NCBI GenBank assembly: GCA_964408495.1
Contig: CAYOZW010000001.1
Coordinates: forward strand, 1 to 49,616
DNA length: 49,616 nucleotides
From: an uncultured Eubacteriales bacterium
Lineage (GTDB): Bacteria; Acidobacteriota; Aminicenantia; Aminicenantales; UBA8522
Direction: 5' to 3'
Shown piece by piece: positions 1-49,616 of this stretch. The first letter of the stretch is position 1, and every line of letters begins with the position of its first letter. A program made the translations under genes and the position numbers. The notes beneath the pieces were generated by a model. That model was not told the DNA's origin, ran no database searches, and worked only from the letters and a program-made list of their open reading frames with translations.

Positions 1-2
1 CC

Positions 3-1115
3 GTCGAAGGGAAGACGGCCCTGGAAACGGCCCGGACGCCCCATCTTGACCGGCTGGCTTCCAAGGGGGCCTGCGGACTGACCGACCCCGTTTTCCGCGG
101 CATCACGCCGGGGAGCGGCCCTTCGCATCTGGCCCTCTTCGGCTATGATCCGCTGCGCCATCAGCTCGGCCGCGGCATTTTGGAAGCCCTCGGCTCGGGA
201 GTCGAGGTGGGCCGCAACGACCTGGTGGCCCGCGGCAACTACGCCACCCTCAAGGACAACCTGATCGTCGACCGCCGGGCCGGTCGGATCCCGACCTCCG
301 AAAACGAGAGAATCTGCCGCCGCTTGAATGAGTCTCTTCAACCCCCTCCCGGGATCCGGATCGCGCTTTTCCCGGGCAAGGAACACCGCTTCGTGGTGAA
401 GTTCAGCGGAGAAGGACTGAGCGACGCCCTGACCGACGCCGACCCCCAGAAGGACCACAAGCCGCCCGTCGCCGCTTCCGCGCTCTCTGCAGAAGCCACT
501 GAAACCGTCGCCGTGGTCAGCCATTTCATCGAAGAGGCCACCCGGATCCTGAGTGACGAGCCGGTCGCCAACACAGTCCTGCTCCGAGGTTTTTCCCGAT
601 TCCCGGCCATCCCGAGCATGTCCGAGCTCTACAAAATCCAACCCGCGGCCGTGGCCAATTACCCGATGTACAAGGGACTGGCCCGACTGCTCGGCATGGA
701 GGTCCTGCCCGTGGGAGGCGAAACGCGGGACCTTTTCGACGCCCTCGAATCCGGCTACAAAGATCATGATTTCTTCTACGTCCACTATAAAAAGACCGAC
801 GCGGCCGGCGAAGACGGGAGCTTCCCGGCCAAGGTCAAGGCCATCGAAGAGATCGACCCTTTCATCCCCCGGATCGAAGCCCTCGGCGCCGACGTGGTTG
901 CGGTCACGGCCGATCACTCCACACCTTGCCTCCTGAAGTCGCACTCCTGGCATCCCAATCCCTTCTTGCTTTCGGCCCGGTCGGCCATGCCGGATGATGT
1001 CTTGGCCTTCTCGGAGCGGGCCTGCAGCCGCGGTTTCCTGGGACGCTTTCCCGCCCTCCAGGCCATGCCGCTCCTTCTTGCCCACGCCGGCAAGCTCCAG
1101 AAATATGGGGCCTGA
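3..1115 (+). CDS. apgM: 2,3-bisphosphoglycerate-independent phosphoglycerate mutase, archaeal/ApgM type (5' end cut by window edge)
   Basis: The frame is open from nt 3, with no stop before the TTG at 180 used by the ORF track. Upstream residues GKTALETARTPHLDRLASKGACGL..PGSGPSHLALFGYDP and downstream VAVTADHSTP fit the ApgM metalloenzyme layout. Confidence 0.85.
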   Translation, partial: VEGKTALETARTPHLDRLASKGACGLTDPVFRGITPGSGPSHLALFGYDPLRHQLGRGILEALGSGVEVGRNDLVARGNYATLKDNLIVDRRAGRIPTSENERICRRLNESLQPPPGIRIALFPGKEHRFVVKFSGEGLSDALTDADPQKDHKPPVAASALSAEATETVAVVSHFIEEATRILSDEPVANTVLLRGFSRFPAIPSMSELYKIQPAAVANYPMYKGLARLLGMEVLPVGGETRDLFDALESGYKDHDFFYVHYKKTDAAGEDGSFPAKVKAIEEIDPFIPRIEALGADVVAVTADHSTPCLLKSHSWHPNPFLLSARSAMPDDVLAFSERACSRGFLGRFPALQAMPLLLAHAGKLQKYGA

Positions 1116-1129
1116 CAGGGAGCGATCAT

Positions 1130-1158
1130 TTGAATAAAACATATCTATTTTATATTAT
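1130..1158 (+). promoter_or_regulatory. sigma70-like promoter candidate for the amidase operon
   Basis: TTGAAT (1130-1135), 17-nt spacer, TATTAT (1153-1158), in an AT-rich gap just upstream of the next CDS. Confidence 0.4.
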
Positions 1159-1188
1159 AAGTAGGAATTGAGAGGCTCGGCTTTCGCG

Positions 1189-2373
1189 ATGACACCAAAA
1201 CACCCTTTCCCGGCCCTCTTAGCCGGCCTGTTTATGCTTTCATCCGCCTGGCCGTCGGGACAATCGACCGTCGAGGTTTATAACCTCCGCTCCTACACCC
1301 ACCCCACTCATACCCGGGTCGTCGTCGATATCGGGAAGCTGCGGGAATACTCCTCAGCCGAGCTTAAGGACCCCGACCGAATCTACATCGATATTCACCA
1401 GGCCCGCCTTAATCCCATCCTGCACGGGAAGGCTTTCGCTGCCCAATGCGATTACATCAAAGAGGTCCGGATCGCCCAGAAAAATGAGAAGACCGTCCGG
1501 GTGGTCGTTGAACTTGACTTTGCCAAGGTCGCCCGCTACCAGGTTTTTCCACTCTTGGATCCTTTCCGGCTCGTCCTCGACATCTACCCTAAAGACTCGC
1601 CTCCCCCGTCCAAGTCACCCGAGACACCGGCGGAAAAACCGGCCCAGCCTCCAGAGCCGACCAAGGCCGGCTACAGCATGGCCCGCCAGCTCGGCCTGGG
1701 CATCCGGCGGGTCGTCCTCGACCCCGGACACGGCGGCCAGGACCCGGGAGCGATCGGCCGGAAGGGTCAGAAGGAAAAGGACGTCGTCTTGGCCGTCGCC
1801 ACGGAGCTGAAGAATTTGCTCGTCGCCAACGGCCTGGAGGTGACCATGACGAGGGAGTCGGACATCTACGTCCCTCTTGAAAACAGAACGGTCATCGCCA
1901 ACCAGCAGAAGGCCGATCTCTTCGTCTCGATCCATGCCAACGCCAACCGCAACAGGAAGAAAAAGGGCGTCCAAACGTTCTACCTCAACTTCAGCCCCGA
2001 CCCGCAGGTGAACGAGATCGCCGCCATGGAGAACGCCACCTCCACCAAGACGATCGGCGCCATGCAGGACACCCTCAAAAAGATCGTCCAGAACAGCAAG
2101 ATCCTGGAATCGCGCGACCTGGCTCAGAAGATCCACGAAAACCTGGTTAGATCGTTATCCCGGCATTATTCCGGCGTGGAGAGCCTGGGTGTGCGGGGCG
2201 GTCCCTTCTGGGTGCTCATCGGCGGCGATATGCCTTCGGTGCTGGTCGAGATCTCTCACTTGAGCCATGCTCAGGAGGAAGAAAGGCTCAAGAGCACCGC
2301 CTACCGGAAGCAGGTGGCTCGGGGAATCTACGAAGGAATTCAGGAGTACATGCGCTCCTTAGGTAAAGGATAG
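1189..2373 (+). CDS. N-acetylmuramoyl-L-alanine amidase with N-terminal AMIN domain (AmiC-like)
   Basis: Signal peptide MTPKHPFPALLAGLFMLSSA. AMIN-like repeat (THTRVVVDI.., VRVVVELD), Pro-rich linker, then Amidase_3 motifs VVLDPGHGGQDPGA and VSIHANA. The ORF track starts at TTG 1168; ATG 1189 is preferred. Confidence 0.85.
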   Translation: MTPKHPFPALLAGLFMLSSAWPSGQSTVEVYNLRSYTHPTHTRVVVDIGKLREYSSAELKDPDRIYIDIHQARLNPILHGKAFAAQCDYIKEVRIAQKNEKTVRVVVELDFAKVARYQVFPLLDPFRLVLDIYPKDSPPPSKSPETPAEKPAQPPEPTKAGYSMARQLGLGIRRVVLDPGHGGQDPGAIGRKGQKEKDVVLAVATELKNLLVANGLEVTMTRESDIYVPLENRTVIANQQKADLFVSIHANANRNRKKKGVQTFYLNFSPDPQVNEIAAMENATSTKTIGAMQDTLKKIVQNSKILESRDLAQKIHENLVRSLSRHYSGVESLGVRGGPFWVLIGGDMPSVLVEISHLSHAQEEERLKSTAYRKQVARGIYEGIQEYMRSLGKG

Positions 2374-2377
2374 TCAG

Positions 2378-3265
2378 ATGAACAGACGCGATTTCATGAA
2401 GGACCTGGCGCTGGGCGGGGCGCTTCTGCGCTTCGGCCCCCCGCTCCTGGCCCGGGCCGGCGCCGCGCCGGACATGGCCATAGTCACCGGCGACTCTCCC
2501 GCCGCCATCACCACCGAGGCGCTGGCGGCCCTGGGCGGGATGAAGCGTTTCATCGCCAAGGGCGACAAGGTCATGATCAAACCGAACATCGGCTGGGACC
2601 GGACGCCGGAACTCGCCGCCACGACTAACCCCGAGGTCATCAAGACTTTGGTCGAACTGTGTCTTAATGCCGGGGCCAAAGAAGTCACCGTCATGGACCA
2701 CACGACCAACCAGGCCCAGCGTTGTTATGCCCGCTCCGGCATCGCCGAGGCGGCCAAGGCCGGCGGCGCCAAGGTCCCCTTCGTCAATGAATACCATCTG
2801 AAGAAGATGGCGCTTGGGGGCGACTGGCTCAAGGAATGGCAGGTCTACACCGATTTCGTCGAGGCGGACAAACTCATCAATGTCCCCATCGCCAAGCACC
2901 ACAGCCTCTCACGCCTGACCATGGGCATGAAGAACTGGCTGGGCGCCATCGGCGGCGCCCGCAACCAGCTCCACCAGAAGCTCGACGAGGCCATGGTCGA
3001 CCTGGCGGCTTTCTTCAAGCCCCAGTTGACCGTGCTCGACGCCTACCGGGTTTTGACCCGCAACGGCCCCCAGGGAGGACGGACATCGGACGCCAAGCTC
3101 CAGAAGACCGTCATCGCCAGCATCGACCCGGTCGCTGCCGATACGGCCGGGGCCGGCTTCTTCGACATCCGGCCGGAAGACCTAGTCTATCTCGGGATCG
3201 CCGCCCGCCGCGGGTTGGGCCGGACCCACCTGGAGAAATTAACCATTGAAAAAAGAGCGGTCTAA
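2378..3265 (+). CDS. DUF362 domain protein with twin-arginine (Tat) signal
   Basis: N-terminus MNRRDFMKDLALGGALL matches the Tat consensus. The body (KGDKVMIKPNIGW.., INVPIAKHH, LTVLDAYRV..NGP) looks like DUF362. Confidence 0.8.
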   Translation: MNRRDFMKDLALGGALLRFGPPLLARAGAAPDMAIVTGDSPAAITTEALAALGGMKRFIAKGDKVMIKPNIGWDRTPELAATTNPEVIKTLVELCLNAGAKEVTVMDHTTNQAQRCYARSGIAEAAKAGGAKVPFVNEYHLKKMALGGDWLKEWQVYTDFVEADKLINVPIAKHHSLSRLTMGMKNWLGAIGGARNQLHQKLDEAMVDLAAFFKPQLTVLDAYRVLTRNGPQGGRTSDAKLQKTVIASIDPVAADTAGAGFFDIRPEDLVYLGIAARRGLGRTHLEKLTIEKRAV

Positions 3266-4868
3266 AAAATACCGGGCTCTTCAACTCATCCGCATCTTCA
3301 GTCAGGCCGTTTTCTTCGGCCTCTTTTTCTATTTCTTGCTGAGGACGCATTTCAGCGGCGAAGATTATATCGGCCGGGTGGAAGTCTTTTTCCATTTCGA
3401 CCCCCTGCTCGCTATCACCACGGCCATCGCCTCGCGGGTCCTCTTCGCCTCGTTCATCCTGGCCGCGATCACCATTGTCGTCACCCTGGTCGCCGGACGG
3501 TTTGTCTGCGGCTGGGTTTGCCCGCTGGGCTCCGTCCACCAATTCTTTTCCTATATCTTTAAGAAGTCCAAGCTCCTCAAGCCGCGCAAAGAGCACCGGA
3601 GCCGAAGCCGCCTTGCCTGGAAATACCTGATCCTGATCGGCGTCCTCGTGGCCAGCCTCTTCGCCGTCGACCTGGTAGGATTCGCCGACCCCCTGTCTTT
3701 CCTCTATCGTTCGTTCGCCACCGCCGTTGTCCCGGTGCTCGCCCGTATCGGCGCGGCCTTCACGGGCCTTCTCTACGGACTGAAGCTTCCCTCTTTCGGC
3801 GATGCGGCCGCCCAGTTTTTCGGCACCCTCTCCCTCAACCAGACCTACCAGCAGGGGTTTTTCCTCGGCCTGGTCTTCCTCGGAGTCGTCCTGCTCAACA
3901 TCTCCAAGGAAAGGTTCTGGTGCCGGTACCTCTGTCCGGCCGGAGCGCTCCTCGGGCTCCTGGCCCGCTGGAACGTGCCCAAGGTGCGCATCGACATGGA
4001 GAAATGCATCGAGTGCAACCTCTGCACTCTCCACTGTCAGACCCAGGCCAACCCCTATCCAAACGAAGAGTGGCGGAGTTCGGAGTGCGTCTACTGCTAC
4101 ACCTGCGCGGCCATCTGCCCCACCAACGCCGTCCGGTTCCCGGTGAAGGCCGCACCCGAGAAGATAGAGTCCGTCAATCTTTCGCGGCGGAAGCTCATCT
4201 TCACTTCGGCGCTGGCGGTGGTCGCCGCGCCGTTCTTCAAGATCACCCCGGCCGCCAAGCGGGCCGCGGCCAAGCTCATCCGCCCGCCCGGGGCGCTCCC
4301 TGAGCCCCGTTTCCTCCAGAAGTGCGTCAAGTGCGGCGAATGCATGAAGGCCTGCCCGACCAACGCCCTGCAACCAGCCCTGAACGAAGCCGGTCCCGAA
4401 GGCATCTGGACCCCGGTCCTGAGGCCACGGATCGGCTACTGCGAGTACTACTGCTCGCTCTGCACCCAGGTCTGTCCGACCGGGGCCATCCAGGAACTGA
4501 CCATCGAGGAGAAGATCAAGGTCAAGATCGGGACGGCCTGGGTTAACAAGAGCCGCTGCATCCCCTACGTGCTGGGCTCGCCCTGCATTGTCTGCGAAGA
4601 GCACTGCCCGACATCTCCCAAGGCCATCAAGCTGGTCCGGACCGAGGTCCAGCTCATCGACGGGACGGTCCTGACCCCGCTGGCGCCGGTCATCGACCTC
4701 GACCTCTGCATCGGCTGCGGGATCTGCGAGAACAAGTGCCCGGTGGTCGACGACCCGGCTATTTTCTGCACCAGCGTCGGCGAGACGCGGTCCGAAAAGA
4801 ACCGTCTTCTGCTCGATCTCATTAAGCCGGAAACACCGCCGGGGGAGCCATCCGATCCCTATCGATAA
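3246..4868 (+). CDS. membrane-anchored polyferredoxin (NapH-like TM/CxxxCP part fused to NapG-like multi-[4Fe-4S] part)
   Basis: Several TM segments. Motifs CGWVCPLG and CRYLCPAG are NapH/MauN-like. Six CxxCxxCxxxCP-type cluster motifs follow (CIECNLCTLHC, CVYCYTCAAICP, CVKCGECMKACP, CSLCTQVCP, CIVCEEHCP, CIGCGICENKCP). LIRPPGAL resembles NapG. Overlaps the DUF362 gene by 20 nt. Confidence 0.85.
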   Translation: MKKERSKKYRALQLIRIFSQAVFFGLFFYFLLRTHFSGEDYIGRVEVFFHFDPLLAITTAIASRVLFASFILAAITIVVTLVAGRFVCGWVCPLGSVHQFFSYIFKKSKLLKPRKEHRSRSRLAWKYLILIGVLVASLFAVDLVGFADPLSFLYRSFATAVVPVLARIGAAFTGLLYGLKLPSFGDAAAQFFGTLSLNQTYQQGFFLGLVFLGVVLLNISKERFWCRYLCPAGALLGLLARWNVPKVRIDMEKCIECNLCTLHCQTQANPYPNEEWRSSECVYCYTCAAICPTNAVRFPVKAAPEKIESVNLSRRKLIFTSALAVVAAPFFKITPAAKRAAAKLIRPPGALPEPRFLQKCVKCGECMKACPTNALQPALNEAGPEGIWTPVLRPRIGYCEYYCSLCTQVCPTGAIQELTIEEKIKVKIGTAWVNKSRCIPYVLGSPCIVCEEHCPTSPKAIKLVRTEVQLIDGTVLTPLAPVIDLDLCIGCGICENKCPVVDDPAIFCTSVGETRSEKNRLLLDLIKPETPPGEPSDPYR

Positions 4869-4897
4869 GTGCCGATAATCAATTTTAAAGAAGAGCG

Positions 4898-5536
4898 GTG
4901 CGCGAACTCATCCACAAAGCCAAACCGATATTCGTTATCCTCCTCATGGTCTTTGTTCTAAGCTATGCAGCCGGCTACATTGCCGGCCAGCTGAACTGGG
5001 CCGATGCTCAGTCTCTCCAGCAAAGCCCGGTCTTGAAGCTCTCCAGCAACCTTGAGTATAAAGTCCCGGGCTATTCGCAGCTCCTCAAGGCATACAAGGC
5101 CTGGCACGACAAGTGCCTGCTCGGCTATCTCTTCCAGAAAAATGCCTGGGAACTGGGAACGCTAATCTTTATCAACAATTTCTTTGTGGCCAACCTGACC
5201 ATGTTCATCCGCGCCCTGTTTGTTTTGCCCATTACCCTGACGGTCTTCGGAAAATTCTTCCAGGGCGTCGTCTTTGCCCAGGTATCGTCCAGCGGCCGGA
5301 TGGCGAGCATTTTCCTTCTGGAATTCGGCGGCTACTTCCTGACGATCGGGGCGACGCTCAACCTGGTTTTTTGGACGATCCTCCCGCGGGCATTCCGGTT
5401 CGAGAACCGCAAGAAAGCGTTGATTTCGGGCTTGAAGCTCCTGGGCGTGGCCTATCTTCTCTCCGGCGTCGCCATACTGCTGGGCAGCATCCTGGAGACG
5501 CGGTTCATCCTCCGCTTTTTCAGCGGGAGTCAATAA
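4898..5536 (+). CDS. polytopic membrane protein, tentatively SpoIIM/DUF95-like
   Basis: About 5 hydrophobic segments. The stretch LIFINNFFVANL..GKFFQGVVF is reminiscent of the DUF95 signature. GTG start. The function call is weak. Confidence 0.6.
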   Translation: MRELIHKAKPIFVILLMVFVLSYAAGYIAGQLNWADAQSLQQSPVLKLSSNLEYKVPGYSQLLKAYKAWHDKCLLGYLFQKNAWELGTLIFINNFFVANLTMFIRALFVLPITLTVFGKFFQGVVFAQVSSSGRMASIFLLEFGGYFLTIGATLNLVFWTILPRAFRFENRKKALISGLKLLGVAYLLSGVAILLGSILETRFILRFFSGSQ

Positions 5537-5552
5537 AAAACGAGGAATCGAA

Positions 5553-6620
5553 ATGAAAAAAACAGCCGTCTTTATCCTGATCACGGGCTTGGTGCTTATG
5601 TTTCTTCCAGCCTGCGCGCCCAAAGTCGCACCCAGGGCCGTGCCGCGAACGCAGCCGCTCTGGCTCGGCCTCCATGTCCTCATCGAGAGCAAGGCGGCCG
5701 TGGAGGCGCTTATCACCGAGCTCCCCGCGCTGGCAGAGGTCGGTGTCAACCTGTTGATCTTCGAAGTGGACTACAACTATGAATATGTTTCTCATCCCGA
5801 GCTCCGGGGCGAAGATCCGATCTCCCGGGAGACCGTCAAGAAGGTCGTCCGGTTCTGCCGCGACCACAAGATTCGTCTGGTCCCCGAGTTTCAGTCCATG
5901 GGCCACCAGTCCTGGGCGGAAAAGACCTATTCGCTCTTGGTCAAGTACCCGCACCTCGACGAATCTCCGGGCAAATACCCCGGGAACAAGGGTATGGACC
6001 CATGGGGGACCGAATTCTATTGCCGGAGCTGGTGCCCGCTCCATCCAGAGGTCAACCCCATCATCTTCGCCCTCTACGACGAGCTCATCGAGGTCTTTGA
6101 AGCAGACGCCCTGCACGTCGGGATGGACGAGGTGTTTATCATCGCCGACGCCGATTGTCCGCGCTGTGCCGGGAAGCCTACGGCGGAGCTCTTCGCTAAG
6201 GCGGTCAATGATTACTACCAGCACCTGGTCAAGGAGCGCGGGGTCGAGATGATGATGTGGGGGGACCGCCTGCTCGACGGGGCCGCGACGGGCTACGGGA
6301 AGTGGGAGGCGTCAATGAACGGGACCCAGCGGGCAGTCGATCTTATTCCTAAAGACATCATTATCTGCGACTGGCATTACGAACGGATGAAGTCCTACCC
6401 GTCGATCCCTTTCTTCCTGAACAAAGGCTTCCGCGTTCTGCCAGCGAGCTTCCGGGACGTCAAGCAGACCAGGAAGCTGATCGACTTTTCGCTGGCTTTT
6501 CCCTCGGAAGGGATGCTGGGGCATCTCTGCACCATCTGGAACGCCCCGGAGAAGGGCAAGACCTCCCGTTGGCCTCCCCTCCTTGCCGCCGCCGAGAAGC
6601 TTCGGAAAATTGGCCCCTAA
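5553..6620 (+). CDS. lipoprotein, glycoside hydrolase family 20-like catalytic (TIM-barrel) domain
   Basis: Lipobox LMFLPAC. VPEFQSMGH and ALHVGMDEV resemble the GH20 H-x-G-x-D-E region. GAGGA Shine-Dalgarno upstream. Confidence 0.7.
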   Translation: MKKTAVFILITGLVLMFLPACAPKVAPRAVPRTQPLWLGLHVLIESKAAVEALITELPALAEVGVNLLIFEVDYNYEYVSHPELRGEDPISRETVKKVVRFCRDHKIRLVPEFQSMGHQSWAEKTYSLLVKYPHLDESPGKYPGNKGMDPWGTEFYCRSWCPLHPEVNPIIFALYDELIEVFEADALHVGMDEVFIIADADCPRCAGKPTAELFAKAVNDYYQHLVKERGVEMMMWGDRLLDGAATGYGKWEASMNGTQRAVDLIPKDIIICDWHYERMKSYPSIPFFLNKGFRVLPASFRDVKQTRKLIDFSLAFPSEGMLGHLCTIWNAPEKGKTSRWPPLLAAAEKLRKIGP

Positions 6621-6629
6621 CCAGAAACA

Positions 6630-6983
6630 ATGCCCGGGGTCAGGACCAACCTGTGGAAACTCTATGCCTACAAGTTCATCAGCGAGTTCTACCTGGTTGT
6701 CCCCATCCTGATTCCTTATTATGTATCCCACGGCTTGAGTTCCACCCAGGTCTTCACCATCCAGGCGGCCTACGCGCTGGCCGTGCTCCTGCTCGAGGTG
6801 CCCTCGGGCTACCTGGCTGACGTTATCGGTCGCCGAGCAACCCTCATCCTCGGCACTTGCTTTCTTGTAGGCATGACCCTTGTGCTCGTCTCGCTATCGA
6901 GGCGTCATCCCGGCGTTTTTGACACAAAGAGCCCGCCCGAGAACCCGGCTGATGACAATCCGGGTGCTCTGAACGTCTCCTAG
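6630..6983 (+). pseudogene. truncated MFS transporter (N-terminal ~90 aa only)
   Basis: MFS motif A-like LEVPSGYLADVIGRR after TM1-2. The ORF ends at 117 aa, whereas MFS proteins are about 400 aa. No continuation in any + frame. The stop lies 2 nt from the stop of the convergent gene. Confidence 0.55.
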
Positions 6984-6985
6984 TT

Positions 6986-8653
6986 TCAGGGTCTTTTCGG
7001 CGGTCTCGAAAGCGGCTTTCCTACCCATGGAAGCCCGCTTTTCGATTCCGCCGGGCGCGCCGGCGACGCATACCAGAACGCCGTGGCCCCCCAGACCGGG
7101 TGGCCCACTGAAATTCGCCGGACGGCTTCGAGCCCTCCCCCCATCTCCTCCTCGACGACCCGGATGCTCCGTTCAAATTGAAAGGCATCGTTCAGGTGGA
7201 AGGAATAGACCATCGGGTGACCGGGACGCAGGGTGACGAAACCGGAGACCGCCTTCCGGTCGAACTGACACCAGCCGCTGTTGAAATATTCCTCACTGCC
7301 CGTTCCATGATAGCTCGGCGGCCAACCGTCTTCGTCGGTCCAGATCAGCCAGTCGCCCTCCCCCCACCAGGTTTCATCGGGCCAGGCGACGTGCAGCATG
7401 ACTCCGACGTACTTGCCCCTGCCTCGGCGGTCCAGGACGACGTTCCCCGGGGCGTTGAGGGGTCCGAACTTCGGCACGGCTTCCGTCGCCGCTCGGTGCT
7501 CGGACCAAGTCGCATGGAACCGGCCCCAGTCGGCGGGCAGACGGTCCGATTTCTCCACCTCAAGTCGAACCCGAAGCTGAGGAAGCGTCACCGGCGACTC
7601 GTTCACGAACTCCAGAACAGCCCCCCTCGCGAACGGCATGGGGAAACAGGTGTAAGCCTCGGCTCCGCAATAACCCATGAACAGAGAAAAGAAATCGGTC
7701 CGATAGGAGGCCCGATCGGTCGGGCGCCGTCCGACGACCGCGGCGACGCTCGTCGCCTCACGACCGCCTTCCCCACAAGCGTTCCCGAAAAAATACCCCG
7801 CGGGCACGTCCACGCTCGGCCAAGCCGCCCCGTCGTAAAAAATCCGCAATCGCAACCCGAGCAAGGCTTCGGGTGTCGGAGGATCGACGAGGACGCGCAT
7901 CCGGCGGATGACCCCGCAGCCGCTCAACTGGATCATCTCTGTCTCTCCCGCTTTCAGGGACAAGGTCCGGTCGACCGAGGGCTTTTCAGAGAATGCCGGC
8001 GGAGCCGATTCGGCTTCCAGCCAGGCCTGAGAAGTCTTCTCAATTTCCGCCCGTTCGGCATCGCCCGGCGGCCAGGACAGACTCTTGACCTCGACCCCCT
8101 TGGGATAGGTCGTATACACAACTTGCCAATAGTTGCTCCAGCCGCGGGGGTTCCAATCCGGCTTCCCATAATCGGGATTGACCAGCTGAATCCGGCAGTG
8201 TTTTGAATACGGGATCGGGAACAGAGTCCCTGGGTAGCTCTTGAAAAAGACCAAAGGATAAGGGATGGGACCATGCTCGTCATCAAAATATTCAAGTATC
8301 GGCAGGTCGAAGATGGGCGTTTCGGCGCCGTCGAGATAAACCTGGATCCGTGTCCCGGCCTGCTCGGGACCGAGCCTTCCCACGAAAAGACGATGAACGC
8401 ATCCGGGGCCATCCACATCCAGGAGGATGTTCCGCCCGTCGCTTTCGATCCTTTTAAAATCGGTTCCGTCGGCGTTGGCCCCCGTCCGGTCCCAGGTGCT
8501 CGACATGGCGGTGTGGGAGGCCTCAAGCGCCGGCAGCCGGTCGAGGGATCTCATCTGCCGGAGGAACCAGCTCAGGTCCCGGACTGGTCCGCTGCTCAGC
8601 GGAATGGATCCAAGGGAAATCACCGCCGCAAACAGGGGAATCAAATGAAACAT
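6986..8653 (-). CDS. DUF2961 / glycoside hydrolase family 172-like secreted protein
   Basis: Signal peptide. SSTWDRTGANADGTDF.., GPGCVHRLF and beta-jelly-roll-like repeats are typical of DUF2961. Confidence 0.8.
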   Translation of the reverse strand: MFHLIPLFAAVISLGSIPLSSGPVRDLSWFLRQMRSLDRLPALEASHTAMSSTWDRTGANADGTDFKRIESDGRNILLDVDGPGCVHRLFVGRLGPEQAGTRIQVYLDGAETPIFDLPILEYFDDEHGPIPYPLVFFKSYPGTLFPIPYSKHCRIQLVNPDYGKPDWNPRGWSNYWQVVYTTYPKGVEVKSLSWPPGDAERAEIEKTSQAWLEAESAPPAFSEKPSVDRTLSLKAGETEMIQLSGCGVIRRMRVLVDPPTPEALLGLRLRIFYDGAAWPSVDVPAGYFFGNACGEGGREATSVAAVVGRRPTDRASYRTDFFSLFMGYCGAEAYTCFPMPFARGAVLEFVNESPVTLPQLRVRLEVEKSDRLPADWGRFHATWSEHRAATEAVPKFGPLNAPGNVVLDRRGRGKYVGVMLHVAWPDETWWGEGDWLIWTDEDGWPPSYHGTGSEEYFNSGWCQFDRKAVSGFVTLRPGHPMVYSFHLNDAFQFERSIRVVEEEMGGGLEAVRRISVGHPVWGATAFWYASPARPAESKSGLPWVGKPLSRPPKRP

Positions 8654-8861
8654 GAACGCCTCCCGGGCGGAATATGGAGAGAGGGGGGCCGCCCTCCTCT
8701 ATGTGTTTTCGACCTCAGGATAGCCTCCATCCGGCGCGGGGGTCAACCCCCGCCGAGGTTTCGCTAGTTTTTTATCCTAAAACCCCTATATAATCGTATT
8801 AAATAAGAATGTCACCGACTGGATCAAAAACGCTAAGCAGAAATCCCATCAGGAGGTTCTG

Positions 8862-9866
8862 TTGATAAAGACAAGGTTTATCTTTGTTGTTCTTAGTTTT
8901 GTATTTCTTATCGGTGTTTCAGGGGCGGGCTTCAGCACAAGTGAAAAACGCAGCCAGGAAAAAGCAGGATATAAAGACTACCATCCCTTTAAGTCCGCTG
9001 AAGCCAAAGAGAAATTTCTGAAGGTCTATGATCAAAGGGGAAAAGATTGGCCGGTGCCGTCGACGAACCGGATGATAAAAACAGACTACGGGATGACTTT
9101 TGTGCGGATCAGCGGACCAGAGACCGCTCCTCCGCTCGTCCTTTTGCATGGCGTTGGCGGCAATTCTCTGATCTGGATACCCAACATTAAAGAGCTATCC
9201 GAAAAATATCGAACTTACGCGGTGGACCTGATCGATGGAGGAGGGCGAAGCATCCCCACGAGACCAACTCAAACAGCGGACCATCTTACCGATTGGCTGG
9301 ATCAATTGTTCTCGGGGCTCCAGCTGGAGGACCGGATCAACCTGGCGGGCCTTTCCTATGGGGGCTGGATCACCAGTCAGTATGCTCTGCGTTTCCCGCG
9401 GCGGCTCTCCGGAATTGTCATGCTGGCGCCTGCAGGAACGGTGCTGCCCCTCAGCAACGAATGGATTCAGCGGGCCATGCGAATTATTCAGCCCGGAAAA
9501 GAACACATCCGAGAGTTTTTCTACTGGCTGATGGCGGATCTAGCGAAAAAAGATGAATTCAGCCGGCAGACGCTGGATACTCTTGTGGAAGACGCTTATC
9601 TCTCCATCCAATGTTTTAAGATGAATCCACCGGTCAATCCTGTGGTTCTCACTGACGAACAATGGAGAGCGATAAAAGTGCCGGCTCTTTTTGTGGTCGG
9701 AAGGAATGAAAAGATTTATTCCGCCAGCGAGGCTGTAGAACGCCTCAACCAGGTCGCCCCGCAAATAAAAACCAAGATCATCCCCGATGCGGGGCACGAC
9801 CTCACTTTGGTCCAGGCAACAATGGTCAATCAAATCATCCTGAAATTTTTAAAATCAGACATGTAA
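8862..9866 (+). CDS. secreted alpha/beta-fold hydrolase
   Basis: N-terminal hydrophobic signal. LVLLHGVGGNS oxyanion region. Nucleophile elbow GLSYGG. C-terminal DAGHD (His of the triad). Clearly lower GC than flanking genes. Confidence 0.8.
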   Translation: MIKTRFIFVVLSFVFLIGVSGAGFSTSEKRSQEKAGYKDYHPFKSAEAKEKFLKVYDQRGKDWPVPSTNRMIKTDYGMTFVRISGPETAPPLVLLHGVGGNSLIWIPNIKELSEKYRTYAVDLIDGGGRSIPTRPTQTADHLTDWLDQLFSGLQLEDRINLAGLSYGGWITSQYALRFPRRLSGIVMLAPAGTVLPLSNEWIQRAMRIIQPGKEHIREFFYWLMADLAKKDEFSRQTLDTLVEDAYLSIQCFKMNPPVNPVVLTDEQWRAIKVPALFVVGRNEKIYSASEAVERLNQVAPQIKTKIIPDAGHDLTLVQATMVNQIILKFLKSDM

Positions 9867-9936
9867 AAGGGATAGATATCGGCAATGTCCGGCGAAAACC
9901 TGTTAATTCGGAAAATGATATACTGTCCCCAATTCG

Positions 9937-10908
9937 TTAGCCGCTCAACTTCTTAAGCTCTTCCTTGAGGGGCGGGATGACCTGGAAGAGATCGCCGACG
10001 ACACCGAAATCGGCCACCTTGAAGATCGGGGCATCCGGGTCCTTGTTGACGGCGACGATCACCTTGGAGGAAGACATGCCGGCCAGATGTTGAATCGCGC
10101 CGGAGATGCCGAAGGCCATGTAAAGGTTGGGCGAGACCGTTTTCCCCGTCTGGCCGACTTGGTGCTGGTGCCCGATCCAGCCGGAATCGACGGCCGACCG
10201 GGAAGCGCCCACCGCCGACCGGGGGATGAGTTCCGATATTTCCTTGAGGAGACCGAAATTCTCCGGCCCCTTCATCCCCCGTCCGCCGGAGATGATGATA
10301 TCGGCCTCGGAGACGTCCATCTCTCCGCCGCGCTCCTGGAGGACCTCCGTGACCCGGCCCGTGACCGGAGACACCGGGACTTCTACGGCCTCCTTGATGA
10401 CCTCGCCTGCTCCGGCCGCCTGGGCCAGAGGGAAAACATTGGGACGAAGGGAGACGATCTGGGGCAAGGATGTCAGCCGGAAGGCCAAGAGGGCTTTCCC
10501 GGCAAAAATCGGCCGGGTGAATTCGAGATGTCCGTCCTTGACGGCGACCCGGGTGCATTCGGAGGCGACTCCGACACCCAGCCGGGCCGCCAGCCGAGGC
10601 GACAGATCTTTGCCCATGGAGGTGGCGGAAAAGAAGACTGCCGAAGGCCCGGTCTTTTTGACCAGGTCGGCGAGAGCGGCCGCATAGTCCTGGGTCGAAT
10701 ACTGGTCAAAGGCCGCGTTCTCCAGAAGATACACCTTAGAGGCGCCACAAGCAGCCAACTCCGCCGTCAACCCCTCTTTCCCCGTCCCGACGATTGCCGC
10801 CGCCGCTTCCGTCTTCAACTCAGCCGCAATTCGTCCGGCCTCGGAAAGCGCCTCGAGCGAGGCCTTCTTGATCTTGTTGTCTCGGGTCTCTATGTAGGTG
10901 AGTATCAT
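9937..10908 (-). CDS. etfA: electron transfer flavoprotein alpha subunit
   Basis: C-terminal FAD-binding signature VGASRSAVDSGW..QVGQTGKTVSPNLYMAFGISGAIQHLAGM. Confidence 0.9.
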   Translation of the reverse strand: MILTYIETRDNKIKKASLEALSEAGRIAAELKTEAAAAIVGTGKEGLTAELAACGASKVYLLENAAFDQYSTQDYAAALADLVKKTGPSAVFFSATSMGKDLSPRLAARLGVGVASECTRVAVKDGHLEFTRPIFAGKALLAFRLTSLPQIVSLRPNVFPLAQAAGAGEVIKEAVEVPVSPVTGRVTEVLQERGGEMDVSEADIIISGGRGMKGPENFGLLKEISELIPRSAVGASRSAVDSGWIGHQHQVGQTGKTVSPNLYMAFGISGAIQHLAGMSSSKVIVAVNKDPDAPIFKVADFGVVGDLFQVIPPLKEELKKLSG

Positions 10909-10919
10909 CGTCGGTCTCC

Positions 10920-11702
10920 TCAGATGACCTTGGCTTCGCTGTGGAGGTAGTCGGCGAGCTGCCGGGCGGTCTCTTCCGGCGGACCCGTCACCACCCGTCC
11001 CGCTTGGCGGGACGGCGGCAGGTCCATCCGGACAATGGCCACCTGAGGCGCCAATTCGTCTGGCGTCAAGGCGAGCTCTTCGATCGTCATAACCGGGATC
11101 TCCTTCTTCTTGGCCATCATGATACCCTTGAGCGTTTCATAGCGGGGATCGTTAAGGCCCTTCTGGGCACTGACTACGGCCGGAAGAGTGAGGGAGATTT
11201 CTTCCTGGGCTCCTTCGACCTCGCGGAGGGCCGTCGCCGTCTCCCCTTCGACCTCGAGCTTGACAACGACGTTGGCCTGGCCGATGCCCAGAAATTCAGC
11301 GACCATCGAGGGGACCTGGGAATTGTCGGCCCCGACCGATTGCTTGCCGAAGAGCAGGAGCTTGGCATCGGGGAATTTGGCCTGGACATATCGGGCTATG
11401 ATCCTCGCCGTACGGAGTCCGTCATATGTTTCCGGAAGCGGATCCTTGATGAGGACGGCCTCATCCGCACCCATGGCCAGGCATTTCCTCAGGATGACCA
11501 GCGACTCATCCCGGCCAACGGTCACGGCCACGACCTTCCCGCCCTTGCTCTCCCTGATCCGGAGCGCTTCTTCCAGGGCGTACTCGTCATAGGGGCTGAG
11601 GACAAAGTTCAGCCCTTCTTCAACGATGGAGTTTGTCTCTTGGTTGATCTTGATCTTCGATTCCGTGTCGGGAACCCTTTTGACAAAAACGAGGATGTTC
11701 AA
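10920..11702 (-). CDS. etfB: electron transfer flavoprotein beta subunit
   Basis: MNILVFVKRVPDTESKIKI.., SPYDEYALEEALRI, LLLFGKQSVGADNSQV. TTG start preceded by GGAGGA. Confidence 0.9.
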   Translation of the reverse strand: MNILVFVKRVPDTESKIKINQETNSIVEEGLNFVLSPYDEYALEEALRIRESKGGKVVAVTVGRDESLVILRKCLAMGADEAVLIKDPLPETYDGLRTARIIARYVQAKFPDAKLLLFGKQSVGADNSQVPSMVAEFLGIGQANVVVKLEVEGETATALREVEGAQEEISLTLPAVVSAQKGLNDPRYETLKGIMMAKKKEIPVMTIEELALTPDELAPQVAIVRMDLPPSRQAGRVVTGPPEETARQLADYLHSEAKVI

Positions 11703-11813
11703 TTTTTCCTCCTCTAGGCAAAATAACGGGCCCTCTCATCTTCCCTTGTCTGGAAGGGAGCGGAAAGAGGGCGGCCGCTGGATTTTCGACCCCGGGAAAG
11801 AGGACGAAAATGG

Positions 11814-13094
11814 TCAGGCTTTGTCCTCATACCTTTTCAGAATGAGACAACCGTTGGTCCCGCCAAACCCGAAGGAGTTACTCAGGGCGTAGCGGATCTC
11901 CGCCAGCCGGGCGGCATTGGGCACATAATCCAGGTCGCACTCGGGGTCCGGATGATCGTAGTTGATGGTTGGAGTCATCGTCTGATTGGCCAAACAGAGG
12001 GCGGTGATGCCCGCTTCCACGGCTCCGGTGGCGCCGAGCAGATGGCCGGTCATCGATTTTGTTGAACTGACGCCGATTTTCCGGGCGTGCTCGCCAAAGA
12101 CCTTCTTGATGGCCAGGGTTTCGATCTTGTCATTGAGCGGGGTGCTGGTCCCATGCGCATTGATGAAGTCGACCTCGGTCGGATCGATAGCGGCGTCGGC
12201 CAGAGCCCTCTGCATCACTCCCTTGGCCCCCTCGCCATCCTCGGATGGAGCGGTGACATGATAGGCGTCAGCGTTCATCCCGTAGCCGACGATCTCGGCA
12301 TAGATTTTGGCACCGCGCCGGCGGGCCGCGTCGAGCTCCTCCAGGAGCAGGATTCCGGCGCCTTCGCCCATCACGAACCCATCGCGTTCCGCATCGAACG
12401 GGCGGGAGGCCCGCCGCGGCTCGTCATTCCTCGTCGAAATGGCCCGCAGGGCGCAGAAGCCGGCCACGCCCAGTGGAGTGACCGGCGCCTCTGTCCCTCC
12501 CGCCAGCATGCGGTCGGCGTCACCGCGGACGATCAGCCGGAAGGAGTCGCCGACGGAATGGGTGCTGGTGGCACAGGCCGTGGCCGTAGCCGAGTTCGGT
12601 CCCCGGCTCCTGTATTTGATCGAAACATACCCGGACGCCTCGTTGATGATAATGGATATCAGGAAGAACGGCGAGACCCGGTCCGGACCTCTCTTCAGGA
12701 GCGTGCTGTGGCATTCCTCGATCGTTGCCAGGCCGCCGATCCCGGACCCGATATAGACCCCTGTCCTGTCGCCCTCCAGCAGGGCGGGATCGATTCCTGC
12801 ATCCTCGACAGCCAGCGCCGCCGCCGCCAGGGCAAACTGAATGAACGGGTCCATCCTTCGGGCCTCCCGCTTGTCGATAAAGGCCAGGGGATCGAAGGCT
12901 TTGACCTCACCGGCGATCCGGGTCGTATACCGGGAAGCATCAAACCGGGTGATCGGCCCGATGCCGCTTTCTCCCCGCAACAGGGCCTCCCAGTTCTTCT
13001 GGAGGCCGATCCCCAAGGGAGTGACGAGCCCGACCCCGGTGATGACGACCCGCCGGGCGGAAGAATGCCCGGGCGGAGAGCCTTGGACGTCCAT
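11814..13094 (-). CDS. fabF: beta-ketoacyl-ACP synthase II
   Basis: RRVVITGVGLVTPLG, active-site region ATACATS, HGTSTPLND, SNSFGFGGTN. Confidence 0.92.
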   Translation of the reverse strand: MDVQGSPPGHSSARRVVITGVGLVTPLGIGLQKNWEALLRGESGIGPITRFDASRYTTRIAGEVKAFDPLAFIDKREARRMDPFIQFALAAAALAVEDAGIDPALLEGDRTGVYIGSGIGGLATIEECHSTLLKRGPDRVSPFFLISIIINEASGYVSIKYRSRGPNSATATACATSTHSVGDSFRLIVRGDADRMLAGGTEAPVTPLGVAGFCALRAISTRNDEPRRASRPFDAERDGFVMGEGAGILLLEELDAARRRGAKIYAEIVGYGMNADAYHVTAPSEDGEGAKGVMQRALADAAIDPTEVDFINAHGTSTPLNDKIETLAIKKVFGEHARKIGVSSTKSMTGHLLGATGAVEAGITALCLANQTMTPTINYDHPDPECDLDYVPNAARLAEIRYALSNSFGFGGTNGCLILKRYEDKA

Positions 13095-13104
13095 AAAGGG
13101 GGCT

Positions 13105-13350
13105 TTACTTGGAGACGCGCGTCTGGACGTAATCGAGAGCCTTGCCGACCGTGGTCAGCTTCTCGGCCTCTTCATCGGGGATGTCCAGTCCGAACTCATC
13201 CTCGAGGGCCATAACGAGCTCCACGGTATCCAGTGAATCGGCGCCCAAATCTTCGATGAAGGAAGCGGCATCTGTTACCTGCTCCTCGCTGATGCTCAGC
13301 TTGTCGGCCACGATCGTCCTGACTTTCTTCAGAAGTTCTTCTCTTTCCAT
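13105..13350 (-). CDS. acpP: acyl carrier protein
   Basis: [21 protein letters not shown] phosphopantetheine-attachment motif; 81 aa. Confidence 0.92.
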
Positions 13351-13378
13351 GTTAACCTCCTCAATTTATCTCAAGACG

Positions 13379-14137
13379 TTATGTGTACATCCCGCCGTTG
13401 ACGTGGATGACCTGACCTGTGATGTACGATGCCTGGTCGGACAGAAGGAACTTGACCGCCCGAGCGACCTCCTCCGGAGTGCCCATCCGCTTCATCGGGA
13501 TCATCTCCAGAAAGGCCTTCTTGACGGCCTCGGGGAGTCCCTCCGTCATAGCCGTGGCGATATAGCCCGGAGCGACGGCGTTGACCGTGACCTCCCGGCC
13601 GGCCACTTCCCTGGCTAAGGATTTGGTCAACCCGATGACTCCGGCCTTAGAGGCCGAATAGTTGGTCTGCCCGGCGTTTCCCATGACACCCACGACCGAG
13701 GAGATGTTGACAATCCGGCCGAAGCGGCGGTTGATCATCGGCCGGACGGCCGCCCGGCAGAAATTGAAGACACCCTTCAAGTTTACCGCCATGACGGCAT
13801 CCCACTCCTCCTCGCGCATCCGCATCATCAGATTGTCGCGGGTGATCCCGGCATTATTGACCAGATAATCGATCTGCTGCCTCTCCTTAACGACCGCATC
13901 GACCACCGCCGCGGCCTCGTCGAAGCGCGAGACATCGGCCGCGTTGACGGACGCATGCCCGCCGTCCTGGCTGATTCTCTCGGCTACGGCCGTGAGTTTC
14001 TCCGGCTGAATATCGACCAGCACCACGAAGAGTCCTTCCTTAGCCAGATCGAGGGCGATCGCCTCTCCGATCCCCTGGGAAGCACCGGTGACTAGGGCGA
14101 CTTGACCCCCAAAGGTCAGGTTAGTTTTCGTTTCCAC
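13379..14137 (-). CDS. fabG: 3-oxoacyl-ACP reductase
   Basis: SDR motifs TGASQGIG, NNAG, YSASKAG. GTG start. Sits directly upstream of acpP. Confidence 0.9.
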   Translation of the reverse strand: METKTNLTFGGQVALVTGASQGIGEAIALDLAKEGLFVVLVDIQPEKLTAVAERISQDGGHASVNAADVSRFDEAAAVVDAVVKERQQIDYLVNNAGITRDNLMMRMREEEWDAVMAVNLKGVFNFCRAAVRPMINRRFGRIVNISSVVGVMGNAGQTNYSASKAGVIGLTKSLAREVAGREVTVNAVAPGYIATAMTEGLPEAVKKAFLEMIPMKRMGTPEEVARAVKFLLSDQASYITGQVIHVNGGMYT

Positions 14138-14220
14138 GGATGTCCTCGAGTATACGCCTTCGTCCCTTCGAGGGCCGCAAAGAGCCCCTCGCCGTCACGG
14201 CGATAGTCATCGGCTCCCCC

Positions 14221-14406
14221 TTAATCGGATCCGGCTTCTTCGATCACCTGCCGCCCCCGGTAAAAGCCGCATTCGGGACAGGCCCGATGGGGCAGTTTGG
14301 GAGTGCCGCAGTTTGAGCAGATAGAAAACGTGGGAAGCGTCAGGGCGTCATGGGCCCGGCGCATTCCCTTCCGCGATGGGGAGTGTCTTCGTTTTGGATT
14401 GGGCAT
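14221..14406 (-). CDS. rpmF: 50S ribosomal protein L32
   Basis: MPNPKRRHSPSRKGMRRAHD plus CxxC..CxxC zinc ribbon; 61 aa. Confidence 0.9.
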   Translation of the reverse strand: MPNPKRRHSPSRKGMRRAHDALTLPTFSICSNCGTPKLPHRACPECGFYRGRQVIEEAGSD

Positions 14407-14925
14407 TTAGTTTCTTTCTCTCACGAAAATTTTGAGCTTCCGCAGCCGGGGGTCCTCTTCCTTGACCTGGCAGCCGCAGTCCCCGCTGCGCCGGACCTTG
14501 CCGCAAACCGCGCAAATCCCCTCGCAATCTTCCGCGCAGAGCGGTTTCAACGGGAAGGTCAGGTTCAGTTGTTCGAGGATGATCTCCTGCAGGTCGATCC
14601 TGTTGTCATGGTAAAAAGCCTGACCCAGGTCGTCTTCCTCCAGTTCCTCCTTCATCATGTCCAGCTCCTCCGGGAGGTAGACAAGATCGAAAGCGGCATC
14701 GACGGGGAACTCAAAAGGGCTGAGACAGCGACTGCAGATAAAGCTCAATCGGGCGTTTAGCTGGCCCTTGATCCAGATTTCATCACCGACCTTGGTCACG
14801 ACGCACTCGGCGTGGGCCGGGGAAAGGAAAACGGTGTTCTCCTCGACCAGGTCGATATTGAGAAACTCGAAGTCCCGGGAGACTGCGAGACCTTCTTTGG
14901 GAATCTTATCGATGTTGATAACCAT
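14407..14925 (-). CDS. yceD: YceD/DUF177 family protein
   Basis: Conserved position immediately upstream of rpmF. Acidic protein with the C-terminal Cys cluster CAEDCEGICAVCG typical of DUF177. Confidence 0.8.
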   Translation of the reverse strand: MVINIDKIPKEGLAVSRDFEFLNIDLVEENTVFLSPAHAECVVTKVGDEIWIKGQLNARLSFICSRCLSPFEFPVDAAFDLVYLPEELDMMKEELEEDDLGQAFYHDNRIDLQEIILEQLNLTFPLKPLCAEDCEGICAVCGKVRRSGDCGCQVKEEDPRLRKLKIFVRERN

Positions 14926-14986
14926 GGAATTTCTCGCAAAAATTCATCCTATTATACCATTAGGTCTTCGATTGTCAATTCAACGT

Positions 14987-15015
14987 TTGACAGGGCCCTC
15001 CGGGTCCTGGAAAAT
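14987..15015 (+). promoter_or_regulatory. sigma70-like promoter candidate
   Basis: Perfect TTGACA (14987-14992), 17-nt spacer, GAAAAT (15010-15015). It lies only 3-9 nt from the possible start codons. Confidence 0.35.
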
Positions 15016-15017
15016 AG

Positions 15018-15764
15018 GTGAATATGAGGAAAAGCGCCCTTTCTATCCTTCTCGCGCTCGCCTGCTGGGCTGTTCTCACTCCGTATTCCGGATCCCCGGC
15101 GAGGGGCCGAAGTAAAGCTGAGTGCGTCGTCCTTCTCCACGGCATCGGTCGGTCGCCGCGCTCGCTCGGCCGGCTGGAGTCCGGGCTGTCCGAACGGGGA
15201 TACCGAGTCTTCAACCTGGACTATCCCTCGACCAAGTTCCCGATCGAATACCTGGCCGAGGAAGTGCTTCATCCTCAGGTCGAGCGCCTCCGCAAAGAAT
15301 GCCCTGGAAAGGTCCATTTTGTCACTCATTCAATGGGCGGAATCGTCGTCCGCTATTATCTCCAACACCATGACCTGGCCGACCTGGGACGGGTCGTTAT
15401 GCTCAGCCCGCCGAACGGGGGGAGCGAATTGGCTGACCTGTTAAATAGGAGCATCCTCTTCAAGTGGTTCATGGCCCCGGCCGGCCGGCAGCTGGGCACA
15501 GACGAGGAGGGGCTGCCGCGAAGGCTGGGCGCCGCGAACTTTGAGGTGGGCATCATCGCCGGCAACAAGAGCTACAATCCCATCAATTCATTGATCCTGG
15601 AGGGCCCGGATGACGGGACCGTAACCGTGGAAAGCACCAAGCTGCCGGGTATGAAGGACTGGATCGTCATCGGTTGCAGCCACCGCTCGATCATCCGAAG
15701 TCAGGAGGTGATCAGCCAGGTCATCCATTTCTTGCGGTCGGGATCTTTCCGGCATGGCCGCTGA
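15018..15764 (+). CDS. secreted esterase/lipase-family alpha/beta hydrolase
   Basis: Signal peptide. VVLLHGIGRS. Nucleophile elbow THSMGG. The start may be ATG 15024 rather than GTG 15018. Confidence 0.75.
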   Translation: MNMRKSALSILLALACWAVLTPYSGSPARGRSKAECVVLLHGIGRSPRSLGRLESGLSERGYRVFNLDYPSTKFPIEYLAEEVLHPQVERLRKECPGKVHFVTHSMGGIVVRYYLQHHDLADLGRVVMLSPPNGGSELADLLNRSILFKWFMAPAGRQLGTDEEGLPRRLGAANFEVGIIAGNKSYNPINSLILEGPDDGTVTVESTKLPGMKDWIVIGCSHRSIIRSQEVISQVIHFLRSGSFRHGR

Positions 15765-17037
15765 GGGAACCGAGATGAAAGACCTCGCCCTCCCTCCCTT
15801 CAGGATCACCCGCCGCCGGGCCGTCATCAGCCGCCTTCTTGCCGACTCCCACATCTTCAAAGCGGCTCAAGATTACGCCCGGAACCAGGGGAGGTCGTTG
15901 GAATGGGCCTTTGGAAAAGTCAGGCGCTACGCCGATGAGATCGTCCCTTCGCCCAATATTTATTTTTACTATCGCCTCGGGAACCGGCTCGGCAAATCCG
16001 CCATCCGGATGCTCTACCGCGTCCGTATCGGACACGACGACGCGGCGGGCCATCAGATGATAAAGCCCCACTCCAGCCTCGTTTTCATCATGAACCACCG
16101 CAGCAATATGGACTATCTCCTGCTCGTCTATCTCTCTCTCCGGCGAATGGCCTTGAGCTTCGCTGTCGGGGAATGGGCCCGGGTCTGGCCGCTGAGACCC
16201 CTGATGAAGTCCATGGGCGCTTTCTTCATCAGGAGGGGCTCCCAGAACCCCCTCTATCGCGCCGTCCTGGCGCGCTATGCACAAATGGCCACCGAAAGCG
16301 GCCTCGTCCAGGCCATCTATCCCGAAGGCCGCCTCAGCCGAGACGGAAAACTCGGCGAACCCAAGCTCGGCCTCCTTGACTATCTCCTGCGCGTTTTCGA
16401 TCCAGGCGGGGACAGAGACCTGGTCTTCATCCCGGTTGGCGTCAACTACGACCGGGTGTTCGAGGACCGGACGCTCCTGCTCACCGGAAATCCTCTAGCC
16501 GCCAGGAAAACCGGCCTCGCCGCCGCCCGAACGACCATTTCCTTCGTCGGCCGCAACTTCAGGCTCATGGTCCGGCGCGGCTGGCACCGCTTTGGATACG
16601 CCGTCGTCAACTTCGGCACCCCCCTGTCGATGAGGGAATACGTCAGCCGCCACGGCATCGATTTCAGAAACATGGGAAAAGACGCCCGTATCGAGCAGGT
16701 CAAAATCCTGGCCAGCGAACTCATGACCGGCGTGGCCAGAGTCATCCCGGTCGTCCCGGTCGCCCTGGTTTCAGCCGTCCTAGCGGAATCCCCGAAAGCC
16801 GCCTTGGAAGGGCAGGAAATTGAAGAGCGTTGCTTTCATCTGATCGAGGGGCTGGAAACAGGGGGAGCCCAGGTCTATATTCCCCGCCGTGATCCTCAGT
16901 ACGCCGTCCGCGTCGGCCTCCGGATGCTGGTCCTGCGCCGTTTGGTTATTAGGGCGGGCAGCGTCTATCGAGTCGTTCCGGAAGAGCGCCCGCTTCTCCG
17001 TTTCTACGCCAACTCCATCTCCCACTTGCTGGCTTGA
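15754..17037 (+). CDS. compact PlsB-type glycerol-3-phosphate / lysophospholipid acyltransferase
   Basis: Blocks parallel E. coli PlsB: NHRSNMDYLLL (HX4D), MGAFFIRRG, YPEGRLSRDGKL, FIPVGVNYDRVFE. Overlaps the upstream hydrolase gene by 11 nt. Confidence 0.8.
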   Translation: MAAEGTEMKDLALPPFRITRRRAVISRLLADSHIFKAAQDYARNQGRSLEWAFGKVRRYADEIVPSPNIYFYYRLGNRLGKSAIRMLYRVRIGHDDAAGHQMIKPHSSLVFIMNHRSNMDYLLLVYLSLRRMALSFAVGEWARVWPLRPLMKSMGAFFIRRGSQNPLYRAVLARYAQMATESGLVQAIYPEGRLSRDGKLGEPKLGLLDYLLRVFDPGGDRDLVFIPVGVNYDRVFEDRTLLLTGNPLAARKTGLAAARTTISFVGRNFRLMVRRGWHRFGYAVVNFGTPLSMREYVSRHGIDFRNMGKDARIEQVKILASELMTGVARVIPVVPVALVSAVLAESPKAALEGQEIEERCFHLIEGLETGGAQVYIPRRDPQYAVRVGLRMLVLRRLVIRAGSVYRVVPEERPLLRFYANSISHLLA

Positions 17038-17061
17038 TTAAGGAGTGTTGCCGAGTATAAT
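17034..17061 (+). promoter_or_regulatory. sigma70-like promoter candidate upstream of small ORF/polA
   Basis: TTGATT (17034-17039), 16-nt spacer, perfect TATAAT (17056-17061). Confidence 0.35.
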
Positions 17062-17071
17062 AAGGGGGCAG

Positions 17072-17362
17072 ATGAGCGGATTCAACACCGAAGTCAAACG
17101 CTTGGCGGCGGTCTTCCATGTTCAAACACAGGATCTGGGGCAGAGCGCCCGGTGCGTGGAATCGCTCATCTACAAATCGGGCAAGCTCGTCTCCTCACGG
17201 AAAACCGACTACGCTCCTTATCTGGCCAGCCCTCAGCTTGCTGACAAGATCCACAAGATCATGGAAGAGCAGCAGGCGGCCATTCTCAAGGAGATTTCCG
17301 AAGGAAGGTTCGATCATTATCTGACGCCGGAAGAGAGGCGATCCTTTTCCGACAAGGGCTGA
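17072..17362 (+). CDS. hypothetical small protein, stop overlaps the polA start
   Basis: 96-codon ORF from ATG 17072 (the ORF track starts at GTG 17045). Its TGA (17360-17362) shares one nt with the polA ATG (17362-17364). No recognisable motif. Confidence 0.45.
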   Translation: MSGFNTEVKRLAAVFHVQTQDLGQSARCVESLIYKSGKLVSSRKTDYAPYLASPQLADKIHKIMEEQQAAILKEISEGRFDHYLTPEERRSFSDKG

Positions 17363-20040
17363 TGTCCTCCGAAAAAAGACTCTTCCTGATCGACGGCAAC
17401 GCCCTCCTCTACCGTTCTTACTACGCCATCCAGCGGCTCTCGACCTCCCGGGGCTTTCCCACCAATGCCATCTACGGTTTCCTGAGCACGCTCCGCAAGC
17501 TCCTCGGCCAGGAGAAGCCTTCCTACCTGGGGATCGTATTCGACACGGGCAAACCTACCCTCCGGCATCAGGCCTTCAAGGCTTACAAAGCCCACCGCAA
17601 GCCCATGCCGGAAGACCTCATTTCCCAAGTCCCTGTTCTGAAGAAGGTCATCCGGGCCATGAACATTCCGCTGTTCGAGCAGGAGAATTATGAGGCCGAT
17701 GACGTCCTGGGGAGCCTGGCGAGGAAGGCCGGGAAGCTACGAGTTCCGTCTGTTATCGTCAGCACGGATAAGGACCTTCTTCAGCTCGTGGATGCTCAGA
17801 CCATGGTCTACAACCCGGCCAAGGAAATCTATCTCGATGAAGCCAAGGTCAAGGAGGTCTTTGGAGTCGCCCCTTCCCAGGTCATCGATGTCCTGTCCCT
17901 CTGGGGAGACCCCTCAGACAATGTCCCGGGCGTGCCGGGGATCGGGGAGAAGACATCGAAGTCCCTGATCAGTCAATTCGGGTCTCTGGAGAACCTTCTC
18001 AGCCGCCTGGAAGAGATCAAGAACCCCCGGTTGCGCGAGAGTATCAAGCAAAACAAGGACAAGCTCGACCTCAGCCGGCAGTTGGTGACGATCGAGAAAG
18101 ACCTGGATGTCCGTTTCAACCTGGATGACTTCGTCATCTCGCCCCCGAATACAGAGGAGCTGGCGCCTCTCCTCCAAGAGCTGGAATTCACTTCGCTGCT
18201 AGTCGAGCTGGTCGGAAAACCCGCCCGGGCCGAAAAGAAATATTCGGCCATCCTCGACAAGTCGGCTCTCCAGGAGCTTATCGGCCGGATCCGCAAAGCC
18301 GGATTCGTCTCCCTGGACACGGAAACGGACAGCCCTTCTCCCACCCGGGCCCGCCTCGTCGGCATGTCTTTTGCCATCAAGGCCGGGGAGGCGTTTTACC
18401 TTCCCCTCGGACATGACTACACGGGCGCACCGCTGCAGATCCCCAAGAAGACAGCGTTCGACCTTCTCCGCGGTCTCCTCGCCGACCCGGGCATCCGGAA
18501 GATCGGGCAGAACATCAAGTATGATGCCATCGTGCTCCGGCGGGAGGGCCTGGAGCTCCAGGGCATCGACCTGGACACGATGGTCCTCTCCTATCTTCTG
18601 GAGCCGAACTGGGGCAAACATAACCTGGAGAAGCTGGCCCTTACCTATCTCCACGCCCAGGCCATCACCTACGAGGAGGTCGCCGGCAAGGGAAAGAACG
18701 CGGTCACGATGAACGCTGTCCCCGTGGAGAGGGTCGTGCCCTATGCCTGCCAGGACGCCGACTTCGCCCTCGCCCTCGGCGAATCGCTCTGGCCGATGGT
18801 CGCCGGGAAAAACCTCGACCGGCTCTATCGCGAGATCGAGCAGCCGCTCATCGAGCTTCTGGTCGAAATGGAGATCTGGGGGGTCAAGGTCGACAGCCAG
18901 GCCTTCGCCCGTCTATCCGATGAACTCGAGTCTGAGCTTCACCGCTTGGAAGAAAAGATCTTCGAGCTCAGCGGCGGCAAGTTCAACCTCAACTCGCCGC
19001 AGCAACTGGGCGATATCCTTTTTCATAAACTCCAGCTGCAACCCTCCCGGAAGACCAAAATCACCAAGCGCTATTCGACCTCGCTGAACGTCCTCCAGGA
19101 ACTGGCCCCTCTTCACCCCCTGGCCCAGTACGCCCTGGAATACCGCCAGATGTCCAAGCTCAAGTCCACCTACGCCGCAGCCCTTCCACTCCTCATCAAC
19201 CCGGAAACGGGAAGGATCCATACCTCTTATAACCAGACCGTCACCTCAACGGGACGGCTCTCCAGTTCCGAGCCCAACCTTCAGAATATCCCGATGCGCG
19301 GCCCGATGGGTCAGCGCTTCCGCCAGGCCTTCATCCCAGAACCCGGGGACCTTCTCCTGGCCGCGGACTACTCGCAGATCGAGCTCCGCGTGCTCGCCCA
19401 TCTCTCCCAGGACCGGGCGCTCATCGAGACGTTCGCCGCCGACCGCGACGTCCACGAAGAGACGGCCCGCCGGGTCTTCGGAGAGGCTCTTTTCCAGCCC
19501 TGGGAAGAGCTCCGGAGAAAGGCCAAGATTATCAACTTCAGCATCATCTATGGGACATCGGCCTTTTCTCTGGCCAAGGAATTGGGAACATCCCAACGCG
19601 AGGCCCAGGATTTCATCGATCGCTATTATTGCCAGCATCCGAAGGTCGGAGAATTTTTGGAGGAAACGGTCCGGAAGGCCAGGGAGAATGGGTTCACCGA
19701 GACCATCTTCGGCCGGGTCCGCCAGGTCCCCGAGCTCCAACAGAGAGACCGGACGGTCCAACAGGCCGGGCGCCGCATCGCCCTCAACGCACCCGTCCAG
19801 GGCTCGGCCGCCGACCTGATGAAAAAGGCGATGATCGATATTTGGCGGGAATTCCAGGACAGACAACTCAAAACCAAAATCATCCTCCAGGTCCACGACG
19901 AGCTGGTCTTCGAGGCGCCCGAAGAGGAGAAGCCGGTCGTGGCCGACATCGTCCGGGAAAAGATGGAAAATGTCTTCCCCCTGCGCGTTCCTCTCAAGGT
20001 CCACCTCGGCTGGGGCCTCAACTGGGCCGAAGCGAAATGA
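17362..20040 (+). CDS. polA: DNA polymerase I
   Basis: 5'-nuclease N-terminus (LIDGNALLYRSYYA), 3'-5' exonuclease region, and polymerase motifs DYSQIELRVLAH, RRKAKIINFSIIYG, QVHDELVFE. Confidence 0.95.
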   Translation: MSSEKRLFLIDGNALLYRSYYAIQRLSTSRGFPTNAIYGFLSTLRKLLGQEKPSYLGIVFDTGKPTLRHQAFKAYKAHRKPMPEDLISQVPVLKKVIRAMNIPLFEQENYEADDVLGSLARKAGKLRVPSVIVSTDKDLLQLVDAQTMVYNPAKEIYLDEAKVKEVFGVAPSQVIDVLSLWGDPSDNVPGVPGIGEKTSKSLISQFGSLENLLSRLEEIKNPRLRESIKQNKDKLDLSRQLVTIEKDLDVRFNLDDFVISPPNTEELAPLLQELEFTSLLVELVGKPARAEKKYSAILDKSALQELIGRIRKAGFVSLDTETDSPSPTRARLVGMSFAIKAGEAFYLPLGHDYTGAPLQIPKKTAFDLLRGLLADPGIRKIGQNIKYDAIVLRREGLELQGIDLDTMVLSYLLEPNWGKHNLEKLALTYLHAQAITYEEVAGKGKNAVTMNAVPVERVVPYACQDADFALALGESLWPMVAGKNLDRLYREIEQPLIELLVEMEIWGVKVDSQAFARLSDELESELHRLEEKIFELSGGKFNLNSPQQLGDILFHKLQLQPSRKTKITKRYSTSLNVLQELAPLHPLAQYALEYRQMSKLKSTYAAALPLLINPETGRIHTSYNQTVTSTGRLSSSEPNLQNIPMRGPMGQRFRQAFIPEPGDLLLAADYSQIELRVLAHLSQDRALIETFAADRDVHEETARRVFGEALFQPWEELRRKAKIINFSIIYGTSAFSLAKELGTSQREAQDFIDRYYCQHPKVGEFLEETVRKARENGFTETIFGRVRQVPELQQRDRTVQQAGRRIALNAPVQGSAADLMKKAMIDIWREFQDRQLKTKIILQVHDELVFEAPEEEKPVVADIVREKMENVFPLRVPLKVHLGWGLNWAEAK

Positions 20041-20117
20041 GTTAAGCTCTTCAGTTGCGTCCCGCTCTCACTCAGGTGACTTGAGTGAATGGCGGATCTT
20101 ATGAGAAAAGGGCTGAA

Positions 20118-22184
20118 ATGAAACCTGGAATCAAAGTTTTTCTTCTTCCGTCAATATTGACGGTCGCAGCTTTGGCCTGTTTCTCTGCCTGCGACGCTAA
20201 GAACCAAGAAAATAATATTCTGACCCAGAAGGCCCCGGTCGAAAAAAAGGGGCCCGTGCCCCGGAAGGACGCTTTTTTCGGGCTCCATTTCGACCTCCAT
20301 CCCCAGAAAGCCGACACTTCGCTGGGAGCGGATGTCAGCGAAGAAAATATCGCCGCCCTCCTCGAGCGTGTTCGTCCCGATTTCGTTCAATATGACTGCA
20401 AGGGCCATGCCGGATACACCGGCTATCCCACCTCTGTCGGCTGGGCGTCTCCGGGGATCGTCCGGGATTCTCTGGCCGTCTGGCGCCGGGTGACGAAAGA
20501 ACGCGGTGTTCCGCTTTTCATCCATTACTCGGGAGTCTGGGATTCCAAGGCGATCGAGGAACATCCGGATTGGGCCCGGATCGACGCCCTCGGCCGGCGC
20601 GACCCCAATGCCACGAGCGTCTTTGGCCCATATGTGGACGAACTCCTCATCCCTCAACTTAAAGAAGTGACCGCCGCCTACGACATCGACGGCCTGTGGG
20701 TTGACGGCGAGTGCTGGGCCGTCCAGCTCGACTATTCGCCGGCCGCGCTCAAAGCCTGGAGGGATCGGGCCAACTTGGCGGCCGCCCCGAAGGGCCGTTC
20801 CGAGCCGCTCTGGCTGGAGTGGAAGATGTTCCAGCGCGAGGCTTTTGAGAATTATCTCTGCCATTGGGTGGAAGCCCTTCATGCTCACCATCCCAAGCTT
20901 CAGATCACGAGCAATTGGATGTACACGACATTCGCTCCGAAGCCCGTCGTGGCCGACCTCGATTTCCTGAGCGGCGACTATTCGCCCAGCCTTTCCCTGG
21001 ACCGGGCCAGGGTCGAGGCGCGCTACCTGGCAAGCACGGACAAACCCTGGGATTTAATGGCCTGGGGGTTCGACCGCGGCCGGGAGCAGGGCTGGAGCTT
21101 GAAGAGCAGCCTCCACCTTCAGCAGGAAGCCGCCGTCGTCCTGATGCAGGGCGGCGGTTTCCAGGTCTACAATCAGCCGACCCGCCGCGGATATCTCATC
21201 CCGGCCGTTATCGAGCAACTGGGCCAGGTCGCTGACTTCTGCCGTGAGCGCCAAGCGCTGAGTCACAAAAGCCGGACCGTTCCACAAGTCGCCTTGCTTC
21301 TTTCCGAAACCTCCCTGTGGGACAAGATGGACCGTGTCTTTTCTCCCTGGAACGGCGAGTTCGACGAACTCGAAGGAGCCCTCCATGCCCTTCTCGAGCT
21401 CCATTACTCCGTCGATATTCTCGCCGAACATCAGCTTCAACAGCGGCTCCCGGATTACTCCCTGGTGGTCGTCCCGGATGCTCACAGGCTTTCCCCGTCG
21501 TTCCATGACGCCTTGCTCGAATATGTCAGGGCGGGAGGAGCCCTGCTCCTGCTGGGCGCTCGATCTGCCCGGCTTTATGAACCCGTCCTTGGCGTCCGTT
21601 TCGTCGGCGAGCCGAGCGCCGCTGTCACCGAGCTGGCCACGCCGGACGGGCCGGTCGCCGTGAACGGCCCCTGGCAGGCGGTAGAGCCGACAACCGCCCT
21701 GCCGGCGGCCTTCCGTTATCCCACCCGTGATTTCCGCCGGGAAGGCTCCGTCGCCGCCACGACCGTTTCTCTCGGGAAAGGGAAAATCACCGCCGTCTTC
21801 GGTCCTCTTGCTCTGGCATTTTTCCGCGGGCATCATCCCGGTCTGCGCCTTTTTTTCGGCGATCTCGCAGCCGCACTCTTGCCTGCTCCCAAGGTGAAAG
21901 TCGAAGGGCCGCCTACCCTCGACATCGCCCTCCGGCAAACCCGAGATGGCCGGCTGTGTCTTCACCTTCTCAATCGTTCGAATTTCCCTGTCCCCGACCG
22001 CTATAACTTCATCTCCGACATCCCCTCTATCGGTCCCATCAAAGTCACTCTCAGGCTCGATGCTAAGCCCAAAGTTGTCCGCTTGATGCCCGAGGGACAA
22101 AAACTGAGCTGGGCCTGGCGGGACAGCCTTCTGGAGGCGATCATCCCCTCTCTCCACATTCACGGGATGCTCGTCGTCGATTAA
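20118..22184 (+). CDS. lipoprotein, putative glycoside hydrolase (GHL6/alpha-L-fucosidase-like TIM barrel plus GH42M/ThuA-like domain)
   Basis: Lipobox LACFSAC after ATG 20118. FGLHFDLH..VQYDCKGHAGY..WVDGECW resembles the GHL6 family. The later segment VALLLSE..YSLVVVPDA..YVRAGGALLLLG resembles the beta-galactosidase trimerisation-type domain. Confidence 0.65.
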   Translation: MKPGIKVFLLPSILTVAALACFSACDAKNQENNILTQKAPVEKKGPVPRKDAFFGLHFDLHPQKADTSLGADVSEENIAALLERVRPDFVQYDCKGHAGYTGYPTSVGWASPGIVRDSLAVWRRVTKERGVPLFIHYSGVWDSKAIEEHPDWARIDALGRRDPNATSVFGPYVDELLIPQLKEVTAAYDIDGLWVDGECWAVQLDYSPAALKAWRDRANLAAAPKGRSEPLWLEWKMFQREAFENYLCHWVEALHAHHPKLQITSNWMYTTFAPKPVVADLDFLSGDYSPSLSLDRARVEARYLASTDKPWDLMAWGFDRGREQGWSLKSSLHLQQEAAVVLMQGGGFQVYNQPTRRGYLIPAVIEQLGQVADFCRERQALSHKSRTVPQVALLLSETSLWDKMDRVFSPWNGEFDELEGALHALLELHYSVDILAEHQLQQRLPDYSLVVVPDAHRLSPSFHDALLEYVRAGGALLLLGARSARLYEPVLGVRFVGEPSAAVTELATPDGPVAVNGPWQAVEPTTALPAAFRYPTRDFRREGSVAATTVSLGKGKITAVFGPLALAFFRGHHPGLRLFFGDLAAALLPAPKVKVEGPPTLDIALRQTRDGRLCLHLLNRSNFPVPDRYNFISDIPSIGPIKVTLRLDAKPKVVRLMPEGQKLSWAWRDSLLEAIIPSLHIHGMLVVD

Positions 22185-22253
22185 GTAAGTAGAGTTTTTT
22201 TCAAGGGACGGCGGCCTTCGGCCTCGCTGGAAATTCGAGAGACGTGGTCTGCT

Positions 22254-23378
22254 TCAGAGGTCCTTCTTGAAGACCCGGAAACGTTTATAGATCTGCCCGC
22301 CCATCTTCTCCATCTCCGCCCGCACCCCGACATTGGTTTCCATTTCGTGGTGGCTGTCCATGATCTCCATCCCGGCTTCCTGTGCCGATATGATCATAGG
22401 CATCCCCATAAAAACGTCGAGACCCTGGCCACGGTATTTTTCTTTCACCGCTCCGAGGAGAAGGTCGAGCTGCTTGGTCTTCTTGGCCGCCCGGAGGATA
22501 TGGATGAACCCGAAGGGGAAGAGGTGTCCCCGCGCCTTCTGAATGCCCGCGGTCATATCGGGAATCCCGACCACAAAAGCGGCCGGCTCATCGCCCTTGG
22601 CCACCACCTTAACGAAACGCGGGTCGAGAACGGGCATGTACCGCTTGGCGAGGTCGTCCATCTCCTTTTCATCGAGGGGGGCGAAACCATAGATGTCGCT
22701 TCCAGTGTAGCATTCGTTCATCAGGCTCAAGATGGGCCGGATCCAGGGTCTGAACTCCCTTCGCTTGCGGAATTCAACAACCCGGAAGATCCCCTTCCTG
22801 GCTGTCCGCTCGAAAATTTTCTTGTAAAATGCCGGCAGCTCCTTAGGGACGTCGAGCTTATAGACGACGTAGTCGATATCCTTGGTATATCCTTCGTCCT
22901 CCACCAGGCGGGGGAGCCATTCGTAATTGTAATAGGTGGCGATGGTGGCCCGGTGTTCGAACCCTTCGATAAGAAATCCCTCCGGATCTTGATCCGAAAA
23001 ACCATAGGGGCCGACGATCCGCGTCATTCCGAGGCTGCGGGTCCATTCTTCGACCCGCTCGAGCAGAGCATGGACAACCTCTTTATCCTCCCATGTTTCT
23101 AGAAAGCCGAATCTTCCCAGCTTTTCGTTCCGGTATTCGTTGAAGCGCGTATTGATAATGCCCATGATCCGGCCGACGACGCGGCTTTCCCGCATAGCCA
23201 GGAGCAGAAGAGTCTGACAATACCCGAACGCTTTGTTCTTCTTGGGGTTGAAGTACTTCCATTCGTCCATATAGATCGGCGGCACCCAGTTGCGGTGCCC
23301 CTTGTGAATCTTTTCCGGAAGATAGATGAACGCTTTCAGGTCGCGGCGTGTCTTGACCTCGCGGATGTCAATGGCCAT
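22254..23378 (-). CDS. GNAT-like N-acyltransferase, uncharacterised family
   Basis: 374-aa ORF with a good ATG start. C-terminal LLGAVKEKYRGQGL resembles the acyl-CoA-binding Q/RxxGxG/A motif of the GNAT fold. Family assignment is tentative. Confidence 0.6.
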   Translation of the reverse strand: MAIDIREVKTRRDLKAFIYLPEKIHKGHRNWVPPIYMDEWKYFNPKKNKAFGYCQTLLLLAMRESRVVGRIMGIINTRFNEYRNEKLGRFGFLETWEDKEVVHALLERVEEWTRSLGMTRIVGPYGFSDQDPEGFLIEGFEHRATIATYYNYEWLPRLVEDEGYTKDIDYVVYKLDVPKELPAFYKKIFERTARKGIFRVVEFRKRREFRPWIRPILSLMNECYTGSDIYGFAPLDEKEMDDLAKRYMPVLDPRFVKVVAKGDEPAAFVVGIPDMTAGIQKARGHLFPFGFIHILRAAKKTKQLDLLLGAVKEKYRGQGLDVFMGMPMIISAQEAGMEIMDSHHEMETNVGVRAEMEKMGGQIYKRFRVFKKDL

Positions 23379-23470
23379 GGTCTTCTCCCTTCGTGTCCAA
23401 CTCTAACCTGGACTCCCTTATCCTACAATCGGGGCAAAAAATCAAATTCTTCAACCCGGCCCGCTCCCGA

Positions 23471-23498
23471 TTGACAATCTCCTCTCATTCCTGATAAT
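23471..23498 (+). promoter_or_regulatory. sigma70-like promoter candidate for the rnf operon
   Basis: Perfect TTGACA (23471-23476), 16-nt spacer, GATAAT (23493-23498). This argues that the ATG at 23500 is not the rnfC start. Confidence 0.45.
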
Positions 23499-23538
23499 AA
23501 TGAAGCTTCGTGAGGCGGAACAGGAATTTCGGCCGGAC

Positions 23539-24858
23539 ATGAAAAAAAGGACTTTTCCTCGCGGCGTTCATCCTCAGGAAGGAAAGGAATCGACCTCTCA
23601 GAAATCCCTTCTTCCCCTCCCCCCGCCGGAGCGTGTCATCATCCCTCTCCTCCAGCACTTCGGGAGCCCGGCCCGGCCTCTCGTCAGCAAGGGCCAGGAG
23701 GTTTTGCTCGGGCAGAGGATCGGAGAGGCCACGGGTCTCTTCTCCTCCCATATCCATGCCAGTGTTTCGGGGAAGGTCCTCGCCGTGGAAGAGCACGGCC
23801 ACTCCGGAGGCTATCCGGTTCCCGCGGTGGTCATCGCCAACGACGCTCAGGACAAAACAGATTCCGAAACTGCCGGCGCCGCCGATCCGTTTTCACTCTC
23901 TCCCGATGAGATCCGTCAAAAGGTCAAAGACGCGGGCATCGTCGGCCTGGGGGGAGCCGCCTTCCCGACCGCGGTGAAACTCGCACCTCCCAAAGACAAA
24001 GCCATCGATATCCTGATCATCAACGGCTGCGAGTGCGAGCCGATGCTGACGGCTGATTACCGGCTGATGCTGGAGTATCCAGAGGCGGTTCTCAAGGGGG
24101 CCGAGCTCGCCCGACTGGCCGTTGGCGCCCAAAAGATCCTCATCGGAATCGAGGACAACAAAGACGAGGCCGTGGATACACTCGGCCGACTGACAAACCA
24201 TTTCCCGGTCGAAATCCACCTCCTCAAAACAAAATACCCCCAGGGCGCAGAGAAGAACCTCATTTACGCCCTCCTCCGCCGCGAGGTTCCCCGGGGAGGC
24301 CTGCCTTTCGACGTCGGAATCGTCGTCCAGAACGTCGGCACGGTCAAGGCGATCTGGGAGGCCGTATCCTCCGGGAAGCCCCTCTATGAGAGGGCGGTCA
24401 CGGTCGGAGGGTCCGGCATTCACGAGCCAAAAAATCTGCTCGCCCGCGTGGGCACCCCCTTCCGGAGCGCTATCGACTTCTGCGGCGGCCTCAAGGACGA
24501 GGTGAATACCCTCATCATGGGCGGACCGATGATGGGGCTGGCCCAGTGGTCGCTGGACACTCCGATCGTCAAGGGAACGTCGGGCATCCTGGCCTGGATC
24601 TCATCCGTGCCGGAGTCCGAATATGCCTGCATCCGCTGCGGGCGCTGTGTCGAGCATTGCCCGATGGGACTCGCTCCCACCCACCTGCACAAATTCAGCC
24701 GCTACGAAAAATGGGCCGAAGCCGAGGATTGGGGAGTCCTGGATTGCGTAGAGTGCGGCTGCTGCCAGTATATCTGTCCTTCCAAGATTCCTCTGGTCCA
24801 CTGGATGCGTTTAGGCAAAAACAAAATCAACCGGGCGAAAAGGAAAAAGAGCGCCTGA
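23539..24858 (+). CDS. rnfC: Rnf electron transport complex subunit C
   Basis: MKKRTFPRGVHPQEGK N-terminus, GLGGAAFPT NADH/FMN region, two ferredoxin motifs CIRCGRCVEHCP and CVECGCCQYICP. Confidence 0.9.
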   Translation: MKKRTFPRGVHPQEGKESTSQKSLLPLPPPERVIIPLLQHFGSPARPLVSKGQEVLLGQRIGEATGLFSSHIHASVSGKVLAVEEHGHSGGYPVPAVVIANDAQDKTDSETAGAADPFSLSPDEIRQKVKDAGIVGLGGAAFPTAVKLAPPKDKAIDILIINGCECEPMLTADYRLMLEYPEAVLKGAELARLAVGAQKILIGIEDNKDEAVDTLGRLTNHFPVEIHLLKTKYPQGAEKNLIYALLRREVPRGGLPFDVGIVVQNVGTVKAIWEAVSSGKPLYERAVTVGGSGIHEPKNLLARVGTPFRSAIDFCGGLKDEVNTLIMGGPMMGLAQWSLDTPIVKGTSGILAWISSVPESEYACIRCGRCVEHCPMGLAPTHLHKFSRYEKWAEAEDWGVLDCVECGCCQYICPSKIPLVHWMRLGKNKINRAKRKKSA

Positions 24859-24860
24859 CC

Positions 24861-25832
24861 ATGGCCGAGCCTTACCTTGTTCAATCCTCTCCCCACATCA
24901 GGGCCAAGGACACGACGCCCCGGATTATGGCCCGCGTCCTTATCAGCCTTCTGCCGGCCTGCCTCGCCGCTATCTATTATTTCCGGCTGCGGGCCTTTGC
25001 TCTCATTTCCGTCTGCGTGATTGCCAGCCTGGCTACGGAAGCGATCTTCCTGTGGGCGAGGAAAAAGCCTCTCTCGCCGGTTTTTGACGGTTCGGCGATC
25101 ATCACCGGACTGCTCCTGGCCATGACGCTCCCCCCCTCCTTTCCCTTGGGTTCCGCGGTCATCGGGGCTGTCGTTTCCATCGGCATCGGCAAGCAGGTCT
25201 TCGGGGGACTGGGTCATAACATTTTCAATCCGGCCCTCGTCGGCCGGGCTTTCCTTTCGGCCGCTTTTCCTGTCGCCATGACGACCTGGATACCCCCAGT
25301 CACTCTCCATGTGGACCTCGCCACGTTCGCCACGCCCTTGGGAAACCTGAAATTTCAGGAAGCCATAGCCCAGGGAACCCTGGCGCCCCTCCGGGACCTC
25401 TTTTGGGGGAATATCGGCGGCTGCATCGGCGAAACCTCGGCCATCGCCCTCCTCATCGGGGGATTCTATCTTCTCCTCAAACGCACGATCGACTGGCGCA
25501 TTCCGCTGGGATGTGCTATCTCCCTGGGTGTCTTCAGCGGCGCCTTCTGGTTGGCCGACCCAGGCCGCTACGCCTCCCCCCTCTTCCATCTCTTGGCTGG
25601 CGGCTTCCTTCTTGGCGCTCTCTTTATGGCCACAGATATGGTCACTTCTCCCGTCACCGCCAAGGCCACCTGGGTTTATGCGCTCGGCATCGGGATAGTC
25701 ACCGGGATTATTCGGTTTTTCAGCGGCTATCCTGAAGGAGTCATGTACAGCATCCTGTTTATGAATACCTTCGTTCCTCTGCTCAACAGCTACTTGCGTC
25801 CACGCATCCTGGGAGAGAGGCTAAAGAAATGA
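24861..25832 (+). CDS. rnfD: Rnf complex subunit D
   Basis: SSPHIRAKDTT.., polytopic protein, and FMATDMVTSP (FMN-attachment Thr/Ser region). The ORF-track N-terminal extension (24546) lies inside rnfC. Confidence 0.9.
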   Translation: MAEPYLVQSSPHIRAKDTTPRIMARVLISLLPACLAAIYYFRLRAFALISVCVIASLATEAIFLWARKKPLSPVFDGSAIITGLLLAMTLPPSFPLGSAVIGAVVSIGIGKQVFGGLGHNIFNPALVGRAFLSAAFPVAMTTWIPPVTLHVDLATFATPLGNLKFQEAIAQGTLAPLRDLFWGNIGGCIGETSAIALLIGGFYLLLKRTIDWRIPLGCAISLGVFSGAFWLADPGRYASPLFHLLAGGFLLGALFMATDMVTSPVTAKATWVYALGIGIVTGIIRFFSGYPEGVMYSILFMNTFVPLLNSYLRPRILGERLKK

Positions 25833-26434
25833 GCTTGTCCTCCAGGATGGTCATCGTCCTTACCGCAGTCGGGCTCCTTTCGGGAGGATTCCTGGCCAGT
25901 GTCGGGATTCTCACCAAGGACCGGATCGCCCTGAATAAAAAAATGGAGATTGAACGGGCCATCGTTGCGGTCGTCCCCGGGTCGGTCGCGACCGAGACTC
26001 TCTATGAAGAAAAAGAGTTCACCGTCTACGGAGGCAAGAACGAGGCCGGTGATCTTCAGGGGTACGCCGTCTATACGTCCGGCGTCGGCTTCCAGGACAA
26101 GATCATCCTGATGATCGGCACCGATGCTTCCCTCTCTCGCCTCAACAGCCTCGTCGTCCTCGACCAGAAAGAGACGCCCGGCTTGGGGGCGAAAATCGTC
26201 GACCGGACGTCCTTCCTCGTCTATTGGGAAAACAAGGACTTCTCCCAGCCCTTTAGCCTGCGCAAGCCGCCCGCCCCGTCGCCGGAGAGCCTCTCCGCCT
26301 CCGAGGTCAACACCATCACCGGGGCAACCATATCCTCGGAGGCCGTGCTCAACATCGTCAACGCGGCCCGGGAGAAGGTCATGGCACTGAGAGAAGAAGG
26401 CAAGCTAGCCCCGGGAGGGCCGGATGCCGAGTAG
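25829..26434 (+). CDS. rnfG: Rnf complex subunit G (FMN-binding)
   Basis: N-terminal TM and TITGATISS flavinylation motif. ATGA overlap with the rnfD stop. Confidence 0.85.
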   Translation: MSLSSRMVIVLTAVGLLSGGFLASVGILTKDRIALNKKMEIERAIVAVVPGSVATETLYEEKEFTVYGGKNEAGDLQGYAVYTSGVGFQDKIILMIGTDASLSRLNSLVVLDQKETPGLGAKIVDRTSFLVYWENKDFSQPFSLRKPPAPSPESLSASEVNTITGATISSEAVLNIVNAAREKVMALREEGKLAPGGPDAE

Positions 26435-27032
26435 GACAGCGGGCCAGGATTTCCTCAAAGGGCTGTGGCAGGAAAACCCGATTTTCCGCCAGATGCTGGG
26501 GATGTGCCCGACCCTGGCGGTGACCAACGCCGTGATCAACGGGGTCGCCATGGGCCTGGCCACCGCCTTCGTCCTTATCTTCAGCTCTTTTCTGATATCG
26601 CTCATCAAGAAGCTTATCCCAAACCAAGTGCGGATTGCTTGTTATGTCGTTATCATCGCGACATTCGTGACCATCGCCGACCGTTTCCTGGCGGCCTTCT
26701 TCCCCCCCATCTCCAAGAGCCTCGGCCCGTTCGTTCCCCTCATCGTCGTCAACTGCATCATCCTCGGCCGGGCCGAAGCCTTTGCCTCCAAGAACACGCC
26801 GGGCCGCTCGGTCATCGATGCTTTGGGCATGAGCGCAGGGTTCATCATGGCCCTGCTCATCCTCAGCTCGATCCGCGAAGTCCTGGGGAGTGGGACCTTC
26901 ATGGGCACCAAGGTTATGGGGGCGTGGTTCGAGCCCTGGGTGATCATGGTCCTCCCCCCGGGCGCCTTCATTACGCTAGGGATCCTGATGGCCGTCAGCC
27001 TGCAGCTCGAAAGGAAAAAAGGGGGAAAATAG
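26424..27032 (+). CDS. rnfE: Rnf complex subunit E
   Basis: GLWQENPIFRQMLGMCPTLAVT signature; about 6 TM segments. Confidence 0.9.
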   Translation: MPSRTAGQDFLKGLWQENPIFRQMLGMCPTLAVTNAVINGVAMGLATAFVLIFSSFLISLIKKLIPNQVRIACYVVIIATFVTIADRFLAAFFPPISKSLGPFVPLIVVNCIILGRAEAFASKNTPGRSVIDALGMSAGFIMALLILSSIREVLGSGTFMGTKVMGAWFEPWVIMVLPPGAFITLGILMAVSLQLERKKGGK

Positions 27033-27034
27033 GA

Positions 27035-27610
27035 GTGGAGCTCGTCACCCTTTTCATCGGCGCGATCCTGATCAACAACTTCGTCCTCCACTACTTCCTC
27101 GGGATCTGCCCTTTCCTGGGCGTCTCCAAGAAAATTGACGCCGCCCTCTCCATGGGGCTGGCGGTAACGTTTGTCATGAGCCTGACAGCCGTTGTCTCGT
27201 GGGCGATCAACCATCTGATTTTGATCCCTTACGGTCTCGATTATCTCCAGATCGTCTCCTTCATCCTGGTCATCGCTTCGCTGGTGCAGCTCGTCGAGAT
27301 GTTCATCCGGAAGACCAGCCCTCCCCTCTACCAGGCGATGGGTATCTATCTCCCTTTGATCACGACCAACTGCGCCATCATGGGACTGGCCCTGCTGACC
27401 GCCTTGAAAAATTACGACTTTGTCGAAGCCGTGGTCTTCGGCGTCGGGTCGGGCCTCGGATTCACCCTGGCCATCGTCCTCATGGCCGCCATCCGCGAAC
27501 AGCTCGAGGTGGCCGACGTGCCGAAACCGCTCCAGGGAGCGGCGATCGCTCTAATCATCGCCGGCATCATGGCCCTGGCCTTCCTCGGTTTCTCGGGGAT
27601 GATCAAGTGA
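27035..27610 (+). CDS. rnfA: Rnf complex subunit A
   Basis: GTG 27035 gives VELVTLFIGAILINNFVLHYFLGICPFLGVS, the RnfA signature. The longer ORF-track frame (26465) overlaps rnfE and is rejected. Confidence 0.9.
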   Translation: MELVTLFIGAILINNFVLHYFLGICPFLGVSKKIDAALSMGLAVTFVMSLTAVVSWAINHLILIPYGLDYLQIVSFILVIASLVQLVEMFIRKTSPPLYQAMGIYLPLITTNCAIMGLALLTALKNYDFVEAVVFGVGSGLGFTLAIVLMAAIREQLEVADVPKPLQGAAIALIIAGIMALAFLGFSGMIK

Positions 27611-28416
27611 TGAGTGTCTTCGTCCCCATCCTTACCATGACGGTCCTCGGATTTCTCTTTTCCCTGGGTCTTGTCCTTGCCTACAAAAAGCTGGCCGTCG
27701 AGGTCGATCCCCGGGTAGAAAAAATCAATGAGTCCCTGCCCCAGGCCAACTGCGGCGCCTGCGGATACGCCGGCTGCCAAGCCCTGGCCGAGGCTATCGC
27801 CGCCGGCAAGGCCGCCGCCGACAGCTGTCCGGTCGGAGGCGCGGAAACCGTAGAGATGATCTCCTCTATACTCGGCATCAAGGCTGGAGAGGTGGTCAAG
27901 AAGGTGGCCCGTCTCCACTGCCGGGGCACCACGGAGGCGGCTCCGCGCCGGAGCGAATATCTCGGCCTCAAGACCTGTTATGCCTCTCATCTGCTGGGCG
28001 GAGATAAGCTCTGCACTTACGGATGTCTGGGCCTCGCAGATTGTGTCCAGGCTTGCCCGTTCGATGCCATGGAGATGTCGGCCGACGGCTTGCCGCTTGT
28101 TATCGAAGAGAAGTGCACCGCCTGCGGGAAGTGCGTCGATGCCTGCCCGCGCAACCTCCTCGAGCTTCACCCCCTCTCCCAAAACATCCTTGTCTACTGC
28201 CGTTCCAAGGACCGCGGCGCGGTCTCCAGGAAGGCCTGCAAGAACGCCTGCATCGCCTGCGGCATCTGCTCCCGGGCCTGCCCAGAGGCCATCGTCATCG
28301 AAGACAACCTGGCCGTGATTACCGATTACAAAAAGATTGACCCGGAAAAAATCCCGGCGATCGAGAAATGCCCGACGCTGTCCATCGGCCGGCTGAAGAA
28401 GGACCATGAAGGATAA
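27610..28416 (+). CDS. rnfB: Rnf complex subunit B
   Basis: ATG 27610 overlaps the rnfA TGA. N-terminal TM, CGACGYAGC cluster, then several CxxCxxCxxxCP motifs. Confidence 0.9.
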   Translation: MSVFVPILTMTVLGFLFSLGLVLAYKKLAVEVDPRVEKINESLPQANCGACGYAGCQALAEAIAAGKAAADSCPVGGAETVEMISSILGIKAGEVVKKVARLHCRGTTEAAPRRSEYLGLKTCYASHLLGGDKLCTYGCLGLADCVQACPFDAMEMSADGLPLVIEEKCTACGKCVDACPRNLLELHPLSQNILVYCRSKDRGAVSRKACKNACIACGICSRACPEAIVIEDNLAVITDYKKIDPEKIPAIEKCPTLSIGRLKKDHEG

Positions 28417-28846
28417 CGCCACGGTCATTCGTGTGCAGGACGGACTAGCCTGGGTCAAGGTGACTCCGAAAGTGGCCTGCTGCGAATGCTCCGCCCGGGC
28501 GCTCTGTTCCGCCAAGCAAGACAAGGAGGGGAAGCTGACCGTCCGCAACCCGGTCGACGCCCGTCCCGGGGATGAAGTGGAGATCGATGTTCCCGAAACC
28601 GACTACAGCCGCACGCTGAGCGCGATTTTCGGGTGGCTGCTTATTGCTTCCTTGGCCGGCCTGGCTTTGGGTTATCTCCTTTCTCCGGTCAGAAGCCTGG
28701 AGCCCGGCATCAACGGCCTCATAGGGCTGATGGCCGGCCTCGGGCTCGGCGGCCTAGCCGTCCGTCACCGCTACGGGTCTGGGAAGCCTAATGCCGGCTG
28801 GCCGGTGATTATCGCGGTTCTCAAAAAGGGAGGATTTCATGGATAG
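28406..28846 (+). CDS. RseC/MucC-family (SoxR-reducing system) membrane protein
   Basis: N-terminal Cys motif CCECSARALC, two C-terminal TM helices, and a position directly after rnfB. Confidence 0.7.
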   Translation: MKDNATVIRVQDGLAWVKVTPKVACCECSARALCSAKQDKEGKLTVRNPVDARPGDEVEIDVPETDYSRTLSAIFGWLLIASLAGLALGYLLSPVRSLEPGINGLIGLMAGLGLGGLAVRHRYGSGKPNAGWPVIIAVLKKGGFHG

Positions 28847-29573
28847 ACGCAATTTCCTGAGATTGTTGCTCACCTCACCACTGGCCGCTCCTCTTCTGTC
28901 GGCCTCGCGAACGGAGGAACCCAGCTCCGCCCTCTACCTGATCGCCGACAATCCCCAGGATTATTTCCCCACGATTGTCACCGAGATGAAAAAGAGAGGC
29001 CTTGTCCGGGAAAATCGTTTCTCGCTCCATGGACCGCATCCCTTTGGCGGAGAGCTGAGGGCGGCTCTCATCCAGAGGGGATGGGAGTATGCGAGCTGGA
29101 CGCCAGCGGCGCCTATCAACCTGACTTTCCAGCCCCTGCGCCAGCCCGCCCCACCCTCATTCACCCTCATCAAGCACGGCCGGGTCTGGGATCTCCGCAC
29201 CCAGGAGCTCGGGAAGCTATGGAAGGACATGAACGGCCGGGGCTCGCTCTCGGCCTGCCTGACCGTCGCCACGTTCTCAAAACCCGTGCCCTCCTTTTCC
29301 CCGGGGAGAAAAGCGGCCGTTTTTGTCGACGGGAAAAAACGCGAGACACTGTCTCTCAAGGTCCATCAAGAACGCCGGTACAGAACCCTCGGCGGCGAGG
29401 TCCTGATCCGGGTCAAAAACGGCCAAGCTGAAGTCTTGGCGTCATCCTGCCGCCACAAAATCTGTCAATCGTCCGGGCCGGCCTTTCTGACCGGGGAACG
29501 GATTGTTTGCGCGCCAAACCATTTCCTTCTGGCTATCGATGGTCCCCGTTTTGTCGATACAGTCACCGGCTAG
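28839..29573 (+). CDS. Tat-signal protein with unknown N-domain and C-terminal NusG domain II (DUF1312)-like domain
   Basis: MDRRNFLRLLL Tat-like motif. C-terminal AVFVDGKK..VKNGQAEVLASSCRHKICQSSGP..GERIVCAPNHFLLAI matches the NusG_II pattern (CxxxxC..G..ivC.PN). Confidence 0.65.
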   Translation: MDRRNFLRLLLTSPLAAPLLSASRTEEPSSALYLIADNPQDYFPTIVTEMKKRGLVRENRFSLHGPHPFGGELRAALIQRGWEYASWTPAAPINLTFQPLRQPAPPSFTLIKHGRVWDLRTQELGKLWKDMNGRGSLSACLTVATFSKPVPSFSPGRKAAVFVDGKKRETLSLKVHQERRYRTLGGEVLIRVKNGQAEVLASSCRHKICQSSGPAFLTGERIVCAPNHFLLAIDGPRFVDTVTG

Positions 29574-30495
29574 GAAAAGGCTCTTTCTTGTCCTCTTCCT
29601 CGTCTCTTCGGTGACGGGTTGCCGGGCCCGTTCCCAGTGGCATGAATATACCATCCTCTTTTTTGATACGGTTTGTGATGTCCAGGTCTTCTGCCCGGCT
29701 TCTCAACTGGACGGGACGCGAGAGGCCATAGGCCGTGTCTTTTCCGATATCGAGGCTCATTTCTCGCCGGACAGGAGCGACTTGTCCTCAGCGCCGGTCC
29801 TCGAGCTTTACGCCACCGCCCGCCGTCTTCATGCCGATTCCGGCGGCTATTTCGACATCAGCGTCGGCCCGCTGACCCGGCTTTGGGGATTTCAGACGAA
29901 ATCCTATCGCCTCCCCGCTCCTAAGGAGATCGCGGCCGTCCTTCTTCTCGTCGACCAGGATGCCATCCGGGAGCAGTCCGGTTCACTCGTCCTGGGACCG
30001 GGGATGCGCCTGGACTGGGGAGGGCTGGCCAAGGGCTGGGGAGTCGATCTCGCCGCCGCAGCGCTACAAGACCTGGGAATAACCCGGGGATTTATCAATG
30101 CCGGGGGAGACCTTTTCTGCTGGGGAAAAAACCCCGCTGGCTCCTCCTGGAGGGTTGGCATCAAACATCCGCGCCGGCAGGGCTATCTGGGCGTCCTTTC
30201 CGTCAGCGATGTTGCTGTCGCCACATCAGGGGATTACCAGAGATACTTCGAGAAAGACGGCGTTCGTTATCATCACATCTTTAACCCACGGACAGGCTAC
30301 CCCGCCAGGGGCAAACAGAGCGTGACGGTCATCGGCCCGGAAACAGCTCTTTGTGATGGGCTGTCAACGGCCCTCTTCTCCAGCCCCGCTCCGGACGAGA
30401 TCCTGAACCGGTATCCGGATTATTCCGCTATCATCGTCGAAGAAACGGCAAAACTCCGTGTTCTGGGAAAATCTTATCCGCTCGAAGTCTTCTAA
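29539..30495 (+). CDS. apbE: FAD:protein FMN transferase (ApbE), lipoprotein
   Basis: Lipobox VSSVTGC. DISVGPL, LDWGGLAKGW, INAGGD, VATSGDYQRYF..YHHIFNPRTG are ApbE motifs. Start is uncertain (TTG 29503 in the ORF track; ATG 29539 preferred). Confidence 0.85.
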   Translation: MVPVLSIQSPARKRLFLVLFLVSSVTGCRARSQWHEYTILFFDTVCDVQVFCPASQLDGTREAIGRVFSDIEAHFSPDRSDLSSAPVLELYATARRLHADSGGYFDISVGPLTRLWGFQTKSYRLPAPKEIAAVLLLVDQDAIREQSGSLVLGPGMRLDWGGLAKGWGVDLAAAALQDLGITRGFINAGGDLFCWGKNPAGSSWRVGIKHPRRQGYLGVLSVSDVAVATSGDYQRYFEKDGVRYHHIFNPRTGYPARGKQSVTVIGPETALCDGLSTALFSSPAPDEILNRYPDYSAIIVEETAKLRVLGKSYPLEVF

Positions 30496-30552
30496 CTCCG
30501 GCGGCGTGCCTTTCCGGCGTTTATTAAGCCGATTTGTTTTTGCGACGCACCA

Positions 30553-31653
30553 TCAGATCTTCATGGGCATGATCACATAAGTGTAGCTGATCGCTTCTTC
30601 GAGATCGGGTTTCATGATGGCCGCGCTGTTCTCGTCTTTGAGCTCCAGGCGGATCCTCTCGGAACTGACCGACAGCAAGAAATCGAGAAGATATTGGGAA
30701 TTGAAACCGATTTCGATGTCCGCTCCTTTGTAGTCGATTTCCAGGTCGTCACGGGCCTCGCCGATTTCCGGGTTCGACGAGAACAACTTGAGATTCCCCT
30801 TGCCGATCGAGAATTTGATTCCGCGCGACCTTTCCGTTGAGAGCAAAGAAACCCGCCGGATCGCCTGGGTGAACTCCTCTTTCGACACCTGGAGGATATG
30901 AGGATTGTCTTTGGGTATGACCGCCTCGAAATTGGGGAATTTGCTCTCTATAATCCTCGATATGAGCGTCCTGTTTCCGCCCCGGAAGAACAAATTGTTT
31001 TCGTCGGCGTCAAACTCGACTCCCTCAAGGGTCATCTTCCTGAGTTCCCCAAGCGATTTCTTGGCCACGATGACCCGGATTTCCTCGTCTATATCAAGGT
31101 TTTCAACAGATGCCGATGTATAAGAAAGACGATGACCATCTGTACTGACCAGTTCCATCGTATTCTGCTTCAGGATCATAAGAGCCCCGTTTAAGTAATA
31201 TCTTTGCTCCTGGGCTATGGCGAAATAAACACGGTCTATCATCTCCCGAAAGACATCTCCGGACAGGTTTATCTTTTTTTCAAATTTTCCCTCCGGCACC
31301 TGGGGAAAATCCTCTTTCGGCAGGCAAAGGACCTTAAACTGACTCCTCCCCGAGCTGATCTCCATCATGAGATCGTCATTTTCCTCAAAGGATATCGTCT
31401 TTTCGCCAGGAAGAGATTTGACGATTTCAAAGATCTTCTTTCCCGAGACCGTCACTGCGCCCGGCTCTTCTATGTTCGCTGAAAAATGGGTCTTCAGCCC
31501 GACCTCAAGGTCCGTTCCGGTCATTTCGACTCTATCGGCCGTCGCTTGGACCAGGATGTTGGCCAGGATCGGCATCGTATTTCTTTTTTCGACGATCCCC
31601 TGCAAAAGCTGGAGTTCGTCGAGGACGGTTTCTTTAGCTACTGAGAATTTCAT
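30553..31653 (-). CDS. dnaN: DNA polymerase III beta sliding clamp
   Basis: MKFSV.KE.L...LQ..QGIVEKRNTMPILANILV and the three-domain length (366 aa). Immediately downstream of dnaA. Confidence 0.95.
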   Translation of the reverse strand: MKFSVAKETVLDELQLLQGIVEKRNTMPILANILVQATADRVEMTGTDLEVGLKTHFSANIEEPGAVTVSGKKIFEIVKSLPGEKTISFEENDDLMMEISSGRSQFKVLCLPKEDFPQVPEGKFEKKINLSGDVFREMIDRVYFAIAQEQRYYLNGALMILKQNTMELVSTDGHRLSYTSASVENLDIDEEIRVIVAKKSLGELRKMTLEGVEFDADENNLFFRGGNRTLISRIIESKFPNFEAVIPKDNPHILQVSKEEFTQAIRRVSLLSTERSRGIKFSIGKGNLKLFSSNPEIGEARDDLEIDYKGADIEIGFNSQYLLDFLLSVSSERIRLELKDENSAAIMKPDLEEAISYTYVIMPMKI

Positions 31654-31772
31654 TTTTCCACCTTTCTCGACCTTCTCTTATATTTTCTTACTTATTTATA
31701 TGAATACTTTATTTAAGAAGAAGAAGAAAAGCAATTGGAAATGTGTATATCATCGCTAACTCATTGACCGGC
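31654..31772. promoter_or_regulatory. AT-rich dnaA-dnaN spacer: candidate DNA-unwinding element / part of oriC
   Basis: Positions 31681-31740 are 12/60 G+C by hand count. TTTTCCACC (31654-31662) is a 7/9 DnaA-box match. The dnaA-dnaN spacer hosts oriC or its DUE in many bacteria. Confidence 0.4.
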
Positions 31773-33104
31773 CTACTGGATGAGGCCGATCAGATTGTTG
31801 ATTTCTTTGTTGAATTCAGGATTCTTCCGCCGAAGCTTCTGAATTTTCCGCACGCTATGCAGAACCGTCGTGTGGTGCTTACCGCCAAACTTTTTTCCGA
31901 TTTCGGGGAGGCTGGACTTGGCCATCTCTTTGCATAGATACATGGCGATTTGCCTGGGGAAAGCGACCTTGGGAGAGTTGTTTTTCGACTTGAGCTGGGA
32001 GAGCTTGAGTTTGAACTTATGGGCGACGAGTTTTTGGATTTTTTCCACAGATATAACCGAAGCCATGGAATCGAGAAGGCTTTTCAAAGCTTCCTTGGCA
32101 ATCTCGAGGTCGACCTTCACTCCTTTCAAGGAAGAATAGGCGATGACGCGGCGGAGATAGCCTTCGAGCTCGCGGATGTTGGAGTGGACCTTATCGGCGA
32201 TGAAAAGGGCGACGCTCTCGGGGAGATCGACACCTTCGACTTCGGCCTTTTTCTTGAGAATGGCGATGCGGGTTTCGATGTCGGGAGGCTTAAGGTCGGC
32301 GATCAATCCCCACTCGAAGCGGGAACTAAAACGGTCCTCGAGCTGTGGAATTTCCTTGGGGGGGCAATCGCTTGAGATAACGATTTGTTTCTGATTCTCG
32401 TAAAGGTGGTTGAAAGTATGGAAGAATTCCTCTTTGGTCCGCTCCCGTCCAGAAAGATAATGGATGTCATCCATTAAGAGGAGGTCGATGCTCCGGTACT
32501 TCTGACGGAAATCGAGGATCTTGCCGTACTGGATGTGATTGATCAACTCGTTCATGAATTTTTCTGTGGTGACGAAAAGGATTTTCATGCGGTTATGCTT
32601 GGCCAAGGCGAAGTGGCCGATGGCGTTCATAAGGTGGGTTTTGCCGAGGCCGGCGCCCCCATAGATATAGAGGGGGTTGTAGGATTTAGCCGGATTCTTG
32701 GAGACGGCCAGGGCGGCCGCGTGGGCAAACTGGTTGCAGCCGCCGACGACAAATGTTTCAAAGCTGTAGTTGGGGTTGAGGTTAGGGCTGAGCAGCGGCC
32801 CGTGCTGGGCCCGCCTCTCCTCGGGTGAGCGGCGGATGAACGGGCTGGGCGTTTCATCGAAGATGTACTTGATATCGAAGGCCTTGCTGAAGAGACTTTC
32901 GGAAGCTTCGGAGATCACCGAGGAATAGTGAAAAGAGAGCCAGTCGCGGAAGTAAGAGTTGGGCACCTTGATGTAGAGGATATCCTTTTCCTGGCCGATG
33001 TAGAGAGTCGGGTCGAACCAGGTCTCGAAGCTGTTCTGGTCGACCTTCTTTTTGACCGTTTGAAGGATTTGCTGCCAAGCGTTAGGTTTTTCTTTATCTT
33101 GCAT
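31773..33104 (-). CDS. dnaA: chromosomal replication initiator DnaA
   Basis: Walker A GGAGLGKTHL, Walker B LLMDDIHYL, and C-terminal DNA-binding helix GGKHHTTVLHSVRKI. Confidence 0.95.
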   Translation of the reverse strand: MQDKEKPNAWQQILQTVKKKVDQNSFETWFDPTLYIGQEKDILYIKVPNSYFRDWLSFHYSSVISEASESLFSKAFDIKYIFDETPSPFIRRSPEERRAQHGPLLSPNLNPNYSFETFVVGGCNQFAHAAALAVSKNPAKSYNPLYIYGGAGLGKTHLMNAIGHFALAKHNRMKILFVTTEKFMNELINHIQYGKILDFRQKYRSIDLLLMDDIHYLSGRERTKEEFFHTFNHLYENQKQIVISSDCPPKEIPQLEDRFSSRFEWGLIADLKPPDIETRIAILKKKAEVEGVDLPESVALFIADKVHSNIRELEGYLRRVIAYSSLKGVKVDLEIAKEALKSLLDSMASVISVEKIQKLVAHKFKLKLSQLKSKNNSPKVAFPRQIAMYLCKEMAKSSLPEIGKKFGGKHHTTVLHSVRKIQKLRRKNPEFNKEINNLIGLIQ

Positions 33105-33117
33105 AGCGGCGCATTAT

Positions 33118-33149
33118 ATTTCCACAGATAAATCCACAACTGTGGAAAA
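33118..33149. promoter_or_regulatory. cluster of three DnaA-box-like 9-mers upstream of dnaA
   Basis: ATTTCCACA (33118-33126), AAATCCACA (33130-33138) and the inverted TGTGGAAAA (33141-33149, i.e. TTTTCCACA). Matches to TTATCCACA are 7/9, 7/9 and 8/9. Confidence 0.6.
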
Positions 33150-33191
33150 CCTTCCAGGTTTGTTGATGGGGCGTCCGCGAAGGCGAGGGGA

Positions 33192-33220
33192 ATGATAGCA
33201 CTCTGAAAATCCGATTTCAA
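33192..33220 (-). promoter_or_regulatory. sigma70-like promoter candidate for dnaA
   Basis: On the minus strand: TTGAAA (33220-33215), 17-nt spacer, TATCAT (33197-33192). The DnaA boxes lie between it and the dnaA start, which fits autoregulation. Confidence 0.4.
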
Positions 33221-33461
33221 GGGGGTAAAAAAAAAGGCAAAAATATAGTCTGTCTCATTCCTTTGGGCGCAAGAAACCACCCTCGGCCCCCGCACCCCGG
33301 GGAACCAGTCCCGTCGGCCCCCCCATCGGGACGCGATCTTGGAAGGGGGTCCAGGGGGATATCTCTCCCCGGCCGCAAGACGCGGCAGCGGCCGAGGAGG
33401 GGAGGCACGGAGCGAAGCGACGGTTGGAAGGGGGAAGGCGAAGAGGGGAGGGGAAAGGAAG

Positions 33462-36413
33462 CTAGAAGTCGAAGCCGATCCAGAACTTGACTTCAAAAGA
33501 GCCGAACCCCTGGACGTTCAGGGGGTCGGAAAAGTCCGGCCAGCCGAGTTTCTTGGCCCATTCGATATGCAAGGGCAGCCCTACGAAAAAGAGGTGGATG
33601 CCCCAGCCGAAGGAGCCGAGGGCGTCCAGGGCTTCAGGCGGCAGGGAGGGATCGGAATAGTCATAGAATTTGGCCGGGTAGCCTTTGAGCCGGGAGCGGG
33701 TCAGGTCAAAGAAGAGGACTCCGCGGACAGGGCCGATCAGGCCGAGGATCGTGGAGGCGACATTGATCAAGGGCAGACGCAGCTCGGCATTGGCAAACCA
33801 GCCCTCGGTGCTGGCCAGGCTGTAGAAATAGGCGGACCGGACCTGGTTGTTGCCGCCATAATAATAAAGGTAGGGGTTTCGGCCCCGGCTGAGCCAGCCC
33901 TCAAAACGGAAGGCAAGAAGGGCGTCCCCTCCAAGGTTGAGGTACTTGCGCAGGTCGGCCTGGAGCGTGGTGTTGCTGAATGAACTCTGAGCCGCCGGGA
34001 ACGCTTGAGATACGGACAGGCGGAATGTATGGCCGGCGCGGGGGCCGTAGTAAGGACTGAAATGAGTCGTCTCGCCGACCAAGGACAGGGAGCAGGAGAG
34101 GACATTGCCGTTCCAGAAATATTGGTAGTCCGAAGAGCCGTACCTTCTGATCTGGTAAGGATCGAGGAAGCCTTCCTCATAGCGATAAAATCCCGTGTTC
34201 CCCTCGAGGCGGAGGTAGCGGTCGAGCGGATAATAGAAGCTGATATTGGCGCTGGTGATCTTGCGGTAGGCGATGGCGTCTCGATAGGTCAAACGGGAGG
34301 CAAGAGCGGGATCGAAATAGGCATAGGAGGGATAAAAGAATGTCGTGTATTCAAAAACGCTGGGCATGAACTGAAGGCGGTGCTTTTGGTTGAGGTAGGA
34401 AAAAAAGTAGGAACGGAATCCCCGCGCCTGATAGATCATGACCCGGAAATTGTGATCACCCAGGAGGTCGCCGAAGGCGAGGGCGGCGCCGCCGTAGATC
34501 GAGCCGTCCGTTGAGATGATGAGGTCGAGCGGGGGCCGCTGGGCGACGTAGAGCTTTTTTATGCCCTTGTAGGGTTCGATTCTATTCTCATCGATATCCA
34601 GGGTCAGACGCGGCCGGAAGGAAGGGAGGCTCCCGGGGCTTTCCAACTTGGCAAAGGAGACCCTGTCCTCGACGATACCCTGAAGCCGTCCCGAAAAGAT
34701 TTGGTAGGACCCCTTGTTGAAGGAGGCGAAAAAGATCCTCTGCGGATCGGCCGGATGAGGGGAGGGAAAGAAATTCCCGGTCCAGACGTCCGTGTAGCGC
34801 CGGACCTCTCCACTATCGAGGTCGACGGAGTAGACATTGAATGCCTCCCGGACATCGCTGACGAAAAAAATACGCCGCGAGTCGGTCGAGAAGGAGGGGC
34901 AGGTGGTGTTCCCCGGCCCGAAAGTTAACTGCGTTTTGAGCGAGAGGTCGGCCAAGGGCGAGAGGAAAAGCTTGTCGGTTTTATCCAGCCGGATCGTGTA
35001 GGCCACAGACCGGCCGTCGGGGGAAATGACCGGGGCCTTCTCGAAGAAATCGTCCTGGGTGAGGTTGACGGTTTCCCCGCTGCTGAGATCAAGACGGAAG
35101 ATATCGTGGGTTCCCCTGCTGAAGGCGGTGAACAGGATCGCCTGGCCGTCCGGGAAAAAACGGGGTGCGGAGGGACGGTCATAGCCAATTTTGTACTTCC
35201 GCCGAATTTCACCCTTCAGCGGATCGACGAGATAGAGCGAATACCTGCGGCCGTCCCGGGCGATAAAGGCGATGCTGTCTCCGTCCTGGGACCAGGCGAT
35301 GTCGCTCCCCAAAGACGGATCATACTCGTAGGTGATGTATTCGTATTCGGTGGTGAAACCGGGAGTGATATTCTTGATTACCGAGCCGTCTTTTGTCGAG
35401 ATGAGAACGAGATCGACCTCGTAATCGGGGACGTTGAAGGTCAGGGCGGCGACCAGGTCTCCGGAAGGCGAGACGGCGTGGGAGAAGGTGAAATAATAGG
35501 GGTTGCGGGGAAATTTCGGACCCAGGGGGATGCTGTAATCCTCGGGATTCTCCCGGAAGAGGAATTTCCGGTTATTCTCCCGAAGATATTTCTGGAAATC
35601 ATGGTTGAGCTCATAGGGCTTGATGTGGAAAGCCCGCTTGAGCGGAGTGAGCTTTCCGATGAGCGGAGAGTTCCGGAGCGCCTGCCAGAGGTCTTGGATG
35701 CCGTTAGGGCCGTAGCGGGAGGCGATGAAATCATAGAGGGCGTGGCCGAAATCGTAGGCGGGGTTGCGGGGCATTGGGAAGCGGGCCTCGAGGTCACCCC
35801 GCTCCGTCAGCTCGGGCAGTCTATCGTTGAGGACGGCATCCCGGACGATCATCGTTGACCAGGAGGACCAGTCCTGGGTGACGTACTCGGAAAGGCCTTC
35901 GAACATCCATAGGGGCGGAGCGTTTAAGGCATAGATAGATGCGCCCTGACTGCCCCAGAGGATATCGAACTGGAAGACATGGGCGAGCTCATGCTCGACG
36001 AGCCGCTGGAGCTCATCGATGGGCATGTCTCCATGGATCCCGATCCGGTGGAGAAGGGGTTCGCTGACGCCAAGGACACCTTCCGAGATATTGAACAGGT
36101 TGGAGAGCTCGAAATCGGTATAGGTCGTGTAATAGATGAGCGGGACGGGGTCGGAGAGCTGATGTTTGAGGATTTCGCTCAGCTTCAGGTAAGCGCTCTC
36201 GGCCAGCTCGGCGGTGGATTTGAGGAGACCAGGCTCGGCGGCATAAAAGTAAATGTGGAAGTGATCCGTCGAATAGCGTTGCCAGCGGAAGGTCTCGTAG
36301 ATCACTTTGTTCTTGCCGTAATAGGGATAGAAGAAGAACCGCTGGGCATAACCTCTCGGGACCAGGCAGAGGCCGAGAAGGAGTGCGCAGGCAAAACGCA
36401 GGCAGGGCTTCAC
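33462..36413 (-). CDS. chimeric outer-membrane protein: HExxH peptidase-like domain + PD40/TolB-like beta-propeller repeats + C-terminal Omp85 (Bac_surface_Ag) barrel
   Basis: Signal peptide. VEHELAHVF (HExxH). Repeated ..SPDG/SQDGD/FPDGQ..I.F.. blades. C-terminus ANAELRLPL..GVLFFD..GWGIHLF..LHIEWAK..FWIGFDF ends in Phe, as in beta-barrel OMPs. Confidence 0.8.
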   Translation of the reverse strand: MKPCLRFACALLLGLCLVPRGYAQRFFFYPYYGKNKVIYETFRWQRYSTDHFHIYFYAAEPGLLKSTAELAESAYLKLSEILKHQLSDPVPLIYYTTYTDFELSNLFNISEGVLGVSEPLLHRIGIHGDMPIDELQRLVEHELAHVFQFDILWGSQGASIYALNAPPLWMFEGLSEYVTQDWSSWSTMIVRDAVLNDRLPELTERGDLEARFPMPRNPAYDFGHALYDFIASRYGPNGIQDLWQALRNSPLIGKLTPLKRAFHIKPYELNHDFQKYLRENNRKFLFRENPEDYSIPLGPKFPRNPYYFTFSHAVSPSGDLVAALTFNVPDYEVDLVLISTKDGSVIKNITPGFTTEYEYITYEYDPSLGSDIAWSQDGDSIAFIARDGRRYSLYLVDPLKGEIRRKYKIGYDRPSAPRFFPDGQAILFTAFSRGTHDIFRLDLSSGETVNLTQDDFFEKAPVISPDGRSVAYTIRLDKTDKLFLSPLADLSLKTQLTFGPGNTTCPSFSTDSRRIFFVSDVREAFNVYSVDLDSGEVRRYTDVWTGNFFPSPHPADPQRIFFASFNKGSYQIFSGRLQGIVEDRVSFAKLESPGSLPSFRPRLTLDIDENRIEPYKGIKKLYVAQRPPLDLIISTDGSIYGGAALAFGDLLGDHNFRVMIYQARGFRSYFFSYLNQKHRLQFMPSVFEYTTFFYPSYAYFDPALASRLTYRDAIAYRKITSANISFYYPLDRYLRLEGNTGFYRYEEGFLDPYQIRRYGSSDYQYFWNGNVLSCSLSLVGETTHFSPYYGPRAGHTFRLSVSQAFPAAQSSFSNTTLQADLRKYLNLGGDALLAFRFEGWLSRGRNPYLYYYGGNNQVRSAYFYSLASTEGWFANAELRLPLINVASTILGLIGPVRGVLFFDLTRSRLKGYPAKFYDYSDPSLPPEALDALGSFGWGIHLFFVGLPLHIEWAKKLGWPDFSDPLNVQGFGSFEVKFWIGFDF

Positions 36414-36423
36414 GGGGACTCCT

Positions 36424-37074
36424 TCATTTGAGCAATAGGTACCTCTCCTGGATTCTTTCCTCGTTCGAGATCAGCCGGAAGAGCTTGGTCTTTATCCTCT
36501 GGGCCAAGTCATAGAAAGCGAAATCGGTCCTCTGTTCGGGGCTGGTGTACGTTTTGGATTCCTTAAAATTTCTGTCCAGAAGGACCGTCCCGTTGTCCCC
36601 CTGGATGAGAAAGAGATGGAGGGAGAGGGAAAAAACGGTTCGCTCGGCAACCTTCCTTTGAGGAGTAAAGGGGTCCTCGCCAGGGACCTCTCCCAATATG
36701 GACTTGCGGATCTTCCGGGTGAGTTCCGCTTTTCCGGTTACGTAGAGCCGGCGGAGAGGCCCCGGGGAGAGAGCCTGCCAAAAATCGGGCTTCCCGATGG
36801 AAGCCTCGTTTTCCAGGGGGATGCGCTGTGCGTTGACAGGGAGACCGAGCCTCCGCTCGATCTCCGGGACGAAGAAGGCGGCGAGCTCCCGGTTCAGGTC
36901 AAAGCCCTCGGGTGTTTTAGCGATCAGGAAGTCGGTCAAAAAGACTTCCTGGAACTCGTCCGGATGGAGGGGCGAATAGGCGGGAAGTTCGAGCCGGACT
37001 TTCCGGTATAAGTCCCTGCCGCAGCCCATCAGGAGAAGCAACAGAAGGAGAAGGGAGAGGCTATTTCTTTTCAT
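36424..37074 (-). CDS. hypothetical lipoprotein
   Basis: MKRNSLSLLLLLLLLMGC lipobox from ATG 37074 (the ORF track starts at 37095). 10 nt upstream of the Omp85-chimera gene. No recognisable domain. Confidence 0.6.
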   Translation of the reverse strand: MKRNSLSLLLLLLLLMGCGRDLYRKVRLELPAYSPLHPDEFQEVFLTDFLIAKTPEGFDLNRELAAFFVPEIERRLGLPVNAQRIPLENEASIGKPDFWQALSPGPLRRLYVTGKAELTRKIRKSILGEVPGEDPFTPQRKVAERTVFSLSLHLFLIQGDNGTVLLDRNFKESKTYTSPEQRTDFAFYDLAQRIKTKLFRLISNEERIQERYLLLK

Positions 37075-37438
37075 CCTTGCCGGACTCATCCTCATCGGTT
37101 TTTTTGTCAGGTTCGAGGTTGTTCAGGAGGTTTTCATAGTTCGACTTGACCCAGGGATTATCCGGATCGAGCTTCAAGGCGGCTTCATATTCTTTTCGGG
37201 CTTCCTCCCAGAGCGCCTTCTTTTCATAAGCCACGGCCAGGTTGTTGTGGGCGGCCACCGACCGGGGTTCCTGGGTGAGGACCTTCCTCCAGCGGAAGAT
37301 CGCTTCATCCCAGAGGTCCCGGTTGGCGGCCCAAATGCCGAAGCCGACCTGGTCTGAAAGGCGAGGACCGGAGCATCCAAAAGCCAGGGCTATCCCGAGG
37401 AGTGCGGCGGCGATTCCCCTCCAGGTCGTTTTGGACAT
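37061..37438 (-). CDS. small TPR-repeat lipoprotein
   Basis: MSKTTWRGIAAALLGIALAFGCSG lipobox. TPR-like AHNNLAVAYEKKALWEEARKEYEAALKLDPDN. Only the last 125 codons of the 456-aa ORF-track frame are credible; the rest is antisense to folD. Confidence 0.7.
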   Translation of the reverse strand: MSKTTWRGIAAALLGIALAFGCSGPRLSDQVGFGIWAANRDLWDEAIFRWRKVLTQEPRSVAAHNNLAVAYEKKALWEEARKEYEAALKLDPDNPWVKSNYENLLNNLEPDKKTDEDESGKDEKK

Positions 37439-37577
37439 GGTCGGTTTTTCGAAGGTACCCCTTTTCCCCTGGTTCGTCAAGTTCACCCATCGATACACAG
37501 CCGCAGTGCCCCGTCTTGAATATCTTCTCCAAAAGTCCTCCGCAAAGACCGGCCACTTCCAGTTTCGGTGACGAATA

Positions 37578-37606
37578 TTGTCTTGGGTGGATAGCCCGGG
37601 TATAAT
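37578..37606 (+). promoter_or_regulatory. sigma70-like promoter candidate for folD
   Basis: TTGTCT (37578-37583), 17-nt spacer, perfect TATAAT (37601-37606). AAAGGAG Shine-Dalgarno before ATG 37634. Confidence 0.5.
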
Positions 37607-37633
37607 GGCGATCTGGCAGAGAAAGGAGTCCTT

Positions 37634-38554
37634 ATGGCGATCAGTCTCGAAGGCAAGGCGCTGGCCGACAAGATCAAGCAAGAGGTGAGACAAAAAGCCG
37701 CCCGCTATCGAGAGACGACAGGGAAGGTGCCGGGGCTGGTGGCCGTCCTCGTCGGAGATAATAAAGCGTCCCAGGTGTATGTCCGGTCCAAAGAGAAGGC
37801 TTGCCAGGATCTTGGGCTTTTCTCTGAGGTCCAGGCCTATGCCAGCGATATCAGCCAGGTGATGTTGCTGGAGAAAATCGAAGAACTGAATCGCCGGGAC
37901 GAGGTCGACGGCATCCTGGTCCAGTTGCCCCTGCCTTCGCAGATCGACCCCTTTGCCGTCATCTGCGCTCTCTCGCCTGAAAAAGACGTAGACGGGCTCC
38001 ACCCCTTCAGCCTGGGCACGATCCTGGCCAACAAACCCGGATTCAGGCCGTGCACTCCGCTGGGGGTGATCGAAATGCTCAGGGAATACAAGATTCCGAT
38101 CCAAGGCCGGGACGTGGTGGTCATCGGCCGCAGCCTCCTGGTCGGCAAGTCGCTGGCTGCCATGCTGACCAACGAAAACGCCACGGTCACCACATGCCAC
38201 TCCAAGACCCGCGATTTGGACAAGATTTGCGGCCGGGCGGACATCCTCGTTGCCGCCATGGGAAAGGAAGCTTTCGTCAAGCCGGAGTTCGTCAAGCCCG
38301 GGGCCGCGGTCATCGATGTCGGCATCAATTCGGTGAGCGACCCGGATCGGGTCAGGGCCTATTTCGGGGATGACGAGAAAAGGCAGAAGGACCTCCAGAA
38401 CAAAGGCTACACTCTTGTGGGGGACGTCCATCCCGCCGCCTTCGAGCGCGCCGGAGCGATGACCCCGGTCCCCCGGGGAGTCGGCCCCCTGACCATCGCG
38501 ATGCTGATGAAGAACACTCTCACCGCGTTCGAGAGGCGCCGGGCCGGCGGCTGA
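37634..38554 (+). CDS. folD: bifunctional methylenetetrahydrofolate dehydrogenase/cyclohydrolase
   Basis: GLVAVLVGDNKASQVYVRSKEKA, GILVQLPLP, VVVIGRSLLVGKSLAMLL, TPVPRGVGPLTIAML. Confidence 0.95.
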   Translation: MAISLEGKALADKIKQEVRQKAARYRETTGKVPGLVAVLVGDNKASQVYVRSKEKACQDLGLFSEVQAYASDISQVMLLEKIEELNRRDEVDGILVQLPLPSQIDPFAVICALSPEKDVDGLHPFSLGTILANKPGFRPCTPLGVIEMLREYKIPIQGRDVVVIGRSLLVGKSLAAMLTNENATVTTCHSKTRDLDKICGRADILVAAMGKEAFVKPEFVKPGAAVIDVGINSVSDPDRVRAYFGDDEKRQKDLQNKGYTLVGDVHPAAFERAGAMTPVPRGVGPLTIAMLMKNTLTAFERRRAGG

Positions 38555-38556
38555 TA

Positions 38557-38585
38557 TTGCGGGATCCGGCCGTTTGTGGTATAAA
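38557..38585 (+). promoter_or_regulatory. sigma70-like promoter candidate for rpmB
   Basis: TTGCGG (38557-38562), 17-nt spacer, TATAAA (38580-38585). Confidence 0.35.
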
Positions 38586-38617
38586 TTCTGACTCGATCAC
38601 AAAAGAGAGAAACGATC

Positions 38618-38809
38618 ATGCCGAAAGTATGCGAAATCTGCGGCAAAGGCCCGGCCTTCGGGCATAGCGTGAGCCATTCCCATAAGGCCTCGCCCAAGAA
38701 GTGGAAGCCTAACCTCCAGCAGGTCAAGGCGAAGACCCCGGCCGGAGCGCGCAAAATCTGGGTGTGCACGCGCTGCCTGCGTTCCGGGAAAGTGGTCAAG
38801 GCGGTCTGA
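38618..38809 (+). CDS. rpmB: 50S ribosomal protein L28
   Basis: MPKVCEICGKGPAFGHSVSHSHKASPKKWKPNLQ is the canonical L28 N-terminus; 63 aa. Confidence 0.9.
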   Translation: MPKVCEICGKGPAFGHSVSHSHKASPKKWKPNLQQVKAKTPAGARKIWVCTRCLRSGKVVKAV

Positions 38810-38817
38810 GAGTCTTC

Positions 38818-40971
38818 TCAGATTCTTTCTACCGAGACGATCTCCTTAAAACCCGAAATCTTTTTGATGATGGTTTCAAGGTGTTTCAGGTCCCGGATGA
38901 CCAGGCTGAGCTTGATCTGAGCTTTTTGGTCGGCGGAGGTCGTGACTTCGGCTTGGGTGATATTGCCTCCCAACTGGGCGATGCTGGTAGCGACCTTTCC
39001 CAGGATGCCCGGCGAGTCGTCGGCCTTGATCAACACCCGGCTCTTATAGGGCCCCACTGACGCCGCGTCCCAGGAAACATCCACCATTCTCTCGCTGTTG
39101 AGAATCTCCTTGCTGACCAGGGGGCATCGTGTGGCGTGGATGGTGACGCCTTTCCCGGAGGTCAGGTAGCCGATGATCGGCTCTCCTTTGATCGGGGCGC
39201 AACAGCGGGCAAAATGGACCACTTCCCCCGCCGCCTCCAGGACTGAAATAACGCTGCCCGAGCGGCCGCTGACCTTATCGACGAATTTCCGCAGCAAGGG
39301 CTTCTTCTTCTCGTCCGGCTCCCCTTCTGGATTGAGCCTGGCCATGAATTTCTTATTGACGACCACGCGGCCCCGCCCGACCAGGCCATAAAAGGATTCC
39401 AAGCTCTGGAGCTTGAAGGGCAAGACTTCGGCCAGCCGAGGGAGGAGGTTAGCTTCTTTGAAGAGACCGGCGGGGAGTTTGTAGCGGTGCGATTCTCTTT
39501 CCCAGATTTTCCTGCCTAGAGCCATGCTCCTGGATTTTTCCTGCTGGTTAAGCCAGTGTTTGATTTGATGCCGCGCTCCAGAAGTGAAGACGATGCTCAG
39601 CCAGCTGCGGCGGGGCGTTTTCTCGGCCGAGGTGAGGATCTCGACGATATCGCCCGTCTTGAGGATGCTTTTTAGGGGCGCGACCCGTCCGTTGATGATC
39701 GCGCCGGCGGCATGCAGGCCGATCTCGGAATGGACCTTGAAGGCGAAGTCGAGCGCCGACCCGCCCAGAGGCAGGGTGATCACTTTCCCTTTTGGCGTGA
39801 AGGCATAGACCTCTTCGGGGATGAGGTCGGTCTTGAGGTTCTTTAAAAACTCGCGCGGGCTTTTCTGCTCCTTATAGAGCTCGACCATCTCCCGGAGCCA
39901 CTCCAGCCTCTTGTCCTCGCGGACAAGGCTCGAGGAGTCCTGATCCTTGTATCTCCAGTGGGCGGCGATACCGTTCTCGGCCAGGACATGCATGTCCTGG
40001 GTCCTGATTTGGATCTCGAAGGTCTGCTTGCCTCCGGTGATGATCGTCGTGTGCAGGGCCTGGTAGAGATTGGGCTTGGGCATGGCGATGAAATCCCGGA
40101 AACGATGCGGCAGCGGAGGCCATTTCTGATGGATTATCCCCAGGGACGCATAGCAGTTCTTGACCGAATCGGTGATGATCCGCAGCGCCTTGAGATCGTA
40201 GACCTGGTCGAAATCGATATCCCGGCGCTTCATCTTGTCAAAGATGCTGTAGTGTCGCTTGATCCGGGATTGGATCTCTGCGGGTATGCCGTTGTCCTTC
40301 ATCAGCTTTCCGAGGACCTTGGCGAACCGGGTCAGTTCTTCCTCCGCCTTCTGCCTTTGCGGGGCGACGAGGGAGGCGATCCGGAAATAGGCATCGGGGT
40401 TGACGTAACGGAAAGAGAGGTCCTCGAGCTCGGCCTTGGTGCGGCCCATGCCTAGACGGTTGGCGATCGGCGCGTAGATGTCCAATGTTTCTTTGGCGAC
40501 CTGTTTTTGTTTGTCCTCGGGCAAAAACTTCAGGGTCTTCAGGTTGTGCATGCGGTCGGCCAGCTTGATGAAGATGACCCGAAGGTCGTTGATCATGGTC
40601 AGAATGATCTTGCGGATCGTCTCGGCCTGGCGGACCTCGGGGGAAGATTCCTGAATCCGGCTTATCTTGGTGACGCCCTCCACCAGGTCGGCCACGTCCT
40701 GGCCGAAGTTTGCCCGCAGGCCGGCGGGCGTGATTTCGGTGTCCTCCAGAACGTCGTGGAGTAGCCCGGCGATGAGGGTGGTGATGTCTAGATTCATGTC
40801 GGCCAGCATATTGGCGACCTCAAGGGGATGGCTGAGGTAAGGCTCGCCGGAGCGGCGGGTCTGGCCCTTGTGAGCCTGGGCGGCAAAAACGTAGGCTTTC
40901 TTGAGCTGGATGAGCTCCTTCTCATTGTAAGATGCCGCGACCTTGTCGAGGATGTCGTCAAAGCGGATCAT
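38818..40971 (-). CDS. relA: bifunctional (p)ppGpp synthetase/hydrolase (RelA/SpoT homologue)
   Basis: HD hydrolase motif HKGQTRRSGEPYLSHPLEV..LHDVLEDT, synthetase region, TGS and ACT-like C-terminus. Start set at ATG 40971, which forms an ATGA overlap with the gmhB stop (the ORF track starts at 41004). Confidence 0.92.
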   Translation of the reverse strand: MIRFDDILDKVAASYNEKELIQLKKAYVFAAQAHKGQTRRSGEPYLSHPLEVANMLADMNLDITTLIAGLLHDVLEDTEITPAGLRANFGQDVADLVEGVTKISRIQESSPEVRQAETIRKIILTMINDLRVIFIKLADRMHNLKTLKFLPEDKQKQVAKETLDIYAPIANRLGMGRTKAELEDLSFRYVNPDAYFRIASLVAPQRQKAEEELTRFAKVLGKLMKDNGIPAEIQSRIKRHYSIFDKMKRRDIDFDQVYDLKALRIITDSVKNCYASLGIIHQKWPPLPHRFRDFIAMPKPNLYQALHTTIITGGKQTFEIQIRTQDMHVLAENGIAAHWRYKDQDSSSLVREDKRLEWLREMVELYKEQKSPREFLKNLKTDLIPEEVYAFTPKGKVITLPLGGSALDFAFKVHSEIGLHAAGAIINGRVAPLKSILKTGDIVEILTSAEKTPRRSWLSIVFTSGARHQIKHWLNQQEKSRSMALGRKIWERESHRYKLPAGLFKEANLLPRLAEVLPFKLQSLESFYGLVGRGRVVVNKKFMARLNPEGEPDEKKKPLLRKFVDKVSGRSGSVISVLEAAGEVVHFARCCAPIKGEPIIGYLTSGKGVTIHATRCPLVSKEILNSERMVDVSWDAASVGPYKSRVLIKADDSPGILGKVATSIAQLGGNITQAEVTTSADQKAQIKLSLVIRDLKHLETIIKKISGFKEIVSVERI

Positions 40972-41552
40972 GGGATATGATGCCTCTCCCTGCGCAGGAT
41001 CCAATCGGCCGCATCCAGGATGCCTGAGGCGACGTAGGCCGGGGCAACGTTTTGTTCGCGGAGCTTGGCCAGCGATTCCCGGCCGGAACCTGTCAGGACA
41101 AGGACGGAGATGGCGCCGATATTTATCCCGAAAAGGATATCTTCTGTTTTGTCCCCGATCATGTAGGAACTCGCCAGGTCGATTCCGAGGTCAGCGGCCG
41201 CCTGCCGGGCGAGGCCGGGTTTTGGCTTCCGGCAATCGCATTCCTTCCGGTAGCGGCGATCCTCGGAGAGGACGTAATGGGGGCAATAATAGATAGCGTC
41301 GAGACGGGCTCCGGAGCGGACGAAGGAAGCGTTCAAGCGGGCGTGAATGTCCTTTAGGTCGTCTTCGGTCAAGAGTCCTCGGCCAACGCCTGATTGATTG
41401 GTGACGACAACGACCAAGAGGTCCTCCTGGTTGAGCCTCTTTACGGCCTCGAAGCTCTCCGGGTAGACGTCCATCTGGTCGTAGCTGGAAGGATAGCCCA
41501 CGTCGATATTGAGGGTCCCGTCGCGATCGAGGAAAACGGCTCTTCTCATCAT
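40968..41552 (-). CDS. gmhB: D-glycero-beta-D-manno-heptose-1,7-bisphosphate 7-phosphatase (HAD-IIIA)
   Basis: AVFLDRDGTLN, VVVTNQSG, zinc-site CPHY..CDCRKPKPG, IGDK. ATG 41552 forms an ATGA overlap with the waaF stop (the ORF track starts at GTG 41558). Confidence 0.85.
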   Translation of the reverse strand: MMRRAVFLDRDGTLNIDVGYPSSYDQMDVYPESFEAVKRLNQEDLLVVVVTNQSGVGRGLLTEDDLKDIHARLNASFVRSGARLDAIYYCPHYVLSEDRRYRKECDCRKPKPGLARQAAADLGIDLASSYMIGDKTEDILFGINIGAISVLVLTGSGRESLAKLREQNVAPAYVASGILDAADWILRRERHHIP

Positions 41553-42562
41553 CGCCACAACGCCCCGGCCGCCAGGTAAACCTCTTCCGGCTCAATCTGC
41601 GTCATGCAACGGTGGTCGTAGGGACACTTCCGGTAGGAGCAGGGCCAGCAGGGGACGTCCTTCTTGATGACCGCCGCCGGCCGCTCAAAGGGGCCGGTCA
41701 CCTCCGGATCGGTAGGGCCGAAGATAGCCACGACGGGGACGTGGAGGGCATTGGCCAGATGCATCGGGCCGGTGTCGTTAGAGACGAAGAGCGAAGCCAG
41801 GCTGATCAGCCCTAAGAGCTGGGGAAGAGTCGTCTGTCCTGTGAGAACGGCCGGCTTATCATCAAGGGAAGAAGCGATGGTCGCGGCGATTTCCGCTTCC
41901 CCGGCCGAGCCGATGATCAGGATGGCGGCATTATTCTTCGCCTGGAAAAGGGCGGCCAGGCGGGCGAACCGGGGGGCCGGCCATCTTTTGGCCGGGCCAT
42001 AGGCCGCGCCCGGGCTGAAGATGACGAGAGGCCGTTGCGGGTCAAGGCCCATCACAAGGAGGCGCTGCCGGGCCCGCTCTATTTCCTCCGGCGGCGCGGA
42101 GAGCCTCATCTCTGCGGGGCGGACCGTCAAACCCAACCCTGAGACCAAATCGAGGTAATAGTGGAGCTGGTGGCGGGGCAGGTCAGAGCTTGTGCTCCGG
42201 ACGGCCCTGGTGAGAAGGAGCCGGCGTCCGTCGGCCGCGTAGCCCCATCTTTCGGGTATCCCGGCCAGAAATAAGAGGAGGGCCGACCCGAAGGAATTGG
42301 TGAGCAGGATCCCGGCCTCGAAACGATGCCCTTTCAGCTCCCGGGCGGAGGCCCGCAGCCCGCCGATGTTATTGACCGGCGCCAGCGGCAGTACACCCGC
42401 GATTCCCACATCAGGAGAAAACAGGTCCTTCACCCCATCCGCAGCGCTTAGCCAGACTTCGCCCCCGGAGAAGTGGCTGATAATGCTCTCGATGGCCGGG
42501 AGGGCCAGGACGGAATCGCCGATCCAGTTGGGAACACGGATGAGGACTTTCATCATTTTCAT
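41549..42562 (-). CDS. waaF: ADP-heptose:LPS heptosyltransferase (GT9, WaaF-like)
   Basis: MKVLIRVPNWIGDSVLALPAIESI N-terminus and C-terminal SNDTGPMHLANAL..VAIFGPT are GT9 signatures. Confidence 0.85.
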   Translation of the reverse strand: MKMMKVLIRVPNWIGDSVLALPAIESIISHFSGGEVWLSAADGVKDLFSPDVGIAGVLPLAPVNNIGGLRASARELKGHRFEAGILLTNSFGSALLLFLAGIPERWGYAADGRRLLLTRAVRSTSSDLPRHQLHYYLDLVSGLGLTVRPAEMRLSAPPEEIERARQRLLVMGLDPQRPLVIFSPGAAYGPAKRWPAPRFARLAALFQAKNNAAILIIGSAGEAEIAATIASSLDDKPAVLTGQTTLPQLLGLISLASLFVSNDTGPMHLANALHVPVVAIFGPTDPEVTGPFERPAAVIKKDVPCWPCSYRKCPYDHRCMTQIEPEEVYLAAGALWR

Positions 42563-42677
42563 TTTATGCCCCGTCGCAGCGAGATGTCAAAAGAAGGCTC
42601 GGGATTGGATTCGTCAGCCCGCTCGGTTCCCAATAAGCAACGGGCAAAGAAGAAAGAAATCATTCTGAAGGAAGAGA

Positions 42678-42986
42678 TTACTTTTCCGACGGTTGAGTGG
42701 AGGGTTTCTTCTCGGTCTTCGGCTTGGCCTCCGCTGGAGCATCCGGAGTGCAGGGCTCCTTGGCCGGAGCCTGGTCTTTCTTTTTAGTCTCTTCCTGGGG
42801 AGTTGACTTTTTGGCGTAGTCGGTGATGTACCAACCGCTGCCCTTGAACTGAATGGCCGCCGAGGAGATCAGTTTCTTGAGGGCGCCGCCGCACTTTGTG
42901 CAGGTCCGGAGGGGCGGGTCGCCGACCTTCTGGACGACCTCGGTGCGGCAGCCGCATTGGGTGCATTCATATTCATAGATAGGCAT
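42678..42986 (-). CDS. FmdB-family zinc-ribbon protein (CxxC_CxxC_SSSS) with Lys/Pro/Glu-rich tail
   Basis: MPIYEYECTQCG...CTKCGG..LKKLISS motif from ATG 42986. The longer ORF-track start (43115) lies inside the upstream gene. Confidence 0.8.
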   Translation of the reverse strand: MPIYEYECTQCGCRTEVVQKVGDPPLRTCTKCGGALKKLISSAAIQFKGSGWYITDYAKKSTPQEETKKKDQAPAKEPCTPDAPAEAKPKTEKKPSTQPSEK

Positions 42987-43013
42987 GTTCGATGTCCCTA
43001 ATAATAATTCCTC

Positions 43014-43022
43014 ATTATACCA
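43014..43022 (-). promoter_or_regulatory. extended -10 promoter candidate for the fmdB-like gene
   Basis: The minus strand reads TGGTATAAT (TGn + perfect TATAAT) 28 nt upstream of ATG 42986. No good -35. Confidence 0.3.
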
Positions 43023-43033
43023 GAGGACTGGGG

Positions 43034-43909
43034 TTAGGGGAAGACGATTGCCTCGAAAACGAAGATCTCGGCTCCCTTTTTCCAGGCATCGGGAGGCAGC
43101 CCCGCCTTTACGCATGCCTGGTTGAGAAAGGTTTCCCGTGACCAGCCGTTCTCTACCGCAACCTGGGGCAGGAGAAGCCCTCTCTGGCCGTCCCTCGCAA
43201 TGACCAAGCCGTGCTTCCCGACCTGGACGAGGCCGGGGTCATCAATTCTCTGGAGCGGCGAAAGCACGGAAACCTCGATGTCCAGGTCTTTCAATTCTTC
43301 GCTTTTGACGGGAGGGAAGCGGGGGTCTTCACTGGCCGCGTATACGGCCGAGTGGATGACTGTCTCATAGAGCGCAGCCACGGGTTCGATGAACCCGATG
43401 CAGCCGCGGAGATTCCCCTTTTTTTTGAGGGTCACGAAGACTCCCCGCTCGGCGAGCAGGTTCGGGTCCCGGGTCTGGTAGTCGATGACCTTTTTTTCGG
43501 AGACGAACGTCCGGACGGTCTCCCGGGCCAGATCAAGAAGTTCCTTCTTCTCCGCGGAAGAGAGCGAGAATACCTTGTCCGGGCCCGGTTTCAGGATGAC
43601 CGCTGCGGCGAGATAGCCGACCACCCGCGCTTCATCCCCTGAGACATCCGAAGAGTCGGAGTAGCGCAGGACTTCGACCTCCGGCTCCCCGGTCTTTTTC
43701 AGGGCGATGAGGGTCGCCGCGACCCCTCCTCCTCCGCACATGATATTTTCGCCATTGGCGCATTTGTTGAGGAGTGTGTTGGCATTGAGGCTGCGGACGA
43801 GCGAGATGGTTTCGGCGTCGGTCCGGTTGGCGTCTTTTTTAGAAAGGTAATGGGAGAGGTCGGTAGAGGCGACGATCAACACCTTTTCATCGCCGCTGCC
43901 CGACGCCAA
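43034..43909 (-). CDS. C-terminal part of Memo domain fused to AMMECR1 domain (continues the upstream ORF across an in-frame TGA)
   Basis: VLIVASTDLSHY and MCGGGG are Memo motifs. LRGCIGF..., DPRFPPV and LLLPQVA are AMMECR1 motifs. The 'start' in the ORF track is a TTG codon immediately after the TGA at 43910-43912, in the same frame. Confidence 0.75.
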   Translation of the reverse strand: MASGSGDEKVLIVASTDLSHYLSKKDANRTDAETISLVRSLNANTLLNKCANGENIMCGGGGVAATLIALKKTGEPEVEVLRYSDSSDVSGDEARVVGYLAAAVILKPGPDKVFSLSSAEKKELLDLARETVRTFVSEKKVIDYQTRDPNLLAERGVFVTLKKKGNLRGCIGFIEPVAALYETVIHSAVYAASEDPRFPPVKSEELKDLDIEVSVLSPLQRIDDPGLVQVGKHGLVIARDGQRGLLLPQVAVENGWSRETFLNQACVKAGLPPDAWKKGAEIFVFEAIVFP

Positions 43910-44473
43910 TCACTCTGCCCCCGCATCCCCATTCCTCCTGGTCGGGAAGCCCATCACGAGGGGCACGATCTTCGCTCCGGGGAGCGCTTTCTGGATGAAA
44001 GGGACCTGGACCTCGACGGAGTGCTCTTCGGCATGGGCCTGCGAGACGTAAGAAAAACCGGAAGCCTTGGCGATGCGGGCGGCGATCTCCTCATCGACAC
44101 GAGCGACACCCAGCGGGGTGGCGAACCCTCCCTTGAGGAAGATCGAACCGCCGTCGAGAGGATAGCGGTGGGAGACGCCGATGATGACCACCGTCTTGTA
44201 CGGTTGGCCCCGGACTAGGCGGTAAGCATAAGCCGCGGTCTGCCCCGAGTAAACGTATCCTGCGTGAGGGCAGATCAGGGCTCTGACTCCATCGATCGCC
44301 GCCAGCAAACCCTTGGCATTTTCGAGATAGGCATCGATCTGGGCGGACAGCCGGGCTTTATCGTTATCGTAAAAGGACCCGGCCCACACGGGCTCCCGTA
44401 CATCCTGCGCCCGCGCAGCGACGGCAGCAGAGCCGAGCGTCAACAGAAGACAGAGGCGAATCTTTTTGTTCAT
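43910..44473 (-). CDS. N-terminal part of Memo (AmmeMemoRadiSam system protein B-like) domain with Sec signal peptide
   Basis: MNKKIRLCLLLTLGSAAVAARA signal, then AGSFY, ICPHAGYVYSG and HAEEHSVEVQVPF, which are Memo metal-site motifs. Ends at the in-frame TGA. Confidence 0.75.
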   Translation of the reverse strand: MNKKIRLCLLLTLGSAAVAARAQDVREPVWAGSFYDNDKARLSAQIDAYLENAKGLLAAIDGVRALICPHAGYVYSGQTAAYAYRLVRGQPYKTVVIIGVSHRYPLDGGSIFLKGGFATPLGVARVDEEIAARIAKASGFSYVSQAHAEEHSVEVQVPFIQKALPGAKIVPLVMGFPTRRNGDAGAE

Positions 44474-44488
44474 CGTTCCCTCAAGAAA

Positions 44489-44517
44489 AATATAGCCCCC
44501 TGCCCGCCAAAAAGCAA
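44489..44517 (-). promoter_or_regulatory. sigma70-like promoter candidate for the Memo-AMMECR1 gene
   Basis: Minus strand: TTGCTT (44517-44512), 17-nt spacer, TATATT (44494-44489). GAGGGA Shine-Dalgarno before ATG 44473. Confidence 0.3.
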
Positions 44518-44609
44518 TCCTGAATACGCGAGTGCTTTTTTGTCTCGCATTTTTTCCAAGCCCTGCGGGCTCTGTGACTAATAATGCAGTTAGAATCCGG
44601 CTACGGAGG

Positions 44610-44948
44610 GATCAGTCGCAATCGGCCGCAGCGACCATTGAGGGCTCAGATGCCTTCGTTTCGCTATCATAGAATCCTTGCCATAATGTTCTTCGAGCGG
44701 GACACCCACCTCTGTTTTTTGTAACCAAGGCGAGGGGTATAGGCGAGAAGGTCATCCGGAGGCGAGCGGGCAGGGATCCGCGAAGCGGAGAGCGAGCCGA
44801 GGAAATAAGGGGATTTCCCTCGCCGGGGGAAATTCCCGGGCCTTCGAGCCTATACCCCGAGCCTCTGCGAGTTCCGCAGCCGCCGAGAAGAGCGTTGAGG
44901 AAACGGCGTTAAAAACCCGAAGGGGAGCTAGGCTGATTGCGACTGATC
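44610..44948 (+). ncRNA. candidate large structured RNA (unclassified); alternatively a palindromic DNA element
   Basis: No ORF of 60 aa or more on either strand. A 14/14-bp closing helix pairs 44610-44623 with 44935-44948. Nested helices pair 44689-44700 with 44880-44891, and 44728-44751 with 44841-44864; both contain tandem GA/AG mismatches. Apical hairpin 44809-44837. Strand inferred from G.A and G.U pairs. Confidence 0.35.
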
Positions 44949-45058
44949 AAGCTATCCCCCCTCTCCTTATCATCACGCTTTTCGTTATAGACCCAGCCTT
45001 GCGTTGACTTTTGTCGCGATTTGAGCGAAAATAAATTTGCATTGCGAGGCATTCGACG

Positions 45059-45193
45059 ATGAAAGATTTCTTCAAAACCTTACTCACCTTAGCCGCCGTC
45101 ATCACGGGCTTCTTGGTGGGGCTTCAGTGCGGCAGACAGAGGGAAAAAGCCAAGATCCCGCCTTTCCAGGAAGAGCCTGAAGAGCACATCTGA
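45059..45193 (+). CDS. possible 44-aa single-TM small protein
   Basis: ATG 45059 gives MKDFFKTLLTLAAVITGFLVGLQCGRQREKAKIPPFQEEPEEHI, ending at TGA 45191-45193. A TTGACT (45005-45010) with a weak -10 lies upstream. No clear Shine-Dalgarno; below the ORF-track size cutoff. Confidence 0.3.
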   Translation: MKDFFKTLLTLAAVITGFLVGLQCGRQREKAKIPPFQEEPEEHI

Positions 45194-45268
45194 AGTCTTC
45201 TTCTCAACTTCTAGCCGCTTCCTAGTCGCCCCCCCCGGCGACGGTCCTAACCTTCGATGAGACGGAAA

Positions 45269-45297
45269 TTGATTCTTGAGAGCTGGAAGCATATAAT
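45269..45297 (+). promoter_or_regulatory. sigma70-like promoter candidate
   Basis: TTGATT (45269-45274), 17-nt spacer, perfect TATAAT (45292-45297). AAGGA Shine-Dalgarno before ATG 45322. Confidence 0.5.
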
Positions 45298-45321
45298 AAA
45301 AATCAAGATCAAGGACAGGCC

Positions 45322-45594
45322 ATGAACTGGGGAACATACGGTATTTTGATCGTTTTCGGCGCCTTCGTCCTGCTGATGATCTTCAACCCCAGGATTTCGT
45401 GTTTTGGGAAACGCATCCGGTCGCCCTTTTATCCGCTCCTCCGAAAGAAAGGACGGAAGAGGACCGTGGTTCCGGCCGAGGATTACGGGTTCCGGCTGAC
45501 CGATGGAGAGGTCGGGAGCGCACCCGGGGGGGCCGCAGCCGGTCCGGAAAAGGCCAAGAAAACGGACGACTACGGATTCCGGCTTGACGAATAG
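45322..45594 (+). CDS. small membrane protein with duplicated DYGFRL motif
   Basis: N-terminal TM (GILIVFGAFVLLMIF), basic stretch, then EDYGFRLTD and DDYGFRLDE encoded with synonymous differences. Good promoter and Shine-Dalgarno. Confidence 0.6.
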   Translation: MNWGTYGILIVFGAFVLLMIFNPRISCFGKRIRSPFYPLLRKKGRKRTVVPAEDYGFRLTDGEVGSAPGGAAAGPEKAKKTDDYGFRLDE

Positions 45595-45636
45595 TCGGGA
45601 CTCTGTCTCGGGATGACGGGGCAAAAAGGAGGGGAG

Positions 45637-46308
45637 ATGAGGAGAAGCGCGCGAGCTGTCTCCTTGGCGGCAGCCTTGTCTCTTTTTTCCTGCTATCCAT
45701 CGCGTCCCTCTGTGGCTCCCCTCCCCGCCACCGTGAAATCGATCGAAGGCTATGCATCGCTCCGGTTGACCAGGGAAGGCAAGACGGCCAAGTCGAGGCT
45801 TTCCTTCGTCTTCTTTGTTCCCGACCGCGGACGGGTCGAAGTCATCGACCCGCTCGGACGGACGGCCTCGCTCCTCTTCCTGGTCGATGATCAGGCCTAT
45901 CTCGTTCTGCCGGGGAAGAGGGCCTATTGGAGATCGGACCGCGATGAGGTGATGTCCCGGCTGTTGGGTTTCGCTTTGAGTCCCGCGGACCTGACGGATA
46001 TCTTGACCGGACGGGCCGACCGCCTGGCCGACTGGGCCCTGGAGATGGACGGCCGGGGCCGAGTCAACCGCGGCCGCCAGGGCGCCCTTCTTTTTGAAAT
46101 CCGTCAGTTCTTCGAGCCGGGCCCTCTCCCTCAGCTCATCGTTTTCTCGAGCGAGGAGGCCAAGGGGAGTCTGAGGATCCTCCGGCTGAACTTCAATCAA
46201 TCTCTCCAGGCAGATGCTTTCCGTCTTTTTTTTCTCGAAGACGAGGCCTACCGGTCAACCACCTGGGATGAGGTCGAGCGCTGGCTTCGGGCAGAGTCCG
46301 AACGATGA
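45637..46308 (+). CDS. LolB-like outer-membrane lipoprotein
   Basis: AAGGAGG Shine-Dalgarno before ATG 45637. Lipobox LSLFSC. Block-wise resemblance to E. coli LolB (..SRLSFVFF....RVEVIDPLGRT..L.....AYLV..GKR....D.EEVM..LLG). Position directly upstream of ispE, as in lolB-ispE-prs. Confidence 0.7.
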   Translation: MRRSARAVSLAAALSLFSCYPSRPSVAPLPATVKSIEGYASLRLTREGKTAKSRLSFVFFVPDRGRVEVIDPLGRTASLLFLVDDQAYLVLPGKRAYWRSDRDEVMSRLLGFALSPADLTDILTGRADRLADWALEMDGRGRVNRGRQGALLFEIRQFFEPGPLPQLIVFSSEEAKGSLRILRLNFNQSLQADAFRLFFLEDEAYRSTTWDEVERWLRAESER

Positions 46309-47165
46309 AAGTCCGGTCCTTCGCCAAGATAAACCTGGGAACTGAAGTCCTGAAAAAGCGGCAGGATGGTTACCACGAGATAAAAACTCTTTTCCAAACG
46401 ATTGACCTGAGCGATACTCTCGAGTTCCGCCTTTTGGCCGGCCGGGAGGTCCGGCTCAGCGGGACCGATTCGACCATCCCTTGGGACGAGGGCAATCTCG
46501 TTTTCCAGGCGGCGCGACTGCTCCAGCAGTCCTTTCCGCATGCCGCCGGAGCGGAGATTCGGGTGACCAAGAAGATCCCAGCGGGCCGGGGCCTGGGCGG
46601 GGGGAGCGGCAACGCGGCCCTGGCCCTTGCGGCGTTGAATGATCTGTGGCAGATCGGGCTAAACCGTCTGGGCCTGCAGCCGTTGGCCCGCCGGCTGGGC
46701 GCCGACGTCCCCTATTTTCTGGAAGGCGGACTTTGCCTGGGGGAAGGCCGAGGAGACATGATTACGCCGCTCGACGACCTGCCTGTTCTTTACTGCGTCC
46801 TCGCCCTGCCCTCTTTTCCCATCTCGACCGCTGATATCTACGGCCGGCTGCGCTTGACTTCACCCGATAAAGACAGTAAAATTAACCGGTTTTTAGCGCG
46901 CAGAGAGTTCGGGCTATTAGAGAATAGACTCGAAGAAACCATCTTTAGCCTGTATCCTCGATTAAAAGCGATAAGGAGTTCTTTTCTTCAAAAGGAAGCC
47001 GTCCTTTCCCTCGTGAGCGGCACGGGGTCGGCGGTGTTCGGACTCTTCGAGGAGAGGGGAAAAGCTGTCCGGGCCCTCGCCGCGATGGAAACAACGGAGC
47101 AAGTGTTCATTGCGGAGACACTGCCTCGAGGGCGGTATTGGAAAAGAGCCACGGCTGGGGTGTAG
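46305..47165 (+). CDS. ispE: 4-diphosphocytidyl-2-C-methyl-D-erythritol kinase
   Basis: FAKINLG..V..KR.DGYHEI.TLFQTIDL and the GHMP motif KKIPAGRGLGGGSGNAA. Confidence 0.9.
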   Translation: MKVRSFAKINLGTEVLKKRQDGYHEIKTLFQTIDLSDTLEFRLLAGREVRLSGTDSTIPWDEGNLVFQAARLLQQSFPHAAGAEIRVTKKIPAGRGLGGGSGNAALALAALNDLWQIGLNRLGLQPLARRLGADVPYFLEGGLCLGEGRGDMITPLDDLPVLYCVLALPSFPISTADIYGRLRLTSPDKDSKINRFLARREFGLLENRLEETIFSLYPRLKAIRSSFLQKEAVLSLVSGTGSAVFGLFEERGKAVRALAAMETTEQVFIAETLPRGRYWKRATAGV

Positions 47166-47228
47166 CCAAGCGGTAAGGCAACGGACTTTGGATCCGTCAT
47201 CCGGAGGTTCGAATCCTCCCGCCCCAGT
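47157..47228 (+). tRNA. tRNA-Gln (anticodon TTG)
   Basis: Hand-folded cloverleaf. Acceptor TGGGGTG/CGCCCCA, D arm GCC-AAGCGGTAA-GGC, anticodon arm ACGGA-CTTTGGA-TCCGT, T arm GGAGG-TTCGAAT-CCTCC, discriminator G. Nearly colinear with E. coli tRNA-Gln. No encoded CCA. Confidence 0.92.
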
Positions 47229-47263
47229 TCAATGCTGAAAGGAATATGGACAAGGAAAGGCCG

Positions 47264-48193
47264 ATGAAAGTATTTGCCGGATCGTCGAACCAGGCTCTGT
47301 CCCGGGAGGTCGCTGCCTATCTTGGGATCGAGCTGGCGAACATCGCCCTCAGTCAGTTCAGTGATGGAGAGATCCACATCTACATCGATGAAAATGTCCG
47401 CGGCGAGGATGTCTTCATCATCCAGACAGGTTCGGCCGACTCGAATTTTCATCTCATGGAGCTTTTCCTGATGATCGACGCCGCCAAGCGGGCCTCGGCC
47501 GAGCGGATCACGGCGGTCATGCCGTACTACTGCTACGCCCGGCAGGACTGGAAGGACAGGCCCCGGGTGCCGATTTCAGCCCGCCTGGTCGCCGACCTCC
47601 TTGAAAAATCCGGCGCCGGCCGGGTCCTGGCGATGGACCTCCACTCCCCCCAGATCCAGGGGTTCTTTTCCGTTCCCATGGACAACCTGACCTCGATGCC
47701 TGTCCTGGCGAGGCACATCACCGGTCTTAACCTGGACAACCCGACCATCGTCTCGCCGGACGCCGGAGGTGTCGGACGGGCCCGGGTCTTTGCCCGCCGG
47801 CTGCGGGCCGGTCTGGCCATCATCGACAAGCGGAGACCCGCCCCCAATGTGGCCAAGGTTCACCATGTCATCGGCGATGTCCAGGGCCGCGATGTCGTCA
47901 TCTTCGACGACATGGTGGATACGGCCGGCACTCTCGTCCTCAGCGCCGACGCCCTGAAGAAAGAAGGGGCCCGGAGGATCCTGGCCGCTTGCACTCATGC
48001 TGTCCTTTCCGGCCGGGCGATCTCCAAGATCGAAGAATCGCCCCTTGAGAAAGTGATCGTCACCAACACCATCCCGCTCAACACCGCCGCGCAGGCCTGC
48101 TCCAAGATCGTCGTCCTGTCTGTGGCCGAGCTTTTTGGCGAAGCGATTCGCCGGATCAATGAAGGGAGCTCGGTGAGCTCCCTTTTTGCCTAA
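47264..48193 (+). CDS. prs: ribose-phosphate pyrophosphokinase
   Basis: MKVFAGSSNQALSREVAAYLG, YYCYARQD, HSPQIQGFF, VSPDAGGV, DDMVDTAGT. The alternative upstream ATG 47246 adds 6 aa. Confidence 0.93.
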   Translation: MKVFAGSSNQALSREVAAYLGIELANIALSQFSDGEIHIYIDENVRGEDVFIIQTGSADSNFHLMELFLMIDAAKRASAERITAVMPYYCYARQDWKDRPRVPISARLVADLLEKSGAGRVLAMDLHSPQIQGFFSVPMDNLTSMPVLARHITGLNLDNPTIVSPDAGGVGRARVFARRLRAGLAIIDKRRPAPNVAKVHHVIGDVQGRDVVIFDDMVDTAGTLVLSADALKKEGARRILAACTHAVLSGRAISKIEESPLEKVIVTNTIPLNTAAQACSKIVVLSVAELFGEAIRRINEGSSVSSLFA

Positions 48194-48200
48194 GGAGGAG

Positions 48201-48914
48201 ATGATGAGTTTCACCATCAAAGCGGAAAAGAGAGAGGCCTTCGGCAAGAACGCCTCCCGGAGGTTGAGAAAACAAGACCGCATCCCCGCCATCCTGTACG
48301 GGGAAAAGTCGGCCAATATCCCGCTCGTTCTGGATAAAAAGGACGTCATCATGATTTTGAAATCGGACAGTGGGGAAAACACGATCTTCAAGGTCGCCTT
48401 CGACGCCAAGGCCCAGGATGCCATGTTCAAGGATCTCCAGATCAACCCGGTGACGGACGAGCTCATCCATGCCGACCTCGTCCACATCGCCATGGACAAG
48501 GCCCTCCGGGTCAATGTCTCAGTTGAGCTCGAGGGAGACCCCGTCGGCGTCAAGACCGAAGGCGGGTTCGTCGATTTTATGACCCGTGAAGTGGAGGTCG
48601 AGTGCTTGCCCAAGAACATCCCCGAGCAGATCGTGATCGACATCAGCGGGTTGCATCTCCACGAGTCCCTGAAGGTCAGCGATATCGTCGCTCCGGAAGG
48701 GGTCAAGCTAATCACCGATCCGGCGACAGTCCTTGTGCTCATCGCTGTGCCGCACAAGGAAGAAGAGGTTGTCAAGCCGGAAGAAGAAGAGGTCGTGGCC
48801 GCCGAACCCACTGAGCCAGAGCTGATCAAGAAGGAGCGGGCGGAAAAGCCGGAAGAGGAAGAGAAGCCGGAGAAGAAAGAGAAGCCGGAGAAGAAAGAGA
48901 AGAAGGAGAAATAG
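48201..48914 (+). CDS. rplY: 50S ribosomal protein L25/Ctc with Lys/Glu/Pro-rich C-terminal tail
   Basis: AAGGAGG Shine-Dalgarno then ATG 48201. GKNASRRLRKQDRIPAILYG and the two-domain Ctc length. Confidence 0.9.
   Translation: MMSFTIKAEKREAFGKNASRRLRKQDRIPAILYGEKSANIPLVLDKKDVIMILKSDSGENTIFKVAFDAKAQDAMFKDLQINPVTDELIHADLVHIAMDKALRVNVSVELEGDPVGVKTEGGFVDFMTREVEVECLPKNIPEQIVIDISGLHLHESLKVSDIVAPEGVKLITDPATVLVLIAVPHKEEEVVKPEEEEVVAAEPTEPELIKKERAEKPEEEEKPEKKEKPEKKEKKEK
48843..48896 (+). repeat. three tandem 18-nt units inside the rplY tail
   Basis: GAGAAGCCGGAGAAGAAA occurs at 48861-48878 and is repeated exactly at 48879-48896. A degenerate copy, GAAAAGCCGGAAGAGGAA, precedes them at 48843-48860. 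They encode EKPEEE-EKPEKK-EKPEKK. Confidence 0.7.
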
Positions 48915-48923
48915 GAGCCGCGG

Positions 48924-49496
48924 TTGTGGGTCGTTGTCGGACTGGGCAATCCCGGACGCCGCTATGCCGGGACGCGTCACAACGTCGGCTTTATGCTTGT
49001 CCGGAGGCTGGCCCGTCGCTGGGATGTGAAGTTCCGGAAGCGAAAATACGGAGCCAAGGTCGCGGAAGTGAAGAGGGATAAAGAGCAGCTGGTTTTGGCC
49101 CAGCCCCAAACATACATGAACTTTAGCGGTCTGGCCGTGAAAGAGATTGTGGACGGATACCGGATCCCCGCTCAGAATCTCATCATTGTCTATGATGACC
49201 TCGATATCCCTGTCGGGAAGATTCGGGTCCGGAAAGAAGGCCGTCCCGGCAGCCATAAGGGGATGCGTTCCATCGTCGCCGAGATCGGGACGTCCGCGTT
49301 TCCCCGTCTCCGGATCGGGATCGGGCCGCTGGCCGAGGGCGACGATGCTGCGGAGTATGTCCTCTCGCCATTCTCCCGGGAAGAGCTGCTTGTTTTGGAG
49401 GCTGCGCTGGCCCGGGCCGAGGACGCCCTGGAGATGGTGCTCGACGGCCGGATCGAAGCGACTATGAACGCTTTCAATCAAAAAGGAATGACTTAA
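48924..49496 (+). CDS. pth: peptidyl-tRNA hydrolase
   Basis: VVGLGNPGRRYAGTRHNVGF and HKGMRSI motifs. TTG start with AGGAG 6 nt upstream. Confidence 0.92.
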   Translation: MWVVVGLGNPGRRYAGTRHNVGFMLVRRLARRWDVKFRKRKYGAKVAEVKRDKEQLVLAQPQTYMNFSGLAVKEIVDGYRIPAQNLIIVYDDLDIPVGKIRVRKEGRPGSHKGMRSIVAEIGTSAFPRLRIGIGPLAEGDDAAEYVLSPFSREELLVLEAALARAEDALEMVLDGRIEATMNAFNQKGMT

Positions 49497-49561
49497 CTGC
49501 AAATACGCTCCTTGTTCCTTCTTTAGAGAAGAGGGAGCTCTAATATCCATAAGGAGGTCAC

Positions 49562-49616
49562 ATGAAGTTCTACGAAACGGGGTTATTGATCGCCCCCAAC
49601 CTTTCCGAAGAGGACA
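49562..49616 (+). CDS. rpsF: 30S ribosomal protein S6 (3' end cut by window edge)
   Basis: AAGGAGG Shine-Dalgarno then MKFYETGLLIAPNLSEED, which resembles S6 N-termini (M..YE.....P.L). Only 18 codons are visible. Confidence 0.6.
   Translation, partial: MKFYETGLLIAPNLSEED

Follow-up and report, generated by a model that had tools for sequence, protein, structure and literature searches.

Among the closest described systems are the Correia elements of Neisseria and the ERIC/IRU elements of Enterobacteria, MITEs that are 100–150-nt non-coding intergenic repeats with terminal inverted repeats of ~25 nt and that fold into one long imperfect hairpin; they are dispersed in many copies, show insertion polymorphism between strains and are often found beside promoters or gene ends (PMC3184786, PMC2229807, PMC10969869). 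REPs measure 20–40 nt, and one of their ends has a GTAG or CGTC tag (PMC3733652). Together with BIMEs and the REPIN-RAYT system of the Y1/HUH type, they are extragenic palindromes arranged in mosaics of alternating orientation, which make no target duplication and whose one-strand hairpin presumably serves as substrate for an enzyme specific to single strands (PMC3333891, PMC3733652). In the IS200/IS605 "peel and paste" elements and their miniature derivatives, the ends are strand-specific folds, built as separate subterminal hairpins and not as mutual inverted repeats, no target duplication is made, and single-strand transposition uses the lagging-strand template (PMC5027513, PMC6006769); a similar lagging-strand arrangement has been proposed for REP/RAYT (PMC3333891). 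The OLE, GOLLD, ROOL and HEARO RNAs are single genes or IS-associated RNAs with a conserved context. Integron attC sites have R''/R' core sites (GTTRRRY) and belong to a cassette array with intI nearby. Insertion of IS200/IS605-type elements takes place 3′ of a fixed tetra- or pentanucleotide. Here we analyze a ~340-nt element found in a window of 49.6 kb (the whole stretch of DNA under study), and we consider it likely that small palindromic repeat units, of a type specific to Candidatus Aminicenantes, make up this element as a BIME-like cluster, which lies between two conserved divergent promoters.

The element is located in a gap between a Memo-like gene and a conserved 44-aa ORF (Table 1). 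The ORF scan found no ORF of 60 aa or more in this gap, as the preliminary description had reported. Housekeeping genes occupy both sides: relA/spoT, a heptosyltransferase gene, a zinc-ribbon protein gene and Memo-AMMECR1 on the Memo side, and two small ORFs, a lolB-like gene, ispE, tRNA-Gln and prs on the side of the 44-aa ORF. Homologs of the Memo protein carry the name Candidatus Aminicenantes, and the nearest is only 72% identical; exact-sequence records were found for neither of two window proteins. The in-frame TGA of the Memo gene was considered as a selenocysteine codon and discarded, as the position aligns with Gly in a relative. Contig L001, the source of the nearest Memo homolog and the closest syntenic relative, has the identical gene order and a spacer of 146 nt from the Memo start to the 44-aa ORF, from which the element is absent. 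It keeps the promoter-like site of the Memo-like gene without any change in the TTGCTT-17-TATATT pattern, the window block 44464-44494 being homologous to L001, and the promoter-like site of the small-ORF operon reads TTGACA-17-GAGAAT in L001 and TTGACT-17-TAAAAT in L002, a more distant relative. The 146-nt spacer and the conservation of both sites indicate that ~440 nt of the window are an insert between two promoters, and the effect on the host at this locus is that these additional bases set two divergent promoters apart. The spacer of L002 measures 984 nt and holds different palindromes of ~100 nt in inverted orientation. In the promoter and terminator scan, no + strand promoter-like site was found upstream of the ~340-nt element, only downstream of it, and no terminator followed the element. 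The T-tract was examined by eye as a terminator and rejected, since it stands before the large hairpin and has only weak small stems upstream. A 20–24-aa ORF (M..NLGMSALPLRFLTPLRLGV) that spans the module and the 3′ arm on the - strand is probably non-coding because its upstream parts are not conserved.

Table 1. Positions of the features of the window locus, and states of the rplU site in related contigs.
Feature	Position	Strand	Description
Memo-like gene	43910-44473	-	
Gap	44474-45058		Between Memo-like gene (- strand) and conserved 44-aa ORF (+ strand)
Promoter-like site of Memo-like gene	44489-44517	-	TTGCTT-17-TATATT; left bound of insert
P1 5′ arm	44610-44627	+	Best read as a diverged inverted copy of the 3′ module; left end of long-form composite
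Left spacer	44628-44688	+	Locus-specific; local hairpin in MFE fold
5′ leader of core	44689-44727	+	CGAGCGGGACAC.., T-tract, ..CCA; holds P2 5′ arm
Core repeat	44728-44864	+	137 nt; P3 arms 44728-44751 and 44841-44864, two CGAG motifs each
Core internal hairpins	GAA hairpin 44777-44789; apical hairpin 44809-44837	+	
Core-to-module segment	44865-44901	+	37 nt; CTGCG-AGTTC-CGCAG hairpin and P2 3′ arm
3′ module	44902-44948	+	AACGGCGTTAAAAACC.GA..GGGAGC.., then P1 3′ arm (44931-44948)
Promoter-like site of small-ORF/lolB/ispE operon	45004-45032	+	TTGACT-17-GAAAAT (promoter scan); right bound of insert
Conserved 44-aa ORF	45059-45193	+	
L044	Upstream of rplU -35 box		Leader and 137-nt core
L060 (L21 97% identical)	Same rplU site		Different leader and 67-nt short form
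L061 (95%)	Same rplU site		Only nine bases, CCCGAGCCT
L067-70 (85%)	Same rplU site		Only CCGAGCT
L062-65 (89%)	Same rplU junction		IS with rve_3 transposase ends there

An inverted-repeat search recovered the helices that had been paired by hand in the preliminary description. The two arms of P1 are complementary at 17 of 18 positions and those of P3 at 20 of 24, with two CGAG/CGAG mismatches; P3 ranks second and P1 fifth among the inverted repeats of the whole 49.6-kb window whose arms are at most 800 nt apart. The apical hairpin pairs 44809-44822 with 44824-44837 and includes an 11-bp palindrome, and the GAA hairpin, CCGC-GAA-GCGG, could be read straight from the sequence. The MFE fold of 44600-44960 includes P1, P2, P3 and P4. 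On the + strand it reaches -170.3 kcal/mol, compared with -134.3 +/- 6.8 for shuffles (z = -5.28), and the corresponding z on the - strand is -3.25. The word CGAG is concentrated in the element, with 10 occurrences on the + strand of 44690-44890 against one CTCG, and its peak in the window, 9 per 200 nt over a background of 1.2, is located here. Rfam was searched with the whole window at the gathering threshold and with 44400-45150 at E <= 10, which returned only tRNA and noise, and with five repeat-bearing loci, which returned nothing relevant; the earlier failure to match the element to a known RNA family is therefore maintained. A strong fold (z = -5.3) with nested helices, in a region with no ORF and with no Rfam family, is what a single-copy, dedicated structured ncRNA gene of ~340 nt would present, including one that acts as a conformational switch, and such a gene would be novel. 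The origin of the inner part of the element argues against this explanation, however.

An exact 24-mer matching both P3 arms was found in 25 metagenome contigs, while the chance expectation, estimated from 4^22 and a guessed collection size, is <1. In those contigs the similarity spans precisely 44728-44864 and stops sharply at AGGC... and ...GAGCCT, with unrelated flanks on either side. A profile HMM and a covariance model (CM) were built from 13 copies and used to find diverged copies; nhmmer and the CM gave 28–29 distinct 5′ and 3′ flanks, with several copies per contig. The window copy itself scored E = 4e-39 with nhmmer and 159.9 bits with the CM. All the copies found are intergenic and are located on Candidatus Aminicenantes contigs. 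No family copy was detected with either model in the control loci L003-L031 (~230 kb, other phyla) or in L001 and L002, and the viral contigs gave no match to the repeat. A CM match of 26.6 bits in L002 was discarded, as it equals the reverse-strand matches of true copies and represents just "a long hairpin." The 49.6-kb window holds one core copy only; BLAST of the element found no second copy there or in the first loci compared. That the core alone is a dispersed repeat can be regarded as effectively certain.

The assignment of the hosts comes from the proteins encoded on the contigs. One protein of L057 is identical to a protein in an NCBI "Candidatus Aminicenantes bacterium" MAG, a second one falls in a 90% cluster with a Candidatus Aminicenantes protein, and the relatives of the L21 protein encoded beside another copy are named Aminicenantales. 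The contigs L057-L059 were obtained from the only two matches of the stop-free translation of the - strand to a protein database. There are no genes common to the window and the JGI repeat loci. Several core copies have another palindromic repeat, of a second and unrelated family, nested in their apical loop; the window contains 52 nt of this second repeat at 33392-33443, with 88% identity, which indicates that the genome of the window shares this repeat set.

Outside the core, the element could be divided into parts of different provenance. We propose four components: the intact 137-nt core with its T-rich leader, a locus-specific 37-nt segment, an optional 3′ module, and an inverted remnant of this module far to the left. 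In such an arrangement the inverted modules would pair to give P1; the 24-nt terminal inverted repeats of the core give P3. The first part of the 3′ module (44902-44928) is found directly 3′ of the core in L036, L038 (twice) and L054, and when the outer parts of the window element were used as queries, only this module, over 27–32 nt, recurred in the family loci. The 37-nt segment corresponds to a gap in an alignment with three other long-form or module-bearing copies (L038b, L036, and L038a) and has no significant match among the family loci; P2 pairs the leader with this segment. The long form at L038:3722-4041 has the same nested architecture in 320 nt, with outer arms of 40 nt and z = -7.35. 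Its extended 3′ module (L038:4002-4041) is the right arm of the 40-nt outer helix, and the left arm is an inverted, diverged copy. At L036:2258-2690, two core-plus-module units form a head-to-head dimer. The P1 5′ arm of the window and the left outer arm of the long form (L038:3722-3761) can be aligned, with ..AGCGACC.. in common, and the homology of this outer arm to a variant module in L036 was judged by eye. The left spacer has a single weak match in the family loci (L038:3314-3377, 68% over 66 nt, E = 0.014), which includes P1. In 185,579 genomes the P1 18-mer gave 29 single matches in unrelated phyla, none of them paired, which is the chance level (~35 matches expected, an estimate from 4^17 and the collection size). 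P1 is best read, from these alignments, as the pairing of two inverted 3′-module ends; because P1 and the left spacer were not found elsewhere, this origin rests on one analogous long form and weak similarity.

The ~340-nt composite is a BIME-like mosaic and not one designed fold. The preliminary description had taken the whole of it for a single structured RNA, which is contradicted by the many near-identical copies of the inner 137 nt at unrelated intergenic sites. Moreover, L001, the closest syntenic relative, lacks the element and L002 has different palindromes in its place, no promoter or terminator frames the element, the outer helix is explained by inverted repeat modules, and the 3′ partner of P2 is locus-specific. 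We therefore regard a dedicated single RNA gene as extremely unlikely. The repeated words from which two alternative pairing registers had been proposed are real and result from the repeated occurrence of modules containing CGAG; the switch itself is not supported, given these repeated CGAG words and the locus-specific partner of P2. Transcribed copies may nevertheless fold as RNA.

Turnover of the repeat units could be followed at the rplU promoter. The promoter, TTATTTGACA-17-TAAATT, and the tRNA-containing region upstream of it are nearly identical in several contigs, and the promoter is invariant. The sequence immediately upstream of the -35 box takes five different forms in these contigs, from a leader with a complete core to a few bases (Table 1). 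From this comparison it follows that the promoter was there before the repeat and forms no part of it, that the T-rich leader belongs to the variable unit, and that close relatives have gained, lost or replaced this unit. CCGAGC, the last bases of the element, is already present at the empty sites, and the insert of L060 is bordered on both sides by CCC(C)GAGC, with a 7-nt CCCGAGC word. These sequences hint at integration beside, or recombination within, a CCGAGC word. Multicopy dispersal, intergenic location, polymorphism in presence and in size at an orthologous site, and a conserved strand-specific hairpin are thus observed features of the family. The units lack coding capacity, are probably non-autonomous, and undergo gain, loss and rearrangement between close relatives.

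The hairpin of the core is conserved in the family beyond its sequence. Among 24 distinct copies, standard pairs are present in 92.1% of the cells, and changes on both sides were found in 23 of 46 pairs. None of 500 shuffles matched this compensatory pairing and slid registers were far below it too, with the proviso that the consensus-structure alignment was fitted to the model and that a palindromic mobile element is expected to show the same covariation. Within these terms, covariation supports the fold. The 24-nt terminal inverted repeats that form the arms of the core, with 20 of 24 positions paired, are conserved across copies, so that one end of the core pairs with the other (P3); its internal hairpins do not resemble one another. 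Both CGAG/CGAG (G.A/A.G) motifs are kept in the subfamilies despite altered neighboring helix sequence, and the family alignment contains 57 G.U cells as compared with 20 A.C cells, which makes the tandem G.A mismatches and the G.U pair, first noted in the window copy, conserved features and not accidents. In all 21 copies compared, the CGAG-rich strand folds better than its complement, with a mean difference of 13 kcal/mol. Together with the retained G.A and G.U, this preference shows that the earlier choice of the + strand was right at the family level. We conclude that some single-stranded form of the CGAG-rich strand, be it DNA or RNA, is under constraint.

The compensatory changes could reflect an RNA function. 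The copies could then be multicopy functional structured RNAs, working as stabilizers of mRNA 3′ ends, as processing sites or as insulators that separate a gene end from the next promoter, with the sheared G.A pairs as protein-binding motifs. The strand-specific fold in all 21 copies, the conserved G.U and G.A features and the compensatory changes would agree with such a role, as would the positions of some copies: the copy of L033 lies 26 nt after the stop of a co-directional gene, about six copies reach up to or into the stop codon of a convergent gene, and copies are located between gene ends and promoters. Many others, however, including that of the window, lie between divergent promoters with no known transcript over the + strand, and the orientation of the neighboring genes varies among copies. 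A single operon spacer in L057 contains three copies in both orientations, there is no conserved promoter or terminator and the T-tract stands before the hairpin and not after it, copies are gained and lost between close relatives that retain the adjacent promoter, and there is no Rfam match. We consider a functional RNA family unlikely on this evidence, and retain the reading as a cluster of repeat units.

The 5′ flanks of the copies have CCA as their last bases and are rich in T from -15 to -5. RAGC|GGGCAC occurs 16–21 nt upstream of the core in about half of 28 flanks, although RAGC is not universal, and AGCGG is present in 8 of 28 flanks compared with 5% in controls; these words are only suggestive. 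At the 3′ end, a sigma-70-type -35/-10 pair with a spacing of 16–18 nt starts 2–9 nt after the element in 11–12 of 28–29 contexts. The same pair was found in 0 of 27–28 contexts at the 5′ end (out to 74 nt), and in 0.3–0.5% of random positions. Targeting, orientation-dependent tolerance and an indirect effect of a replication-strand bias are candidates to explain the association of the 3′ end with -35 boxes. This orientation-specific abutment is not predicted by a purely selfish element. It might instead reflect a promoter-proximal module that acts at the DNA level, as an insulator, an architectural site or a factor-binding site, and that is targeted to, or retained in one orientation at, positions just upstream of sigma-70 -35 hexamers. 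Such a module would account for the contrast between the two ends of the copies, and the 11-bp apical palindrome is of the kind bound by dimeric proteins; an unrelated IS also has its end at this junction, next to the rplU -35 box on the upstream side. Nevertheless, the six or so copies at convergent genes abut stop codons instead, the distance to the -35 box varies by 7 nt so that there is no fixed helical phase, and in the window the core is 140 nt away from the -35 box. The promoter is conserved as a unit without the element in relatives, and compact intergenic regions could by themselves force insertions to end at the edge of a constrained sequence. We therefore judge a dedicated promoter module to be quite unlikely.

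As to how the units move, the preliminary description had considered a MITE or REP element, to be recognized by many near-identical copies with target-site duplications. The copies were found. No target-site duplication is visible by eye at the core boundaries in the printed flanks of full-length copies, which is not full proof of its lack because the leader makes it uncertain where the mobile unit really begins on the 5′ side, and L060 has CCCGAGC on both sides. Neither a transposase, a reverse transcriptase nor an integrase is encoded in the window. The gene tables of the contigs list no transposase beside any repeat copy, and the sole IS that we met, with rve_3 in L062, has unrelated ends. 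Both dnaA and dnaN are in the window, the GC skew changes sign at ~32 kb, and DnaA-box-like words stand upstream of dnaA; window-wide, the clustering of DnaA boxes, searched with the E. coli consensus, was not significant. The element is ~12 kb to the right of the GC-skew switch, and its location to the right of dnaA/dnaN and of the switch makes the foldable top strand the lagging-strand template in this one case (n = 1), the arrangement of IS200/IS605-type single-strand transposition.

A tentative model can be drawn from these sequence features. The purine-rich strand would fold as single-stranded DNA (or RNA), and the folded hairpin, with sheared G.A motifs next to CGAG(C) words, would be the substrate of an enzyme acting in trans. 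An HUH/Y1-type or other hairpin-recognizing recombinase would be favored over a classical DDE transposase, and integration may occur beside CCGAGC-like words. The element would thus be non-autonomous and mobilized in trans through its top-strand hairpin. In its most specific form, the model describes a hitherto undescribed, hairpin-guided and strand-specific mobile element of Aminicenantes, in which CGAG/CGAG is recognized by a single-strand recombinase that makes no target-site duplication, uses CCGAGC-like words and prefers one orientation immediately upstream of sigma-70 -35 boxes. We consider this full scheme rather unlikely; if true, it would define a bacterial repeat that targets promoter edges and that may have been co-opted to insulate promoters.

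These results remove a false lead, as an apparently ornate RNA of 340 nt turned out to be a repeat mosaic, and they document a repeat family from a phylum for which metagenomes are the only source of knowledge. The strand-specific fold, the G.A motifs kept across subfamilies and the abutment of -35 boxes make it a test case for the recognition of hairpin repeats and for the sites in which they are tolerated. The family also calls for caution in RNA-discovery pipelines and in metagenome assembly in the Aminicenantes lineage.

Finally, we compared the family with the systems introduced above. An integron attC site was considered and rejected, as the ends do not match and the window has no integrase. 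The element resembles OLE, GOLLD, ROOL and HEARO RNAs in its size range, its dense nested helices and its ORF-free region; unlike them, it is a mosaic of short repeats in a variable context, with no CM match. With the Correia and ERIC MITEs it shares the traits listed at the beginning. The core (137 nt) and the composite (339 nt) are small and non-coding; the core has terminal inverted repeats and is present in multiple copies with unrelated flanks, whereas a target-site duplication at each copy, also typical of MITEs, was not seen. In contrast to Correia and ERIC, the core ends show no duplicated target, be it TA or another, there is no sequence similarity to either, the host phylum is another one, a T-rich 5′ leader is present, and no cognate IS was identified for the family on the contigs. 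The ends of the core are, in addition, conserved as asymmetric, with CGAG on both arms and hence G.A/A.G mismatches. Like REPs and BIMEs, the repeats are extragenic palindromes that form mosaics of alternating orientation (at the window locus, in L036 and in L057), with no target duplication seen and a one-strand hairpin as the presumed substrate. They differ from REPs in that the unit is 137 nt long, contains internal hairpins, has no GTAG/CGTC tag and ends in AGGCGAGGGG...CCCCGAGCCT, and no RAYT gene was seen in the window. The family is similar to the IS200/IS605 elements in its strand-specific fold, in the absence of a visible target duplication, in possible insertion beside a short fixed word (the CCGAGC of the empty rplU site) and, in one case, in the foldable strand being the lagging-strand template. 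It departs from them in that both ends pair together, the target word stands at no constant distance, and TnpA/TnpB were not found. We found no literature on such repeats in Aminicenantes. We conclude that this is a new family of a known kind, MITE/REP/BIME-like, and not a dedicated large RNA.

Of 28-29 distinct contexts, 11-12 have a consensus-like −35/−10 promoter 2-9 nt beyond the repeat's 3′ end (...CCCCGAGCCT); the count at the 5′ end is 0 of 27-28. Other family copies adjoin or overlap the stop codons of convergent genes. At the promoter of rplU, L062 (8885-10000) carries an IS that encodes an rve_3 (DDE) transposase, as do L063-L065. The IS ends at the junction upstream of the −35 box (..cac/TTATTTGACA, the slash marking the junction), and in related contigs the palindromic repeat occupies this same position. 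Either the site is a hot spot for insertion, or the shared junction simply marks the edge of constrained sequence.

A short frame on the element's minus strand, M..NLGMSALPLRFLTPLRLGV followed by a stop codon, spans the 3′ module and enters the 3′ arm, with its stop within GGGGTATAGGC. Copies differ by only a few changes, which are third-position transitions; the upstream parts of the frame are not conserved, so it probably has no coding role.

Features located in the window and in metagenome contigs with family copies
Feature	Location	Strand	Remark
Short frame	L036:2624-2700; L054:2225-2320; L038:3990-4045 and 7066-7125	− of element	
3′ flank with −35/−10 promoter, examples	L044:6850-6881; L046, L047, L053, L056, L034, L039, L048		
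dnaN	window 30553-31653	−	
dnaA	window 31773-33104	−	
Small ORF, 44 aa	window 45059-45193		membrane-like; upstream of lolB-like gene
Small ORF, 90 aa	window 45322-45594		upstream of lolB-like gene

A second palindromic repeat family is represented in the window by a 52-nt piece at 33392-33443 (88% identity, E = 3e-13). Elsewhere, core copies carry it embedded in their apical loop (L040:3786-3945, L046, L053 and L057), and L038:6745-6891 is a free-standing copy. The spacer that holds the piece, 33105-33461, adjoins dnaA and, together with dnaN and dnaA, forms a probable replication origin region (30553-33461): the lowest G+C of the window (0.465, 31-32 kb) and a sign change in GC skew fall at these two genes, and a 30-nt stretch (33121-33150) contains three DnaA-box-like words (TTCCACAGA, AATCCACAA and TGTGGAAAA). 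The genes on either side are oriented towards the candidate origin, an unusual arrangement.

To the right of the element, both small ORFs have counterparts of matching size at the same position in the syntenic relatives L001 and L002, and for the 44-aa ORF similarity is recognizable by eye in both. Neither has a match in Pfam, nor does an overlapping 317-aa ORF (45247-46200, −), which is likely spurious. Further on, in the arrangement lolB-ispE-tRNA-prs, tRNA-Gln(UUG) (47155-47228) overlaps the last 11 nt of ispE, as its 3′ end is delimited by the ORF list.

To the left, Memo and AMMECR1 form one frame (43034-44473) in the window but two separate genes in relatives. A single in-frame TGA (43910-43912, −) breaks this frame. 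The closest relative has Gly at the aligned position (ADGLAE, against AE*LAS in the window), which argues against selenocysteine and for either a GGA>TGA pseudogene mutation or a sequencing error.

The syntenic spacer of L002, the more distant relative, contains two inverted copies of a different palindromic repeat of ~100 nt (4203-4314 and 4782-4880), 475-573 nt apart. Palindromic repeats have therefore colonized this one intergenic site independently.
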